A stretch of DNA of 64,000 nt from Nitrosopumilus sp. (GTDB lineage: Archaea; Thermoproteota; Nitrososphaeria; Nitrososphaerales; Nitrosopumilaceae), in contig OY759726.1 of the NCBI GenBank assembly GCA_963662625.1, forward strand, positions 992,001-1,056,000. Direction: 5' to 3'. Below are positions 1 to 64,000 of the stretch, in pieces (the stretch's first letter is position 1; each line of letters starts with the position of its first letter). The notes below the pieces were generated by a model. The model made no database searches, had not been told where the DNA came from, and worked only from the letters and a program-made list of their open reading frames with translations. The position numbers and the translations under genes are program-made.

Positions 1-847
1 GGGAGCTGTAATGCGCCTGCTCGCGCCCCACCTGGGTGACAAGAAGACGGATCCCGCCGTGATAGTGATCGACGACAAGGCCACCTTCGTAATCAGCGCG
101 CTGTCGGGGCACCTGGGGGGAGCGAACATGCTGGCCGAGAGGATCGCCCGCAGGCTGGACTCGGTGCCGGTAATCACGACCGCCGCCGACGTCAACAAGA
201 CGATCGCCGTGGACCTGCTCGGGAGGGATCTGGGCTGGAGGATCGACGACGAGTCCACCGTGACGAGGGTCAGCGCGTACATGGTAAACGAGGAGAAGAT
301 CGGGGTGTTCCAGGACGCCGGAAAGCGGGACTGGTACAGGAAACTCCCGAAGAACGTGGAGCTGTTCGACGACCTGGACGCGATGAAGAATTCCGGCGCG
401 AAGGGCTTCCTGGTCATATCCGACAGGATCCTGGAGGGGGACTTTTTGAGGGACGCGGTGGTGTACAGGCCCCCCACCCTGGTAATGGGCGTGGGGCTCC
501 ACTGGGACACGCCAAAGGACACCATCAAGGAGGGCATAAGGCACTGCCTCGAAAGGCACGGGCTGAGCCTAAAGTCGGTCTTCAGGCTGGCGTCGATAAA
601 GAAGCCCCTGCCCATCCAGGGGCTGGCGGAGGCGGCCAGCGACCTGGGCCTGGATATGGAATACCTTCCCGGGGAGACGCTGGCGGAGATAGACGTACCG
701 AACCCGTCGGACACGGTGAAGGCATTCGAGGGCACGCGCAGCGTGTCAGAGGCCGCGGCACTCAAGATCTCCGGCGGGGAGCTGGTGGTGGAAAAGCAAA
801 AGTTCCCGCCGAACCTGACAATAGCCGTGGCGAGGAGGGCCCAATGA
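1..847 (+). CDS. cbiG: Cobalt-precorrin-5A hydrolase CbiG (5' end probably before the window)
   Basis: DPAVIVID..VISALSGHLGGAN, PVITTAAD and SVSEAAAL motifs; frame is open back to base 2 (GAV-MRL); first gene of the cobalamin cluster. Confidence 0.9.
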   Translation, partial: GAVMRLLAPHLGDKKTDPAVIVIDDKATFVISALSGHLGGANMLAERIARRLDSVPVITTAADVNKTIAVDLLGRDLGWRIDDESTVTRVSAYMVNEEKIGVFQDAGKRDWYRKLPKNVELFDDLDAMKNSGAKGFLVISDRILEGDFLRDAVVYRPPTLVMGVGLHWDTPKDTIKEGIRHCLERHGLSLKSVFRLASIKKPLPIQGLAEAASDLGLDMEYLPGETLAEIDVPNPSDTVKAFEGTRSVSEAAALKISGGELVVEKQKFPPNLTIAVARRAQ

Positions 848-1596
848 AGCGGGGCCTGCTGCTGATAGACAGGGGCAGCAGGGCGAGGGAGGCGTCCGAG
901 GAGCTGGAGGCCATATGCGCCGCGATACAGTCTAGGGCCGACTATGCCTTTGCCGACTACTGCTTCCTTGAGGTGGAGCCGCCCTACATAGAGGACGGCA
1001 TCAGGAGGTGCCTGAAAAACGGCATCGACGCGCTGACCATCGTCCCGTTCTTCCTCTACCCGGGAAAGAAGGTGAAAAACGCCGTGACCGACGCCATGAA
1101 GTTCCAGAAGGGGACCTCGGTGAAGTTCGTGGTGACAAAGCCGATGAGCATGCACAGGGCGCTGGTCGACCTCGTGGACAGCAGGATACGGGCGGCGCTG
1201 GAGGAGAACGGGGTAGGCCTGCCAAAAAGCGGGGTCGACGTGCTGATCATAGGGCACGGCAGCGTGGATCCCAACGCGCAGATGTCGATGAACTTCGTGG
1301 TCGACGGGCTGAGGAAGGACTACAGGAACGTGGACCGGTGCTGGCTGGAGATAGAGCAGCCGGACATACCGGCGGGGGTAAGCGCGTCGGCGAAGAACGG
1401 CCCCCGGGCCCTGGTGATCGTCTTTTACTTCCTGCACGAGGGCATCCACGTCAAGACCGACATAAACAACGAGCTCCTCCCCGCGCTTGAAAGGTCCGGC
1501 CTGGACAACGTGTTTGTAACGAGGCACCTGGGGGCAGACGAGAGGATAATCGACCTCATACTGGAGAGGGCCGCGGAGGTGGAGGGTGCAGACTAG
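844..1596 (+). CDS. cbiX: Sirohydrochlorin cobaltochelatase, two-domain CbiX
   Basis: Duplicated CbiX folds (RGSR..FLE..P / GHGS..WLE..P, FLHEGIHV); cobalamin cluster context. Confidence 0.85.
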   Translation: MKRGLLLIDRGSRAREASEELEAICAAIQSRADYAFADYCFLEVEPPYIEDGIRRCLKNGIDALTIVPFFLYPGKKVKNAVTDAMKFQKGTSVKFVVTKPMSMHRALVDLVDSRIRAALEENGVGLPKSGVDVLIIGHGSVDPNAQMSMNFVVDGLRKDYRNVDRCWLEIEQPDIPAGVSASAKNGPRALVIVFYFLHEGIHVKTDINNELLPALERSGLDNVFVTRHLGADERIIDLILERAAEVEGAD

Positions 1597-2224
1597 GAAG
1601 GGCCAGTCCATAGAGGACGCAAGCATGCGGATCATCGAGGCCGAGGCGGGGGATCACGGGTACGGCCCGGAGGAGTGGCCGGTGGTCAGGCGCGTCATCC
1701 ACTCCACGGCTGACTTTGACTTTGCCGGAAAGAACAGGATCATATTCCACGGGGGCGCCGTCGCCGGCGGGATCCGGGCCATCCGCGGAGGGAAGAGCGT
1801 CGTGGTCGACGTCAACGGCGTGATCGGGGGGCTGAACAAGCAGAACCCGAAGGACTTTGGAAACGCGGTCGTCTGCAACATATCGGGCAAGGAGGTGGCG
1901 GCGCTGGCAAAAAAAGAGGGCAAGACGCGCTCGCAGGTGGCCATGAGGGCCGCCGCGCCCGACATGGACGGGGGGATAGTGGCAATAGGCAACGCGCCCA
2001 CGGCGCTGCTGGAGGTGGTCGAGATGGCCCGGGAAGGGGCGGTAAGGCCTGCCCTGGTCATCGGCATCCCGGTGGGCTTTATCTCCGCGGCCGAGTCAAA
2101 GGAGGAGCTTGCCAAGCTGGACGTCCCGTTCATCACCAACGTCGGCAGGAAGGGGGGGAGCCCCGCGGCGTCGGCCATACTCAACGCGCTCTACAAGCTG
2201 GCGAGGGGCCCGTCACCGCCTTGA
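1586..2224 (+). CDS. cbiC: Precorrin-8X methylmutase
   Basis: RRVIHSTADFD, IGNAPTAL, PVGFISAAESK and GRKGGS motifs. Confidence 0.95.
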   Translation: MQTRKGQSIEDASMRIIEAEAGDHGYGPEEWPVVRRVIHSTADFDFAGKNRIIFHGGAVAGGIRAIRGGKSVVVDVNGVIGGLNKQNPKDFGNAVVCNISGKEVAALAKKEGKTRSQVAMRAAAPDMDGGIVAIGNAPTALLEVVEMAREGAVRPALVIGIPVGFISAAESKEELAKLDVPFITNVGRKGGSPAASAILNALYKLARGPSPP

Positions 2225-3568
2225 GAATCCCTCGCAGTGGCTGACGAACCGCCGGGCGTGGTCGGACCTGTCGAAGTACAGGTGCCCGTACGACGCGAGG
2301 GTGTTCGCGAGCATCAGCCCGTCGCGGCCGCCCTCGATCCCGTCGCCGATCTCAAGCTCGTACGCGAACCTCGAGTCCTGGGGGACGGAGACCAGCTCGG
2401 AATAGTGGAACTCGTGGCCGTAAAGCACGCGGGACCCGCCCGAGATTATGCTGCCGGCGACGGCCCTTCCTCTGGTGTAGTTCAGCCTCATCCTGCCGGT
2501 CATCCTGGTCTCGGCGTCAAAGACCCCTGCCATCCTGTACCTCCTGCCGCCGTAGTCGATGGACTTGGTCAGGTACATCAGGCCCCCGCACTCGGCGTAG
2601 ACCGGCATGCCCGCGCCGGAGAGCTTCTTGATCTCCCCCATCATGCGCCGGTTTTTCTCGAGGGCCTCCCCGCGGATCTCCGGGAAGCCCCCCCCGACGT
2701 AGATCCCGTCTGACTCCGGCGGCGCGCGGTCCCGGGCCGGGCTGAAGAATTCCAGGGACGCGCCCTCCCTCCGCAGCGCGTCTAGGTTGTCGCGGTAGTA
2801 GAAGTTAAAAGAGTCGTCCAGCGCGACTGCGATCACGGCCCTCGCCTTTTTTGCCGCGGGCCCCGGGGCCCTGGGCAGCGGGGGAGGGCCCGTGAGGATC
2901 CCGACTATCCCCTCCATGTCCAGCGAGTCCGCGACCGACCTCGCGGCGGCGGCGAGCCTCTTCCGCACCCGCCCCCCCTCCGCGGCCGGGACCAGCCCGA
3001 GGTGCCGAGACTCGAGCTCGAGCGAGGCGTCCTTGTAGACCGCCCCGAGCACCGGCAGGCGGACCCGCCGCAGGGCCTGCCTGCACAGGGACTCGTGCCT
3101 TTCGGATCCGATCCTGTTGAGGATTATTCCCGAGATGCGGGAGTTCCTGTGGAACCTCTGAAAGCCGAGCGCCGTGGCCGCCACGGAACGCGACGCCTTG
3201 CTGGCGTCCAGCACCAGTACGACGGGCGACCTTGTTATGCTGGCGACGTGGTGGGTGCTGGCAAAGTCAGAGTCCCCGCGGGCGCCGTCATAAAAGCCCA
3301 TCACCCCCTCGATCACCGAGACGTCGCACGCGGAGTTGGCCGTGAAGCTCTCAAGCACGCGCCTCCTCCCCATCAGCCAGGCGTCGAGGTTGCGCGCATC
3401 GCGGCCTGAGGCGCTGGACAGGTAGCCGGGATCGATATAGTCCGGACCCACCTTGAACGGCTGCACGGAGTAGCCCAGCCCACGCAGCGCGTGGATCAGC
3501 CCGCACGATACCAGGGTCTTCCCGACCCCGCTGGTCGCGCCGGCCAGCACGATCCTGGGAATCTTCAA
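2213..3568 (-). CDS. cbiA: Cobyrinate a,c-diamide synthase
   Basis: SGVGKT, FKVGPDYIDP, EGVMG, AECGGLMYL and GHEFHYS motifs. Confidence 0.95.
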   Translation of the reverse strand: MKIPRIVLAGATSGVGKTLVSCGLIHALRGLGYSVQPFKVGPDYIDPGYLSSASGRDARNLDAWLMGRRRVLESFTANSACDVSVIEGVMGFYDGARGDSDFASTHHVASITRSPVVLVLDASKASRSVAATALGFQRFHRNSRISGIILNRIGSERHESLCRQALRRVRLPVLGAVYKDASLELESRHLGLVPAAEGGRVRKRLAAAARSVADSLDMEGIVGILTGPPPLPRAPGPAAKKARAVIAVALDDSFNFYYRDNLDALRREGASLEFFSPARDRAPPESDGIYVGGGFPEIRGEALEKNRRMMGEIKKLSGAGMPVYAECGGLMYLTKSIDYGGRRYRMAGVFDAETRMTGRMRLNYTRGRAVAGSIISGGSRVLYGHEFHYSELVSVPQDSRFAYELEIGDGIEGGRDGLMLANTLASYGHLYFDRSDHARRFVSHCEGFSRR

Positions 3569-3656
3569 CTTGCATGTGTGGCGCCTGTTTTTTATTTAAA
3601 CTGATGCACCGGGCCCGCGCCTTAATCTTTTTACCGGCATCGCGCCACATACGGTC

Positions 3657-4190
3657 ATGGGAGGGGACGGCCTCGTGATAGTGTACACGGGGGGCGGGAA
3701 GGGAAAGACCACGGCCGCACTGGGACTGGCACTCAGGGCGGCCGGACACGGGAGGAGGACGTGCATGGTCCAGTTCATAAAGGGCTCGTGGCACTACGGG
3801 GAGATGGACTCCTCGAGGCGCCTGGAGCCGGAGTTTGAGATGGTGGCGGTGGGGAAGGGGTTCGTCGGGATAATCGACGACAAGACCCCAAAGGAGGACC
3901 ACGCGGCGATCGCGCGGGAGGCGGTAAAGGTGAGCAGGGAGAGGATCCTGTCTGGCAGGTACGACGTCGTGATCCTGGACGAGATAAACTATGCGGTCGA
4001 CCTGGGGCTGGTGGACGTCTCAGACGTGCTGGGCCTGGTGCGGTCCAGGCCGGCCGGCGTGGACCTTGTCCTGACGGGCAACCACGCCAGGGACGAGGTC
4101 GTCGGGGAGGCGGACCTGGTCACGGAGATGAGGGAGGTCAAGCACCCCTTCCGGCGCGGGATCAAGGCCAGGAAGGGGATCGATTTCTAG
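3657..4190 (+). CDS. cobO: Cob(I)yrinic acid a,c-diamide adenosyltransferase (CobO/CobA/BtuR)
   Basis: YTGGGKGKTTAALG, QFIKG, ILDEI, C-terminal KHPF..GIDF. Confidence 0.95.
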   Translation: MGGDGLVIVYTGGGKGKTTAALGLALRAAGHGRRTCMVQFIKGSWHYGEMDSSRRLEPEFEMVAVGKGFVGIIDDKTPKEDHAAIAREAVKVSRERILSGRYDVVILDEINYAVDLGLVDVSDVLGLVRSRPAGVDLVLTGNHARDEVVGEADLVTEMREVKHPFRRGIKARKGIDF

Positions 4191-4226
4191 GCAACATTAA
4201 ATTACGCATGGCGGATTTTAGAAGAA

Positions 4227-5024
4227 ATGGCGACAGAGATGCAGGAGATGCCAGAGCGGGGGGAGATCGTGATGACCACGGTCGCCAAGGTCATGGATCA
4301 CGGGGCGTACGTGAACCTGGACGAGTACGATGACATCCAGGGCTTTCTGCACATCTCGGAGATCGCGCCGGGGTGGATACGCTCGGTCAGCCGGTTCGTC
4401 AAGCCCGGCGAGAAGAAGGTGCTGCTGGTAAAGAAGGTGAACGCGAAGAGGGGCGACATCGACCTCTCCCTGAAGCAGGTCTCCAAGGACCAGAAGAAGC
4501 AGAAGCTAAAGGAGGTCAAGAAGTTCGAGAAGGGCAAGACGCTGCTGCAGGGCGTCAAGGAGAAGGCGGGAATGTCGGACGGGGAGATCGAGAGCCTCGA
4601 GGACGGCATCTATTCCAGGTTCGACTCCGTGTACGACGCGTTCCTCGCGATCTGCAGGAACGGGATGGGCGCCGTAAAGGACGTCAAGATGACCAAAAAG
4701 ACGGCCGAGGCCGTGGAGGAGGTCTGCTCGAAGATCAAGCCCCCCTCGGTGGAGATCCGGGGGGTCATGGAGATCACGAGCAGCAGCCCCGACGGCGTCG
4801 AGATCATCAGGAAGGTCCTGCTTGACGCCGCCAAGAGCGACCCGACGATAACCGTCTCGTACCTCGGGGCCCCGAAATACAGGCTGTCCGTCACGGCGGA
4901 GGACTTTAAGACCGCCGAAAAGGCGCTAAAGCCGGTCATAACCGAGATCCAGCGCAGCGTGGAGAGGAAGAAGGGCTCCTTCAAGTTTAACAGGGAGGAG
5001 TCAAAGAAGACCAGGGAGGGATGA
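4227..5024 (+). CDS. eif2a: Translation initiation factor aIF-2 alpha
   Basis: S1 domain (GAYVNLDEY..GFLHISEI), YLGAPKYR; directly followed by nop10. Confidence 0.95.
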   Translation: MATEMQEMPERGEIVMTTVAKVMDHGAYVNLDEYDDIQGFLHISEIAPGWIRSVSRFVKPGEKKVLLVKKVNAKRGDIDLSLKQVSKDQKKQKLKEVKKFEKGKTLLQGVKEKAGMSDGEIESLEDGIYSRFDSVYDAFLAICRNGMGAVKDVKMTKKTAEAVEEVCSKIKPPSVEIRGVMEITSSSPDGVEIIRKVLLDAAKSDPTITVSYLGAPKYRLSVTAEDFKTAEKALKPVITEIQRSVERKKGSFKFNREESKKTREG

Positions 5025-5025
5025 C

Positions 5026-5187
5026 GTGAGGTTTCAGATGAGAAGGTGCAAGGAATGCCGCACGTACTCGCTCATGGCGGCGTGCCCCCGGTGCGAGGGC
5101 GAGACGGTATCCGCGCACCCGGCAAAATTCTCGCCGGACGACAAGTACATGAGGTACAGGCTGGCAGAAAGGTACGGCCAGGCCTGA
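5026..5187 (+). CDS. nop10: H/ACA RNP protein Nop10 (53 aa, not in ORF track)
   Basis: Read from DNA with GTG start: MRFQMRRCKECRTYSL..CPRCEGETVSAHPAKFSPDDKYMRYR; conserved position after aIF2 alpha. Confidence 0.92.
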   Translation: MRFQMRRCKECRTYSLMAACPRCEGETVSAHPAKFSPDDKYMRYRLAERYGQA

Positions 5188-5257
5188 CCGCTGGGCACCG
5201 TAAAGGGGAGGCGCCAAGTTTTCCAAGGCGCGGGCTGGCAGACGGCTACGGCCAGGC

Positions 5258-5710
5258 CTACGGGGCGTACCTGCCCTCAAGCCTCGCCTCCTCCAGAACG
5301 TGGCCCCTGATGGAATCCTCCACCTGGCTCTTGCGCGAGCCGGCGGGCAGCCCCAGCTTCCTGTCCAGCGCGTACAGCTTGAAGACGTACGTGTGCTCCC
5401 TGTCGGGGGGAGCCGGGCCGCCGTAGCCTGACTGGCCAAAGTCGGTCTCGCCCTGGACCGCGCCGCCTGGAACGGAGTTTTCGGCAAAGTCCGCGGCAGC
5501 CGGGTCGATGTCCCACACCACCCAGTGCACCCAGACCTTCCCGACTGCGCCCATGGCGTCCGGATCGTCCATGATCAGGGCCAGGGACTCTGTCCCCGCC
5601 GGTATCCCGGAGACGCCCAAGGGGGGGCTTGCGTTGCCGTTCTTGTACCCGTGCCTCCGCGGAATCTCCTGCCCGTGCCCGAATGCCTCGCTCTGCAGGG
5701 TCAGCGCCAT
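5258..5710 (-). CDS. YbhB/YbcL (PEBP/Raf kinase inhibitor-like) protein
   Basis: SLALIMDDPDA, WVHWVVWDI, YGGPAPP..HTYVFKLYALD. Confidence 0.92.
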   Translation of the reverse strand: MALTLQSEAFGHGQEIPRRHGYKNGNASPPLGVSGIPAGTESLALIMDDPDAMGAVGKVWVHWVVWDIDPAAADFAENSVPGGAVQGETDFGQSGYGGPAPPDREHTYVFKLYALDRKLGLPAGSRKSQVEDSIRGHVLEEARLEGRYAP

Positions 5711-5742
5711 GGCCTATGAACGGGGCCCCCGCAAGTTAAATT

Positions 5743-6111
5743 TTACGGCTCGAGGACGATCCTGTCGTTCGCGAACGACAGGACGGAGCCGCCGTTGGCC
5801 TTGACCTGCCTCTTCAGCCCTCGGTCCATCGTGCCCACTATGCAGCGGTTCTCCCTGGCATAGCCGGCCAGCGCGGGATCCGCGAACGTCCCCGGGATCG
5901 GGACGGTCTTGAAGTTCTTGACCAGGTCCAGCGTGGCGGCCGCCTCTGCGGCCTTTGCCTTGCCCACCCTCAGCCTTTCCAGCTCGGCCCTTACCACCTG
6001 CGGCACGACGAACTCCAGCTGCCCTATGTCGGCGGGCAGGCTGTCCAGGTTCCTGATCCTCGCGGTCGCCATGTGGATCAGGAAGCTCGTGTCGCAGATG
6101 ACGTCAACCAA
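5743..6111 (-). CDS. PIN-domain protein (Fcf1/Utp24-like)
   Basis: VICDTSFL, VPQVVRAEL, VGTMDRGL; conserved position after aIF2 gamma. Confidence 0.85.
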   Translation of the reverse strand: MVDVICDTSFLIHMATARIRNLDSLPADIGQLEFVVPQVVRAELERLRVGKAKAAEAAATLDLVKNFKTVPIPGTFADPALAGYARENRCIVGTMDRGLKRQVKANGGSVLSFANDRIVLEP

Positions 6112-7366
6112 CCGTTCCCGCCCCGATCAGCCGCCACCTGTCGGCGATCCTGCGGCTTATGGCCACGTTCCCGCCCTCGAATATGCAGGCGGGCCTCCGG
6201 AGCTCGATCTCGACGGAGCCGGCCTTGGCCTTGGAGACCTGGCCCAGGATCGGCGCCGTGCCTATGTTCAGCCGGAGGAGCTCGCCTGCCTGGATTGGGG
6301 CCACCTTGGTGTCCTCCACGGCCCCGACTGCGGAGTCGAACAGGCTCACGCCAAGCTCCACCCGTACCGAGTTGTCCGGCAGGGTCCCCGGCCTGCCTAT
6401 CACGGACCCGATAAACGAGTCGCTCCTGGTCATCGCCGGATCCAGCCTCGTGCCTATCGCCACCAGCCCGCCGGGCTTCACGGAATCCACGATTCCCGCG
6501 GCAGTGCCAAGCGATGTTATCTCGGTGTGCAGGGGCTCGTACCCCTTGTTTTTTTCGTTGACTATCCCGGGCTTGATCTCTATCTCGTCGCCCACGTTGA
6601 ACGCGCCCTGCGTCAGGCTGCCGCCTATCACGCCGCCCTTCATGTCCCCTATCCCCGTGCCGGGCTTGTTGATGTCAAAGGACCGGAGCACGTGCATGAT
6701 GGACTCCTTGGACTCGTCGAGTTCGGGGGTCTTTATCGTGCCCTCTATGGCCCCGATCAACGCGTCGACGTTCAGGCTTGACTGCGCCGAGACGGGCACG
6801 ATGGGCGACTTTGCGGCATTCGTGCCCCTCACGAACTTTGCAATGTCCTGGTAGTTTGCCATGGCCTCCTTGTACGTGAGCAGGTCGACCTTGTTCTGTA
6901 CCACGACGATCTGCTGCATTCCCAGGGTCTCGAGGGCCAGCAGGTGTTCCTTGGTCTGGGGCCGAGGGACCTTCTCGTTTGCGGCCACCACCAGCAGCGC
7001 GCCGTCCATCAGCGCGGAGCCCGAGAGCATGTTCGCCATGAGGCTTTCGTGCCCGGGGCTGTCGACGAAGCTCACCACCCTGGACAGCTCGCTCTCCCCC
7101 CCGCAGTTGCCGCACTTTGGGGCGGTGGAGTAGCACAGGGGATCCTCGCACGCCTTGCACTTGTAGAACGCCGCATCCGAATAGCCGACGCGAATGGTGA
7201 TCCCCCTCTTGAGCTCCTGGCTGTGGACGCTCGTCCAGGAGCCGGTCAGCGCCTGGATCAGCGTGGTCTTGCCGTGGTCCACGTGGCCCGCCGTGCCTAT
7301 GTTGACGCACGGCTGGTAGCCGTATTTCTTCACGTACCAGTCCGGAAGCGTCTCTCTCCAGTGCAT
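6104..7366 (-). CDS. eif2g: Translation initiation factor aIF-2 gamma
   Basis: GHVDHGKTT, RGITIRVGY, Zn ribbon, DSPGHE, NKVD, WRLIG. Confidence 0.97.
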   Translation of the reverse strand: MHWRETLPDWYVKKYGYQPCVNIGTAGHVDHGKTTLIQALTGSWTSVHSQELKRGITIRVGYSDAAFYKCKACEDPLCYSTAPKCGNCGGESELSRVVSFVDSPGHESLMANMLSGSALMDGALLVVAANEKVPRPQTKEHLLALETLGMQQIVVVQNKVDLLTYKEAMANYQDIAKFVRGTNAAKSPIVPVSAQSSLNVDALIGAIEGTIKTPELDESKESIMHVLRSFDINKPGTGIGDMKGGVIGGSLTQGAFNVGDEIEIKPGIVNEKNKGYEPLHTEITSLGTAAGIVDSVKPGGLVAIGTRLDPAMTRSDSFIGSVIGRPGTLPDNSVRVELGVSLFDSAVGAVEDTKVAPIQAGELLRLNIGTAPILGQVSKAKAGSVEIELRRPACIFEGGNVAISRRIADRWRLIGAGTVG

Positions 7367-7397
7367 GGATCAAGGGGAAGGCGCGGCATATGTTAAG

Positions 7398-7793
7398 TTA
7401 TTCTTTTTTCTCTTCCCCGCCTTCGGCGGGCGCCGGCCGTTCCTGGGCTGGCAGCTCCCCGTCGAGCCTGCAGTTTACCTGGTAGATCTCCTCGGATATG
7501 GTGTTTCCCCGCATGAGCTTTCTCACCCTCTGGCCGGTCTGCGCCGCCCGCAGCCCCACGCCCTTGGAAAGCAGGACGTGTTTTCTCGCGGCCGTGTGGA
7601 TGTCGCCCCGCATCGGGACGCCGGACTTGTCGCTGCCTCCGGTCACCCTCAGCTTGCCATCGAGGCCCACGATTCCGGCGTCGGCCTCCTGGCCGATCTC
7701 AAGGCCCAGCAGCGGGACCGCGTCGGCCTCCTTCAGTTCTTTCGTGATGGATCTTCCCTTGGTGTCTGACACTGTAAGCTTGAAGTTCGCCAA
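7398..7793 (-). CDS. rps6e: 30S ribosomal protein S6e
   Basis: TGGSDKSGVPMR, RVRKLMRGNTI; TTG start at 7793 chosen (MANFKL). Confidence 0.93.
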   Translation of the reverse strand: MANFKLTVSDTKGRSITKELKEADAVPLLGLEIGQEADAGIVGLDGKLRVTGGSDKSGVPMRGDIHTAARKHVLLSKGVGLRAAQTGQRVRKLMRGNTISEEIYQVNCRLDGELPAQERPAPAEGGEEKKE

Positions 7794-7935
7794 GTGTTCC
7801 AGAGACAAGCCGTGCTACTAATTAACCTTTGGTCATTGCCGGCGCAAACCCGGGGCCCCCTCCGGCCCGCGCCCGGTTGGGGAACGCGCGCCGGCCTTGT
7901 GCCGCCGCGCCTGCGCAGTTTCGCCCAACCCGGGT

Positions 7936-8109
7936 TTAAAACCCGGGCCTTTTGGGGATATAGTCTGCGGCCATGTTGATCGCCTGATCCTTCATGATCT
8001 CCAGGTAGGCGTCATAGCCTGCCTCGAAGTTGCAGTGGGGGCACTTTACCCTAGTGATCTCGTCGTCCAGAACCGCCACCCGCTCGCATTCGGGGCATTT
8101 TGCGTCCAT
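7936..8109 (-). CDS. Small zinc-ribbon protein (57 aa, not in ORF track)
   Basis: Read from DNA: MDAKCPECERVAVLDDEITRVKCPHCNFEAGYDAYLEIMKDQAINMAADYIPKRPGF; two CxxC pairs; divergent from tRNA-Gly. Confidence 0.75.
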   Translation of the reverse strand: MDAKCPECERVAVLDDEITRVKCPHCNFEAGYDAYLEIMKDQAINMAADYIPKRPGF

Positions 8110-8160
8110 GCCGCTATTATGCGGTCAAGGTATTTAATCATAGTTGACATATGGGAATTG

Positions 8161-8237
8161 GCGGAGTTAGTCTAGATCGGTATGACGTCAGCTTCCCAAG
8201 CTGAAGGCCGCGGGTTCAAATCCCGCACTCCGCACCA
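8161..8237 (+). tRNA. tRNA-Gly(CCC)
   Basis: GCGGAGT/ACTCCGC acceptor stem, TCAGC-TTCCCAA-GCTGA anticodon arm, GGTTCAAATCC T arm, encoded CCA. Confidence 0.95.
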
Positions 8238-8293
8238 CATGTAGGGCCGGCCTTCCCGGCAGTGCCGCGAGGATCCGACGCCGCCCCACGTAT

Positions 8294-8530
8294 TTGGCTG
8301 CGGGGCGTTGCCAGTCCCCCCACCGCCGGCGCATTAGCGAGGGATTTCTGGGAAGACTGGGGGTCGCATTTCCAGTGGGGGAAAGCGGCCCAACCCGCAA
8401 CAGGATCAGGCACGGCACGTCCAACGTCCTGCACGACAGCACGGGGGAGATGCAGGAGCCGGTACGTGCCATGCTCGGCAACGGGGAGGTCAAGACCGTC
8501 AAGATGGTCCAATATTTAACACCGTAACTA
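8294..8530 (+). pseudogene. IS630-family transposase C-terminal relic
   Basis: HGTSNVLHDSTGEMQEPVRAMLGNGEVKTVKMVQYL aligns by eye with HTANRLYGSADEMKESIGTMLRTGEIKVAKMSDYL of the IS630 at 59.7 kb. Confidence 0.7.
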
Positions 8531-8904
8531 CGGCCAGCCGCCCGGCTCCCACGGGGCGCGCCTGATCGCGGACGGGGCGTGCGCGTCGCGGGACAACGTG
8601 CGGAGGTGCCGCGGCATGGGCGTGGGGCCGACCGTCCCGGCCAGGGTAGCGCCCGCCGCCAGGTGCAAGGGCGCCGGCGGCGCGTGGGGCGGGGCGGCGT
8701 CTGGCCGCCGGGGCCGCCTTTCCAACGATTCCCTACCGTGGGATCCCCGGGCTGTGCACATGCCGCCCCACGCACTGGACTCCTGACGTGCCCGACGATG
8801 TTCTGGGACGGCCTGCGCCCGCGGTTTCCGGCGTCTTCACGCCCAAAAGGCATGCCGCAAACCGATATAAATTGCCATATAACGGGGGCGCGTAACCCCT
8901 TCCA

Positions 8905-9894
8905 ATGACTGGAAAAAACGCGAAAACGATGTTGTTTGCCACTTTGATCGCTGCGATGAGTCTGCCGTTTGCTGCAATGCCAGTTTCTTCAGCAGAGTCT
9001 ACAACACCAAATACGGATGTGCTAATAGAGCGGGAATGGGCTACTAGTGAAAAAGAGCGAAACGCACATGATGCTTTTATTGCGTATGTTAAGCACGACA
9101 TGCCCGATAATGGTTGGAATAAAGATATTCTAAAACAAAATATCAAACTCTACAACTTGGAGACAGAGATAGGACGTGATGTTGATGGGTATGAACTAGT
9201 GGCATTAGTTGCTCAGAAAAATAAGATTTTTGGTTCTTACTTCCCGACTCATGCCGAGAAAAAACTCCATGATTGGGCGCTATCGCAGTATAAGATTCCA
9301 ACAACTCTGGAAGGAATTCAAGAACGATTCAGAGAGATTGTAGGAAATGGTAACGAAGACAGATCCCTCGCCATAGTGAACATTCTTAACCATATGGCGA
9401 ATCATGGAAATGTAGGCGGTGTGGTTCATGCATCAGATCCTAAATTCTGGAGCAATGTGGGGGTCACGTCATTATGTAATTACATAACTGTCTGTGGGGA
9501 TATGATAAGCGACGAAGTAAATCCAAGTGGACAGTTACGATTAGTAAATTCTGCCCACAAACATACAGCAACTGCTTATGTCGTATACGACCCATGCGAG
9601 ACCACCAACGATACATGTACTGTATTTACATACAATCATGGCAGTGGCCCACAAGAACAAACTTTCAATTCCCCCGATCATGTACAAGATGAGGCAGTAT
9701 ACGCTTCACTGACAAACTATTCCAATACGGCCAATAGCGTCATTGTTGAAACTAAAATCGTTGCCCCGTTGGCTGGAGGCTCGGTGGCTGGATTCGATAA
9801 TGATGGGTATGTGATTAAGACTGGCAACATGAACAACCCAAATGCATATGCAGAAAGTTACATCGAGATTAAATTTACTAGCAATGCTTGGTAA
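8905..9894 (+). CDS. Secreted hypothetical protein (329 aa), AT-rich island
   Basis: Signal peptide KTMLFATLIAAMSLPFAAMPVSSA; intact ORF; visibly lower GC than flanks. Confidence 0.8.
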   Translation: MTGKNAKTMLFATLIAAMSLPFAAMPVSSAESTTPNTDVLIEREWATSEKERNAHDAFIAYVKHDMPDNGWNKDILKQNIKLYNLETEIGRDVDGYELVALVAQKNKIFGSYFPTHAEKKLHDWALSQYKIPTTLEGIQERFREIVGNGNEDRSLAIVNILNHMANHGNVGGVVHASDPKFWSNVGVTSLCNYITVCGDMISDEVNPSGQLRLVNSAHKHTATAYVVYDPCETTNDTCTVFTYNHGSGPQEQTFNSPDHVQDEAVYASLTNYSNTANSVIVETKIVAPLAGGSVAGFDNDGYVIKTGNMNNPNAYAESYIEIKFTSNAW

Positions 9895-10060
9895 AGTCCA
9901 CATCTTTTTTTTGGTCATAATGCTATAGGAGCGGTGTCCTATCTTCTCCCATGCATGCATCCATCCATCGCCCAAGCAGGATGCGCTAGAATATATGGCA
10001 CCCGTTATCCTGTTTCAGTACTTGCGAACACATATTTTGATATGTAACTAGTGTAATGCC

Positions 10061-10450
10061 ATGATATTTTCCTTTAACAAAAAAAACGCCGTGGCCCTCG
10101 GGACGATATTGCTTTCAACATGCCTTGTCCTTGCATATGCATCTTACATACAACCTGCAACCGAGCCAAACATGCGAATTACTCCCGGCGCCAAAGCCCT
10201 TTCGTATGAAGAGGTACGCACATTTCTAATGACAGATCCAGGATCACAGCTAATAGTGCTGCCCCCCAACAATCCCGACTCTCTTGTGGTGCAGTCAAGC
10301 GGCCACTCTGCGGATTCCGGTTACGTCCTCAAGTCATATCAAAACGGAACAAGAGTATACATCGAGAAATCCCACGATGGGACCATACTAAAAGAGCTCA
10401 AATTCCATGACAAGCAAAGCAAGGAGGTCATAGTCTTCATAAAAGAGTAG
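10061..10450 (+). CDS. Exported or membrane-anchored hypothetical protein (129 aa)
   Basis: N-terminal KK plus hydrophobic stretch; AT-rich ORF. Confidence 0.7.
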   Translation: MIFSFNKKNAVALGTILLSTCLVLAYASYIQPATEPNMRITPGAKALSYEEVRTFLMTDPGSQLIVLPPNNPDSLVVQSSGHSADSGYVLKSYQNGTRVYIEKSHDGTILKELKFHDKQSKEVIVFIKE

Positions 10451-10516
10451 AGCCTCGATTCCAAGTCACTGCAATTTGCGTTACGCTGTAAGTCATGTTG
10501 GCTTTCTTTTTTTAGT

Positions 10517-11200
10517 TTGAAAATTCTTGTTCAAGTACGCGTGCAATTAGTTAGGGGCAAAACAACCCTCATCGTATTTTTGTCCGCAATCATAATATTT
10601 GGGACGTCGTCTCAAATCACTCTTGCTGAAATAAGCCAAGGCCGCGGCGGCTTTCATTCGTTAAAAGAAATTTCAGACAACATAGAGCGGGGGGATCCCA
10701 TCACTTTCCCTAATCCACAACATGTACTTGCTTTGCGACCAAACTCTAACTGGGTCTGCGTTTATTTTGAAACAGCAAGCCATCTGAACTGGGACATGGT
10801 ATTGTATTCAGAACCAGACTCGCCACAAATCACCACTTCTATTTTTTATGGGAACAAGCATCACTACGTCACATACCAGACAAACAAGGAGGCAGTTGGC
10901 TCTGTTAAGCGTAATTCAGACGCAGGTCATGACAGTGACGGCTACATTTTGGAAATATCAATGGTGCCAACGGCACAAGGTGATTTGACAGTGACGGTTC
11001 CCTCCATCGAGTCTGGCATGTTTGAAGATTACTGCGTAAAATTCAATAAAATACCAAACTCTCATTTCTTTATGTATTTGGCTGATGGCCACGAAACGCC
11101 ACATAAAGAAATGAACGTAAACCCAGTTTTCACCACCGTAAAATTACATTACGATCCGGGTACAGAATTAGTTGGGATGGCTCTTGCTTGTCGGATTTAA
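10517..11200 (+). CDS. Exported hypothetical protein (start uncertain)
   Basis: N-terminal hydrophobic helix; beta-rich C-terminal half (GDLTVTVP..FMYLADG) reminiscent of thaumarchaeal surface proteins. Confidence 0.65.
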   Translation: MKILVQVRVQLVRGKTTLIVFLSAIIIFGTSSQITLAEISQGRGGFHSLKEISDNIERGDPITFPNPQHVLALRPNSNWVCVYFETASHLNWDMVLYSEPDSPQITTSIFYGNKHHYVTYQTNKEAVGSVKRNSDAGHDSDGYILEISMVPTAQGDLTVTVPSIESGMFEDYCVKFNKIPNSHFFMYLADGHETPHKEMNVNPVFTTVKLHYDPGTELVGMALACRI

Positions 11201-11394
11201 AGCGCAAGCAACAGTACCCTAAAGTTTGGCGGCGCTTGGAGTGATTCCATTGGGATTGCGTGCGCCCCGATCAAGGAAATCAGGCGATCCAAATTTCGAA
11301 AGTACTGCAGGATCCGCAACTGCAAACAAGCAGATTGGGAGTGGCGTAACGGAAGGCAGGTTGGCAGGCAACGCGGAGCCGCAGAAGGTAGCCT

Positions 11395-11573
11395 TTGGGG
11401 CCGGACGTCCGCAAGAGGACGGTGAGGGTGTCCATGATGGACAGGGACGAGATACGCGGCTGGCAGAGGAGGGCAAGAAGGAAGATCTCGCGCCTGGAAG
11501 GGCAGGGTTTTGCCACCGTAATGATTGACGAGGCGGTTTGCATGCACGACCTGGCGGCCGGGAGGAAGTACCG
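11395..11573 (+). pseudogene. IS630-family transposase fragment
   Basis: WQRRARRKISRLEGQGFATVMIDEA (first DDE aspartate region); near-identical inverted copy of 12275-12394. Confidence 0.7.
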
Positions 11574-11807
11574 TAGTCAACGCCCTATGAAATCGCTCAA
11601 CAATAAGCCGCCAAAACACGCATAGTGGGCGAATCCACGCCCGCCGCCGTACTCAAAAAGGAACCCGTTACGCCCAAAATGAACGGATAGATAATGCATT
11701 GACTATGGCAAACGCCGTGCTGGGACACGAGGCAGGGCGCCCGCGCGGGGGATCTTCCGGTGACCCAGCAGGACATCAAGGACCTGACGACGTTCCACAT
11801 GTTTGAC

Positions 11808-12560
11808 TATAGCAACGCTCAAAAATTCTTGAGCACCAAGGACTTCCTGCTGGTGTACCCCAGAGCGTCCAGGTTGGCGTGAGACGTCCCCAGGCATTCG
11901 GACAGGGTGCGCCCCGCCTCCCCGGACGTCCCGCAATTCCCCGGCACCGGGACGTCGCGCATTGGCCTGCGCCAGTACTCCCCCGTGGCGTCCTGCCCCG
12001 GCGTGGCGGTGGGAAGGTACGCGGCCCCCGTGCCGGGGTTGCGTGGGACGTGTTTTTTCACGGCGCCGGCGGTGCGGGGAGGCGCGCCGTCCTTCATGAC
12101 ATGCACATTCCAGAAGTGATGGCGCGGCCCCTTGGGGCACAGCAGGAACGCGTCCTTGCCGGACCTCTAGCGGGCGTGGAAGTGCCTGCGGCCGCAGCTG
12201 CCGGCGCCCCGTACGCCGCCGCCTTGCGGCGGTTCCCGTTGTATCCCGCGACGATCCGCCCGCCCCTGGGGAACCGGCACTTCCTCCCGGCCGCCCGGTC
12301 GTGCATGCAAACCGCCTCGTCAATCATTACGGTGGCAAAACCCTGCCCTTCCAGGCGCGAGATCTTCCTTCTTGCCCTCCTCTGCCAGCCGCGTGTCCCG
12401 CCCGGGCCGGCCTTGTCGGCGTGGGCGCGCTGCGGCGCCTTGGGGGACAGGCCGACGTTCCCCATGATCCGCCCGGCCGACGGGACGTGGTACGCCACGA
12501 CCCATTTGTAGAGCTCCCACGACTTGGAGCTGCGTATGACGCCGCGGAGCCTCTCCGGGT
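11808..12560 (-). mobile_element. Degenerate IS630-family element (frameshifted transposase)
   Basis: YHV..GRIM..VGLSPK winged-HTH linker, VMIDEA, VMKDGAP, YLPTATPGQDATGEYWR (decayed P..SPELNPIE.W) spread over several frames; right boundary approximate. Confidence 0.75.
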
Positions 12561-12700
12561 GGCGGCGCCTCCCGCGCCGCCCGGCAGAGCAATAGGTTAC
12601 CCCCTACCCACGGGGTCAACCATTGGCGATCCGCCAGAGTAAGAGGTTGCCGCCAGACCCCCGAAGACTTAACAGGGAATGCCCGCCATCTGGTAGTCAG

Positions 12701-13360
12701 ATGATCTCCACGGGGCTGCCAAGACTCGACGAATTCCTGCGCGGCGGCATGCCCGCCGGCGCCATAACCGACATCTTCGGCCCCAACGGGACGGGCAAGA
12801 CGCAGTTCCTCTTCCAGCTGTCGCTGAACGCGGCCAAGGACGGCGGCCGGGTCCTGTACGTGGACACCTCGGGCCGGTTCAGGCCGGAGCGGATATTGGA
12901 GATCCAGGAGGGGGGCTGCCACGCCCCGGGCCCTCTCGACAGGATAACCGTGCTGAGGGTGACAAACACGTCGGAGCAGTCGGGGTCCCTGCGGGCCATC
13001 GACGGCTCCGACTTTGACCTGATCCTGGTCGACAACGTGACGGACCTGTTCTCGTACGAGTACCGGGGAGCCGAGCGGGCATACGAGCGGAACCTGCTGT
13101 TCATGAGGTACATGCACGGCCTTTCGTCGCGCGCGATCGACAGGGGGATCCCGGTCGCCGTCACCAACATGGTGCGGCGCGCCGACGACAGGGAGTTTGA
13201 GAACATGAGGACTGCCGTGGATCCATTCACCCACGTCAAGATCGGCCTGTCCCGCGGCCGCGCGGCATTCTCCGGCAGGGCGGCCTGGCTGCAGAACCGG
13301 CTGGACTTCTCGTACAGGATATCGCCGGGGGGACTGCTCGACGCAGCTGAAGTTATTTAG
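12701..13360 (+). CDS. radB: RadA paralogue (RadB-like RecA-family ATPase)
   Basis: MISTG...LDEFLRGG, Walker A GPNGTGKT, YVDT..FRPERI; no RadA N-terminal domain. Confidence 0.7.
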   Translation: MISTGLPRLDEFLRGGMPAGAITDIFGPNGTGKTQFLFQLSLNAAKDGGRVLYVDTSGRFRPERILEIQEGGCHAPGPLDRITVLRVTNTSEQSGSLRAIDGSDFDLILVDNVTDLFSYEYRGAERAYERNLLFMRYMHGLSSRAIDRGIPVAVTNMVRRADDREFENMRTAVDPFTHVKIGLSRGRAAFSGRAAWLQNRLDFSYRISPGGLLDAAEVI

Positions 13361-13451
13361 CGGCCGGCCGGAACCTCATGGATGGACGGAATATTCGACT
13401 CCATACCGCTGATTACCGTCGTGCTGTTTGCGCTTGGACTCGTTGGCGTGA

Positions 13452-16205
13452 TTGCCTATGAAAAGACAAGAAGGGCCGGGTGAGGAGCAGCCCGGCGCGG
13501 CGGTGGGCAGGCTGTTCGGCAAGTTCGGGTTTGGCTCCATGACCGAGATACAGAAAAAGGCGTCCCCGGCGGTCCTGCAGAAAAAAGACTGCCTGATAAT
13601 CGCGCCTACCGGCTCCGGCAAGACCGAGTGCTCCGTGATCCCGATCTTTTTCCTGGCAAGCAAGTCGAGGCGTCCCGGGAAGATCAAGGCCCTCTACGTC
13701 ACCCCCCTGCGGGCGCTGAACCGGGACGTCTTCCGCAGGATAACTAGGTACGCCGAGCAGAGCGGCCTCGCCATAGAGATCAGGCACGGCGACACGACGC
13801 AGGCGGCGAGGCGAAGGATAACCGAGAACCCCCCGGACGTACTGATCACCACGCCGGAGACCCTGGTCATACTGCTTACCCAGCCGAAGGTCCTCGCCGC
13901 GCTGTCCGACCTGGAGTGGATAATAGTCGACGAGGTGCACGAGCTGCTCTCAAGCGAGAGGGGCGCCCAGCTGTCCCTGAGCCTAGAGCGGCTGCAGCTC
14001 AACTCGAGGTTCCCGCTGACCCGGGTGGGCCTGTCTGCCACCGTGGGGAACTTCCAGGAGGCCGGCAAGTTCGTGGCGGGGACAAAGCGCAGGTGCCAGG
14101 TGATCCGGGACACCTCCGTACGGAAGTACGACGTGGAGGTGCGGTACGTGGACGGGACGATCTCCGACGTGGCCGACAAGATAGTCGGGTACGTGTCCGA
14201 TCTGGGCCTGGAGTCGCCGATCCTGCTCTTCACGAACACCAGGGGGGAGTCGGAGTTCCTGGCGTCGGTCCTCAGGGAAAAGTCCAGCGTCCCGGTGGAA
14301 CTGCACCACGGCTCGCTGTCCAGGGAGGCGCGGGAGGAGGCCGAGGAATGCCTCCGGGAGGGCCGGCCCGGGATAGTGGTCTGCACCTCGTCGCTCGAGC
14401 TGGGGCTGGACATAGGCTCGGTGGAGCTGGTGATCCATTACGGCTCCCCCCGGCAGGTGTCAAAGCTGATCCAGCGGATAGGCAGGAGCAGGCACAACCG
14501 CGACGCGTCGGCGCGCGGCCTGATAATCACGAACAACCCCGACGACGAGTTCGAGGCGAGGGCCATCCTGGACAGGATATCCGAGGGCTCCATCGAGGAC
14601 CAGAAGATACACGACGGCTCGCTCGACGTGCTGGCGCACCACCTGGTGGGCCTGGCTATGCAGAGGGGCGAGATCCCGGTGGAGGCAGCCATGGAGACCG
14701 TCACGCAGGCGTACCCGTTCCGGGGCCTGGGGCTGGCCGACCTGGTGGGGGTGCTGGAGCTGCTCGACTCGAACTACCTCGTGTTCTTTGACAGGAAGAA
14801 CATGGCCTTCCGGAAGAAGGCCCGCTCGTTCAAGTATTACTTTGAGAACCTCTCCACGATCCCTGACATACTGAAGTTCAAGGTGTTTGACAGCGTCGGC
14901 AAGAGGATCATCGGGACCCTGGACCAGAGGTTCGTGGGGGACTTTGGGGACTCTGGCAACATCTTCGTGCTGAAGGGCTCCCAGTGGCGCATACTCAACG
15001 TGGACGAAAAGTCCCTGGCGGTGAACGTCGAGCCGTTCCGGGGCGGCGGAATCACCGTCCCGTACTGGGAGGGCGAGAGCATACCCATCGACTACCGCAC
15101 CGCGAGCAGGGTGGGGTCGTTCCGCGCCATGGTCAGGCGCGGCTCCCTGGAGCTGGCCAACAAGACCATAGAGGGGCTGGACTTTGAGCAGATCCCCGAC
15201 GGGGGGAACATCGTGGTGGAGTCGAGCCGGGTACAGGGGTCCGTGGTGGCCCATTCCTGCCTCGGCACCAGGATCAACGCCACGCTGTCCACCCTGCTCT
15301 CCTCCATGATCTCCTCCGTGCTGGGATCGGTGGTGGACACGCGCTCTGACGGCTACAGGATAGTCCTGTCCTCGCGGTCCCGCATATCCGAGCGCGTGTT
15401 CCTCGAGGTCCTGACCGACGAGTACGACCTGTCCTCCGTGGTGACGGCCTCGCTTGCGGGGACCCACAACGTGAACTGGAGGACGTGGTGCGTCGCAAAG
15501 AAGTTCGGCATCGTGGGCCGCGGCGCGGTCTACGAGAAAAAGTCGGCGCGGTTCCTGTACGAGCGGTACGTGGGGACCCCGCTGGTGGAGGAGGCGCTGA
15601 GGGAGCTGTTCCATGACAAGTACGACCTGCCCGGCACCGGCAGGATCCTGGAGAGGATCAGGGACGGCGAGATACGCGTGCGGTGGGTGGAGGTGGACAA
15701 GTTCTCGAGGCTGGCGGAGCCCGTCCTGGACCACACCGCAAAGTACTACTCGTCACCGGCAAACCTTGACCAGGGGATACTCGACCTGGTCAGGTCCAGG
15801 CTGTACAAGACCAAGCACCGCCTGGTCTGCGCGAGGTGCGGGGGATGGGAGCGGGTGGTGGAGACGCGGGAGGTGGAGGGCCCCCTGTCCTGCCCCAGGT
15901 GCAGGGCGCGCCAGATCACGGCGACCTTCTACTCGGACTACGACCTGCCGAAGATAATACGCAAGAAGGCGCAGGGGGGGAGGCTCACCGGGGAGGAGAG
16001 GCACAAGTACGACCGCGCCTGGAAGGTCTCCTCGCTGGTCGAGAACTTCGGGAAGACGGCGATAGTGGTGATGTCCGGCTACGGGGTGGGAGCCGACACC
16101 GCGGCCCGGATACTCCGCAACATGGTCGACGAGGAGCACCTCTTCAGGCAGATCTACGAGGCGGAGAGGCAGTACGTGGTGACCAGGGGGTTCTGGGACT
16201 CTTAG
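13452..16205 (+). CDS. Lhr-like DEAD/DEAH-box helicase with C-terminal Zn finger
   Basis: APTGSGKT, TPLRALNRD, DEVH, SAT, HHGSLS, SSLELGLDIG, QRIGRS, CxxC..CxxC. Confidence 0.9.
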   Translation: MPMKRQEGPGEEQPGAAVGRLFGKFGFGSMTEIQKKASPAVLQKKDCLIIAPTGSGKTECSVIPIFFLASKSRRPGKIKALYVTPLRALNRDVFRRITRYAEQSGLAIEIRHGDTTQAARRRITENPPDVLITTPETLVILLTQPKVLAALSDLEWIIVDEVHELLSSERGAQLSLSLERLQLNSRFPLTRVGLSATVGNFQEAGKFVAGTKRRCQVIRDTSVRKYDVEVRYVDGTISDVADKIVGYVSDLGLESPILLFTNTRGESEFLASVLREKSSVPVELHHGSLSREAREEAEECLREGRPGIVVCTSSLELGLDIGSVELVIHYGSPRQVSKLIQRIGRSRHNRDASARGLIITNNPDDEFEARAILDRISEGSIEDQKIHDGSLDVLAHHLVGLAMQRGEIPVEAAMETVTQAYPFRGLGLADLVGVLELLDSNYLVFFDRKNMAFRKKARSFKYYFENLSTIPDILKFKVFDSVGKRIIGTLDQRFVGDFGDSGNIFVLKGSQWRILNVDEKSLAVNVEPFRGGGITVPYWEGESIPIDYRTASRVGSFRAMVRRGSLELANKTIEGLDFEQIPDGGNIVVESSRVQGSVVAHSCLGTRINATLSTLLSSMISSVLGSVVDTRSDGYRIVLSSRSRISERVFLEVLTDEYDLSSVVTASLAGTHNVNWRTWCVAKKFGIVGRGAVYEKKSARFLYERYVGTPLVEEALRELFHDKYDLPGTGRILERIRDGEIRVRWVEVDKFSRLAEPVLDHTAKYYSSPANLDQGILDLVRSRLYKTKHRLVCARCGGWERVVETREVEGPLSCPRCRARQITATFYSDYDLPKIIRKKAQGGRLTGEERHKYDRAWKVSSLVENFGKTAIVVMSGYGVGADTAARILRNMVDEEHLFRQIYEAERQYVVTRGFWDS

Positions 16206-17599
16206 CTCTTCTTCGCGACCTTTGAGAACGGGGTGACGAACAGCTCGGTCCTTCCCTCCAGGCCCGGCTTTGCCGCCAGCCCGGTGATCGAGACCACGTC
16301 CCCCAGCTGGCAGCCGTCGATCACCCTGCCCTGGTTCCGCCACCCCTTTACCCATATCTGGCCCGTGTCGTCCTCGACGAACACCTCCGAGAGCGCCACC
16401 GACTCCCCTGCCTTCGTCTGCACGTCCCGCCTGTCCGGGCCCTTGAGGACTATCGCCTCGATGCAGTAGCTGCCGTCCGGCTTTACGTCGTTGATCTTCG
16501 TCCGGATGCCGGGCAGGTCGGGTATGGAGCCGTCCTCGTCAAGCTTCCTTACAAACGAGTCGCCGCCCAGCGTGACCCGCTGCCCGTAAACCTTTGAAGG
16601 CATGCACTCCACGATGTCCCCCTCCCCGCACGCCGCGGTGGCGCCTGACAGGTCCGTGATGTCGTAGACGTTCTTCTTCCTGTCCACGGCCTGGACGAGC
16701 CTCTTGCCGTCCCCGGCGTCGGAGGCGGATATGATCCTGCCTATGATCGGCTCCGTCACCTTGCTCCCCTCGATCTCGATTATGGTGCCCTCGTTGCCGT
16801 GGATCTCGATCCCCTGGTTGCCCTGCCTCACGCTGGCGCCGAGCAGCCTGATCTTGGCCCCCTGGTAGACCACGGTCGGGATGTCCGACTCGTCCTTTCC
16901 CCAGATCACGACCCGGATCGACGTGCCGTCCTTGCCCCTTATGCCGGTCCTGATCGCGGTCCCCGGCGACCCGTCCTTGCGCGAGAACTGCATGCAGCTG
17001 ATCCCGCCGTCGACGGTGCCCGAGACTGCGAAGTTCTTGTCCCCCTCCCTGACCTCGCCGGCGTCCTTCGTTATGGAGTCTATGCCAGGTATGTCGCTCT
17101 GGCCGTCCGACGACTCGATGCTGGAGCCCGAACCCACGTTGATGGTGGGCGTGCCGGTAAGGTCCGACTTTACGTACGCCTTGATGATCTTGATCAGGTC
17201 CCCGGGCTTGAGGCCCTCCAGGGACGGCAGGTTGGCCTTCTCGTCCCAGAGCTTGACGCTGGCGGTGGACTTTGAGTCATACACCGTCATGGTCCTCAGG
17301 AAGAACGGCGACCCGTCCTTGCGAGAGAACTGCCTCGGCTGGGAGATGCTGAGCACCCTCGACTCCAGGGAGACCTCCCTTGCCCCCGAATAGATGTCCT
17401 CCAGGCTCATCCCGGTCTTGATCGGCTCCGATATGCTGACCCCCATGTCAGAGGCGATCAGGAACAGCGCGCCCTGGTCCGTCAGGTAGCCGGCGCCTAT
17501 CTTCTCCTTCTTCTGCCTGACCTGCTCCTCTATGCCCTCCCTGGTGAGCCCGGGCTTTTGCTCCAGCAGCTTTCCCAGCAGGTCTTCGTATTCCTGCAA
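16202..17599 (-). CDS. Multi-OB-fold ssDNA-binding protein (RPA-like)
   Basis: Repeated OB folds (FSRKDGS twice; VEDDTGQIWVKGW). Confidence 0.85.
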   Translation of the reverse strand: MQEYEDLLGKLLEQKPGLTREGIEEQVRQKKEKIGAGYLTDQGALFLIASDMGVSISEPIKTGMSLEDIYSGAREVSLESRVLSISQPRQFSRKDGSPFFLRTMTVYDSKSTASVKLWDEKANLPSLEGLKPGDLIKIIKAYVKSDLTGTPTINVGSGSSIESSDGQSDIPGIDSITKDAGEVREGDKNFAVSGTVDGGISCMQFSRKDGSPGTAIRTGIRGKDGTSIRVVIWGKDESDIPTVVYQGAKIRLLGASVRQGNQGIEIHGNEGTIIEIEGSKVTEPIIGRIISASDAGDGKRLVQAVDRKKNVYDITDLSGATAACGEGDIVECMPSKVYGQRVTLGGDSFVRKLDEDGSIPDLPGIRTKINDVKPDGSYCIEAIVLKGPDRRDVQTKAGESVALSEVFVEDDTGQIWVKGWRNQGRVIDGCQLGDVVSITGLAAKPGLEGRTELFVTPFSKVAKKS

Positions 17600-17741
17600 T
17601 CCAACGACCCTATGCCGGCTGTATTAATAAGAATTTCACCGAGGCCCGGCGGCCGCGGCGATCGGGGGCGCCCGGCCGCGGCGGATCGCGGGATTCCATG
17701 CAAACAGTCTAATTGACTGCCCGGCAAGATCGCACAGACCC

Positions 17742-18680
17742 ATGTCCTGCATCAGCGCGGCAAACCTCGCAAAGTCGTACGGCGACCTCAGGGCGGTGGA
17801 CGGCATGGATCTGTCCGTGAGGCCCGGCAGGGTCTTTGGCTTCCTGGGCCCGAACGGGGCGGGAAAGTCCACCACCATCAAGCTCCTGACCACGCTGGTG
17901 CCGCCGTCCGCGGGCTCCCTGACCGTCCTGGGGGTGGACGCGCTGGCAGACCCGCTCCGGGTCCGCCACCGGATCGGCGTCGTGCTCCAGCAGCCAAGCT
18001 ACGAGCCCACGCTCTCCGTCGAGAAGTCCCTTGACAAGTACGGCATGATGTGGGACGTGCCGAGGGCGGAGCGGCGGAGGCGCCTGGAGGGGCTGCTCGT
18101 GGACTTTGACCTGGCAGAGATCAGGAAGAAGAGGAACGAGGACCTCTCCATCGGGCAGAGGAGGCGCGTCCAGGTGGCCCGTGAATTCATGCACGACATG
18201 GACCTGCTGTTCCTCGACGAGCCCACGGTGGGGCTGGACCCTGCCGCCAGGCGGAGGCTGCTGGACTACCTGAAGGCCAGGGTGAGGACCGGGCTGACGA
18301 TCTTCTACACCACCCACATACTGACCGAGGCGGAGTACCTCTGCGACGAGATCGCGATCATCGACAGGGGGAGGATACTCACGGTCGACACCCCGGACGG
18401 GCTGAAGAGGAGGTTCGGGAAGGAAAAGACCATAAGGATATCCCTGCTCGGAAGGCACCCGCGGGCGGGCCCCCTCCTGTCGGGGACCGAGGGCTGCAGG
18501 GTAGGCGACGGCGACTGCACGGACATCACGATCCGCTCCGAGCGGTCGGAGCTCGTGCTGCAGAGGGTCCTGCGGATCCTGGGCGACGCCGGGATCGGGA
18601 TCGAGGGAATCTCCGCGGTCCCCACGAACCTCGAGGACATATTTCTCAAGATGGTGAGGGACAATGCACCCGATAATTAG
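17742..18680 (+). CDS. ABC transporter ATP-binding protein (DrrA-like)
   Basis: GPNGAGKST, LSIGQRRR, LFLDEPTVGLD, TTH. Confidence 0.92.
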   Translation: MSCISAANLAKSYGDLRAVDGMDLSVRPGRVFGFLGPNGAGKSTTIKLLTTLVPPSAGSLTVLGVDALADPLRVRHRIGVVLQQPSYEPTLSVEKSLDKYGMMWDVPRAERRRRLEGLLVDFDLAEIRKKRNEDLSIGQRRRVQVAREFMHDMDLLFLDEPTVGLDPAARRRLLDYLKARVRTGLTIFYTTHILTEAEYLCDEIAIIDRGRILTVDTPDGLKRRFGKEKTIRISLLGRHPRAGPLLSGTEGCRVGDGDCTDITIRSERSELVLQRVLRILGDAGIGIEGISAVPTNLEDIFLKMVRDNAPDN

Positions 18681-19425
18681 GCTCGTAAACAGGAACATAA
18701 CGATATCGCTCAACCCCGGGTTCCTGATATGGCAGGTGATCTTCCCGCTGATCTACATCTTCGTGGCCGGGTTCGCATACACCTCGCTGATCCAGAACGT
18801 CCCCTTCGGGGGCAAGGATCTGGACTACCCGGCGTTCCTGGCGTCTGGGATGATCGGGTTCAACATCATGAACAGCACCCTCGTCTCCGGGATAATAATC
18901 TGGAACGACAGGCGGCACGGCATGTTCGAGCAGATCATGTCGGGGCCGTTCACCCGGGCGCACTACGTCCTGAGCAACATCTGCACCATCGGGATCGTGG
19001 GGATGGTCAGCGCGTCGCTGATCGTGCTCGTGGGGTACCCGGTGTTCTTCGAGTCGGCCGAGTTCTCGCTGGTAACCGTCCCGCTGATCGTCTTTGCGGC
19101 AATCACGGGATCTGTCCTGTTCGGCTCCATCGCCTCGATAATATCCACGCGCCTGCGCTCAAGCGAGGGGTTCAACGTGATCATCAACACCGTGTTCCTC
19201 TTCTTTGCATTTGTCAGCACAGCGTTCTACCCTGCCGAGGGAGCGCCCGAGCCGCTGCGGACGGCGTTCTTCCTCAACCCGCTGACCTACCTGGTCGACG
19301 TGATCCGCGCGGGGGTGTTCGGGGCCGTCACGGGGTTCGTGGTGGTCGAGATGCTGGTGCTCGCGGCGCTTGCCGCCGTGCTGTTCGTGGTGGCGACCCG
19401 GCTCCTGACGAGGCTGGACTTTTGA
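18664..19425 (+). CDS. ABC-2 type transporter permease
   Basis: Six hydrophobic helices, NPLTYLVD motif; overlaps the ATPase gene. Confidence 0.9.
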   Translation: MHPIIRLVNRNITISLNPGFLIWQVIFPLIYIFVAGFAYTSLIQNVPFGGKDLDYPAFLASGMIGFNIMNSTLVSGIIIWNDRRHGMFEQIMSGPFTRAHYVLSNICTIGIVGMVSASLIVLVGYPVFFESAEFSLVTVPLIVFAAITGSVLFGSIASIISTRLRSSEGFNVIINTVFLFFAFVSTAFYPAEGAPEPLRTAFFLNPLTYLVDVIRAGVFGAVTGFVVVEMLVLAALAAVLFVVATRLLTRLDF

Positions 19426-19426
19426 G

Positions 19427-19499
19427 TAGCCCGGCCCAGACTCGAACTGGGGTCAAGGGCTCCAAAGGCCCCCATGCTTGGCCGCTACACTACCGGGCT
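19427..19499 (-). tRNA. tRNA-Gln(TTG)
   Basis: Reverse strand AGCCCGG..CCGGGCT-A; anticodon arm GGGGC-CTTTGGA-GCCCT; T arm CCCAG-TTCGAGT-CTGGG. Confidence 0.93.
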
Positions 19500-19576
19500 A
19501 CACAGACGGGAACTCCGCCTTCCTTAATGACGATTGCTATTGCCTGGGGGCCCCCGGGCGAAACGGCGCCGGCCGG

Positions 19577-20599
19577 TCACCCCATGGCCTTCTGCAGGAC
19601 GGGGAACGGGTCCCGCATCGCGCCAAGCAGTTTTTTCGCGCGCCTCGCCTGCGCCGCGTTTCCGGCTGCGGCGAGCCGCTCCACCACCGCGGGGATCCTC
19701 GCGGGATCCCGCTCCTCGACGACCAGCCCCTTCCCCTTCAGGAACGCGTCGACCTCGTAGTCCCGGCGGCCGTTGTATGATATCGTGGGGATGCCCAGGA
19801 ACGCGGCCTCGGCAGTCATCGTGCCGCCGGAGCCGACGAACACGTCGGCGTGCCTGAGTACGTCCATGCCGTCGGCCACCCCCCGCAAGACCCTGACCCT
19901 CCCGCCAAACCGCCCCTTGAGGAACCTTATCTGGTCCTCGTACCTTGCCATGACCACCACAGCGCACCCCGGCAGGCGCCTCAGGATCTGCCCTATGATC
20001 GCGGCCATCCCGGAGTCTGGAAACTCGTTGTAGCTTGCGTGCGCCTCGGCCGTCCTTATCACGACGGTCAGGCGCCCCCTTCGCAGCCTGAGCCGCCTCG
20101 AGAAGCTGCGCTGGGATGTCAGCCCCGCGTCTATCGCCCTGTACTTCAGGATGTCCCCCTCCGGGATCCCGTACCTCGCAAAGTCGCCCTTCTTCATTAT
20201 CCACGGGATCAGCAGCTTGTCCAGGTACGGGACGGTCAGCTTCATGACGGCCGTGGCGTGGGCAGAGTCGGAAAAGCCCACGTGCCTGATCCCCATCCCG
20301 AACGCGACCCTGGCGGCCTCGGGCGACTGGAACGATATGGCGAGATCCGGCCCGAACCCGTGGACAGTCCTGGCCAGCCCCTCGACGCGCCTTGCGCTGC
20401 AGACCAGCTTTGACAGGCTCCCAGCCCCCCCGTGCCTTCCCACCCGCACCGTCTTGATCCCACGGATCCTGGCCAGCCCGTCCAGCTCCCTGTAGCGCCT
20501 TGACGTGCACAGGACGGCGTTCTCCCCCCCCAGCTTCCTGATTATCGGCTCGGCGAAGAGGAGCTGCTTTCCAGTAAGAACGTCCAGCCATATCCTCAA
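19577..20599 (-). CDS. DUF354 family GT-B fold protein
   Basis: RIWLDVLTGKQ..F, SPEAARVAFG, GSGGTMTAEAAFLGIPTIS; TTG start at 20599. Confidence 0.85.
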   Translation of the reverse strand: MRIWLDVLTGKQLLFAEPIIRKLGGENAVLCTSRRYRELDGLARIRGIKTVRVGRHGGAGSLSKLVCSARRVEGLARTVHGFGPDLAISFQSPEAARVAFGMGIRHVGFSDSAHATAVMKLTVPYLDKLLIPWIMKKGDFARYGIPEGDILKYRAIDAGLTSQRSFSRRLRLRRGRLTVVIRTAEAHASYNEFPDSGMAAIIGQILRRLPGCAVVVMARYEDQIRFLKGRFGGRVRVLRGVADGMDVLRHADVFVGSGGTMTAEAAFLGIPTISYNGRRDYEVDAFLKGKGLVVEERDPARIPAVVERLAAAGNAAQARRAKKLLGAMRDPFPVLQKAMG

Positions 20600-20658
20600 G
20601 CGTTTCTCGTGGGCCTGCGAGTTCAATAAGTTTTTAGTCCGATTTACTAAATAGTTGT

Positions 20659-21792
20659 ATGGCAAAACCAAGGGTGGCGGTATACGGCCTGAGCACCGAG
20701 GGGTACGCGGTGGCGACCCGGATGGCCATAAAGGGCGCCGACGTCCACATAATAGACGAGTCCACCCCGTCCGCAATCTCCCTGAAGGCGGAGATCGCCA
20801 AGACCTACCCCAACGTGTCCTCGCTGCGGGAGGACGAGCCGCTGCTTGCCATGGAACCCATAGACGTGGCAATCTCCAGGGCCAGGTACCTCTTCTTCAC
20901 CCCCAGGATCCACAAGACCGGGCAGGACATCAAGATCGAGATCAACTCGAAGTTCAAGGACGCCGTCGCGCCGCTCAAGAAGAACAGCTCGGTGGTGAAC
21001 GCGCTTCCCTCGGGGTTCGGGGGCAACAACGAGACGATATCGCTGCTGGAGTACGTGACCGGGCTGGAGGTGGGAAAGCAGATCTCGTACTTTTACTACC
21101 CCCTGACCGCCACCCGGGAGCCCAGGATAATAGGCTCCTTCAACGGGAAGGAGGACCAGGACCTGCTCGGCCTCCTGGCCGGCAAAAAAGAGAAAAGATT
21201 CGTGACCGTGTCGTCCTCCGAGCACTTTCACGCGATCAGCGTGCTGTCGAACTTCTCCAGCCTGTGCAGCACGCTCGAGGTCTGCAAGCTTGCCAGGGAC
21301 GAGGTCACCAAGGCCGACCTCGCCTCGGACGACCTGCGGGACCTCTTCCTGGACAACATGGTGAGCGGCCTGTTCGACCTAAAGTCCCTGGGCTCGTCGT
21401 TCGAGGGCGCGAACACCATGATGTACCTCATCAACGGCGGCATAAAGGGGATCGACGGCTACGTCAAGAGGCTGATCGACGTGGTCCGCACGCTGCTGAA
21501 GAAGAACAACCTCAAGGCCAGCAGGACGAAGATCGCCATATCGTGGACGCTCGACCAGCACGAGATGCGGAGCGACAAGAGCGAGGCGCGGAAGAACCTG
21601 ATGTCCAGGCTGCACGACTACCTGGGGAACGTGGAGTCGTTTGAGGATCCCAACTTCGACCTGTTCCACAGCGACAAGACGACCGTGGTCGTGGCCTGCT
21701 CAAAGCCGGACTTTGACAGGATCATAAAATCCAGGCACGACCCAAGCCTGCTCATAGTGAAGGCCAACCCGCTGTGCGAGATCATCCAATAA
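20659..21792 (+). CDS. Divergent nucleotide-sugar dehydrogenase-like protein
   Basis: Rossmann-like start VAVYGLSTEG; overall UDP-sugar dehydrogenase layout but no GGxC catalytic motif seen. Confidence 0.6.
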   Translation: MAKPRVAVYGLSTEGYAVATRMAIKGADVHIIDESTPSAISLKAEIAKTYPNVSSLREDEPLLAMEPIDVAISRARYLFFTPRIHKTGQDIKIEINSKFKDAVAPLKKNSSVVNALPSGFGGNNETISLLEYVTGLEVGKQISYFYYPLTATREPRIIGSFNGKEDQDLLGLLAGKKEKRFVTVSSSEHFHAISVLSNFSSLCSTLEVCKLARDEVTKADLASDDLRDLFLDNMVSGLFDLKSLGSSFEGANTMMYLINGGIKGIDGYVKRLIDVVRTLLKKNNLKASRTKIAISWTLDQHEMRSDKSEARKNLMSRLHDYLGNVESFEDPNFDLFHSDKTTVVVACSKPDFDRIIKSRHDPSLLIVKANPLCEIIQ

Positions 21793-21827
21793 GAGTATAA
21801 ATTAGCTAGCCGGCTACCCCAGATAAA

Positions 21828-22379
21828 TTGCCTGACGGAGAGCCAGACGAGGCCCGGGCCGAGATACCTGGGGATGCCGGGGATGAGCCGCCGGCCCCGG
21901 GGGGCCGGGACGACGCGGCGCTGCAGGAACTGCTGGAAAGGGAGAGGCAGAACGCCCTTGACTGCCAGGACAAGCTCAAGCACGCCATGGCGGATTTCCA
22001 GAACCTGTCCAGAAAGACGCAGTCCGACATCGAAAACGGCATAAACGCCAGGATCGACGAGCTCATGCTGGAGTTCTTGGGGATCCGCGACGACTTCGAG
22101 AGGGCGAGGCAGGCGTTCCCCGAGGGCGGCGCGGCGGCCGGCGGGATGGACTCCATACTGAAAAACATGGACTCCCTGCTTGCGGGGCACGGCGTCAGGC
22201 CCATCGACGCGCTGGGGGAAATATTCGACCCGAACATGCACGAGGCCATCTCCATCGTGCAGGACCTGGACCTGGACGAGGACACGATCACCAAGGAGAT
22301 TAGGAAAGGATATATTTCTCATGATCGGATAATCAGACCTACGCTGGTAGAAATATCCAAGAAAACAAAGGTGAACTAA
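21828..22379 (+). CDS. grpE: Nucleotide exchange factor GrpE
   Basis: [25 protein letters not shown]. Confidence 0.95.
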
Positions 22380-22380
22380 A

Positions 22381-24342
22381 ATGAGCAAGGTGATTGGCAT
22401 CGATCTGGGAACGAGCAACTCTGCGGCGGCCGTGGTCATGGGCGGAAAGCCGACCATCATCCCGGCGGCCGAGGGCGCCACCGTGGGGGGCAAGGCGTTC
22501 CCGTCGGTGGTGGCATTCACGAAGGACGGCGAGCTCTTGGTGGGCGAGCCGGCGCGCAGGCAGGCGGTGACCAACCCGGACGGCACGATAGTCGCCGCGA
22601 AGCGGAAGATGGGATCCGACCACGCCTTCAAGGTGCAGGACAAGGACTACAAGCCGCAGCAGATCTCCGCGTTCATACTGCAAAAGATCAAGAAGGACGC
22701 AGAGGCATTCGTCGGCGAGCCGGTCGAAAAGGCGGTCATAACCGTCCCGGCGTACTTTGACGACAACCAGCGCCAGGCGACCAAGGACGCCGGGACCATA
22801 GCGGGGCTGGACGTGGTGCGCATCATCAACGAGCCTACCGCGGCGTCACTGGCGTTCGGGCTGGACAAGTCCAAGGAGGACATGAAGATCCTGGTGTTCG
22901 ACTTCGGCGGCGGCACCCTGGACGTGACGATCATGGAGATGGGCGGCGGCGTGTTTGAGGTCATGAGCACCTCGGGCGACACGCAGCTGGGAGGCACCGA
23001 CATGGACCAGGTGATAATCGAATACGTCCTGGACGAGTTCAAGAAGAAGGAGGGGGTGGATCTCTCCCAGGACAACACCGCCCTGACCAGGATCAGGGAG
23101 GCCGCAGAAAAGGCAAAGATCGAGCTCTCGACGGTGATGGAGACCGACATCAACCTCCCGTTCATAGCGCACGACCCGTCTTCGGGAGCAAAGAACCTCG
23201 AGCTGCGCATAACCCGGGCCAAGCTGGACGAGCTGATCGGGGCCATAATCGAGCGGTGCAGGCCGTCGATAGAGAAGGCGCTGGAAGACGCAAAGCTGTC
23301 AAAAAGCGACATAAGCAGGATCGTGATGGTCGGCGGCCCCACCAGGATCCCGCTGGTGAAGAAGTTCGTGGGTGAGGTGATAGGAAAGGAGCCCGAATCC
23401 GGCGTGGATCCAATGGAGGCGGTGGCGATGGGGGCGGCCATCCAGGCGGGAATCATAGCCGGAGACGTGTCAAGCGACATAGTCCTGCTGGACGTCACGC
23501 CGCTGACGCTGGGAATCGAGACCCTGGGGGGCGTGCGGGAGCCGCTGATAGAGCGCAACACCACGATCCCCACATCGAAGAGCAAGGTCTTCACCACCGC
23601 CGCAGACAACCAGACGGCAGTAACGATCCACGTCGTGCAGGGCGAGAGGCCCATGGCCTCGGACAACGTCTCGCTTGGGAGCTTCAACCTCATGGATCTG
23701 CCCCCCGCGCCCAGGGGGATCCCGCAGATAGAGGTAAAGTTCGACATAGACGCGAACGGGATCATCAACGTGACTGCCAAGGACCTGGGGACCCAGAAGG
23801 AGGCCAAGATCACAATCGAGTCGTCGTCCAAGCTCTCCAAGGACGAGATCGAGAAACTAAAGGAGGACGCGGAAAAATTCTCCGACGAGGACGCGAAGAA
23901 GAAGGAGAAGATCGACCTGAAAAACGAGGCTGAGAGCTACATCTACAGCACCGAAAAGCTGGTAAACCATGACCTTAAGGACAAGATTTCGCAGGAGCAG
24001 GGGATCAAGATCACCGACGCCGCCGCCGGAGTGAAGGAGTCGCTTGACAAGGAGCCCGAGGAACTAAAGCCGAAGCTTGACGCGCTAAAGGCGATCGTCA
24101 ACGAGGTCACGACGGAGCTCTACCGCAACATGACGCCCCCGCCGGGCCCTGACCAGCAGGGAGCGGGATCTACGGACCAGCAGGGAGCGGGATCTACGGA
24201 CCAGCAGGGAGCGGGATCTACGGACCAGCAGGGAGCGGGATCTACGGACCAGCAGGGAGCGGGATCTACGGACCAGCAGGGAGCGGGATCTACGGACCAG
24301 CAGGGAGCGGATTCATCTACCAATGAGACCAGAGGCAGCTAA
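22381..24342 (+). CDS. dnaK: Chaperone DnaK (Hsp70)
   Basis: [47 protein letters not shown]. Confidence 0.98.
24151..24321 (+). repeat. 24-bp in-frame tandem repeat (6 perfect + 1 variant) in the dnaK tail
   Basis: GACCAGCAGGGAGCGGGATCTACG repeated, encoding DQQGAGST. Confidence 0.97.
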
Positions 24343-24390
24343 ACCGGGAAATCTTAGCCTTCATGCAGCAAAAACCATCCTGTGATGCTT

Positions 24391-25467
24391 ATGGCGGCAA
24401 AGCGCGACTATTATGAAGTCCTCGGAGTGTCAAAAACAAGCTCCGACGACGAGATCAAGTCACAGTACAGGAAGCTGGCGCTGAAATTCCACCCCGACAG
24501 AAACAAGTCCGCCGAGGCGGGGGAGCACTTCAAGGAGATCACCGAGGCGTACGCCGTGCTCTCGGATTCTGAGAAGAGGCAGGTATACGACCAGCAGGGC
24601 CACGCAGGCGTGGACGGGCGGTACAGCCCCGACGACATCTTCAAGGGGGCCAGGGGGGACTTTAGCGACATGTTCGGGCAGGGGGGCTTCGAGTCCATCT
24701 TCGAGTCCATCTTCGGGGGCGGCGGGGGGTTCGGGAACCGGCGGCAGCGCGGTTCCGACATCCTCCGCGAGGTGGATGTCACCCTGGAAGACGTCCTGCA
24801 CGGAAAGAGGATGGAGATCGGCCTGCGAAAGGAGATCCGGTGCAGCGCGTGCTCCGGCACGGGCTGCAGCCCGGGTACCAGCATGAACACATGCAAGTCG
24901 TGCAACGGGCACGGCAAGGTCCGCAAGGCCAAGAGCATGGGGTTTGCGTCCTTTGTCACGGTAGAGCCGTGTTCCGCGTGCCGGGGCAACGGCTCGATCA
25001 TAGATACCCCGTGCAGGGAGTGCAGGGGCAAGGGATCCAGGAATGGAGAGACGAGCGCCTCGTTTGATATACCCCCTGGCGTGGAGAGCGGGGACTATAA
25101 CGTTCCCGGGCAGGGCAACGAGATGCCCCGTGGGGTCAACGGGGACCTGATCGTCAGGCTCAGGGTCCTTCCGCACAAGTTTTTCAAGAGGGACGGGACG
25201 GACATATTCTATGATCACGACGTGTCAATGGTCAACGCGGCGCTGGGATGCGACATCCTGGTCCCCACCCTGGAGGGGACGGAAAAGGTCAAGGTCGATT
25301 CCGGAAGCCAGCCCAACACGATAATAAAGCTCCGGGGCAAGGGCGTCCCGCACATCAGCTCCCGCGGCCGGGGCGACCAGTACGTGCGCATAGTAGTCAA
25401 CATACCAAAAAAGCTCAGCAAGCGCCAAAAACAGATCCTCGATGACTTTCAACGCTCCTTTGACTGA
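24391..25467 (+). CDS. dnaJ: Chaperone DnaJ
   Basis: J domain with HPD, G/F region, four CxxCxGxG repeats. Confidence 0.97.
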
Positions 25468-25470
25468 ACG

Positions 25471-26007
25471 ATGAAGATCGCCTTGGACGTAGACGGAGTG
25501 CTGGCAGACGTGATCGAGCCGTGGCTGGCCTACAACAACACGGTAAGGAAGCCTCTCGAGAAGGCGGACGTCACGGACTGGGACTTTTGGCGGCGGCTCG
25601 GGATCGACCGGCTCCTCTTCTACGAGGAGCTCTCGTTGTGCTGGAAGGACTGGGCCTCGATCCCCCCCACGGAGCGGGACCTGGCCCGGGCCACCGAGGA
25701 CCTCTCGGCCCTCGGCCAGGTAGACATCCTCACTGCCCGTGAAAAGTCAACCGACCACTTCGTAAAGGAATGGCTGAAACTGCACGGGATATCCTACGGC
25801 AGCTATGTCTCGGTCGACTATGGGCCCAAGAAGGCGGAGTTCGACTACGACGTGTTCATCGACGACTCGCCGCTGAACGCGTCACGCTTCATGCAGGGGG
25901 GCAAGGCCGTCCTGCTGTATTGCCAGCCGTGGAACCGCGGGGTCTCCGGCCCCGGCATGCGCAGGATCTCTAGCCTGCACGACGCGGTCAAACTCTTGAA
26001 ACCCTGA
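25471..26007 (+). CDS. HAD-family 5'(3')-deoxyribonucleotidase-like protein
   Basis: IALDVDGVLAD, LTAR, FIDDSP, QPWN. Confidence 0.85.
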   Translation: MKIALDVDGVLADVIEPWLAYNNTVRKPLEKADVTDWDFWRRLGIDRLLFYEELSLCWKDWASIPPTERDLARATEDLSALGQVDILTAREKSTDHFVKEWLKLHGISYGSYVSVDYGPKKAEFDYDVFIDDSPLNASRFMQGGKAVLLYCQPWNRGVSGPGMRRISSLHDAVKLLKP

Positions 26008-26173
26008 CCCCCGCGCTGTCGTAGAACCTTATCTTGACGTGGTGGCCGTCCCGCACGTGCTCTGCGTGGTTGGTCTTTAGCAGGTCCTTTATCTTGTCCT
26101 CGTTGTAGAACTCCACGTTGTACCTGCCGAGGACCTTCCTACAGTTGTCGCAGTAGATCTCCCTGAACTTCAT
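25988..26173 (-). CDS. Small hypothetical protein, putative C2H2-type metal site
   Basis: 61 aa, CDNC...HAEHVRDGHH; host-like codon usage. Confidence 0.65.
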   Translation of the reverse strand: MKFREIYCDNCRKVLGRYNVEFYNEDKIKDLLKTNHAEHVRDGHHVKIRFYDSAGVRVSRV

Positions 26174-26247
26174 TCCCGCCTGGCACCTTAAACCCTATGG
26201 CCGCGAAGATAATAAAGACACTTATTCTCGTTTAAAAAACCCCCATT

Positions 26248-26332
26248 GCGGGAATCGCCCAGCCTGGTCAACGGCGTAAGGTTCAGGTCCTTATCTTCTA
26301 GGAGTTCGTGGGTTCGAATCCCACTTCCCGCA
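26248..26332 (+). tRNA. tRNA-Leu(CAG)
   Basis: GCGGGAA/TTCCCGC acceptor stem, TAAGG-TTCAGGT-CCTTA anticodon arm, long variable arm, GGTTCGAATCC; TTTAAA box upstream. Confidence 0.95.
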
Positions 26333-26337
26333 CTACA

Positions 26338-26370
26338 TGTAGGGCGGAAATCCTTTATGCCCGCCCTACA
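26338..26370 (+). repeat. 10-bp perfect inverted repeat just after tRNA-Leu (hairpin or att arm)
   Basis: TGTAGGGCGG-N13-CCGCCCTACA. Confidence 0.8.
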
Positions 26371-26375
26371 ATACC

Positions 26376-26695
26376 ATGTGCACGGGCCAGGGCGACCTTC
26401 CGGAACGCGAGTCCGCCCGACAGTTCCTCAGGGGCTTCCGCACGGAGGCGACCCGGGAGTCGTACCGCAAGAAGCTTGCGCAGTTCGTGCGGCTTGCCGG
26501 GACCACCCCGACGCGCTGCTCGAGGAGGCGCATGCCAAGCCCAAGTCTGTCCAGAACATGATAATCGACCACATCGAGGAGCGCAAAAAAGAGGTGAGCG
26601 GCTCCACCATACACCAGACTGTCACGGCGATGAAGCATTTTTTTGAGATGAACGACGCGGAGGAAGCCATATCGTGGTCTAAGATAGCAAGATCT
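26376..26695 (+). pseudogene. Tyrosine recombinase/integrase N-terminal relic, frameshifted and truncated
   Basis: FLRGFRTEATRESYRKKLAQF, frameshift near 26510, then MIIDHIEERKKEVSGSTIHQTVTAMKHFFEMND..ISWSKI (core-binding domain pattern); no catalytic domain; adjacent to tRNA 3' end. Confidence 0.7.
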
Positions 26696-26906
26696 GCACC
26701 TCTGTTAGATGTCATGATTGGTGTCGAATCCATTGATAAAAAGCACATCTTCCAAAAACAGACATAAAAAACATAAGCTACCATAATGAAAACGGATGGT
26801 CGTACTGGACTACGTGTGATAATGTAAATGAGACTAATAATGGGTTTGTCATACAGTGCGATCCGCCATATCGAACTATTAAGGCAGGAATTGGAGGATA
26901 CAAGGA

Positions 26907-27515
26907 TTGTTAAGCAAAATCTTGGTTCTAGGCACAGTTGTAGCGATGGGCATAACAGCACTCCTGTACTTGGATTCCCAAACCACACATGAGCTCCCAT
27001 ACGTTGGAAAATATTCGGAATCCCTGGAAGGCCAAAAACGCAGCACGCCATTTCCAAACCTTGAAACCATGTATGGCACCCAGATCGAAGGTGTCAGTAA
27101 ATTGAGTGACGCGTCTGATTCGGTCGTGAAAATATCGACCAGCCTGCCCAAAGGAGCAGAGTTTAAGCTGCTGTTCGATTTTATAGTGCAGACTGTCATT
27201 TACGGGCCGGCATCCGTTGACTACGACACGCGTAGCGACAACATCGATACCGTGCTGGATAACCATGGAATCATGGTGTTGTACAGCGATCTTCCCGATG
27301 GACTTGGCATTGTTCAATGGCAGAAGGCCTACCTGGAAGACAGCCCGCGCGCGGAGCTTATCCGTGCCAACGGTGTTGACGCCACAGGCCTGAGCGGAGA
27401 TCCTGAATTGGGGGAAATGTCCAAACCCATCTTCAATAAAGGAAGGACACTGGTTGAGGTGTTTTCAGTGGTGTATGCCCTTACCGACCTGATCAAGATG
27501 GCAGAAAATATCTGA
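26907..27515 (+). CDS. Membrane-anchored or exported hypothetical protein (202 aa), AT-richer island
   Basis: N-terminal hydrophobic helix; intact ORF. Confidence 0.7.
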   Translation: MLSKILVLGTVVAMGITALLYLDSQTTHELPYVGKYSESLEGQKRSTPFPNLETMYGTQIEGVSKLSDASDSVVKISTSLPKGAEFKLLFDFIVQTVIYGPASVDYDTRSDNIDTVLDNHGIMVLYSDLPDGLGIVQWQKAYLEDSPRAELIRANGVDATGLSGDPELGEMSKPIFNKGRTLVEVFSVVYALTDLIKMAENI

Positions 27516-27589
27516 ACAGCCTTCTCCCAAGACTGTAACGCCTGCATGTTTTGTGTGTTGTGGAACATGCAGTTGAGCGAAATGTGTCG

Positions 27590-28046
27590 GATCCCGCCTC
27601 CTCATGGCGGGGACTTGGGCTCCGTGCCCGGGCAGGGCAGGAACGTGAACAGGTGGGGGGGGGGGTGGCCCGCTCAGGCATCGCGCCGAACCGGCACCAC
27701 GCCCGCGAGTACTCCACGGCGATCCGGGACGCCTCCCCCGCTATGCCGTCGTGTCACTTCCTGCCTCCCGGGTCCGATTCCGGGGCCTTGGCCCTGCAGT
27801 ACATTTCCTTGAGGTGCACGCACGGGCCGTGCAGCAGGTGGTCCCCCCGCACGGGCGCCTGGCCTCCCGCAGCACGTGCGCCAGCGCCCTTGCAGCACCG
27901 CGAACCCGGGCCTGTACGGCGCGTACCCGTCCACCGTGACCGGGATCTTCCCGTAGAGAAAGTGGCAGTCGATCACGGCACCGCCGCCTCGCCGCCATGT
28001 GGTGCCGGTGCGGGCGGGGCCCGGGGCCGACGGGGCCCGCGAGCAA
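27590..28046 (-). pseudogene. Degenerate IS66-family transposase fragment
   Basis: RGGGAVID..KIPVTVDGYAPY..FAVLQ, then in another frame AHVLREA (IS66 DGY..Y...QRCWAH.LR motif); boundaries approximate. Confidence 0.6.
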
Positions 28047-28157
28047 GCTGGTCGGCGACTTTGACGCTTCCATGCGCATGGTGACTGAACAGCCTCTGTG
28101 ACAGGTGCACCTGCCCGCGCTGGTCGGCGACTTTGACGCTTCCATGCGCATGGTGAC
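28047..28157. repeat. 39-bp perfect direct repeat separated by 33 bp
   Basis: GCTGGTCGGCGACTTTGACGCTTCCATGCGCATGGTGAC at 28047-28085 and 28119-28157. Confidence 0.95.
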
Positions 28158-28584
28158 GGCGTGCGCGGTAATACGCAGGGCATCTTGCGGCGGCTGCGGG
28201 ACGGTCGCGTGCGCCGAATCGCCGTTCCCGGAGGGCGCGTCGCCGGGGCCCGTGGAGCTCGGGGTGGTGCCCGCGCTGTTTGCCACGGGCTGCGCCGACG
28301 CCCGCACCGCGTGGTTCTTCCGCGCCGTGTCCGGGTTCGGGATGGCGGCCAACGCGGTGGCCGCGGCGCGCCGCGCGGTGGCCGCGCCCCTGGCGGACCC
28401 GATCCTTTCCATGCGGGAGGCGATACGGGCCCGGCCGTGGGCGCGGGCGGGACCATGTTCAGGAGGGGCGACGGCCACTGGGGGTGCGTCTGGGTGGCGC
28501 ATGCCGACGCCGCGGTGTGGGTGCTGTTCTCCCCCGCCAGGGCCGCCGCCGAACACCTATAAGCGATCCTCCCGCATCCAGCCC

Positions 28585-29175
28585 ATGCACAAGGGGATCG
28601 CGGCGGCGATACTCATCGCCGTGGCGCTGGCCGTCGGCGTACTCATAGGCCCGCTGTTCCACGCCACAGAAGTCGACGAGGCGCTGCCTGCCGAGCTGAA
28701 CCGGCTCCGGGAGGGGCTCACGATGGAGGAGTTCTCTAACATGGACGACCGGCCCAGGGCCGCCCTGGTCGGCGCGATGCCGGACAGGGTAAAGGAGATG
28801 ATCATGGACGAGGCCGCCGGGTCGCCGACGTCGGTCTCCGAGGGGATGGACGAGTCGGGCGGCCTGCGGGTCATCAAGACCGGCTCGTTCGTGGGGCTGG
28901 CGGGGCACCATGCCCGGGGTGACGCGAAGATCCTGCAGGCAGGCGACTCCCAGTACCTGAGGTTCGAGAACTTCGAGGTCACCAACGGCCCCGACCTGAG
29001 GGTGTACGTGACGCGGGACGGCGACGTAAAGCAGGGGATCCACCTGGACAAGCTCAAGGGGAGTAGGGGCTCGCAGAACTACGCGCTTGACGGGATCGAC
29101 ACCGCGGCGTACGGCACCGTGGTCATCTACTGCCAGCCGTTTGGGGCCTACTTTGGCGAGGCGACGCTAAGCTAG
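28585..29175 (+). CDS. DM13 domain protein with N-terminal membrane anchor
   Basis: GSFVG..HHARG, LRFENFEVTNGPDLRVY, LKGSRGSQNY, VVIYCQPF..FGEA; ATG at 28585. Confidence 0.88.
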   Translation: MHKGIAAAILIAVALAVGVLIGPLFHATEVDEALPAELNRLREGLTMEEFSNMDDRPRAALVGAMPDRVKEMIMDEAAGSPTSVSEGMDESGGLRVIKTGSFVGLAGHHARGDAKILQAGDSQYLRFENFEVTNGPDLRVYVTRDGDVKQGIHLDKLKGSRGSQNYALDGIDTAAYGTVVIYCQPFGAYFGEATLS

Positions 29176-29186
29176 GGACGCCAGGC

Positions 29187-31076
29187 CTACCCGAGCCTCT
29201 CCCTGATGGCCTTCGAGAGCGCCTTGCTGACTGCCTCGCCGGACGCCTTTCCCCTCAGCCTCTTCATGGCGATCCCCATGAGGGGCCCCATGGCCCTCTC
29301 CCCCTGCTTGCGCACCAGCCCCATGTTCTCCACGACGATCTCCCCCACCATGCCCTCCACGTCCTCCTCGCTTACGGCCTCCATCGAGGCGCCGGCCATG
29401 GCCTCCTCCACCGTGCGGGCCCTGCCCGCCATGATGCTCTCAAATATGATCCCGACCGACTCCTTCGCGATCTTCTCGTCCTCCAGCAGCACGAACGCCT
29501 TCGCGATCTCGCCGTCCCCTAGCAGCCCCGGATCCAGCCCGTCCCTCTCGAGGCTGGTGATGGTGGAGCACAGCACGGAGGCCACAAACGCCGGGTTCGA
29601 CCCTCCCGCGGCCACCTCCTCGAAGATCCCCAGGTACCGCGAGTCGAACACCTGCTCGGCAAGCTGCTGGTTGATCTTGAACCTCTCCCGCAGCTCCCTC
29701 ACCGACTCGTCCCAGGGCTTTGGGACCTTCCTGCCCGCCTCCTCCAGCTCCCAGGGGGAGACTGCGATCGGCGGGACGTCGGTCTCCGGGTACATCCGCG
29801 CCGCCCCCGGCCTGGGCCGCAGGAACCTCGTCTCCCCCGACTGGGTGGCGGCCCGGGTGTCCCTGGGGATCCCGCCGTCGCGGATCTCGGACATCCTCAG
29901 GAAGATCCTGTCTGCCACGGCGTCGGCGATCCCCGGCGGCGAGGCCAGCAGCACGAAGGCGTCGCCGTCGCCGATGCCGTGCCGCTCCCTCAGCGAGTCC
30001 GCGTCCCCCCCGGTGATCCCGTACGCGGGCAGCTCGTCGGAGTGGAAGATCCCGCCCAGCCCGAAGGACCTGGCCACCTCTGCCAGGTCCCTGCCGAGCC
30101 TGATCCCGGGGACGTGCTCCCTGCCGAACGACCCGGCCAGCCCCTCGAACACCAGCAGGCTCACGACGTGGCCCCTGCCCAGGGCCTCCATTACGACCTT
30201 CGAGCCCCACGATCCCGCCTCGCCCGTGGCGTCGATCCTTCCGGGCCTTTCGAGCTTCCTGCCCGCCAGATCCGACGAGATCTGCAGCATCCCGTACTGC
30301 CTCCTCGCCTCGAACTCCACGACGCCCTCCAGCTGCTCCAGCTGCTGCACCCCCTTCACCTCCACGACCGTGCCGCCCTCCCTGATGGACACGTTAACGT
30401 CCTGCCTGATGGATCCGATCCCCCTCCTCACCATCTTGGTGGCCCTCAGGATCCTACCCAGGGCGAGGGCTGCCGCCCTGGCCTCCCCCGGGCCGGCCTC
30501 GAACGGCTCGGTGGCGATCTCCACCAGCGGCACCCCCAGGCGCTCCAGGCTGTACTTCCTGACGCTTCCGTCGTCGCCCAGGATCTTTGCGGCGTCCTCC
30601 TCCAGGCAGACCGACTGGATCCCGATCCTCCTGCCGCCCGCCTCGTAAAAGCCCCCCCGGGAGACCAGCATGGTGCGCTGGAACCCCGCCGTGTTAGACC
30701 CGTCGACCACCGTCTTCCTCATGGGGTATATCTCGCCGAAAACGCTCGACTTGAGGGCCGCCGCGATGACCAGGGCGATCCCCTTCGCGTCCCCGTCCAG
30801 CCCGTGCGGCGGCTCCTCGTCCTGCTCCACCAGGCAGCTGCTCTCGGGGTTCCCGTAGTATTCCATCGTCATCCCCTTCGACCCCTCAAACAGCGCCGCG
30901 GGATCGTGCTCCCCGAGCTCGCCCCTCGAGGGGCGCAGCGCCCTCCGGAACGTGACGGGGTACTCGCCCGACTCGGCCGTCCCGCAGCCGCAGAACAGCT
31001 TCCTGCCGGTGTCCAGCTGCTGGTGTATCTCCAGGCCGACCATCAGCCCCACGTCGCCTGTGGAAAACCGCCGCAT
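29187..31076 (-). CDS. gatE: Glu-tRNA(Gln) amidotransferase subunit E
   Basis: GLEIHQQL, RKTVVDGSNTAGFQRT, LEEDAA, RPRPGAARMYPETD. Confidence 0.96.
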   Translation of the reverse strand: MRRFSTGDVGLMVGLEIHQQLDTGRKLFCGCGTAESGEYPVTFRRALRPSRGELGEHDPAALFEGSKGMTMEYYGNPESSCLVEQDEEPPHGLDGDAKGIALVIAAALKSSVFGEIYPMRKTVVDGSNTAGFQRTMLVSRGGFYEAGGRRIGIQSVCLEEDAAKILGDDGSVRKYSLERLGVPLVEIATEPFEAGPGEARAAALALGRILRATKMVRRGIGSIRQDVNVSIREGGTVVEVKGVQQLEQLEGVVEFEARRQYGMLQISSDLAGRKLERPGRIDATGEAGSWGSKVVMEALGRGHVVSLLVFEGLAGSFGREHVPGIRLGRDLAEVARSFGLGGIFHSDELPAYGITGGDADSLRERHGIGDGDAFVLLASPPGIADAVADRIFLRMSEIRDGGIPRDTRAATQSGETRFLRPRPGAARMYPETDVPPIAVSPWELEEAGRKVPKPWDESVRELRERFKINQQLAEQVFDSRYLGIFEEVAAGGSNPAFVASVLCSTITSLERDGLDPGLLGDGEIAKAFVLLEDEKIAKESVGIIFESIMAGRARTVEEAMAGASMEAVSEEDVEGMVGEIVVENMGLVRKQGERAMGPLMGIAMKRLRGKASGEAVSKALSKAIRERLG

Positions 31077-31082
31077 TGCCCC

Positions 31083-32366
31083 TCACGACATCTCCGAGGC
31101 GACGTTCTCCAGCATGACCCTGCCCGCCTCGCCGGGGCCGTCAAAGTTTCCAAACGCCCACATCGCCTTGACCAGCGCCACCTCCGGCAGCATGTCCTCC
31201 AAGGGGACGATGCCGAGGTCTAGCAGGTCCCTGCCGCTCTCGTAGACCGTCATCCTGACCCTGCCGTCTATGCACTGCGAGGTCATCCCGAGAAAGATCC
31301 CTTTCCCCGCGGCGCCCCTTATTGACTCGTACAGCGAGTCCCCCACGTGGCCCAGCCCGGTGCCCTCGAATATCACCCCCCTGTAACCCATGCCGACCAT
31401 CCTGTCGAGGAGCGCCGGGTCGAAGCCGGGGTGGTACTTTACCAGGGCGATCCTGGGATCGACCCCGGTCCTCGGCACGAACTCCGCTTCCCCGAAGAAC
31501 TCGCCCCGGAGGTTCCTGCTGACGCCCTCTGCCACCACGAACGCCGGGTCCCCGCCGACCGTCTGGAACGCGCCCCTCCTGCTGGTGTGGTTCTTCCTCA
31601 CCCTGGTGCCGGCGTGGCACGCGACAGCGCCGTCGTTCCCGTCCAGGTGCATCGCCACGTAGACGCCGCGGGCGCCCTCCTCCACTATGAACCTCGCCGC
31701 CCCGACCAGGTTGAGCGCCGCGTCCGACGAGGCCCTGTCCGAGGATCTCTGGGATCCCACCAGGACTACCGGCGCCGGAAAGCCCGCAAGCGCAAACGAC
31801 AGGAAGGCCGACGTGTAATGCATCGTGTCCGTCCCGTGCGCCACGATTATCCCGGCGTACCCGGATCCGGCGCACGCGCCGATCTCCTCGGCCACGCGGG
31901 TCCAGTGCTCGGGACTCATGTTCTCGGAATGCTCCGACATCACCTCCCTCGCCTCGATGTCGGCGATCTCGGCGATCTCGGGCACCGACGAGACGAGATC
32001 GCCGGCCGAAAGCGCCGGGGTCACGGCGCCTGTCCTGTAGTCCACCCTGCTCGCGATGGTGCCGCCCGTGGACAGCAGGAGGATCCTCGGCAGCCCCCTC
32101 GCGGGCAGCTCCGCGGCCGCGCCGCCCGCGGGTGCCTCGGCAGCCTTGATCCTCTCGACCGCCCTGATCTTCCCGATCTCAAGCCCCACGTTGTACCCGC
32201 TTTCAAGCTTCACCACGACGTGCCCGTCGTCGCCGTGCTCGTACCTGGGCATGACTATGCCGACGTGCGCGATGTCGGCCAGGAACCTCGCCGAGTCGCC
32301 CACGGCCACACCGTGCCTCTTCAGGAACTCCAGGGATTCCCCGGCATACCCGCTGTATTCTGACAT
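31083..32366 (-). CDS. gatD: Glu-tRNA(Gln) amidotransferase subunit D
   Basis: STGGTIASRVDYRTGAV, HGTDT, GSQRSSDR. Confidence 0.96.
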   Translation of the reverse strand: MSEYSGYAGESLEFLKRHGVAVGDSARFLADIAHVGIVMPRYEHGDDGHVVVKLESGYNVGLEIGKIRAVERIKAAEAPAGGAAAELPARGLPRILLLSTGGTIASRVDYRTGAVTPALSAGDLVSSVPEIAEIADIEAREVMSEHSENMSPEHWTRVAEEIGACAGSGYAGIIVAHGTDTMHYTSAFLSFALAGFPAPVVLVGSQRSSDRASSDAALNLVGAARFIVEEGARGVYVAMHLDGNDGAVACHAGTRVRKNHTSRRGAFQTVGGDPAFVVAEGVSRNLRGEFFGEAEFVPRTGVDPRIALVKYHPGFDPALLDRMVGMGYRGVIFEGTGLGHVGDSLYESIRGAAGKGIFLGMTSQCIDGRVRMTVYESGRDLLDLGIVPLEDMLPEVALVKAMWAFGNFDGPGEAGRVMLENVASEMS

Positions 32367-32398
32367 TTACGGGAACTTGGACGGTTATTTTATTAAAA

Positions 32399-34585
32399 CT
32401 ACCTGTAGTAGGATGCCACCAGCTTCTCGCCCATCTTGAGGTCCTTCTGCTCCCTGACCTTCTTTATCGCCTCCTCGAAGTGCTTCATGGCCACCTTGGC
32501 GTCCAGCTGCTTCTTCTCGACGTCCTTCACGTCCGGGTGCGAGTCCAGGAACTCGTGGATGACCAGGGAGACGGCCGTGTTCGCGATGGACGCCGTGTCC
32601 GCCCCGCTCAGGCCGTCGGTTATCTCGGCCAGCTTGTCAAAGTCCACGCGCCTGGGATCGCCGGCGTCGCTGATCGCGGGGATCTTCGCGGCGTTTATCT
32701 TCAGGATGCTCTTGCGGCTCTCCTTGTCGGGCAGCGGGATCTGGATGATCTTGTCGAACCGCCCGGGCCTCAGCAGCGCCGGATCGATCATGTCGGCCCT
32801 GTTCGTGGCGGCCAGGACGACCACCCCGTGCATGTTCTCCATGCCGTCGAGCTCCGTGAGCAGCTGGCTTACCACCCTCTCGGTGACCACCGTCTCCCCG
32901 CCGGCGCCCCTGATGGGAGCTATCGAGTCTATCTCGTCGAAGAACACGACGCACGGGGACGACTGCCTGGCGCGCTTGAATATCTCCCTGATGCCCCTCT
33001 CGGACTCGCCGACCCACTTTGAAAGCAGTTCCGGCCCCCTCACCGAGACGAAGTTCGCCTCGCTCTGGGTGGCCACCGCCTTTGCTAGCAGCGTCTTGCC
33101 GGTGCCGCTCGGGCCGTGGAGCAGTATGCCCCTCGGCATTCTGTGCCCCAGCTTGTCATACAGCCCGGGGTACTTCATCGGCCATTCCACCGCCTCCTGC
33201 AGCTCGCGCTTGACGTCGTCCAGGCCCCCGACGTCCTCCCACTTTACGTCGGGGTTCTCGATGAACACCTCCCTCATGCCCGACGGCGTCACCTCGATCA
33301 GGGCCTTTTGGAAGTCGTCGTGGTTGACCACCAGCTTGTCCAGAGTCTCCGGCGGTATCTTCTCCTCCTCCAGGTTGAGCACCGGCAGCAGCCTCCTGAG
33401 GCACTTCATCGCGGCCTCCTTGCAGAGGTACTCCAGGTCCGCCCCGACGTACCCGTGGCTCACGCTGGATATCTTGTCGGCGTCCACGTCCTCGTGCAGG
33501 GGCATGTTCCTGCTGTGTATCGCAAGTATGTCCTTCCTCCCCTTCTTGTCGGGAACCTTGATCTCGATCTCCCTGTCAAACCGCCCGGGCCTCCTCAGGG
33601 CGGGGTCTATCGCGTTTGGCCTGTTGGTGGCCGATATCACTATGACCTTGCCCCTCGCCTCCAGGCCGTCCATCAGCGACAGCATCTGGGAGACCACCCG
33701 GCGTTCCACCTCGCCTGTCACCTCCTCGCGCTTTGGGGCGATCGAGTCTATCTCGTCCACGAATATTATCGACGGGGCCTTCTCCTTTGCCTCCTTGAAT
33801 ATCTCCCTCAGCCTGGCCTCGCTCTCCCCGTAGAACTTGCTCATTATCTCGGGCCCGGATATGCTGATAAAGTGGGCGTTGCTCTCGTTTGCGACCGCCT
33901 TTGCGAGCAGCGTCTTGCCGGTCCCCGGCGGCCCGTAAAGCAGGACGCCCTTGGGGGCCTCTATTCCGAGCTTCTCGAAGATCTCGGGGTGCCTCAGCGG
34001 GAGCTCGATCATCTCCCTGACCTTCTTGATCTCGTCGGTAAGCCCGCCGATGTCCTCGTACGTCACCTGCGGGACGCCGCGCAGCGTCTCCCCCTTCTCC
34101 GCTATGTGGAACACCGTCTTCTGCGTGATCAGCACGGCGTCGGCGGCCGGGGTGATCCCTATCACCTGGAACGTGAGCCTTCCCCCGAAGTACGGCACCA
34201 TCACGTTGTCCCCCTTTATCAGCGGAACGCTCTCCAGCGCGTCGGCGAGGTACCTCTCGTCGATCGGCGGTATGGCTTCCAGCGGGGCCACCACCACCTT
34301 CTCCGCGGCCACCGCCTTTATCTTCCTGACCGTGATCGTGTCGCCTATGGCGATCCCCGAGTTGTTCCTGCCAAGCCCGTCGATCCTGATGATCCCCTTT
34401 CCCTCGTCGGACGGGTACAGCGGCAGGCACTTCGCGACGGTCCTCCTCTTGCCCTTGATCTCTATGACGTCCCCCGTCGACGCGTTCAGCGTGTCCATCG
34501 AGTCGTAGTCGATCCTGGCGACCCCCCTGCCGACGTCCCTGGTGTATGCCTCCAGCACCTTGAGGGCCAGGGCGTTTTTGCTCAT
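32399..34585 (-). CDS. cdc48: CDC48/VCP family AAA ATPase
   Basis: N domain plus two AAA modules ([22 protein letters not shown] twice). Confidence 0.97.
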
Positions 34586-34869
34586 AATGCAAATCCGTCC
34601 GCCTAATTTTTATATCTTTGTTAGTTTTTATCCTGTTGCTCAATCCCCCCATGATCGCAAAAACGCGGCGGATCTCGTGCCTGGGGGCGCCTCTTTCTGC
34701 CCGCGGCGGCGCGCCTGCTGCCGCTCGCCCTGCCCGGACGGGCCCGTCCCGCGCGTAGCCGCAGGCATGGGCCGCCCCCGGGCGCGGCGCGCGGCCCGCG
34801 GGGGCGGGAGCTTGCAGCGCCCCTGCCAAAACAAAGCTTAAAATCATCAGTGGGCACGAGACGATCTAC

Positions 34870-35604
34870 TTGGGCAAGAGACCATTAGTGAGGAGACGGG
34901 GCCGCGGAGGAAACCAGTTTAGGGCCGCGTCCACGGGAAAGGTGGGCAGCAAGGCAAGGTACCCGCGGTTTTCCCTGTCGGAGCAGCATGACGGCGCGGT
35001 GATCGACCTGGTGCACGAGCGCGGCAGGGACGCGCCGCTGGCCAAGGTAAGGTTCGAGGACGGCTCCGTGTCGTTCGTACCTGCGGTGCTCGGAACGAAG
35101 GTGGGCGCCGTGCTCCAGTTCGGGCTAAAGTCGCAGATCGAGCCGGGCAACGTCATCAGCGTGCAGAACATCCCGGACGGGACCATAGTCTGCAACGTGG
35201 AAAAGCACTTCGGCGACGGCGGCGCAATCGTAAAGTCCGCCGGCACCAACGCGACGATATTCTCCCACGGCGACGAGGGCGTCACGCTAAAGCTGCCGTC
35301 CGGCAAGTTCGCCACCCTGAACCCCAAAAACAGGGCGATGATCGGGACGCTGGCCGGCGGAGGCGCCGGCGAGAGGCCCTTCATGAGCGCCGGCAACAAG
35401 TGGCGCAGCTTTTCGGCCAAGGGCAGGAAGTACCCGATCGTCCGGGGAGTGGCCCAGGCGGCATACGTGCACCCGCACGGCGGCGGAAGGCACCAGCACG
35501 TCGGCCAGAGCTCCACCGTCTCGCGCAACGCCCCGCCCGGAGCCAAGGTGGGCAGCATAGCGGCAAGAAAGACGGGCAGGGCCAGGATCAAGGAGAGGAA
35601 ATAG
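34870..35604 (+). CDS. rpl2: 50S ribosomal protein L2
   Basis: MGKR..RRRGRG, VRGVA...HPHGGG, PPGAKVGSIAARKTG. Confidence 0.97.
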   Translation: MGKRPLVRRRGRGGNQFRAASTGKVGSKARYPRFSLSEQHDGAVIDLVHERGRDAPLAKVRFEDGSVSFVPAVLGTKVGAVLQFGLKSQIEPGNVISVQNIPDGTIVCNVEKHFGDGGAIVKSAGTNATIFSHGDEGVTLKLPSGKFATLNPKNRAMIGTLAGGGAGERPFMSAGNKWRSFSAKGRKYPIVRGVAQAAYVHPHGGGRHQHVGQSSTVSRNAPPGAKVGSIAARKTGRARIKERK

Positions 35605-35686
35605 CCCGGCGCCATCGGCTCCCTGGCGGCAGCCGACACGCGCCACGGCCAAACTTGATTAATGGCCGATTGGAACCAGACTCTGC

Positions 35687-35965
35687 ATGGCAAGCCAACG
35701 GGTGCGCATATTCGTCACCGGGAAGGTCCAGGGGGTGTTCTTCCGCCAGGCAATGAAGGTGACTGCCAAAAAGAACGGCGTCTCCGGCTGGGTGAGGAAC
35801 CTGCAGGACGGCAGGGTCGAGGCGGTCGTCGAGGGGGACGAGAGGGACGTGTGCAGGATGATAGAGTGGTCCCACGCCGGGCCCGCCAACGCGAGGGTGG
35901 AGGACGTCGAGATCCAAAACGAGGAATTCTCCGGCGGGTTTTCAGAATTCGACGTCCTATACTGA
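35687..35965 (+). CDS. acyP: Acylphosphatase
   Basis: GKVQGVFFR, GWVRNLQDGRVE. Confidence 0.95.
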   Translation: MASQRVRIFVTGKVQGVFFRQAMKVTAKKNGVSGWVRNLQDGRVEAVVEGDERDVCRMIEWSHAGPANARVEDVEIQNEEFSGGFSEFDVLY

Positions 35966-36000
35966 CGCGGCCCGGACGGCCGCGCCGTGGCAAATTGTGA

Positions 36001-36316
36001 GGCAGTAGCCCCGCCGGTTCCGGTCCGGACAGATGGCCCCGTTTCGAGGCGCACAAGATCCGCCACGTTGACGGGGAAGCGTGGATGTTCCGCCTTAGGA
36101 CTGCTCCCTCCCGGACCTCGTCCCTTTCGACGGTTCGGGCCTCGAAGCCGTCCCTTCGGACGATTCTGGCCCTGCAACCACCCGCCCCGGCGTGATTTCA
36201 TTTCCGCACGCCAGGCGGGAACCACCCGCCCGGAGATTTACCCGACGGTTGCTGATCTCTGCATGTAGCCGGTTTCAGAATGGGGCACGGCTGGCACCCC
36301 GATCCTGCCTACTGCC
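36001..36316 (-). ncRNA. ffs: Signal recognition particle (7S) RNA
   Basis: 316 nt closed by a terminal helix GGCAGTAG/CTACTGCC; helix-8 SRP54-binding motif GACGAGGTCC-GGGA-GGGAGCAGTC on the minus strand. Confidence 0.85.
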
Positions 36317-36348
36317 GCATTTCCTACGGAACCCGCGTTATATGTGCA

Positions 36349-37263
36349 TTAGGTTTGCCCCCGCCGCAGATCCGCGATGATGCCGCACACCGAGCACACG
36401 TCCCCCGTGCACCCGCTGCCGCACCTGCTGCACAGGTACCTTTCCTTGCCCCCGTCCTTCTTTACTGCCTGGGAGACCCTGAGGACCGACCTGTACAGGC
36501 TGTTCTTGATCCCGCTGTGCCTGCCCTCCAGGGAGTTCAGGAACTCTCGGATCTCCCCCCTGATCCCCTCGTCCATGTGCGGGCACGGCTCGGACTGGAA
36601 CGGGATGCCGTTGGTAAACGCGTAAAACACGATCTCCTCCTCGTAGATCTCGCAGAACGGCTTGATCTTCCTCACGTCGTTTGACGACGTGTCGGGATCC
36701 ATCCACCCTATCTTGCCGGTGTCCCCCGACAGCATGTTTATCACGAACGTCTGCAGCGTGTCGTCCAGGTTGTGCCCGGTCGCCACGGCGTCGGCCCCGA
36801 TGTCCGCCGCCGCGCGGTCCATCGCCCTCCTCCTCAGCGTGCCGCATATGGAGCAAGACGAGATCCTCCGGCTGCCCCTCAGCCCCAGCGCCTCGTCCAG
36901 CGTCATGTCGAACAGGTCCCTGTACGAGAACACCTCGTGTTCCACCCCGAGCCTGCCGCAAAAGTCCCCGACCAGCCCCAGCGCCTCGTCCCTGTACCCA
37001 GGGATGCCCTCGTCGATCGTGATTGCCTTGATCCTGAAGTTGTGCGCGCCGGCCATCTGCCCCATGACGTCTAGCAGCGCCAGCGAGTCCTTCCCGCCCG
37101 ACACGGCCACCGCCACCAGCTCGCCGTTGCCGATCATGCTGTGCCTCGAGATGGTCTTTGCCGCCTTCCGGACGATCGAGCTTGAAAAGCACCCCCCGCA
37201 CAGCCTCTCGCCGGAGTACCTGCGGGCGTACGCCGCCGGGCCCTCGCACCTGTCGCACTTCAT
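36349..37263 (-). CDS. tRNA 2-thiolation protein (TtuA/NcsA, TIGR00269 family)
   Basis: Terminal Zn fingers, PP-loop SGGKDS, CSICG, TGHNLDD. Confidence 0.9.
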   Translation of the reverse strand: MKCDRCEGPAAYARRYSGERLCGGCFSSSIVRKAAKTISRHSMIGNGELVAVAVSGGKDSLALLDVMGQMAGAHNFRIKAITIDEGIPGYRDEALGLVGDFCGRLGVEHEVFSYRDLFDMTLDEALGLRGSRRISSCSICGTLRRRAMDRAAADIGADAVATGHNLDDTLQTFVINMLSGDTGKIGWMDPDTSSNDVRKIKPFCEIYEEEIVFYAFTNGIPFQSEPCPHMDEGIRGEIREFLNSLEGRHSGIKNSLYRSVLRVSQAVKKDGGKERYLCSRCGSGCTGDVCSVCGIIADLRRGQT

Positions 37264-37296
37264 GGAGGTGCCTGCGTTTTTTTCACTAATGACTCT

Positions 37297-38496
37297 TTAG
37301 ATGGTGAACCATCCCGACTTTACGTACGACAGCGCGATGTTGAGCCCGAACAGCACGAACGTGAAGGCGTAGATCCCCCACATCGTCCTCTGCACCGCGT
37401 CCTCCGAGATCTTCTCGTCTATGATGGAATGGATGAACTTGCCCCCGTCCAGGATGGGCAGCGGCAGCATGTTGATGATCCCGATGAAGAACGAGATCAT
37501 CCAGAGCCACAGCAGGAACACGGACAGGTTGTGGTCGTTCCACTCGATAAAGTCCAGGACTGGCTTGTACATGGCGTTGTCCCGCATGATCCCGATCATC
37601 CCACGCTCGGGGTCGTCGGGTGAGGGCGTGATCTCCACCGCAAAGTCGAGCTGCTGCCCGCCCCTCAGCACGGAGACGTCCGCAACGTCCCCCGGCGCTA
37701 TGCCCGCCCGCTGGAAGTCAAGCGCCGTGTGGACGGGCACCCCGTTGACCGAGGTGATGACGTCGTTGGCCAGCAGCCCGGCCCTCTCAGCGCCGCCGCC
37801 CTCTATGATCGAGACGACCAGGACGCCGTCCGGCGCGTCGTAAAAGGCGCCGAGTATCGGCTCGGGCAGGATCACCGCGAACAGCGGGTTGGTCAGGAGT
37901 ATGGCCCCCAGCACGAACGCGAATAGCACGTTTGAGGTCGCCCCGGCCCCTATGACCCTGAGCTTCGAGATCTTCCTGGCCTTCTTGAACTCCTCCTCGT
38001 CGGGCTCGACGAACCCGGCGAACATGGCTATGAAGATGGCGAACCCGCCCGTCTTGATCTTGATCTTCTCGAGGGTGGCGACGATCCCGTGCGCGCCCTC
38101 GTGGATCACCAGGACGATCGGTATGGAAAGCAGGAAGTAGGCGATGGATGACGACGACGTCAGCGTTATGCCGGGGATGAGCACCGTCAGCTCCGCAAAG
38201 TCGGTGGGCGTCACGAAGAACGCCGCGACGTTCGAGATCAGGAACCAGAACGCAAAGCCCATCATCCCGAACCCCGCGATCACGCTTACGTCTGCGAAGA
38301 CCCTGATCCCGCGCTTCGTCCTGCCGAGGATCCTCGTCAGCACGCCCTGCACCTGCCGGTTCTTGTACACTATGCTGTACACCTTCAGCTCGAACCCGTG
38401 CCTATCCAGCTTCAGCGCCTTTGCCGCCCCCAGGATAACCACCCAGGCCAACAACACGTAGATTATCGAGTTGTCGGTAATAAAATCAAGTTCCAA
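37297..38496 (-). CDS. Site-2 protease (M50) with PDZ domain
   Basis: HEGAH, NMLPLPILDGG, PDZ-like AERAGL..NDVI. Confidence 0.93.
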   Translation of the reverse strand: MELDFITDNSIIYVLLAWVVILGAAKALKLDRHGFELKVYSIVYKNRQVQGVLTRILGRTKRGIRVFADVSVIAGFGMMGFAFWFLISNVAAFFVTPTDFAELTVLIPGITLTSSSSIAYFLLSIPIVLVIHEGAHGIVATLEKIKIKTGGFAIFIAMFAGFVEPDEEEFKKARKISKLRVIGAGATSNVLFAFVLGAILLTNPLFAVILPEPILGAFYDAPDGVLVVSIIEGGGAERAGLLANDVITSVNGVPVHTALDFQRAGIAPGDVADVSVLRGGQQLDFAVEITPSPDDPERGMIGIMRDNAMYKPVLDFIEWNDHNLSVFLLWLWMISFFIGIINMLPLPILDGGKFIHSIIDEKISEDAVQRTMWGIYAFTFVLFGLNIALSYVKSGWFTI

Positions 38497-38540
38497 ACTG
38501 GTTGCTAATTTTTTTAAACTACGGCCATTTATCGGTTACT

Positions 38541-38852
38541 ATGAAGCCGGCCATGATCGTCTCGACTTATCCCGACAGGCGCAGCCTGGCCAGGGTCGCA
38601 GACCAGCTGGTGCGCTCGCGGGTCGCCGCGTGCGTGAACATCTCGAGGACGTCGTCAGTCTACCTGTGGAAGGGGAAGGTCGAGAGCTCGCCGGAGTACG
38701 TCGGGCTGTTCAAGACCACCCAGGAGAACAAGGACGCACTGAAGGAAAAGATCAGGGAGACCCACCCCTACGACGTACCGGAGATAGCCGAGATAGACGT
38801 CGCCTCCGTGAACAGGCCGTACCTGGACTGGCTCGTCGAGTCCACGTCCTAG
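38541..38852 (+). CDS. cutA: Divalent-cation tolerance protein CutA
   Basis: AACVN, SVYLWKG, HPYDVPEI. Confidence 0.93.
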   Translation: MKPAMIVSTYPDRRSLARVADQLVRSRVAACVNISRTSSVYLWKGKVESSPEYVGLFKTTQENKDALKEKIRETHPYDVPEIAEIDVASVNRPYLDWLVESTS

Positions 38853-39892
38853 GCGTCCAGGGCATAGCGCAGCAGGGACACGATGCCGCCCAGCCCGGTC
38901 ACCCTCAGGCCAAGATCCGTCGTCGAGTCCACGCCGAACGTCTGCGCGCCCTTGCCCTCCGCGCTGTTCAGCAGCCCGATCACCGCGTCCTCGTCATGCG
39001 ACTGGATGGCCCTGTCGGAGAACACCAGCAGCCTGACCGCGCCCAACCCGTCTGCCCTCCGCGTCTCCTCCAGCCCCATGGTGAACTTCCTGCTCTTCCT
39101 GCTCGCAAGCACCATCACCTCGTCGATTATGGACGAGACCCTTGCAAGCTTGCTCTCCGACATTATCTCCCTCATCACCTGCGACTTTGTGAAGGTGTAG
39201 ATGCCGTCCTCGCCGCCGGAGTCTATCCCCTCTGCCACCCGCACGCTGTACCCGCCCCTCGCCTGCAGGAAGTTGGCAAACTTCCTCTTCGTCTCCCCCG
39301 GGCCGAACACCACCACCGGGCACTCCCCCCCGCCCGCGGTGTCCAGCGCCCGCCGGGCCCGCTCGAAGAACTTCCCGATGTCAAAGGAGGTCTTGTACCT
39401 CTTCCCGCCGGCGCCCGAGTAGATGTTGGGGGAAAGCTCCACGTGGGTCCCCTTCAGACTCGCCACCCCGCAGTCCGACGTGTCTATCGCGACCAGGACG
39501 AAGCCGGCGTGGCCGCCGCCGGATCTGAGCAGCCTCCTCTCCACGCCGGACCACCTCTTCTTCGAGATCGTGAACCCCTCGTTGATCCTCAGCGTGAGCG
39601 CGTGGTGCGACCCGTGCGGGACGGACTCGTTGTTTGACTCCAGGATGGTCCCCGACACGCGCAGCCTGTCAAGCGCGTCGTCCAGGGAGACCCTCTCGGC
39701 CGCGAGCGCGACGCGTATCCTGACCCTCTCGCCCTTGCCGGGCCTCGCGTACTCCCTGTCCAGCTTGATCGTCCTGTAGGTGTCCCCCGTCACCCTGTCG
39801 CCCGGCTTTATCACCCGCCGGAGGCTCAGCATGTCGTCCGGGTCCTCGGCGATCACGGATACGGCGTTCTCGTCGACGTGCCTCTTGATCAC
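38849..39892 (-). CDS. pelA: Pelota/Dom34 mRNA surveillance protein
   Basis: EDPDDM..L, RLRVSGTI, GSHHAL, GLGGIVSLLRY. Confidence 0.9.
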   Translation of the reverse strand: MIKRHVDENAVSVIAEDPDDMLSLRRVIKPGDRVTGDTYRTIKLDREYARPGKGERVRIRVALAAERVSLDDALDRLRVSGTILESNNESVPHGSHHALTLRINEGFTISKKRWSGVERRLLRSGGGHAGFVLVAIDTSDCGVASLKGTHVELSPNIYSGAGGKRYKTSFDIGKFFERARRALDTAGGGECPVVVFGPGETKRKFANFLQARGGYSVRVAEGIDSGGEDGIYTFTKSQVMREIMSESKLARVSSIIDEVMVLASRKSRKFTMGLEETRRADGLGAVRLLVFSDRAIQSHDEDAVIGLLNSAEGKGAQTFGVDSTTDLGLRVTGLGGIVSLLRYALDA

Positions 39893-39924
39893 GGTGCATC
39901 ACCCGGGCGCGGAAGGAAAGGGGG

Positions 39925-40332
39925 CTAGCCTGCCTTGCCCGGCAGCCCCGCCTTCTTCTTCATGTAGTTCTCCACCCAGTCAAGCGTCAGGACCCCCGCC
40001 TCGGCCAGGTTGGTCAGGGAGTTTGACGACGCCTCCCCCGTAACCTTGCCGTTGTTCCTCCTGATCTGGCGCCACTTGAGCGACGTATTGCCGCTCTTGG
40101 AGTTGTATATTATCCCGAGCACGTCCCTCGCGTTGACGAACGTGATGTCCCGGATCTTCTTCAGCGTAACCTTGTCGGCGGCCTCCACGTATATGGAACC
40201 CAGGCCGTCCTCCCTTTCCGCGAACACCTCGAAGTCGCTCAGGTAGCTCCTCGGGGCGTACGACCTGCACGTGCTCCCTATTATGAACCTCCTGAAGTTC
40301 TCCAGCGATGCCGGGACGTCTATGGCGACCAT
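39925..40332 (-). CDS. Hypothetical protein (135 aa)
   Basis: Clean ORF, host codon usage, unbiased amino-acid composition. Confidence 0.75.
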   Translation of the reverse strand: MVAIDVPASLENFRRFIIGSTCRSYAPRSYLSDFEVFAEREDGLGSIYVEAADKVTLKKIRDITFVNARDVLGIIYNSKSGNTSLKWRQIRRNNGKVTGEASSNSLTNLAEAGVLTLDWVENYMKKKAGLPGKAG

Positions 40333-40410
40333 TCCTAATGGATGGATAACATGCCATTTATCAAGCTTCTTGAAAGACTCAATAGGCCGCCCGGGGATAC
40401 TGACTCGCGG

Positions 40411-40462
40411 GCGGTGATGAACCTATCCCTATGAGCGGTGATGAGGATCTTGAGTTCTGAGC
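40411..40462 (+). ncRNA. Box C/D 2'-O-methylation guide sRNA
   Basis: C box GTGATGA (40414), 10-nt guide, D' ATGA, C' GTGATGA, 12-nt guide GGATCTTGAGTT, D box CTGA (40457-40460); intergenic. Confidence 0.8.
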
Positions 40463-40504
40463 CTGTGCCCAGAACTTTTATGGCGCGCCGCCGCACCGGT
40501 CGCC

Positions 40505-40924
40505 ATGAAGTCCCTCACCGAGTACCTCACCTTCGAAGTCGGGTCCAGGCGCGCGTTCGTCAACATCACCCCGGCCGTGGGAAGGCTGGTCGAGAAGAGC
40601 CGGGTGCGGGAGGGATTGTGCCTCGTCAACGCGATGCACATCACGGCCAGCGTGTTCGTCAACGACGACGAGGCCGGGCTCCACAGCGACTACGAGCGGT
40701 GGCTGGAGGGCCTCGCCCCGCACGAGCCAGTCGGGCAGTACGATCACAACAAGACCGGCGAGGACAACGCTGACGCCCACCTGAAGAGGCAGGTCATGGG
40801 CCGCGAGGCGGTAATCGCCATCACCGGCGGCCGGCTGGACTTTGGCCCCTGGGAGCAGATCTTCTACGGCGAGTTTGACGGCAGAAGGCCCAAGCGGGTC
40901 CTGGTCAAGATCATCGGCGAGTGA
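40505..40924 (+). CDS. yjbQ: YjbQ/UPF0047 family protein
   Basis: [29 protein letters not shown]. Confidence 0.92.
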
Positions 40925-40927
40925 CGC

Positions 40928-41092
40928 TCAGCCAAAGTCCGCGTCGCGCTTCTGGCCCTGAGCCTCGTTCTTTCTCGCGGCGGCCCTGAACTCGTCGTCG
41001 TGGTTCTGCGGGCCGTGGCCGCACTCCGTGCACGCGACCTTGTAGCCGTTGGCGTCCCTCCGGTAGGACTCGCACCCGCAGAAGCACGCCAT
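40928..41092 (-). CDS. Small Cys/His-rich protein (54 aa, not in ORF track)
   Basis: Read from DNA: MACFCGCESYRRDANGYKVACTECGHGPQNHDDEFRAAARKNEAQGQKRDADFG; fills the gap downstream of the DtxR gene. Confidence 0.7.
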   Translation of the reverse strand: MACFCGCESYRRDANGYKVACTECGHGPQNHDDEFRAAARKNEAQGQKRDADFG

Positions 41093-41114
41093 GGACGTCC
41101 GTGCCCTCCCGGGG

Positions 41115-41603
41115 TTATATCTCTTGGGGCGCCGGATCCCCGGCGCCCTCCTCCCGCGCCTCGGTGCAGCATTCCCCGAGCGGGATGTCGTGGCCGTGGG
41201 GGCACTTCCTCGGGTGTTTCAGCATGGTGCACAGCGCGTCGGTGAACTGCTTGTTCATGTGGTGCTCGATCCCGCACACCATCTCCTCGTCGATCTCCAC
41301 CTTCAGCGCGCTGTCCATCAGGACCTCCAGCAGCCTGCTGTTCCTCATCATGCTGGAACCGATGCTCTCCCCCTCCCCGGTAAGCGCCACCCCGACCTTG
41401 CTGTAGTTCACCAGGTTCTTGCCGTTCAGCTTCTTCAGCATCTGGACGACGCTCGGCTGCCTGACGTTGAGCATCTTCGCTATGGTGCTGATCTTCACGT
41501 CCTCGCCGCGCTCCTTTATGTGCCATATGGCCTTCAGGTACATCTCGACGTGCTCGGCCTCGGCCGTCCCCACGAAAAGGATCTCCTCGCCTTCCCCGCC
41601 CAT
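41115..41603 (-). CDS. DtxR/MntR family metal-dependent regulator
   Basis: EMYLKAIW, wHTH SVVQMLKKL, CGIEHHM, PRKCPHGHDIP. Confidence 0.92.
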   Translation of the reverse strand: MGGEGEEILFVGTAEAEHVEMYLKAIWHIKERGEDVKISTIAKMLNVRQPSVVQMLKKLNGKNLVNYSKVGVALTGEGESIGSSMMRNSRLLEVLMDSALKVEIDEEMVCGIEHHMNKQFTDALCTMLKHPRKCPHGHDIPLGECCTEAREEGAGDPAPQEI

Positions 41604-41605
41604 GC

Positions 41606-42373
41606 CTACTCCTTCCGCGAGTCTTTTAATAAATATTCAAAGTACTGCCTCGCGAACCCGGCCAGCCCGGCGTGGTCGGCCCAGATGGCTACCATGTCTG
41701 CCGACTCCGCGCCGCCCATCTCCGGCCCCAGCAGGATCACGACGTACCTCTTGTCGGAGATTATCCCGCCGCCGAACAGGCCCTTCTTGATCTTCACGGT
41801 GGCCAGCCTCCTTATGGCCGCGAGCGACTCCCCGTCCATCTTGTCCGAGGTCAGCACCGTTATGTCCACGTCCTTGTCGTGCAGCGATCTCAGCTTCGGC
41901 AGGGCCTGCCTCACCAGCTCCTGGCCGACCTCGGGGAGAGCGATCATCACCTCGTTCCTGCACGAGTCCACCATGTCCAGGATCTTCGCGGCTATGTTCG
42001 TAGCCCCCGACAGCACCCATATGTCCGGCCTCTCGCTGGTCCCGCTCTTCTCGTACAGCGGCACCAGCTCCTTGAGGATCACGCCCCTGTCCTGCGCAAA
42101 GTCGCCCTCCATCTTCTGCCGGGTGGTCTCCAGCCCGGTGGCAGGGGACTTGGCAAAGTACTTGGTGGGCCTCGAGTCGTCGGATCCTATCCACCCCTTC
42201 TCCTCGAGCGCCCCGAGCACCTCGTAGATCTTCGAGTAGGGCACGCCCGACTTCTGGCTCAGGTCGGCCGCAGTCATCTCCCCGGACTTTAGCAGCGACG
42301 TGAACGTCCTTATCTCGTAGCTGGTCAGCCCTATCCTCTCCAGGGACTTTCTCGTCTTGTCCGATATGCTCAT
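41606..42373 (-). CDS. TrmB family transcriptional regulator
   Basis: GLTSYE..SGVPYSKIYEVL..LEEKGW..RPTKY; real start MSISD at 42373 (upstream part of the tracked ORF is antisense to tes). Confidence 0.9.
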   Translation of the reverse strand: MSISDKTRKSLERIGLTSYEIRTFTSLLKSGEMTAADLSQKSGVPYSKIYEVLGALEEKGWIGSDDSRPTKYFAKSPATGLETTRQKMEGDFAQDRGVILKELVPLYEKSGTSERPDIWVLSGATNIAAKILDMVDSCRNEVMIALPEVGQELVRQALPKLRSLHDKDVDITVLTSDKMDGESLAAIRRLATVKIKKGLFGGGIISDKRYVVILLGPEMGGAESADMVAIWADHAGLAGFARQYFEYLLKDSRKE

Positions 42374-42517
42374 CCGATCTAGTCGGCCGGTCTTAGTATT
42401 TAAGCAGGCCGTGGAAGGGGCGCCTCCCCGGGGCGCAGCACGCACGCGTCCTAAATTCCATACGGGGCCAAGTATGAAATTTAATATATAGGGTTTTTTG
42501 AAAACGCCCATATAGCA

Positions 42518-44182
42518 ATGGCACTGATCCAGATATCCAACCAGACGGCCAAGAACCTGGGCAAAAAGTCCACCATCAGGTTCACCCAGAGCATCTGCCC
42601 CGACTGCAACATGATCCTCGACGCGGAGGTATTCGAGAGGGACGGCAGGGTCTACATGTCCAAGGTCTGCCCGACCCACGGCGAGTGCGAGGAGCTGTAC
42701 TTTGGCTCCTACGAGATGTACAAGAAGTTCAGCACGTACTGGATGGACGGGAAGGGCGCCCACGCCCCGAACGTGATGATCGACAAGTGCTCGTGCCCGA
42801 ACAACTGCGGGCTGTGCTCCAACCACCTCTCCCACAGCGGCCTGGCAAACATGATCGTGACCAACAGGTGCGACCTGACGTGCTGGTACTGCTTCTTCTA
42901 CGTCAAGAAGGGACTGGAGGGCGCATACATGTACGAGCCGGACCACACGCAGGTCAGGGCGATGATGAAGACCCTCAGGGCCGAGAGGCCCATACCGGGC
43001 AACTCGATGCAGATCACCGGCGGCGAGCCGATGCTGCGCGACGACATATCCGAGGTAATCAAGATCATGAAGGAGGAGGGCGTCGACCACATCCAGATGA
43101 ACACGAACGGCATCAGGCACGCGATGGATCCGGAGGCCGCTAGGGAGGTGAGGATCGCCGGCTGCAACAACCTGTACCTGAGCTTCGACGGCGTGACCGC
43201 CAGGACGAACCCGAAGAACCACTGGGAGATCCCGTACGCGCTTGACAGCTGCAGGAAGACGGGGACGACGGTCGTCTTCGTGCCGACTGTGATCAAGTCG
43301 ATCAACGACCACGAGCTGGGGGGCATCATCAGGTACGCGCAAAAGAACATGGACGTGGTCCACGCCGTGAACTTCCAGCCAGTCTCGCTGACGGGAAGGA
43401 TGGGCAAGAGCGAGCGCGAAAAGTACAGGATCACCATACCCGACTGCATCCAGAGGATCGAGGAGCAGACCAACGGCGAGGTCACCGTAGACGACTGGTT
43501 CCCGGTCCCGAGCTGCATGCCTCTCACCAACGTGATAGAGGCGTTCTCCAGCAAGCCGAAGTACGAGCTGTCGATCCACTTCGCCTGCGGCGCCGGCACG
43601 TACGTCTTCGAGGACGAGGATACCAAGAAGTTCGTGCCGCTGACAAAGTTCTGCGACATCCAGGGGATGCTGGAGCTGTTCGAGGACAAGGCAGAGGAGA
43701 TCCGCTCAGGCAAGAACAAGTACTTCACCATGCTCGAGGTGGTCAGGAAGCTGAAGGGGTTCGTGGACGCGAAGAAGCAGCCGGCCGGCCTGGACCTGGC
43801 CAAGATGTTCGGGAACATACTGATGAAGAGGTCGTTTGACGCCGTGGGCTCGTGGCACGTGAAGGGCCTGTTCCTCGGCATGATGCACTTTCAGGACAAG
43901 TACAACGAGGATCTCGAGCGCCTGCAGAGGTGCGACATCCATTACCTGACCCCGGATCTCAGGATCGTGCCGTTCTGCGCGTTCAACGTTATCCCGGAGT
44001 GGTACCGCGACAGGATCCAGAAAAAATACTCCATCACGGTCGAGGAATGGGAACAGCGGGAGGGCGTAAAGCTCGAGGACGGCCTGTACCGGGGCCTGAT
44101 GAGGCGCGGCGCGGGCGACGAGCTCGCGGCGGGCTGCGCGAAGAGCCAGATGTTCCACGACGCCTCCCAGGCCGTGATGTAG
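42518..44182 (+). CDS. tes: Tetraether lipid synthase (Tes/GDGT-MAS, MJ0619-family radical SAM)
   Basis: N-terminal CPDC..CPTHG, CPNNCGLC..H, radical SAM CDLTCWYC, NFQPVS..GR, H.ACG, C-terminal RCDIHY..PFCAFN. Confidence 0.85.
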   Translation: MALIQISNQTAKNLGKKSTIRFTQSICPDCNMILDAEVFERDGRVYMSKVCPTHGECEELYFGSYEMYKKFSTYWMDGKGAHAPNVMIDKCSCPNNCGLCSNHLSHSGLANMIVTNRCDLTCWYCFFYVKKGLEGAYMYEPDHTQVRAMMKTLRAERPIPGNSMQITGGEPMLRDDISEVIKIMKEEGVDHIQMNTNGIRHAMDPEAAREVRIAGCNNLYLSFDGVTARTNPKNHWEIPYALDSCRKTGTTVVFVPTVIKSINDHELGGIIRYAQKNMDVVHAVNFQPVSLTGRMGKSEREKYRITIPDCIQRIEEQTNGEVTVDDWFPVPSCMPLTNVIEAFSSKPKYELSIHFACGAGTYVFEDEDTKKFVPLTKFCDIQGMLELFEDKAEEIRSGKNKYFTMLEVVRKLKGFVDAKKQPAGLDLAKMFGNILMKRSFDAVGSWHVKGLFLGMMHFQDKYNEDLERLQRCDIHYLTPDLRIVPFCAFNVIPEWYRDRIQKKYSITVEEWEQREGVKLEDGLYRGLMRRGAGDELAAGCAKSQMFHDASQAVM

Positions 44183-44277
44183 GCAGGCGCAGCGCATTCG
44201 GGCAGGGGCGCCACGTACGGAAAAGGGCCCGGCACGCTCGAAAAGAGTAATAAATTATCCGGCGTCCAGCTAACCCG

Positions 44278-46428
44278 TTGATCCCAAGAACGCAGTCGGC
44301 GACGCGGCGCCCCCCGCACCTGTACCGCCACCTGCTGGTCGCCGCGGTGCTCTGCATCTCGTTTTCAGCCTCGTTCCTCGTGAGATCCCAGCCGGCGGAG
44401 TTCGGGTTCGAGCTGCACGAGTTCGATCCCTTCTTCAACTACCGTGCCACCGGGTTCCTGCTGGAAAACGGCCTCGCCGCGTACCTCGGCTGGCATGACG
44501 ACCTGAGCTGGCACCCGGACGGCAGGGACGTCTCTGCCACGTCCCAGGTCATGCTTCACCTGACGGCGGCGGCGGCCTACCTGGCATTCGGGGCCGGCTC
44601 CGGCCTCTACGACTTTACGATAGTGCTCCCTGCCGTCTTCGGATCCCTCACCACGGTAGTCATATTCGCGCTCGTCCGGGTCATCGCGGGCACCACCGCC
44701 GGCCTCTTCGCGTCGGTGCTCTTTTCGGTGTCGCTCCCGATCGTCCTGCGGGGCTCGCTGGGATGGTTCAAGTCCGAGCCGCTCGGGATCTTTTACGGCC
44801 TGCTGGCCGTATACCTGTTCCTGAGCGGGATGCGGGCCGGCGGGGGTAGGGACGCCCTGCCAAGGATGGCCGGAGGGGGGGTAGTCCTGGGCTTCGGCCT
44901 GGCCTCGTGGGGCGGCATACAGTTCTTCGTCCTGCCGCTGGGCGTGTTCCTCCTGGCGCTCCCGTTTATCAGGAGGGACGGCCGGGCCCCTGCCGCTGGC
45001 ATCGCCGCGTTCGTCGCCGCATTCCTGCTGACCGCGCTGCTGTTCGAGAGGCCGGGCCCGGGCTTTGTACTCGGACTGGGGGGGTTCGCGCTGATGGTGC
45101 CCGCGGCATTCCTTGCCGCGTGCACCGCCATCCGGAGGGCCTCCCGGCGGGGGGGCGGGACCCGGAACTGCCTGGTGCTGCTGCTCGCCGTGCTCCTCTC
45201 GGGATCCGTCCTGATCGCGGTCAACGAGCACGCCCAGTTCATGCAGCTGCCCAACTTCCGCTACCTCAACGCCCTGAACCCGTTCCTCACAGCCACGAAC
45301 CCCCTGACCGACTCGGTCTCCGAGCACACCCCCACGAGCATCCAGGAGTCTTTCTTCTTCCACTCCGTGCTGATGATCTTCGCGGCGCTGGGGGCGTGGC
45401 TGGTCTTCAGGGACGCCGGCGGCCCGGGGCGGCCGCCGGCCGACATGGCCGCCTTTGCCCTGATAATGGGGATGTCCGGGGTCTACGTGAGCTCGGCCTT
45501 CATCCGGCTGGAGGTATTCGCGTCGATATCCGTGATAATCCTCTCGTCGATCGGGCTGTCCGTCCTGCTGCGGGAGGTCTTCGGCAACAGGTCGCTGGGG
45601 GCCCCGGCCAACGCCGTGAGAAACGCTGCCGTAAAGAACTCGTTTTTCGCGGCGATCGTGTTCCTGCTGATCGTCCCTTTCCTGATGCCCGCCGGCGCGA
45701 ACTGGATGGCCCTGACTGCCTCCCCGCCCACGATCCTCAACGGCGGGACATTTTATTCGGTCGGGACGGACGACTGGCTGGAGTCGCTGGAATGGATAAG
45801 GGACAACACCCCAGAGGACTCTGTGGTGGCCGCGTGGTGGGACTATGGCTACTGGATAAGCACGATGTCTGAACGGGCCACCCTGGCAGACAACGCCACG
45901 ATCGACTCGGGGCAGATCGAGAGGCTGGCAAGGATGTTCCTGAGCACCCCAGACGCCGGCTGGCAGATGCTGCAGGACATGGACGCGGACTACGTGGTGG
46001 TCTTCGTGGCCGGCGAGCGGCTGGCCACCGCCTCCGACGAGCCGCTCTACGTCCTGGAAGGGGGAGGGGACGAGTCAAAGAAGCAGTGGTTCATGAGGAT
46101 AGCCGGGGAGCCGGTGACCAAGTACCTGCACCCCGACGGCGAGACCGCCACCGACTACTTCTGGGACAGGACCCTCCTGGGGCGGCTCTTCCCGTTCTCC
46201 CCGCTGGGGTACGTGTATTTCGAGGACGGCGTGCAGTCGCGCAGCTACCTGCCCGGTCTGTCTGCCGTCTACGCCGAGGACGTAAAGTATCCCGAGGGAG
46301 GGCATGACGCGCCGTTCAGGCTGGTCCACGCGTCGCCGGGCTACCACGACGGGAGGCCCGGCCCGATGCTGGGGGTCTTCGTCTACGAGATCAACCACGG
46401 CTACGTGCCCGGCCGCGCCCCCGGCTGA
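44278..46428 (+). CDS. aglB: Oligosaccharyltransferase AglB (STT3)
   Basis: EFDPFFNYR, many TM helices, SVSEH, WWDYGYWI, DNAT. Confidence 0.93.
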   Translation: MIPRTQSATRRPPHLYRHLLVAAVLCISFSASFLVRSQPAEFGFELHEFDPFFNYRATGFLLENGLAAYLGWHDDLSWHPDGRDVSATSQVMLHLTAAAAYLAFGAGSGLYDFTIVLPAVFGSLTTVVIFALVRVIAGTTAGLFASVLFSVSLPIVLRGSLGWFKSEPLGIFYGLLAVYLFLSGMRAGGGRDALPRMAGGGVVLGFGLASWGGIQFFVLPLGVFLLALPFIRRDGRAPAAGIAAFVAAFLLTALLFERPGPGFVLGLGGFALMVPAAFLAACTAIRRASRRGGGTRNCLVLLLAVLLSGSVLIAVNEHAQFMQLPNFRYLNALNPFLTATNPLTDSVSEHTPTSIQESFFFHSVLMIFAALGAWLVFRDAGGPGRPPADMAAFALIMGMSGVYVSSAFIRLEVFASISVIILSSIGLSVLLREVFGNRSLGAPANAVRNAAVKNSFFAAIVFLLIVPFLMPAGANWMALTASPPTILNGGTFYSVGTDDWLESLEWIRDNTPEDSVVAAWWDYGYWISTMSERATLADNATIDSGQIERLARMFLSTPDAGWQMLQDMDADYVVVFVAGERLATASDEPLYVLEGGGDESKKQWFMRIAGEPVTKYLHPDGETATDYFWDRTLLGRLFPFSPLGYVYFEDGVQSRSYLPGLSAVYAEDVKYPEGGHDAPFRLVHASPGYHDGRPGPMLGVFVYEINHGYVPGRAPG

Positions 46429-47185
46429 CCCGGCCCCTCCCCGCGAACTCGTCGTTGATGCGGCCTATCTCGTAAAGCCGGGCCTCCCCAGCAAGCTCCA
46501 GGTTGGGGATCACGCAGTGCCCCCCTATGACCCCCGGAAACATCTTCGGCCTGTTGCCCAGGTACCTGTGGATCTCGTCGGAGAACCCCCACATCTCGTC
46601 ATAGTCCACGCCGTGCCTGTCTGCGATCATCTTGCTCAGCTGCGCGTAGTTGATCAGCCAGCCGTAGTAGCTCGTGTCGACGACCAGCTTTGCCAGTTCC
46701 AGCGTGACCGGGCTTGACATCCTCCTGGCCCTCACACCGCATTTCCTCATCAGCCCGGCAAACGCGGACGCCGCCCACCTAGATCTCGGCGCGCCGTCCT
46801 CCAGGGCGTAGTATTTCGTGTACCTCCTGAGGTCCTTCATCATGCGCCCGTGCACCCCCCTGGTCGCGCTGTACACCACCGGGACCGGCAGCGCCCCCTG
46901 GAGCCCCGCGGTGGTGTTGGGGGGAACAGTGCTGTGGATCACCACGGCCTCGGGATCGAACATGCCGTACAGCTCCTCCACGTCGCGCGCAAAGCCCCCG
47001 GAAAACGGCAGGCACACGTGCAGCATCTCCGTCGCGAGGCCCCCGTACCTTGCCAGCCGCCCGCCGCTCGACAGAGCCGGGTCCGTGTCGTAGCCCGCCG
47101 CCACGCACTGCCCAGAGATCAGCCTCAGGATCGGCCCCCCGATCTCCCCCAGGCCGGCGACGACGTTCTTCTTCGGCCTTCCCAT
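46391..47185 (-). CDS. Short UDP-glucose/GDP-mannose dehydrogenase-family protein
   Basis: GLGEIG, IHSTVPP, ELAKLV, IGGHCVIPN. Confidence 0.8.
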   Translation of the reverse strand: MGRPKKNVVAGLGEIGGPILRLISGQCVAAGYDTDPALSSGGRLARYGGLATEMLHVCLPFSGGFARDVEELYGMFDPEAVVIHSTVPPNTTAGLQGALPVPVVYSATRGVHGRMMKDLRRYTKYYALEDGAPRSRWAASAFAGLMRKCGVRARRMSSPVTLELAKLVVDTSYYGWLINYAQLSKMIADRHGVDYDEMWGFSDEIHRYLGNRPKMFPGVIGGHCVIPNLELAGEARLYEIGRINDEFAGRGRVSRGRGRARSRG

Positions 47186-47280
47186 ACGTGAACCTTGGGC
47201 CGCCGATGATGAAAGCGTATCGGTCGGGGGCCAGCCGGCCCGCGTGCAAGAGTTTTATCCTGAATTTTTGCAACCCTGCC

Positions 47281-48351
47281 ATGCGCATACTGCAGGCCGG
47301 CAACCCGAACTTCGGGTACGTCATGGCAAGGGAGCTCAGGAAGAGGGGGGTGGAGGCCGACCTCCTAGTCTCGCGCCAGGCCGTCACCGGCCCCGACCTT
47401 TCCATCAACGACCCGACGAGCCACGACCCGGGCGCCGGCGCCTGCCCCGACTGGGTGATCTTCTACGACCGCGACGGCACGGGCAAGACCGCCCGGGTCA
47501 TCCGGGCGATGAAAGGGTACGACTTGGTCTCCGCGTACAACACGCTGCCCATCCACGCCATGCTCTCGGGCAGGCCCTACGTAGCGGTGACCGGCGGGGA
47601 CGAGCTCCGCAGGAAGGCGTTCGAGCGGTCGGTGACGGGGTACCTGCTACGCAGGGCGTACAGGAAGGCAGACAGGCTGGTCTACACGTGGCCCGTGGCA
47701 AAGCCCTACGTGGAGAGGCTGGGGCTGGACGGCGCGGTGTTCATCCCGCGCACCTGGGACGCCGGGCGCTTTGTAAGGCGGGGCAGCCCGCCCGGCGACG
47801 GCCCGCTGCGCATATTCATGCCCACTGCACAGCTGTGGGACCTGAAGGGAAACGACAAGTTCCTCAGGGCGTTTGCCAGGCTGTGCGCCGAGGGCAGGGA
47901 CGTGTTCCTGTACTGCGTGGACTGGGGGCGGGACTCGGGCAGGGCCAGGGAACTGCTGGCAAGGCCAGAGTGCGCGAGGCGCACGGAGCTGGTCCCGGGC
48001 CCCGTGTCACGGGACGCGATGGCAGGCTACATGGAGAAATCGCACGTGCTGGCAGACCAGTTCAACACGGGCTCCTTTACCCGCGTGGGGATCGAGGCGT
48101 TCCACTTTGGGATCCCGGTCATGGTCAAACTCGACGAGCGGCTGTACGTGGAGGCGCACGGGGACCTCCCGTCGGTGCTGCAGTGCGGCACCGAGGAGGA
48201 GATCTACGGGCGGATCGAATGGGCGCTCGGGGACAGGGGAGGCCTGGGGAGGATGGGAGACGATTCCAGGCGGTGGGCGGCCAGGCACTTCGACCTGCAG
48301 AAAAATATTGACAGACATGTAGAACTTTATCAAGGGATTCTTAAAAAATGA
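47281..48351 (+). CDS. GT4-like glycosyltransferase, copy 1
   Basis: GT-B layout, KGND, ADQFNTGSF..GIEAF..GIPV; ATG at 47281. Confidence 0.85.
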   Translation: MRILQAGNPNFGYVMARELRKRGVEADLLVSRQAVTGPDLSINDPTSHDPGAGACPDWVIFYDRDGTGKTARVIRAMKGYDLVSAYNTLPIHAMLSGRPYVAVTGGDELRRKAFERSVTGYLLRRAYRKADRLVYTWPVAKPYVERLGLDGAVFIPRTWDAGRFVRRGSPPGDGPLRIFMPTAQLWDLKGNDKFLRAFARLCAEGRDVFLYCVDWGRDSGRARELLARPECARRTELVPGPVSRDAMAGYMEKSHVLADQFNTGSFTRVGIEAFHFGIPVMVKLDERLYVEAHGDLPSVLQCGTEEEIYGRIEWALGDRGGLGRMGDDSRRWAARHFDLQKNIDRHVELYQGILKK

Positions 48352-48369
48352 CGGGGGATAGCAAAGCAC

Positions 48370-48795
48370 ATGACCGTAGCCGGCAACTGGGCCCGCAGGC
48401 GCTGGTTGAACTTCCGGCAGGGCCACAGCTACTACCTGATCTTCGCCATGTCATTTGCCAACTTCATCCTGATCGCGTACCGCCTCCTGGTGGAGCGCGT
48501 GGACGCGCTCAACGAGCTGTTCTCGAGCCTGTGGCTGTTCGTGGCAGCCTTCATCGCGCTGTACGTTCCCGCGGCAATACTGATCGGGCACTGGCACCAC
48601 AAGACGCAGGTCAAGATTGAGACCGAGCTGTGGCACAACCAGGATCCCGTCATGGCGCGGTGGTTCCGGCTGCTGATCGACATGCAGGCCGGCAGGGCCA
48701 CGCAGGAGGAGATTGCCGAGACCCGCGACTTCCTGAAATCGATAGAGGACGGAAAAAACTACAAGGAGTTAGCGGGCGACAAGGACAACCCATGA
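48370..48795 (+). CDS. Two-TM hypothetical membrane protein
   Basis: FRQGHSYYLIF.. two hydrophobic helices; lies in the operon between GT copy 1 and wecB. Confidence 0.75.
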   Translation: MTVAGNWARRRWLNFRQGHSYYLIFAMSFANFILIAYRLLVERVDALNELFSSLWLFVAAFIALYVPAAILIGHWHHKTQVKIETELWHNQDPVMARWFRLLIDMQAGRATQEEIAETRDFLKSIEDGKNYKELAGDKDNP

Positions 48796-49853
48796 CGATA
48801 CGAGACGCCGTGGTCGTGGTGGGTACCCGGCCCCAGACCATAAAGTCGTACCCGCTGGTCAAGGCACTGCGCAGGCACGGGTTCGGGGTGGACGTGATCA
48901 ACACCGGGCAGCACTCCGACTACCTGATGTCCGGGCTGTTCTTCCGCAACCTCGCCGCCGCGAGGCCCGCAAGGAACCTGGGGGTGGGGCCGGGGACCCC
49001 GGGCGAGCAGCTCTCCCGGGCCATCCCGAAACTGGAGGCAGCCTTCCGGAGGGCGGGGCCGGATCTAGTGATTGCGCCCGGGGACACCACCTCCGCGCTT
49101 GCCACCGCCGTCGCTGCCTCAAAATGCGGCATCCTGCTGGCCCATCTGGAGGCAGGCGGCAGGGGCGTCCACGCGGGGATGCAGGAAGAGATCAACAGGA
49201 GGATGATAGACCACTCGTCTGACATCCTGTTCGCGCCTACCCGGGGCTGGGCAGACAACCTGGAGGCCGAACGCGTCCCCGGCGACGCCTACTTTGCGGG
49301 CGACACCATGTACGACCTCTTCCTGGAGGAGCGCGGGGCCGCCCCCGGGCCGGCCGGGGCCCCGCCCGTCCCGGGCAGGGTGCTGGTGACCATCCACCGC
49401 GCCGAGAAGATCGAGGAGAGGGGCCGCCTGGCGGGGGTCTGCGGCTTTCTGGACTCGCTGTGCGCGGCCGGGCTCGATCTGGTGTTCCCGGTCCACCCCC
49501 ACACCCGGAAGATGCTGGCCGAGTTCGGCCTCCGGCCCGACGCCAGGATGGTCGACCCGGTGGACCACGCCACGATGATGGGGCTGGTGGAACAGTCGTC
49601 ACTCGTGGTCACCGACTCCGGCGGACTGCAGAAGGAGGCGTACTGGATGTCCAGGCCGTGCATCGCGGTCCACGAGACCTTCGAGTGGAAGGAACTGGTG
49701 GACGAGCGCGCCAACTTTCCAATGTGGCCCGGCAGGCCCATGCCGGCATCCAGGGCCAAAAGGATCGCGAGGGCCTCGTTTGAGCCAAAGCCGTCCATCT
49801 TCGGATCCGGGAACGCCTCCGAGAGGATATGCGAGATACTCGGGGAATACTGA
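48792..49853 (+). CDS. wecB: UDP-N-acetylglucosamine 2-epimerase family protein
   Basis: GTRPQTIK, TGQH, GDT, HLEAG, EEINR, TIHRAE, TDSGGLQKEA. Confidence 0.9.
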   Translation: MTIRDAVVVVGTRPQTIKSYPLVKALRRHGFGVDVINTGQHSDYLMSGLFFRNLAAARPARNLGVGPGTPGEQLSRAIPKLEAAFRRAGPDLVIAPGDTTSALATAVAASKCGILLAHLEAGGRGVHAGMQEEINRRMIDHSSDILFAPTRGWADNLEAERVPGDAYFAGDTMYDLFLEERGAAPGPAGAPPVPGRVLVTIHRAEKIEERGRLAGVCGFLDSLCAAGLDLVFPVHPHTRKMLAEFGLRPDARMVDPVDHATMMGLVEQSSLVVTDSGGLQKEAYWMSRPCIAVHETFEWKELVDERANFPMWPGRPMPASRAKRIARASFEPKPSIFGSGNASERICEILGEY

Positions 49854-49895
49854 CCTCCTGACAACCGTTTTATGTAAACGCGGCCCCATCTGCCC

Positions 49896-50981
49896 ATGCG
49901 CATACTGCAGGCCGGCAACCCGAACTTCGGGTACGTCATGGCAAGGGAGCTCAGGAAGAGGGGGGTGGAGGCCGACCTCCTGGTATCGAGGTCCAGCATG
50001 TCCGGCACCGGGGCGTACGGCACCCCGGCGTCCGTAAACGACCCGATGAGCCACGACCCGGGCGCCGGCGCCTACCCCGACTGGGTGATCTTCTACGACA
50101 TACACAAGAGGGGCAGGGCCCTGCAGGTCTCGAACCTCCTGAAAAAATACGACGTCATCGAGGCCTACCAGGCCACCCCCATCCACGCCATGCTCTCGGG
50201 CAGGCCCTACGTAGCGGTGACCGGCGGGGACGAGCTCCGCAGGAAGGCGTTCGAGCGGTCGGTGACGGGGTACCTGCTACGCAGGGCGTACAGGAAGGCA
50301 GACAGGCTGGTCTACACGTGGCCCGTGGCAAAGCCCTACGTGGAGAGGCTGGGGCTGGACGGCGCGGTGTTCATCCCGCGCACCTGGGACGCCGGGCGCT
50401 TTGTAAGGCGGGGCAGCCCGCCCGGCGACGGCCCGCTGCGCATATTCATGCCCACTGCACAGCTGTGGGACCTGAAGGGAAACGACAAGTTCCTCAGGGC
50501 GTTTGCCAGGCTGTGCGCCGAGGGCAGGGACGTGTTCCTGTACTGCGTGGACTGGGGGCGGGACTCGGGCAGGGCCAGGGAACTGCTGGCAAGGCCAGAG
50601 TGCGCGAGGCGCACGGAGCTGGTCCCGGGCCCCGTGTCACGGGACGCGATGGCAGGCTACATGGAGAAATCGCACGTGCTGGCAGACCAGTTCAACACGG
50701 GCTCCTTTACCCGCGTGGGGATCGAGGCGTTCCACTTTGGGATCCCGGTCATGGTCAACCTCGACGAGCGGCTGTACGTGGAGGCGCACGGGGACCTCCC
50801 GTCGGTGCTGCAGTGCGGCACCGAGGAGGAGATCTACGGGCGGATCGAATGGGCGCTCGGGGACAGGGGAGGCCTGGGGAGGATGGGAGACGATTCCAGG
50901 CGGTGGGCGGCCAGGCACTTCGACCTGCAGAAAAACGTCGACAGGCACGTGGAACTCTGCCAGGAGATCCTCCGGAGGTAG
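49896..50981 (+). CDS. GT4-like glycosyltransferase, copy 2
   Basis: Paralogue of 47281-48351; 50178-50935 matches 47548-48305 except for one base seen. Confidence 0.85.
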   Translation: MRILQAGNPNFGYVMARELRKRGVEADLLVSRSSMSGTGAYGTPASVNDPMSHDPGAGAYPDWVIFYDIHKRGRALQVSNLLKKYDVIEAYQATPIHAMLSGRPYVAVTGGDELRRKAFERSVTGYLLRRAYRKADRLVYTWPVAKPYVERLGLDGAVFIPRTWDAGRFVRRGSPPGDGPLRIFMPTAQLWDLKGNDKFLRAFARLCAEGRDVFLYCVDWGRDSGRARELLARPECARRTELVPGPVSRDAMAGYMEKSHVLADQFNTGSFTRVGIEAFHFGIPVMVNLDERLYVEAHGDLPSVLQCGTEEEIYGRIEWALGDRGGLGRMGDDSRRWAARHFDLQKNVDRHVELCQEILRR

Positions 50982-50986
50982 GCAGG

Positions 50987-51733
50987 CTATGCCGCCAGCC
51001 TCTTGAAGTTGCCGTGCAGTATGGCGTGCTTTGACCTCTCGTCCAGCAGTGCGTCCTCCACGTTGGAGCGCATGGCGTTGAAGCTGCACCATGGAAAGTC
51101 GCTGCCAAACAGGACCCTCTCCCTGCCAAGCACCTCCACGGCGTGCTCGATCCTGTACGGCGTGCTGGTGCCAGAGGTGTCAAAATACACGTTCCCGAGC
51201 CCCTCCGCGGCGGCCACCGCGCGCCTGACGATCGCCGTATCGTTGCCGCCCATGTGGGCCAGGACTACCCTTATCCCGGGAAACCTCCTGGCCACCTCCA
51301 GCCCGTGAAGAAACGACGTGTTTGACTCCCGGGAGCCGTCCATGTACCTACCGCAGTGGACAAGCAACACCGCCCGCTTCTCGTCCAGCATGTCCATGAC
51401 CGGCGCGTACCCCGCGTCGGAGACCGGCCGGCCCTCGTACGAGCCGTGGAACTTGGCCCCTATCAGCCCGTCGCCGATCCCACTCTCCAAGTCCTTCAGG
51501 TCGTTCCCGATCCGGCCCCTTCGGACCCAGTAGAACCCGTGGATCCTCCGGTTCTCCCTTGCAAGCGCCATGATCTTCCGGTTGTACAGGCCCGTGTCCT
51601 TTTCAAACGGGATCAGCCCGACCTCGTCGATCCCGTTCTTTTCGATGAAATCGCCCAGCTTGGACGGGTCTAGGAAATTGTTTATGCTGTCTGACCACCC
51701 CAGGTGGACGTGGACGTCATTTATGCCGCCCAT
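50987..51733 (-). CDS. Amidohydrolase_2 family metallohydrolase
   Basis: DVHVH, KFH, VHCG, LAHMGG, FGSDFP. Confidence 0.88.
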   Translation of the reverse strand: MGGINDVHVHLGWSDSINNFLDPSKLGDFIEKNGIDEVGLIPFEKDTGLYNRKIMALARENRRIHGFYWVRRGRIGNDLKDLESGIGDGLIGAKFHGSYEGRPVSDAGYAPVMDMLDEKRAVLLVHCGRYMDGSRESNTSFLHGLEVARRFPGIRVVLAHMGGNDTAIVRRAVAAAEGLGNVYFDTSGTSTPYRIEHAVEVLGRERVLFGSDFPWCSFNAMRSNVEDALLDERSKHAILHGNFKRLAA

Positions 51734-52280
51734 CTACAACCCGCCCGACCTGGTCCCTCCCCCCGATCACGAAGGAGTTAGGCGGCACGCTCCTCGTCAG
51801 GACACACCTTGCGGCAATCAGCGAGTGGTGCCCCACGACTATCCCGGGCATCACGGTCACCCCAGTCCCGATCCTGACATTGTCCTCGATCTTCGGGGGC
51901 GAGATCCTGGCCTCGGCCTTGCCCCGCGACGTCCCGTGCCCCGCGCCGGTAATCTCCGGCGTGTTTGCCGTCACGACATAGTGCGCCATGAACACGTTGC
52001 TGCCCACCGACATGCCCCTGGTTATGTGCGCCTGGGCCTCGATCGTGGTGTTGCTCCCTATGGCGGCGTCCCCCTCGCACATTGACAGGGGGCCGAAGAT
52101 CGTGTTGTCGCCAATCCTCGTGTTGGGCCTCAGCACGGCGTTTGCCCCGACGACGCACTCCTTCCCTATTTCACAGCCTTCGTAGATCACCGCCCCCGGC
52201 TCGACCTTGGTTCCCTCGCCCACGACGGCGGAGGCGTGGATGGACGCCCTGCCAGATACCAGCTCCCAGGTTCCAGCCAT
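51717..52280 (-). CDS. Hexapeptide-repeat acyltransferase (sugar N/O-acetyltransferase-like)
   Basis: Left-handed beta-helix repeats (IG..C.VG, IGDNTIFG, IEDNVRIG..VMPG). Confidence 0.88.
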   Translation of the reverse strand: MAGTWELVSGRASIHASAVVGEGTKVEPGAVIYEGCEIGKECVVGANAVLRPNTRIGDNTIFGPLSMCEGDAAIGSNTTIEAQAHITRGMSVGSNVFMAHYVVTANTPEITGAGHGTSRGKAEARISPPKIEDNVRIGTGVTVMPGIVVGHHSLIAARCVLTRSVPPNSFVIGGRDQVGRVVDGRHK

Positions 52281-52375
52281 ACCGTTCCTAGCCGCCCGGC
52301 AAATTAAACATATCCGGGCCGCCGCGACACAAAACCCTACTGCTTATTTACCAGAAGCCGGTCAGTGTTTTTGTA

Positions 52376-54238
52376 ATGGCAAAGTGGGCAGACTACCTGA
52401 TATCCGAGGCCGTCTACGATTCCAACCACCTGATCTTCAGGGCAAAGCGGCATCAGGACACCGGGGACGGCGTCGGCCCGCCGACGGTGGTGGACAGGCT
52501 TTCGATTGCCTCTGACATAAAAAATGGCCGAAAATACGTCACCATCTACGACACGTCCCTTTCGTGGAAGAAGGGCAACCAAATCCGAGCTTTTCGGTTA
52601 AACGGCGAACCGTATGTCAGGATCGACAACAACGAGGTAAGGCTGGATTTTCTTGGAGACATCCCTGAATTGCAGGGCTACGAGTCCGAACTGGAACAGC
52701 TGTCATCAGGATTAAAAGGACAAGAACCGGATCCAGATCCGGAACCGGAACCTGTCCGGAAGCCCGAGCCTTTCCAAAAGCCGGAACCGTCCACCGAGCC
52801 CGCACCAAAGCCGGAACCGTCCACCGAGCCCGCACCAAAGCCGGAACCGTCCACCGAGCCCGCACCAAAGCCGGAACCGTCCACCGAGCCCGCACCAAAG
52901 CCGGAACCGTCCACCGAGCCCGCACCAAAGCCGGAACCGTCCACCGAGCCCGCACCAAAGCCGGAACCGTCCACCGAGCCCGCACCAAAGCCGGAACCGT
53001 CCACCGAGCCCGCACCAAAGCCGGAACCGTCCACCGAGCCCGCACCAAAGCCGGAACCGTCCACCGAGCCCGCACCAAAGCCGGAACCGTCCACCGAGCC
53101 CGCCGCAGAACCGTCGCCATCATCGGAGACCCAAGCCGCCCCCGAGCTCTCGTCCCAGCGCCCGTGGGGCTCGCTGCCCAAGGGCGTAAAGCCGGAACCG
53201 TCCACCGAGCCCGCCGCAGAACCGTCGCCATCATCGGAGACCCAAGCCGCCCCCGAGCTCTCGTCCCAGCGCCCGTGGGGCTCGCTGCCCAAGGGCGTAA
53301 AGCCGGAACCGTCCACCGAGCCCGCCGCAGAACCGTCGCCATCATCGGAGACCCAAGCCGCCCCCGAGCTCTCGTCCCAGCGCCCGTGGGGCTCGCTGCC
53401 CAAGGGCGTAAAGCCGGAACCGTCCACCGAGCCCGCCGCAGAACCGTCGCCATCATCGGAGACCCAAGCCGCCCCCGAGCTCTCGTCCCAGCGCCCGTGG
53501 GGCTCGCTGCCCAAGGGCGTAAAGCCGGAACCGTCCACCGAGCCCGCCGCAGAACCGTCGCCATCATCGGAGACCCAAGCCGCCCCCGAGCTCTCGTCCC
53601 AGCGCCCGTGGGGCTCGCTGCCCAAGGGCGTAAAGCCGGAACCGTCCACCGAGCCCGCCGCAGAACCGGAACCGGAACCGGAACCGGAACCGGAACCGGA
53701 ACCGGAACCGGAACCGGAACCGGAACCGGAACCGGAACCGGAACCGGAACCGGCCTCCGAGAAACTGGCCCAACTTGCAGACTTTAAATCACAAATTGAG
53801 GAATTGGAAGACTCACTGGCAGACATCAAACTGCTGTCCGGCAGGGTTTCTGAGCAAGAGACTAAGCCGAAAAAAGGAAACGCGCAGCCACGGGTACCCG
53901 GCCCAAAGGCGACCTCAAAACCCGGTGGCGCCGACGAGAAGGCGGCGCGGCTGCTCAAGATGCAGGACGAGGCACTAGGTGACCTGCAGGACAGGCTCGG
54001 GGCTCCCGCGCCAGAAGACGCCCGGCCCGCGCCAGAAGACGCCCGGCCCGCGCCAGAAGACGCCCGGCCCGCGCCAGAGATCACGGCGTACTGCGTCAAA
54101 TGCAAAGAAAAACGCCCAGTCGACAACGCCCGACCCATCGTCATGCAAAACGGGCGCCATGCCGTCAGGGGAACCTGCTCGGTCTGCGGCTGCACGGTAT
54201 TCAGGATTGTCAAGAAACACCAGTCTACGAAACAGTAA
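52376..54238 (+). CDS. DUF3892-like / Pro-Glu repeat linker / DUF5679-like Zn-finger protein
   Basis: N-terminal WADYLIS..YVRIDNN..DFLGDIP; C-terminal [27 protein letters not shown]; domain names from recall. Confidence 0.75.
52777..53752 (+). repeat. Nested coding tandem repeats: 30 bp x11, 111 bp x5, 6 bp x15
   Basis: [10 protein letters not shown] units 52777-53103; 37-aa units 53077-53631; GAACCG x15 at 53663-53752. Confidence 0.95.
54005..54078 (+). repeat. 21-bp tandem repeat x3.5 (PAPEDAR)
   Basis: CCCGCGCCAGAAGACGCCCGG repeated. Confidence 0.93.
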
Positions 54239-54264
54239 AAAAACTAGGCGCCCTCACTACGACT

Positions 54265-54939
54265 ATGACCACCGCACCGACCCAGTGCTTTGTCAGGCTG
54301 TCCAGCTTTGCAGATCTGGCAAGATACGTCTGTGCCTTCAGGGTGCACCCGCTGCGCGCGTACTCCCACAAGTACCGTAACACCAGGATAATCTCGACCA
54401 CCATGGTGCTGAGCAACACCCTGCTGATATTTTACGTCCCCATGAGCAAAACCGGGAGGTACATATCTTACAACACCTCCAAAGGAAAGGAGTCATGCGA
54501 CATCGTGGAGTCTACCAAGGCCATATCGCTTTACGCCCCAATCATAAACTTCGAGTCCAAGATCTCCCCGCTGAGGACCAAGTCAAAAAACCACACTGAC
54601 CGGCTCAACCCGGTCAAGCTGGGGGACATCGGTAGCCTGGCAAGGCTCACCTACGACCCGGACTTTCCAGATGAGCAGGACCTCGCGCTGTTCGCGTTCA
54701 AGCACGGGAGGTCTTGGGTGCTGGGTTACGTCACCTCGCTGGACGTGCACGACATCGTTTACCAGTTCAACTACATAGACCTCGAGTCGGAGCCATCCAA
54801 GCCGTTCCTGAAATACATGGGAAACAAGGGCAGGGATCCGGAATTTGCCGACAGCATAGGGCACGGGTTTACCTACCTGCCGGTAATAAAGATAAAAGTG
54901 GATCATCCCATCTTCGGGATGCGCGGCCGCAGCGCCTAG
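54265..54939 (+). CDS. Hypothetical protein (224 aa) with possible internal duplication
   Basis: ATG at 54265; halves share L.S..DLAR / L.DIGSLAR and YAPII / YLPVI motifs. Confidence 0.7.
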   Translation: MTTAPTQCFVRLSSFADLARYVCAFRVHPLRAYSHKYRNTRIISTTMVLSNTLLIFYVPMSKTGRYISYNTSKGKESCDIVESTKAISLYAPIINFESKISPLRTKSKNHTDRLNPVKLGDIGSLARLTYDPDFPDEQDLALFAFKHGRSWVLGYVTSLDVHDIVYQFNYIDLESEPSKPFLKYMGNKGRDPEFADSIGHGFTYLPVIKIKVDHPIFGMRGRSA

Positions 54940-55042
54940 TCACCCCCGCGAGGCAAGCTCCGTGATCTTCCGGGCGTGCCGTCATCCCAAGTGGCGCGGG
55001 ATCTGGCTAGTCACCCCCGCGAGGCAAGCTCCGTGATCTTCC
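54936..55042. repeat. 36-bp perfect direct repeat separated by 35 bp (duplicated 3' end of the downstream minus-strand gene)
   Basis: CTAGTCACCCCCGCGAGGCAAGCTCCGTGATCTTCC at 54936-54971 and 55007-55042. Confidence 0.95.
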
Positions 55043-55685
55043 TCCTAGAGTCAGACACCATCCTTTCCACGGTCCGGACGTACACCCTGGCGGCGTAGGC
55101 GATCTCAAAGCCCCCGTGGCACTCAAAGAACGCCGACGCGACGACGCAGTCGCCCGCCACCGCCGGCTCCCCGTTTTCCCTCCTCTTGCGGTTGATCGCC
55201 TTCAGGAAGGCCGGGATCTGCCTGTTGACCTCCACCGCGAGCTCACCCCTGGACCTCAGCTTCCCTCCTCTCAAACCCACCCGGACCGGGTGAGGCACGT
55301 CGTCCCTGCACCTCTCCCTTGCCCTGATCATTATCCTTATGGGGGGCAGCCTCTTGTGGCGCCCGTAGGCGCCCGCGATGGCCCTCATGGCGCCAGGATA
55401 GCCCCCGCGGTGCTCCCTTTCGAACCTCTCCCCGTACCACGAGACGAACTCCACCGCGCCCGGGTCGTTCTTCAGCACGCTTTTTTCCCTGAACCCGCCC
55501 ATGCCGCCCCGGTCCACGGGCAGCCCGAAGTCCCTGGCCGCCTCCTCGAATATGCAGCCGTATGCCCTGGCCACCAGGCCGAGGTACGACCGGAAGAAAT
55601 AACCGACATAGTACGGGTCGGGATCGTAGTTCCCGATCTGCACGGCCTCGGCCTTGCAGCCCTCGATCAGCTCCCCGGCGTCCAT
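55011..55685 (-). CDS. Hypothetical protein (224 aa)
   Basis: Clean ORF (YDPDPYYVGYFF..IFEEAARDFGL), co-oriented with its upstream gene. Confidence 0.7.
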   Translation of the reverse strand: MDAGELIEGCKAEAVQIGNYDPDPYYVGYFFRSYLGLVARAYGCIFEEAARDFGLPVDRGGMGGFREKSVLKNDPGAVEFVSWYGERFEREHRGGYPGAMRAIAGAYGRHKRLPPIRIMIRARERCRDDVPHPVRVGLRGGKLRSRGELAVEVNRQIPAFLKAINRKRRENGEPAVAGDCVVASAFFECHGGFEIAYAARVYVRTVERMVSDSRRKITELASRG

Positions 55686-55691
55686 GGCAGG

Positions 55692-56051
55692 CTATGTGAA
55701 CTTTGAATGACCCTTCAGCTCCACGGCGAGCCTCTTGAAAATCTCGTTGACGCTCACGTCAACCAGGTTGATCGTCGCGTTTTCGGCGACTATCTGCTTT
55801 TCGAACCTTTCCTTGACCGCAAAGGAGACCGACGACCAGTGCAGCACGCCCTTAAGCTGCTCCTCCACTGTGGCGTTGGTGGTGGGAAAGTTCGCCGGCG
55901 AAAACACGATCCCGTCAGTCCACTGCATCGTGGGTATGGCACCCCCGGAGGTGCGCGTGCTGAAGGCGATCTGCCTCACCCAGTCCTCGAACCTGTACTC
56001 GATCACCTCGTGGATCACCAGCTTCTTCCAGGGCTCGATCATGATCTCCAT
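55692..56051 (-). CDS. Hypothetical protein (119 aa)
   Basis: MEIMIEPWKKLVIHEVIEY..QWTDGIVF; ATG at 56051. Confidence 0.75.
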   Translation of the reverse strand: MEIMIEPWKKLVIHEVIEYRFEDWVRQIAFSTRTSGGAIPTMQWTDGIVFSPANFPTTNATVEEQLKGVLHWSSVSFAVKERFEKQIVAENATINLVDVSVNEIFKRLAVELKGHSKFT

Positions 56052-56139
56052 GCACTGCCATTCCGCACGGCCGGTTATAACCTTGCTTTCGCGGCCTGCC
56101 GAGCTCATTTTAAATATGGTCCCCCGGATAGAACGTGGA

Positions 56140-57192
56140 ATGGCGGGCCCCGGTGAGGACATCAGTTCGCTGAAGACCGTCGAGTGGAGGGACGGCCGCG
56201 TCGTGATGATCGACCAGACGAGGCTGCCCAACAGGCTCGAGTTCGTGGAGTACGACGACTATTCCCAGGTGGCCGAGGCCATAAGGACGCTGGTCGTCCG
56301 GGGCGCCCCGGCAATCGGGGTGTCCGGCGCCTTTGGGCTGGCCCTTGCCGCGCTGCGGAGCAGCGCCGCGGACAGGGACGCGCTGATCGCCGACATGGAA
56401 AGGGCGAGGGACGTGCTACTCGGGACCAGGCCTACCGCGGTAAACCTGGCCTGGGGCCTGGAACGGATCATGTCCGTCGCGGCGTCCTGCGGGACGGCCT
56501 CCCAGGTGCGCGAGTCGGTCGTCGCCGAGGCCAAAAGCATGGCAGAGCGGGACGTCGAGATCAACAGATCGATGGGGCGGAACGGCTCGGCACTCTTCGA
56601 GGACAATGACACCGTCATGACCCACTGCAACGCCGGTGCCCTGGCGACCGTGGGGTACGGCACCGCGCTGGGGGTGATCAGGGCCGCAAAGGAGAGCGGG
56701 AAGAACGTCAGGGTGATAGCCACCGAGACCAGGCCCGTCCAGCAGGGCTCCAGGCTCACCGCGTTCGAGCTGATGCATGACGGCTTTGACGTGAGCCTGA
56801 TCCCGGACACGGCGGTGGGCTACAGCATGGCAAACGGCCTGGTGGACAAGGTGGTGGTGGGCGCAGACAGGATCGTGAAGACCGGGCACGTGTTCAACAA
56901 GATCGGGACGTACCAGGTCGCGGCCATGGCCAAGCGGCACGGGATCCCGTTCTACGTGGCCGCGCCGCTGTCCACGTTCGACATGAAAAGCAGCCACCGG
57001 GACGTGATCATCGAGATGAGGAAGGGGGCCGAGGTCACGGGGACGGGAGACGGGAGGACCGCGCCCGACGGCGTCAGCGTGATCAACCCGGCGTTTGACA
57101 TGACCCCCCCGGAACTGATCGCCGGGATCATCACCGAGAGGGGGATAGCCGCCCCCCCGCTCGCGGAGTCGATCGCGGGGCTGTTTGGCTGA
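56140..57192 (+). CDS. mtnA: Methylthioribose-1-phosphate isomerase (eIF-2B family)
   Basis: IDQTRLP, VRGAPAIG, TRPTAVNL, THCNAGALAT, ETRP..QGSRLT, NPAFDMTP. Confidence 0.92.
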   Translation: MAGPGEDISSLKTVEWRDGRVVMIDQTRLPNRLEFVEYDDYSQVAEAIRTLVVRGAPAIGVSGAFGLALAALRSSAADRDALIADMERARDVLLGTRPTAVNLAWGLERIMSVAASCGTASQVRESVVAEAKSMAERDVEINRSMGRNGSALFEDNDTVMTHCNAGALATVGYGTALGVIRAAKESGKNVRVIATETRPVQQGSRLTAFELMHDGFDVSLIPDTAVGYSMANGLVDKVVVGADRIVKTGHVFNKIGTYQVAAMAKRHGIPFYVAAPLSTFDMKSSHRDVIIEMRKGAEVTGTGDGRTAPDGVSVINPAFDMTPPELIAGIITERGIAAPPLAESIAGLFG

Positions 57193-57264
57193 CCCGGGAG
57201 CCCGGAATTAATCAAAGCTAATTTTTAGAAAGTTTTTATTGTTTCCAAAACGGTCTTACAGGAT

Positions 57265-57912
57265 ATGATCACCGTTTCTGCCCAGGCAGTGGAGGACTCG
57301 CTCAGGCAGTGCATGGATCCCGAGATCCCGCTGAACATAGTGGAGATGGGCCTGATCTATGGGATCGACGTTGCGGAGAACAACGACGTCAGCATCAAGA
57401 TGACCATGACCACCCAGGGGTGCCCACTGCACGAGACACTCGTCCAGGACGCGACGAGGTTCGTAAAGAGGGTCCCGGGCGTGAACAACGTCAAGGTGGA
57501 CATCGTCTGGGATCCGCCGTGGACGATGGACAAGATGTCGGAGGGCGCCAGGCAGAAGATCAAGAGCATGGGCATCGGGGCGGGCACCCCGGCGCCGATC
57601 AACTACGAGACCGCGCTGCCGCAGGGGGTCGGCAAGCTGGTGCAGCAGAAGGACGGCTCGATGGTGCTGGCAAACGAGCACGACCAGGGATTCATGGTAA
57701 ACCAGGCGATCGTCGACTTTTGGAAGTCGTGCAACGGGCAGCGGAAGGTGACGGAGCTCGTGGACCTGTTCGCGCAGCAGACGGGGCTGCAACGGAACCA
57801 GGTGGAAAAGGAGGTCACGCAGCTCCTCCAGCAGCTGCGCGACGGGGGGCTGATCGTCATCCCGAGCCAGCCAGACGCCCCGAACGTCGAGTTCAACGGT
57901 CAGAAGACGTAG
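57265..57912 (+). CDS. DUF59/SufT-type FeS assembly domain fused to a PqqD-like domain
   Basis: DPEIPLNIVEMGLIY, MTMTTQGCP, VWDPPWT; C-terminal VNQAIVDFWKSCNGQRKVTELVD..LQQLRDGGLI. Confidence 0.8.
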   Translation: MITVSAQAVEDSLRQCMDPEIPLNIVEMGLIYGIDVAENNDVSIKMTMTTQGCPLHETLVQDATRFVKRVPGVNNVKVDIVWDPPWTMDKMSEGARQKIKSMGIGAGTPAPINYETALPQGVGKLVQQKDGSMVLANEHDQGFMVNQAIVDFWKSCNGQRKVTELVDLFAQQTGLQRNQVEKEVTQLLQQLRDGGLIVIPSQPDAPNVEFNGQKT

Positions 57913-58562
57913 CTCGAGCTCGCGCCGTCAAAGTTGACCACTGCCCCGGAAAGGTACTTTATCCTGTTCTGGACTATGGCCCTCACAAAGTCGCCTATCT
58001 CGCCGGGCTCGCCGAGCCTCTTCATGGGGAGCGATCTACCGTACTCCTCGGCGTCCCCCACCAGCTCCCTGGTCCTGTCCGTGTTGATCGGACCCGGGGC
58101 GATGTTGACGCAGCTGATCCCCCTGCCGGCGTATTCCCTGCTCATGACCTTGAAGACCTCGCTGAACGCGGCCCTGTACGCCGAGGATATGACCAGCCTC
58201 TCGCTCGGCTCCTTTATCACGCTCGAGCTGATCAGGAATATGTACCCGCCGGGATTCACGATGATCCCCCGCAGCAGCTGGCAGAAGCCCAGGAACAGCT
58301 GGTTGTGGTACCTGTTCCAGTCTGCCTCCGTGACGTCGCGGAACTCCTTGGGCTCCGGGCCACCGGTGTTCAACACCAGGATGTCCGTCCTGCCGTGGCC
58401 CTCGGCGAACCTCCTCACGCTGTCCAGGTCGGACGTGTCCACGTCTTTCCTCGAGGCCGCAAAGACCTCGATCCCGGCCGACCTCAGCGACTCGGCGATG
58501 GCCTTGCCGATCCCCCTGGAGCCCCCCAGAACAATCGCCCCCGCCATGCGGTACAACAACAC
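57900..58562 (-). CDS. Short-chain dehydrogenase/reductase
   Basis: GGSRGIG, NTGGP, NIAPGPINTDR, PMKRLGEP; start may be ATG 58547. Confidence 0.9.
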   Translation of the reverse strand: MLLYRMAGAIVLGGSRGIGKAIAESLRSAGIEVFAASRKDVDTSDLDSVRRFAEGHGRTDILVLNTGGPEPKEFRDVTEADWNRYHNQLFLGFCQLLRGIIVNPGGYIFLISSSVIKEPSERLVISSAYRAAFSEVFKVMSREYAGRGISCVNIAPGPINTDRTRELVGDAEEYGRSLPMKRLGEPGEIGDFVRAIVQNRIKYLSGAVVNFDGASSSYVF

Positions 58563-58606
58563 GCGGCCTATTTAGCCTGTGCAGCGGGCCTGCAGGCGCC
58601 GCCCCC

Positions 58607-58858
58607 TCAGGCGGTGCCTGCGCTCTCCTTGATCTCAGAGATCGTCCCCAGGACCGAGTCCATCCTGACGATGGCGATCTTACCGTCCCAGCCAAGCGCG
58701 ACGTACCAGTCCCCCGCGTCGGAGTGGTATTTGGTCTCCAGGGTCTTGATCCCGCCGGGCTCGGCGCCGTACGCCTTCGCGACGCCGGAGACCGCGAGTG
58801 CTATGGCGTCCCCCTCCTTCTCCAGCCTCCTCTTCATCAGTCCTATCCCGGGGCTCAC
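58607..58858 (-). CDS. Small hypothetical protein (PepSY-like layout)
   Basis: EGDAIALA..WYVALGW..AIVRMDSVLGTI. Confidence 0.6.
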   Translation of the reverse strand: MSPGIGLMKRRLEKEGDAIALAVSGVAKAYGAEPGGIKTLETKYHSDAGDWYVALGWDGKIAIVRMDSVLGTISEIKESAGTA

Positions 58859-58906
58859 GGTTTCGGTCCGCGCCGTCCTCTAATAAAGCCTTCAGGCAGC
58901 CCGTCC

Positions 58907-61094
58907 GTATGAGGTCACCACCCCTACACTGTCTTGGATGCCCCGCCTGACAGGGATTTCCCGTGCCCCCCACGTGATCATGCACGTCATGAAGTAGGAC
59001 CGCCTGTCCCTCCAGGGCTTCCCGACCTTGATCTGGCCGCCTGTCTTTCGGGACACCACCATGTGCCGCAGGCCGCGCCCGGGGGCGCTGTCCGTGGGTC
59101 CCGCCCCCCGTGCCCCGGGAACGCAGACCGGCGGGGCAGCGGCGCCTGCAGCCTGCCCGCCAGGGGGGCAAGCGCGGTGCCCCTGGCGTCTCCGTGCCCG
59201 AACAGCAGCCTGCGCATCCCAGACCCGGAGGCGCGGCGCAGGCGCGCCGAGTGCCTGCCCGAGGCGGCGCCCGCCAGCGCCCCGGCGTACACGTCTGACA
59301 CCTGCCGGCGCGGCACCCCGGCGCGCGGCGCCGCCCCCTTCCTCTCCGCCGCGTGCCGCAGCTCCCGCAGCCCGCGGGGCCGGCACGGCCGGCGGCGCCC
59401 GCCCGGGCCGGACCTCCCGTACGCGGAGGGCCTGCCGGACGTGACGATCCCGCGGTACCCGTCCATGTACCTGCCGGGCACCTGCGACCCCCTGCTCCGG
59501 CCGTCCACGGTCACGGCGTTCCTGCCGGACTGGATGACCCGCGCCCACCCGTCCTCTCCCGCCAGGCTGGCGCGCGTCCCGTCGGCCCCGGCCCTCTTGG
59601 ACCTCCTGGCGCGTCCCACGATGTCCCGGAACGGCCCGCGCATCGCGCCGCGGGTGCGCCCCGTCACGTTTATGGCTCTGCATGTTTCGCGATCCTCACC
59701 CCGGTGATCTCCCGTACGTAGTGATCACATTAGATAATCGCTCATCTTGGCGACCTTGATCTCCCCCGTGCGCAGCATCGTCCCTATTGATTCCTTCATC
59801 TCGTCGGCCGACCCGTACAGCCTGTTGGCAGTGTGCAGCCCCGTGTTGCGCCACTGTCCCTCCGCCGGGCTGGGGTCTGGCGCGTGGGCGGGAAAGTGCA
59901 TGAGCACGACGTCCCCGCCGCGGCCCCTGACGGCTCCCGTCACCTTGCGCGACTTGCGGCAGCCCGCGCTGCCCGCAGGGACGGGCACCTTCCCGGACCT
60001 CCTGCGGAGCCTGCCGAGAAAGTCCGAGAAGCTGTCCCCGTTAGCCCTCTCGCAGGACGGGCAGCAGGACCCGTCCCGGCGCGGCGCGCCAAACGAGCAG
60101 GACCGCTGCCCCGGCAGCGCGGGCGGGGCCGCGGCCCCGGCGCCCCGGGGCGCCCGCGCCTTCTTCTGCACCAGCCCGATTATGTGGGACGCCTCGTCCT
60201 GGGCGACGACGGCGTACCCCCCGGGGAGCAGCGCGGGACGGCGCGCCTTGCTTTTTTTTAAACGCCCTCCGCCCGGGTCCCGGGGCCGGCTTGGGGTGCC
60301 TGGGCCTGGGGGTCTGCCTCGTGAAGCCGATCCTGCGCGGCACCTCGCATGTCCCGGAGGTGCCGTACCGCACCCCGAACCTTTTCTCCATGCGGGCCGC
60401 CAGGAGGCGGGCGGCCCGCAGGCCCGACCCGAACCCGAACCCCTGCGGGCCCGCGAGGGGGCCTTTCCTGGGCTGCGCCAGCTGCGGCCCGCCCGGCTCC
60501 GGCGGGGTGCCGGGCCTCCTCTCGTCGTACCTGCCGTGGATCCCCGTCCGCATGGCGCGCATGAGCCACCCGCGCACCGTGGAGTAGGGCCGGTTCAGCG
60601 CCCCGCCTATCTGGCGTATGGACGCGCCCTCCTTGCGCATAACGTACGCGAGCAGCCTCGCGCGTGCCTTCGGATCCTTTTCCGTCCTGCGGGTCTTCCT
60701 GAGGTACCCCGCCCCAGTCTTGGGAAGGAACTCCCTCCCTGTTGGTATGATGATGTCTTTCATGCGTGGCGTCAGGCTTGCCACGATCTGGACCTTTCGG
60801 TCTAATATTGTTGGCTGTTTTGTGAGCGATTATTAGTTGGGATTACTACGGCACCCGCCATCTTCCCGAACGGGGCGGCCGCGCGGAGCGGCGCGGCCAC
60901 CGCGGCCACCGTGTTCCTGCCGCAGCTCCCGCGCGCCGGGAGGCCGCCTGGCGCCACGTGCAACTTGCAGCACCCGGGGCCCCCGGCGGCCTGGCCGTTC
61001 TGCGCCTTGCCACGCACGTACTGGCACCTCCTGCCATAGGGATCGGCATGATCGCGCCTTGTTGGTTAAAGGGTCAGCACACGTGACCTCATAC
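58907..61094 (-). mobile_element. Degenerate IS66-family element interrupted by IS630
   Basis: 12-bp perfect TIR GTATGAGGTCAC; flanking 8-bp target duplication GCCCGTCC/GCCAGTCC; decayed motifs ADGT..GW..SRGSQVP..YRGIVTSGRPSAY..LRELRH. Confidence 0.8.
59719..60848 (-). mobile_element. Degenerate IS630-family element (about 1.13 kb)
   Basis: TA at both ends, imperfect 28-bp TIR (59717-59744 / 60823-60850, 22/28), HTH (ARLLAYVMRKEGASIRQIG..STVRGW), FKK slippery TTTAAAAAAA, decayed PAHAPDPSPAEGQW. Confidence 0.85.
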
Positions 61095-61259
61095 GCCAGT
61101 CCCGGCGGACGGGCGCGCGATCCGGTCCTGCCACGGCATGAAGGGCTCGGAGGGCTTCGATCCCTCGACCTGGCGGTCCGAAGCCGCCCGCACTATCCTG
61201 ACTGTGCTACGAGTCCAAAAAAATAAGAATTTAACGGGCCTAAATACCTGTCTTGGTAC

Positions 61260-62435
61260 ATGAAGGTATCAAGGAAGGTGGTCGGAGTGGAGTACGCAAT
61301 CCGGGACATCGTGCTTGCCGCCAGGAGGGTGCAGCAGAAGGGGATGCGGGTAGACTACCTCAACATAGGCGATCCGGTGCAGTTCGGCTTCCAGCCGCCC
61401 GACAACGTGCGGCAGGCGCTCGTCGACTCCGTCAGGAGGGGCGAGAACTACTACTCCCCGTCCGAAGGCCTGCCGGAGCTCCGCGACGCGATAGCGAAAA
61501 AAGAGGGCGCCAACGGCTTCCAGACATCCCCCGACGACGTACTGATCACCAACGGCGTCTCCGAGGGGCTGGACATGGTGATGTCGTCGATCGTGGAGGA
61601 GGGCGACGAGGTGCTGCTGCCCGGGCCGTACTACCCGCCGTACGCGTCGTACGTCCGGCTGCACGGCGGGGTGCCCGTCGAGTTCGCAGTCGACCTGGAG
61701 CACTCCACGCCCGACATAGGAGACATAATGTCCAAGATCACCCCGAAGACGGTCGCAATCTGCCTGATCAGCCCGAACAACCCCACGGGCGTGGTGTTCA
61801 ACGAAAAGTCGCTGAGGGAGCTCGTGGACATCGCGAACCAGCACGGGCTTTACATAATCTGCGACGAGATATACGACCGGATAGTGTTCGACGAGGAGTT
61901 CGTCGGCATCGGTAGGGTGGCAGGCGACTCCCCGGTGATAGTCCTCAACGGCTTCTCCAAGGTCAACCTGATGTCGGGGTGGCGCATCGGCTACATCGCG
62001 TTCGGCCGGTCCCCGGGGCTCGACGGCCTGCGCGAACACCTGCCAAAGCTGGCCCGGGTCAGGATAGCGACGAACCTGCCGGTCCAGCACGCGGCCCTGG
62101 AGTCCCTCCGGGGGCCGCAGGACTACATATCCCGGTTCGTGTCCGAACTGAAGGCGCGCAGGGACTTCGTGGTGGGGCGCCTCAACTCGATGCCGGGGCT
62201 GTCCTGCCCCGTCCCGAGGGGCGCGTTTTACGCGTTCCCGAGGATCGAGACCGACAGGTTCGGCACCGACAAGGAGTTCGTCACGGGCCTCCTGGAGTCG
62301 AAGGGGGTCCTGACCGTCCACGGCTCAGGCTTCGGGGAGCAGTTCGGCAGCGGGCACTTTAGGCTGGTCTTCCTGCCCGGCATGGACGTGCTGGAGTCCG
62401 CAATGGACAAGATCGAGGAGTTCGTGGGTCAGTAG
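61260..62435 (+). CDS. Class I/II PLP aminotransferase (alanine aminotransferase-like)
   Basis: VEYAIRDIV, LNIGDP, NNPTG, DEIYD, GFSK..GWRIG. Confidence 0.92.
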   Translation: MKVSRKVVGVEYAIRDIVLAARRVQQKGMRVDYLNIGDPVQFGFQPPDNVRQALVDSVRRGENYYSPSEGLPELRDAIAKKEGANGFQTSPDDVLITNGVSEGLDMVMSSIVEEGDEVLLPGPYYPPYASYVRLHGGVPVEFAVDLEHSTPDIGDIMSKITPKTVAICLISPNNPTGVVFNEKSLRELVDIANQHGLYIICDEIYDRIVFDEEFVGIGRVAGDSPVIVLNGFSKVNLMSGWRIGYIAFGRSPGLDGLREHLPKLARVRIATNLPVQHAALESLRGPQDYISRFVSELKARRDFVVGRLNSMPGLSCPVPRGAFYAFPRIETDRFGTDKEFVTGLLESKGVLTVHGSGFGEQFGSGHFRLVFLPGMDVLESAMDKIEEFVGQ

Positions 62436-62830
62436 CTCCAGTACGAGAGCCTGTCGGGCACGATCTCGATTATGCAGTCGGTGTCGTCGAGCAGCTCCGC
62501 GGCGGCCTTGGATTCCAGCGAGTCGTAGTACCTCGAAAGGATCCTCCTTGCGATCCTCTTCACCCTGCCCACCTCCAGGATCAGGCTGGCGCGCCCGCGG
62601 CCCGCGACGCCGAAGATGTCCGGGGAGTTCACGCCCACGTCGACGCAGAACGCGACGTCCCCGTTCCTCCCCACGTTCCTCGCCTTCTGCGTCCCCGCGT
62701 TGGTGCCCACGTAGAGTTTTTTAGCGATGAGGCCGTACCACACGGGAACCACGTGGGGCGTCCCGTCGGCCCCCACCGTCGCCAGCCTCAGGACCTTCTG
62801 GGATCTCAGGAACTCATCCCTTTTGTTCAC
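62429..62830 (-). CDS. Pyridoxamine 5'-phosphate oxidase-like (F420/FMN-binding split barrel) protein
   Basis: RLATVGADGTPHVVPVWY, KARN...VAFCVD; GTG start at 62830. Confidence 0.88.
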   Translation of the reverse strand: MNKRDEFLRSQKVLRLATVGADGTPHVVPVWYGLIAKKLYVGTNAGTQKARNVGRNGDVAFCVDVGVNSPDIFGVAGRGRASLILEVGRVKRIARRILSRYYDSLESKAAAELLDDTDCIIEIVPDRLSYWSY

Positions 62831-63047
62831 GCCTACGAAGGCCCCAGAGCGCCATAAAAACCCCAAAGCCGATCATCCCAGCCGAGACCTTCTCGTTGGT
62901 GACCTCGGAGTTCACCAGGAACTCCAGCATGAACTCGGGGCCCCACAGGATCAGCTGCCTCACGAGCACGATCCCCGCCATGATCCCAAACAGCGCGCCT
63001 ATGGCCGTGTGCCAGTTCCTGCCGCGCCTGTAGTGTTCGTGGCTCAT
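62814..63047 (-). CDS. Small two-TM membrane protein
   Basis: 77 aa, two hydrophobic helices, within a co-oriented gene string. Confidence 0.65.
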   Translation of the reverse strand: MSHEHYRRGRNWHTAIGALFGIMAGIVLVRQLILWGPEFMLEFLVNSEVTNEKVSAGMIGFGVFMALWGLRRREQKG

Positions 63048-63058
63048 GGCGCGGGCGC

Positions 63059-63730
63059 CTAGACGATCTTTATCCCGGGGTTCTTCATCTTGTTCCTGAT
63101 CATCGCGTTCAGGAGCAGCGGCGTGGAGATCTCCGCAAGGTATGCCAGCTTCCCGGGGCCCAGGTAGACCGGCCTCAGCCCGCTTATCTCGTTGATGAGC
63201 CCGTTGACCACGCCCACCGCCCCCATGTCGTCCCCGCAGACGAATATGTCGTAGTCCAGTTCCAGCGTGGGGTTGGCGAGTTTTTTCTCCGAGATGACGT
63301 GGAACGCGGAGACCAGCCTGGAGCTGTCCCTGACGTGCCTTGAGACCAGCTGGTGCGAGAACGGCATGCCCTCCTTTATGGGTATGAACTCAAACCCGGC
63401 GTCGGTCTTGACCATGGGGACTATCGGGGAGACCACGACGCACCCGTCCCTGGCCTGGGGGCACACCTCGGAGCACACCGCGTCTATGTTGCCGTACGGG
63501 ATGGACAGGACCAGGACGTCGCTTTCCCTTGCCACGGAGGCGTTGTCGCCGCCGCCGACCGTGCCGCCGACCTGCCCGAAGGCCTCCCTCGCGGCGCCGG
63601 CGTACTCGTCGGCCGCCGCCCTTGCCCGGGCCGCGTCCCTCGAGCCCACCAGCACGTCGTGGTTACGGCACCACCTGAGCGCGAAGCCCTTCCCCATGCC
63701 GCCGGTGCCGCCTATGATCCCGACCTTCAT
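63059..63730 (-). CDS. npdG: NADPH-dependent F420 reductase
   Basis: GGTGGMGKG.A.RW, GSRD..RA, VSAFH.IS, D..VCGDD. Confidence 0.88.
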   Translation of the reverse strand: MKVGIIGGTGGMGKGFALRWCRNHDVLVGSRDAARARAAADEYAGAAREAFGQVGGTVGGGDNASVARESDVLVLSIPYGNIDAVCSEVCPQARDGCVVVSPIVPMVKTDAGFEFIPIKEGMPFSHQLVSRHVRDSSRLVSAFHVISEKKLANPTLELDYDIFVCGDDMGAVGVVNGLINEISGLRPVYLGPGKLAYLAEISTPLLLNAMIRNKMKNPGIKIV

Positions 63731-63779
63731 GGTGTTGCTCTGACAATGTTATTATTATCTCTATATGAACTCCCACCAA

Positions 63780-64000
63780 TTGGGCTCTATTATTTTTCTA
63801 CGGCACGGACAGGCCAAAAACAACGTCGAAAGAGTCCTGGCAGGCCGCACCCCCGGGATCCCGCTCACCGACGAGGGGGCGGAGCAGGCAGGCCAGGCAG
63901 CCGGGTACCTGGCCGAGATGGGCGTCTCGGCGGTCTACTCGAGCCCCGTCCAGAGGGCCAGGGAGACTGCCGACATAGTGGCGCGCCGCAACTCGCTGGA
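63780..64000 (+). CDS. Histidine phosphatase (phosphoglycerate mutase family), runs off the window
   Basis: Read from DNA: MGSIIFLRHGQAKNN..LAGR..PLTDEG..QA..VYSSPVQRARETA. Confidence 0.88.
   Translation, partial: MGSIIFLRHGQAKNNVERVLAGRTPGIPLTDEGAEQAGQAAGYLAEMGVSAVYSSPVQRARETADIVARRNSL

Follow-up and report, generated by a model that had tools for sequence, protein, structure and literature searches.

Prokaryotic mutation is generally AT-biased, and how GC-rich prokaryotes arise in spite of this is a long-standing question. Within the analyzed stretch of 64,000 nucleotides (the window), the segment 58907-61094 raises this question for dead mobile DNA. From broken transposase motifs, a preliminary description had proposed that insertion sequence relics decay here by one-directional A>G and T>C change. 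The genome under study (G000) has a GC content of 63.4% and carries an archaeal amoA gene; its congeners have ~41% GC and the relatives 33-42%. The segment reaches 71.6% GC. It holds a dead IS630-like element nested within a dead IS66-like element on the minus strand. The window contains the following features.

58907..59718, minus strand: 3' part of the IS66-like relic, covering the C-terminal transposase half, 75.1% GC, 93% DNA identity to the genomic copy 401914-402726
59719..60847 (BLAST limits ~59717-60859), minus strand: frameshifted IS630-like relic inserted in the IS66-like relic, 68.9% GC
60848..61094, minus strand: 5' part of the IS66-like relic, split in two (60848-60997 and 60977-61094), 72.1% GC
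61142..61216, minus strand: tRNA-Arg (tcg), predicted with ARAGORN, 47 bases past the relic end
11819..12106, minus strand: another IS630-like relic, multi-copy (80-84% identity), ORF with ATPGQDATGEYW
8530..8830, no strand: GC-rich (77%) repeat, the first 168-184 bases of which match at least 11 other places in the genome with 90-95% identity
28160..28550, no strand: GC-rich (77%) repeat with 3 copies
34680..34820, no strand: intergenic stretch of 85% GC, single-copy

The IS66-like sequence continues on both flanks of the IS630-like relic. Its 5' pieces correspond to element positions 519-659 and 1-118 of the copy 401258-402729, with ~400 internal bases absent between them; the full-length element measures only ~1.47 kb. 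The IS630-like relic carries HFPAHAPDPSPAEGQW and is 87.6-89.5% identical to copies at 14885-15948 and 1750928-1752067. Relics and spacers had been described as the most GC-rich DNA of the window, and the richest 300-base intervals were 59001-59401 (74-83%), 28101-28301, and 59901-60401.

IS66 elements are marked by a DDE_Tnp_IS66 transposase domain with the catalytic motifs DET and SD.Y, by tnpA and tnpB as accessory ORFs, and by inverted repeats at the termini and an 8-bp target duplication; IS630/Tc1-mariner elements are marked by HTH domains plus a DDE_3 domain and by a TA target-site duplication. No Pfam family was matched by the IS66 ORFs of the window, although the DNA is 93% identical to the genomic copy L001. 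The full genomic copy L001:440-1810 matched PF03050 (DDE_Tnp_IS66) with an E-value of 2.8e-9 and 37 bits (cut-off 23.1 bits), and the intact IS66-like homologues P0003 to P0011 carry the same family. The IS630 parts of the window scored above the cut-off for HTH_33 (29 bits, cut-off 25) and below it for DDE_3 (17.4 bits, cut-off 28.6). In the best IS630-like copy (L005), HTH_33, HTH_32, and DDE_3 reached 65, 36.1, and 23.9 bits, respectively, and the IS630-like homologues P0026 and P0031 carry PF13358. All four motifs cited in the preliminary description were found at the relics named there, ADGT and TSGRPSAY in the ORF 58987-59667 (minus strand), PAHAPDPSPAE in the ORF 59725-60171 (minus strand), and ATPGQDATGEYW in the IS630-like relic at 11819-12106. 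ADET is kept in the copy consensus and in the least-decayed IS66-like copy (L001), which also keeps TSD, and intact homologues have IDET and TSDKY where the window copy has ADGT and TSGRPSAY. With neither DET nor SD.Y intact, the window IS66-like copy is dead; every examined copy of both families was dead.

The direction of decay was polarized by alignment to intact homologues at conserved columns, using codon positions 1 and 2 (W, A or T; S, G or C). In the 8 IS66-like copies listed, W>S change affected 24-39% of W sites per copy, and S>W change affected 0-6% of S sites (152 conserved columns). The window copy had 27/69 W>S versus 3/63 S>W, and almost all IS66-like changes at conserved positions 1 and 2 were A>G or T>C. 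For the window IS630-like copy, 11/58 W>S versus 0/64 S>W were counted (86 conserved columns), and the other full copies gave 3/58 versus 1/64 and 20/58 versus 0/64. C>T and G>A occurred at only 1-3% of sites in relic pairs. Singletons within families yielded 71 W>S versus 96 S>W, corresponding to an equilibrium GC of ~0.72, and the private changes of the window IS66 copy were 1 W>S versus 11 S>W. Singleton polarization gave a near-balanced spectrum and was retained for young changes only, because 8 of the 22 S>W calls made at conserved positions proved mis-polarized and because the three-copy IS630 comparison takes its root from the least-decayed copy. Singletons numbered 63, 62, and 45 at codon positions 1, 2, and 3, and the equal per-site rates indicate neutral evolution of the copies. 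One-directional decay is partly confirmed but was overstated, since young private changes are nearer balance and relic third positions were already at ~93% GC.

Relics of the same IS family were analyzed with one pipeline in three genomes. The genome under study gave W>S 121/374 and S>W 16/438, as compared with 33/471 and 114/493 in G020 and 106/647 and 138/729 in G002, both lower-GC relatives. In the low-GC relatives these relics decay AT-ward, opposite to the genome under study. Relic decay in G020 thus matches the general AT bias of prokaryotic mutation, whereas dead DNA in the genome under study shows a net change the other way.

Native genes were examined in 11 cases, with the ancestral state called where the lower-GC relatives G001 and G002 agreed with the outgroup. 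At position 3, W>S changes (502/585) far outnumbered S>W changes (9/286), so that ~86% of ancestral A/T was converted. The corresponding values were 79/1461 versus 5/819 at position 2 and 69/988 versus 10/1023 at position 1. In one orthologue, GC3 was 0.91 in the genome under study and 0.38 in G001.

The W>S changes in the relics were not distributed independently. In the IS630-like relic of the window, T>C and A>G changes occurred together three bases apart.

59883..60768, minus strand: 14 paired TNNA>CNNG sites in the window IS630-like relic compared with the least-decayed copy, e.g. 60495/60492 TGGA>CGGG and 60114/60111 TCGA>CCGG

The expected number of pairs was 1.53, and none of 5000 shuffles reached 14; of the 81 W>S transitions in this relic, 35% belong to such pairs. 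A relic comparison gave 12 doubles versus 0.81 expected. At relic TNNA sites, 24 had only the TA and CG states and 8 had only single changes. In the IS66-like family, 13 double-only and 14 single-only sites were found, versus 0-4 and 7-35 for all other patterns and distances. Outcomes at TNNA sites in four relic tables (both changed/T only/A only/neither) were 16/1/0/12, 14/1/2/11, 7/2/1/15, and 6/2/1/14. The relic T>C rate was 0.45 with A at +3 and 0.22-0.27 with other bases, and the A>G rate was 0.43 with T at -3 and 0.11-0.20 with other bases. No comparable rise was seen at distance 2 or 6; at distance 4 the rate was 0.35 with A and 0.36 with C. The odds ratio for pairing was 6.9 in a cluster of 107 repeat loci (controls, 1.3-2.2) and 16 in a separate 7-locus family (controls, 0.5-2.1), where pooled tables overstate significance because family copies are not independent. 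The signature was strong in unrelated relic families, namely the IS66-like family, the IS630-like family, and an unannotated family at 394347. In six relic copies, T..A pairs at distance 3 were at 0.53-0.83 of their own distance-6/9 level; pooled over 114 relic loci, the TNNA depletion was only 0.94. A sequential-hit model with a slow first and a fast second change was rejected, as T>C was not raised with G already at +3 (0.27), nor A>G with C at -3 (0.20). A period-3 artefact was likewise rejected, as no coupling was seen for A..T, A..A, or T..T at distance 3 or for T..A at distance 6.

The paired signature was then sought in native DNA, where tests have limited power because saturation has reached 86% at third positions and selection acts on positions 1 and 2. 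At third positions of 76 native orthologues, T>C was 0.879 with A at +3 versus 0.838-0.897 otherwise, and A>G was 0.795 with T at -3 versus 0.757-0.827 otherwise. Third-position T..A pairs were not depleted at the TNNA spacing, their numbers at distances 3, 6, and 9 being 796, 795, and 723, respectively. Native internal repeats (TSP_3, SBP_bac_3, and FG-GAP proteins) showed 1 in-phase versus 10 anti-phase double differences. The absence of doubles among 25 changed native TNNA sites is expected either way, owing to selection at positions 1 and 2. When genome compartments were compared by static k-mer tests, which have low sensitivity, the signals were small and much alike in all of them. No usable single-copy non-IS pseudogene was obtained from the 62 of 138 G001 ORFs without a strict orthologue, for which tblastn gave two matches with a single stop each. 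Among 20 high-GC2 ORFs, none was a usable pseudogene; 7 had a Pfam match, 2 of them DDE_3 transposase relics and 5 others (a subtilase with SdrD_B, a C-5 methylase, DUF285, SNase, and one more of these).

The relics are eroded mainly by A:T>G:C transitions, and on balance we lean toward two superimposed processes: a lineage-wide W>S pressure and TNNA>CNNG double transitions. The first process would also have acted on native genes, converting the ~86% of ancestral A/T at their third positions. Selection at positions 1 and 2 would check it in live genes; in dead genes it would destroy AT-encoded catalytic residues (D>G, E>G, H>R, W>R, Y>H). The second would turn 5'-TNNA-3' into 5'-CNNG-3' in one step, i.e. 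each strand would undergo A>G, at sites separated by three base pairs and with any middle bases. In the IS630 relic of the window, ~35% of W>S transitions are of this kind, and such doubles are seen in several relic families. Its source may be an adenine-directed, deamination-like activity with two-fold symmetry and preferential reach to IS DNA, arising as a host response or as a by-product of transposition intermediates. A bolder and less probable reading is an undescribed activity by which the two adenines of 5'-TNNA-3', one per strand and facing each other across the minor groove, would become guanine in a single event, preferentially in transposon DNA. As alternatives, the preliminary description had named a GC-biased spectrum of the whole lineage and a RIP-like hypermutation directed at elements; each finds support, and neither fits all results alone. 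The former is supported by native single-copy genes shifting in the same direction and by the opposite decay of relics in low-GC relatives. For the latter, about one-third of the W>S changes in the window IS630 relic are TNNA>CNNG doubles, which are undetected at native third positions.

A possible, but less probable, alternative is one genome-wide neutral process, either GC-biased mutation or GC-biased gene conversion, in which the TNNA>CNNG double is a normal component that relics display because they are neutral and unsaturated. Native genes shift in the same direction as the relics, and the long-term per-site ratio in relics of ~9:1 implies an equilibrium GC of ~0.9, matching the native GC3 of 0.88-0.91. 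Derived W>S states among copies occur at all frequencies and S>W states are rare or fixed; older W>S variants have reached more copies than S>W variants have, a pattern that biased conversion would produce. A static Y..R association at distance 3 is also present family-wide. At adjacent third positions, T..A and C..G were commoner than T..G and C..A, with an odds ratio of 3.37 in the genome under study, 1.62 in G001/G002, and 2.13 in G005/G015; in 34 E. coli genes the association was absent (0.86). The CNNG excess in native ORFs (1.06) is about half of that in relic loci (1.125), making a weaker genome-wide coupling possible. However, native third positions show neither TNNA depletion nor raised conversion next to the partner base. 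Moreover, 7 of 24 TNNA third-position pairs in the 11 polarized genes were half-converted, compared with ~5% predicted from the relic double-to-single ratio by our own calculation. Differences between the low-GC relatives were uncoupled (odds ratios 1.17-1.42, not significant). To our knowledge, orientation-specific coupling at distance 3 is a feature neither of AT-biased mutation nor of GC-biased gene conversion.

It seems unlikely that the host has a dedicated defence that works as RIP does in fungi, recognizing IS or repeated DNA and using paired adenine-to-guanine hypermutation to inactivate it. Such a defence would agree with the strength of the paired signature in unrelated relic families, with its not being detected in native genes, and with the death of all examined copies of both families. 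However, the sparing of native internal repeats means that repetition by itself does not trigger the change, and AT-rich foreign islands are untouched. Most relic transitions are single hits that the genome-wide drive accounts for, and many hits are common to copies, meaning that mutated copies went on spreading. In addition, no candidate enzyme was found. A survey of repair and deaminase genes, as suggested in the preliminary description, did not separate the genome under study from its low-GC relatives. NucS, EndoV, and MutS were found in none of the 5 genomes compared, and UDG, HhH-GPD, Pur_DNA_glyco, and a single deaminase-fold gene were present in all 5, the low-GC ones included. Among these genomes, no surveyed repair gene was absent in the GC-rich lineage yet present in the low-GC relatives, as a mutator arising through repair loss would require.

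That the elements were GC-rich on arrival and did not decay directionally, the motif list being an ascertainment artefact of catalytic D, E, N, Y, and I codons that are AT-rich at positions 1 and 2, is very improbable: the balanced count of young singletons and an intact homologue from a GC-rich relative (72% GC, GC3 0.94, versus an unchanged 0.92-0.94 in relics) favor it, but per-site rates at positions 1 and 2 remain ~9-fold apart, GC2 rose from 0.53 to 0.63-0.73, the IS630 copies are graded (3, 11, and 20 changed sites of 58), and relics of the same family in relatives move oppositely. GC-rich arrival is thus refuted as a full explanation by the polarized per-site counts and holds only for the third-position share. 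As the GC3 of relics equals that of the intact homologue, much of the high GC is older than element death, and the rise after death is that in GC2.

Fungal RIP produces C>T at CpA, AT-ward, with a RID-type methyltransferase. As in RIP, transitions of one direction pervade the multi-copy mobile DNA here, and none of the examined copies is alive. Unlike in RIP, the changes are A:T>G:C (A>G and T>C), GC-ward, and partly TNNA>CNNG pairs, rather than C>T in a CpA context, and the host is an archaeon without a sexual cycle that spares its native internal repeats. No prokaryotic RIP counterpart was found described in the literature searched. ADAR editing gives A>G, and ADAR and APOBEC act on RNA or single-stranded DNA of retroelements. 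The clustered one-directional transitions in parasitic sequences resemble such hypermutation of viruses and retroelements; here, however, DNA transposons of an archaeon carry symmetric hits on the two strands, and the gene survey yielded no extra deaminase. If an enzyme stands behind the doubles, it would be of interest for transposon control and for DNA editing alike. An activity that changes both adenines of 5'-TNNA-3' at once, preferentially in transposon DNA, would amount to a GC-ward RIP counterpart in a prokaryote and would edit adenine to guanine naturally in double-stranded DNA. The TNNA>CNNG pairs leave a footprint that can be counted, and other genomes can be searched for it.

Dead insertion sequences also serve as neutral markers of GC-ward pressure, and its action on non-functional DNA argues against codon or protein selection as the cause. 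With its archaeal amoA and 63% GC, versus 33-42% in relatives, the genome resembles those of GC-rich sponge-associated Thaumarchaeota. The genome comparisons given for such ammonia-oxidizing symbionts report 47-67% GC versus 32-34% in free-living forms and an enrichment in transposases or inactive derivatives (PMC6697440, PMC7848895). The mechanism of the GC rise is there said to require "further investigation" (PMC6697440). Where these comparisons deal with composition only (PMC6697440, PMC7848895), substitutions were polarized here and act on non-functional DNA. In 4 sequencing runs of one study, assembled as contigs, the long pieces equalled the window except for one credible difference, 48129 A>C, at a depth of 6.

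The window lies in a genome (G000) of one contig (1,858,698 bases, 63.4% GC) that encodes archaeal AmoA. BLAST of window 58601-61300 against this genome gave the following composite structure:

58907-59718 and 60848-61094, minus strand, IS66-like relic in two parts
about 59717-60859, minus strand, IS630-like relic of ~1.1 kb between the two IS66-like parts

The IS66-like element is ~1.47 kb long, with its fullest copy at genome 401258-402729; ~400 internal bases are absent from the window copy. Further IS630-like copies lie at genome 14885-15948 and 1750928-1752067. The fullest IS66-like copy retains a 456-codon frame and matches Pfam DDE_Tnp_IS66 (E 2.8e-9), and the IS630-like element matches HTH_33 and HTH_32, with a DDE_3 match under the cut-off. 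By the copy layout and the Pfam matches, the IS66-like relic harbours a nested IS630-like relic, and both lie on the minus strand. Every copy examined was degenerate, with frameshifts, stops or replaced catalytic residues; open frames mean little in these relics because several frames remain open at 70-80% GC. A native aminotransferase gene adjoins the relic, and a tRNA-Arg lies 47 bases past the relic end in the window. Elsewhere, a 78-base stretch (genome 401181-401258) abuts the left end of the least-decayed IS66-like copy (L001). It occurs at ~15 loci at 84-97% identity, including genome 30138, 62318, 1629468 and 1675204, and could represent either a family of tRNA genes or an attachment sequence derived from a tRNA. 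In an all-against-all comparison, repeats of at least 150 bases made up 17.6% of the 1.86-Mb genome, and one linked cluster of relic families covered 107 loci. The load of dead mobile DNA is unusually heavy for so small a genome.

The preliminary description had proposed that such elements decay by one-directional A>G and T>C change, owing either to a lineage-wide bias or to a RIP-like, element-directed process. Changes were polarised by intact homologues, together with an intact copy from the GC-rich relative G014. Columns with at least 75% agreement among at least four intact proteins were scored, using the first and second codon positions of those amino acids that determine these two bases unambiguously. 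In the IS66-like family (152 columns), each copy showed A/T to G/C changes (W>S) at 24-39% of ancestral A/T sites and the reverse (S>W) at 0-6% of G/C sites, almost all changes being A>G or T>C; in the window copy, W>S was 27/69 and S>W 3/63. The three full IS630-like copies formed a series over 86 columns, with W>S at 3/58, 11/58 (window) and 20/58 and S>W at 1/64, 0/64 (window) and 0/64. The four motifs cited as broken were all found in the sequence, and the polarised alignments of the two families showed residue changes of the kind named (E>G, D>G, H>R, W>R, Y>H, N>D, N>S and I>T). The excess of W>S per site at conserved columns shows that the directional erosion is real; an artefact of picking motifs with AT-rich codons is ruled out by these fractions. 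The observation is thus largely confirmed, with limits that concern recent changes and the GC content before death.

"One-directional" fails for recent changes, where IS66-like singletons numbered 71 W>S versus 96 S>W. Per site, singleton rates were 0.032-0.034 for W>S and 0.012-0.016 for S>W at all three codon positions. This equality across positions shows that the IS66-like copies evolve neutrally; the equilibrium GC from these rates is near 0.7. Private changes numbered 1 W>S and 11 S>W in the window IS66-like copy and 26 and 24 in the IS630-like copy. The near-balance of young changes is owed in part to mis-polarisation, as 8 of 22 S>W singletons at conserved sites were ancestral A/T retained by one copy.

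As had been noted, GC in the window is highest in the relics (75.1%, 68.9% and 72.1% for the three parts), with the top 300-base windows at 59001-59401. Two of the three GC-rich "spacers" listed with them are repeats in their own right. The relics still show live-gene codon periodicity. GC at codon position 3 (GC3) was 0.92-0.94, compared with 0.94 in the intact G014 homologue, so much of the high GC is older than the death of the elements; GC at position 2 rose from 0.53 to 0.63-0.73. Two low-GC stretches of this 63% GC genome, window 9001-11000 (42-44%) and 26001-27000 (51%), are presumably recent foreign DNA that the GC drive has not reached.

The same direction of change was found in native genes. 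Most of the family has 33-38% GC, and the aminotransferase beside the relic has a GC3 of 0.91 versus 0.38 in a same-genus member at 82% protein identity. In 11 syntenic native genes, G000-specific changes were counted where two low-GC congeners (G001 and G002) and an outgroup agreed. W>S versus S>W was 502/585 versus 9/286 at position 3, 79/1461 versus 5/819 at position 2 and 69/988 versus 10/1023 at position 1. IS66-like relics of three genomes were scored through one pipeline: those of G000 gave W>S 121/374 and S>W 16/438, and those of low-GC relatives went in the opposite direction or were balanced, with 33/471 and 114/493 in G020 and 106/647 and 138/729 in G002. A lineage-wide GC-ward drive in G000, which may be a mutational or a fixation bias, is clear, in agreement with the first of the proposed alternatives, and GC-ward decay as such therefore requires no targeted process. 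Published passages give a GC of 47-67% for sponge-associated Thaumarchaeota versus 32-34% for free-living ones, together with more transposases (PMC7848895, PMC6697440), and state that the mechanism of high GC needs investigation (PMC6697440). Contigs from public runs were identical to the window; in runs X1 and X2 the contigs lack 71 bases at 54935-55007, where 36 bases can be placed on either side, which looks like a population tandem-repeat length variant.

The relics carry in addition a paired signature, T>C at one position with A>G three bases on (TNNA>CNNG), the middle two bases being arbitrary. Between the least-decayed IS630-like copy and the other two, 12 such pairs occurred versus 0.81 expected, a number attained in 0/2000 shuffles among available T and A sites. 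Across the IS630-like copies, 24 TNNA sites had only the T..A and C..G states versus 8 with single changes only. The unrelated IS66-like family had 13 double-only versus 14 single-only sites, compared with 0-4 versus 7-35 for all other patterns (A..T, A..A, T..T) and distances (1-7). With the least-decayed copy as proxy ancestor, outcomes (both/T only/A only/neither) were 16/1/0/12 and 14/1/2/11 in two IS630 comparisons and 7/2/1/15 and 6/2/1/14 in two IS66 comparisons; the window IS66-like copy, 93% identical to its proxy, had no doubles (0/0/1/10). The window IS630 relic had 14 pairs at 59883-60768 versus 1.53 expected, and 35% of the 81 W>S transitions in that relic belong to such pairs. 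In relics, T>C reached 0.45 with A at +3 and 0.22-0.27 otherwise, and A>G 0.43 with T at -3 and 0.11-0.20 otherwise; no such rise was seen at distance 2 or 6, or at distance 4 (0.35 with A versus 0.36 with C). Fast successive hits would also produce pairs, but a partner that was already G or C had no effect on conversion in the relics. Successive hits are therefore rejected, and the changes are simultaneous doubles. Odds ratios were 6.9 in the linked 107-locus cluster (controls 1.3-2.2) and 16 in a separate unannotated 7-locus repeat family (controls 0.5-2.1). A weaker TNA>CNG coupling (T..A at distance 2) was also seen in relic copy pairs (6/2/1/12 and 4/3/3/19; odds ratios 36 and 8.4).

Confinement of the pairing to relics was assessed with 76 native orthologue pairs (28,001 codons). 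At native third positions no partner effect was found for T>C (0.879 with A at +3 versus 0.838-0.897 otherwise) or A>G (0.795 with T at -3 versus 0.757-0.827). Adjacent third-position T..A was not depleted in 179,007 native codon pairs (796, 795 and 723 at distances 3, 6 and 9); six relic copies had T..A at only 0.53-0.83 of their own distance-6/9 level. Among polarised native TNNA third-position pairs 7/24 were half-converted, and native internal-repeat proteins (TSP_3, SBP_bac_3, FG-GAP) had 1 in-phase versus 10 anti-phase double differences. All four results are evidence for confinement. Against it, saturation reaches 86% at native third positions, selection acts on positions 1 and 2, and the comparison rests on genes rather than single-copy pseudogenes. 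Differences between low-GC relatives, counted on this side, showed no coupling, and the CNNG excess of native ORFs (1.06) is about half that of relic loci (1.125). The family-wide static association of adjacent third positions also counts against confinement: T..A and C..G are favoured over T..G and C..A in G000, G001, G002, G005 and G015, with odds ratios of 3.37 (G000), 1.62 (G001 and G002) and 2.13 (G005 and G015), and 34 E. coli genes lack the association (0.86). Codon-pair preference or a mutational coupling shared by the family could account for it. On balance, relic specificity of the paired process is likely.

The direction of change, its occurrence in native genes and the all-or-none doubles in relics are direct observations, and each proposed alternative has partial support, the lineage-wide one through the native W>S drive and the element-directed one through the doubles. 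The changed base pairs would comprise one adenine per strand, the two set three base pairs apart with a 3' offset, and by B-DNA geometry the adenines would be opposed across the minor groove. This arrangement suggests a deamination-like event with two-fold symmetry, directed at adenine. Targeting to IS DNA could be a host response or arise because transposition intermediates are exposed. Several copies have many hits in common, which indicates that already mutated copies went on multiplying; this would fit mobilisation in trans or transposition-linked mutation. No paper listed in a literature search described a prokaryotic RIP counterpart or GC-ward hypermutation of IS elements. What stands out as unusual and merits follow-up is the paired TNNA>CNNG footprint.

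The suggested survey of repair and deaminase genes yielded no candidate among five genomes (G000, two low-GC congeners and two other GC-rich relatives). NucS, EndoV and MutS were found in none of them, all five carried UDG, HhH-GPD and Pur_DNA_glyco, and each had one deaminase-fold gene. Genome 203081-204328 (locus L071) encodes a C-5 cytosine DNA methylase that seems intact (Pfam 216 bits); its GC is unusually high at the first and second codon positions (0.69 and 0.60).
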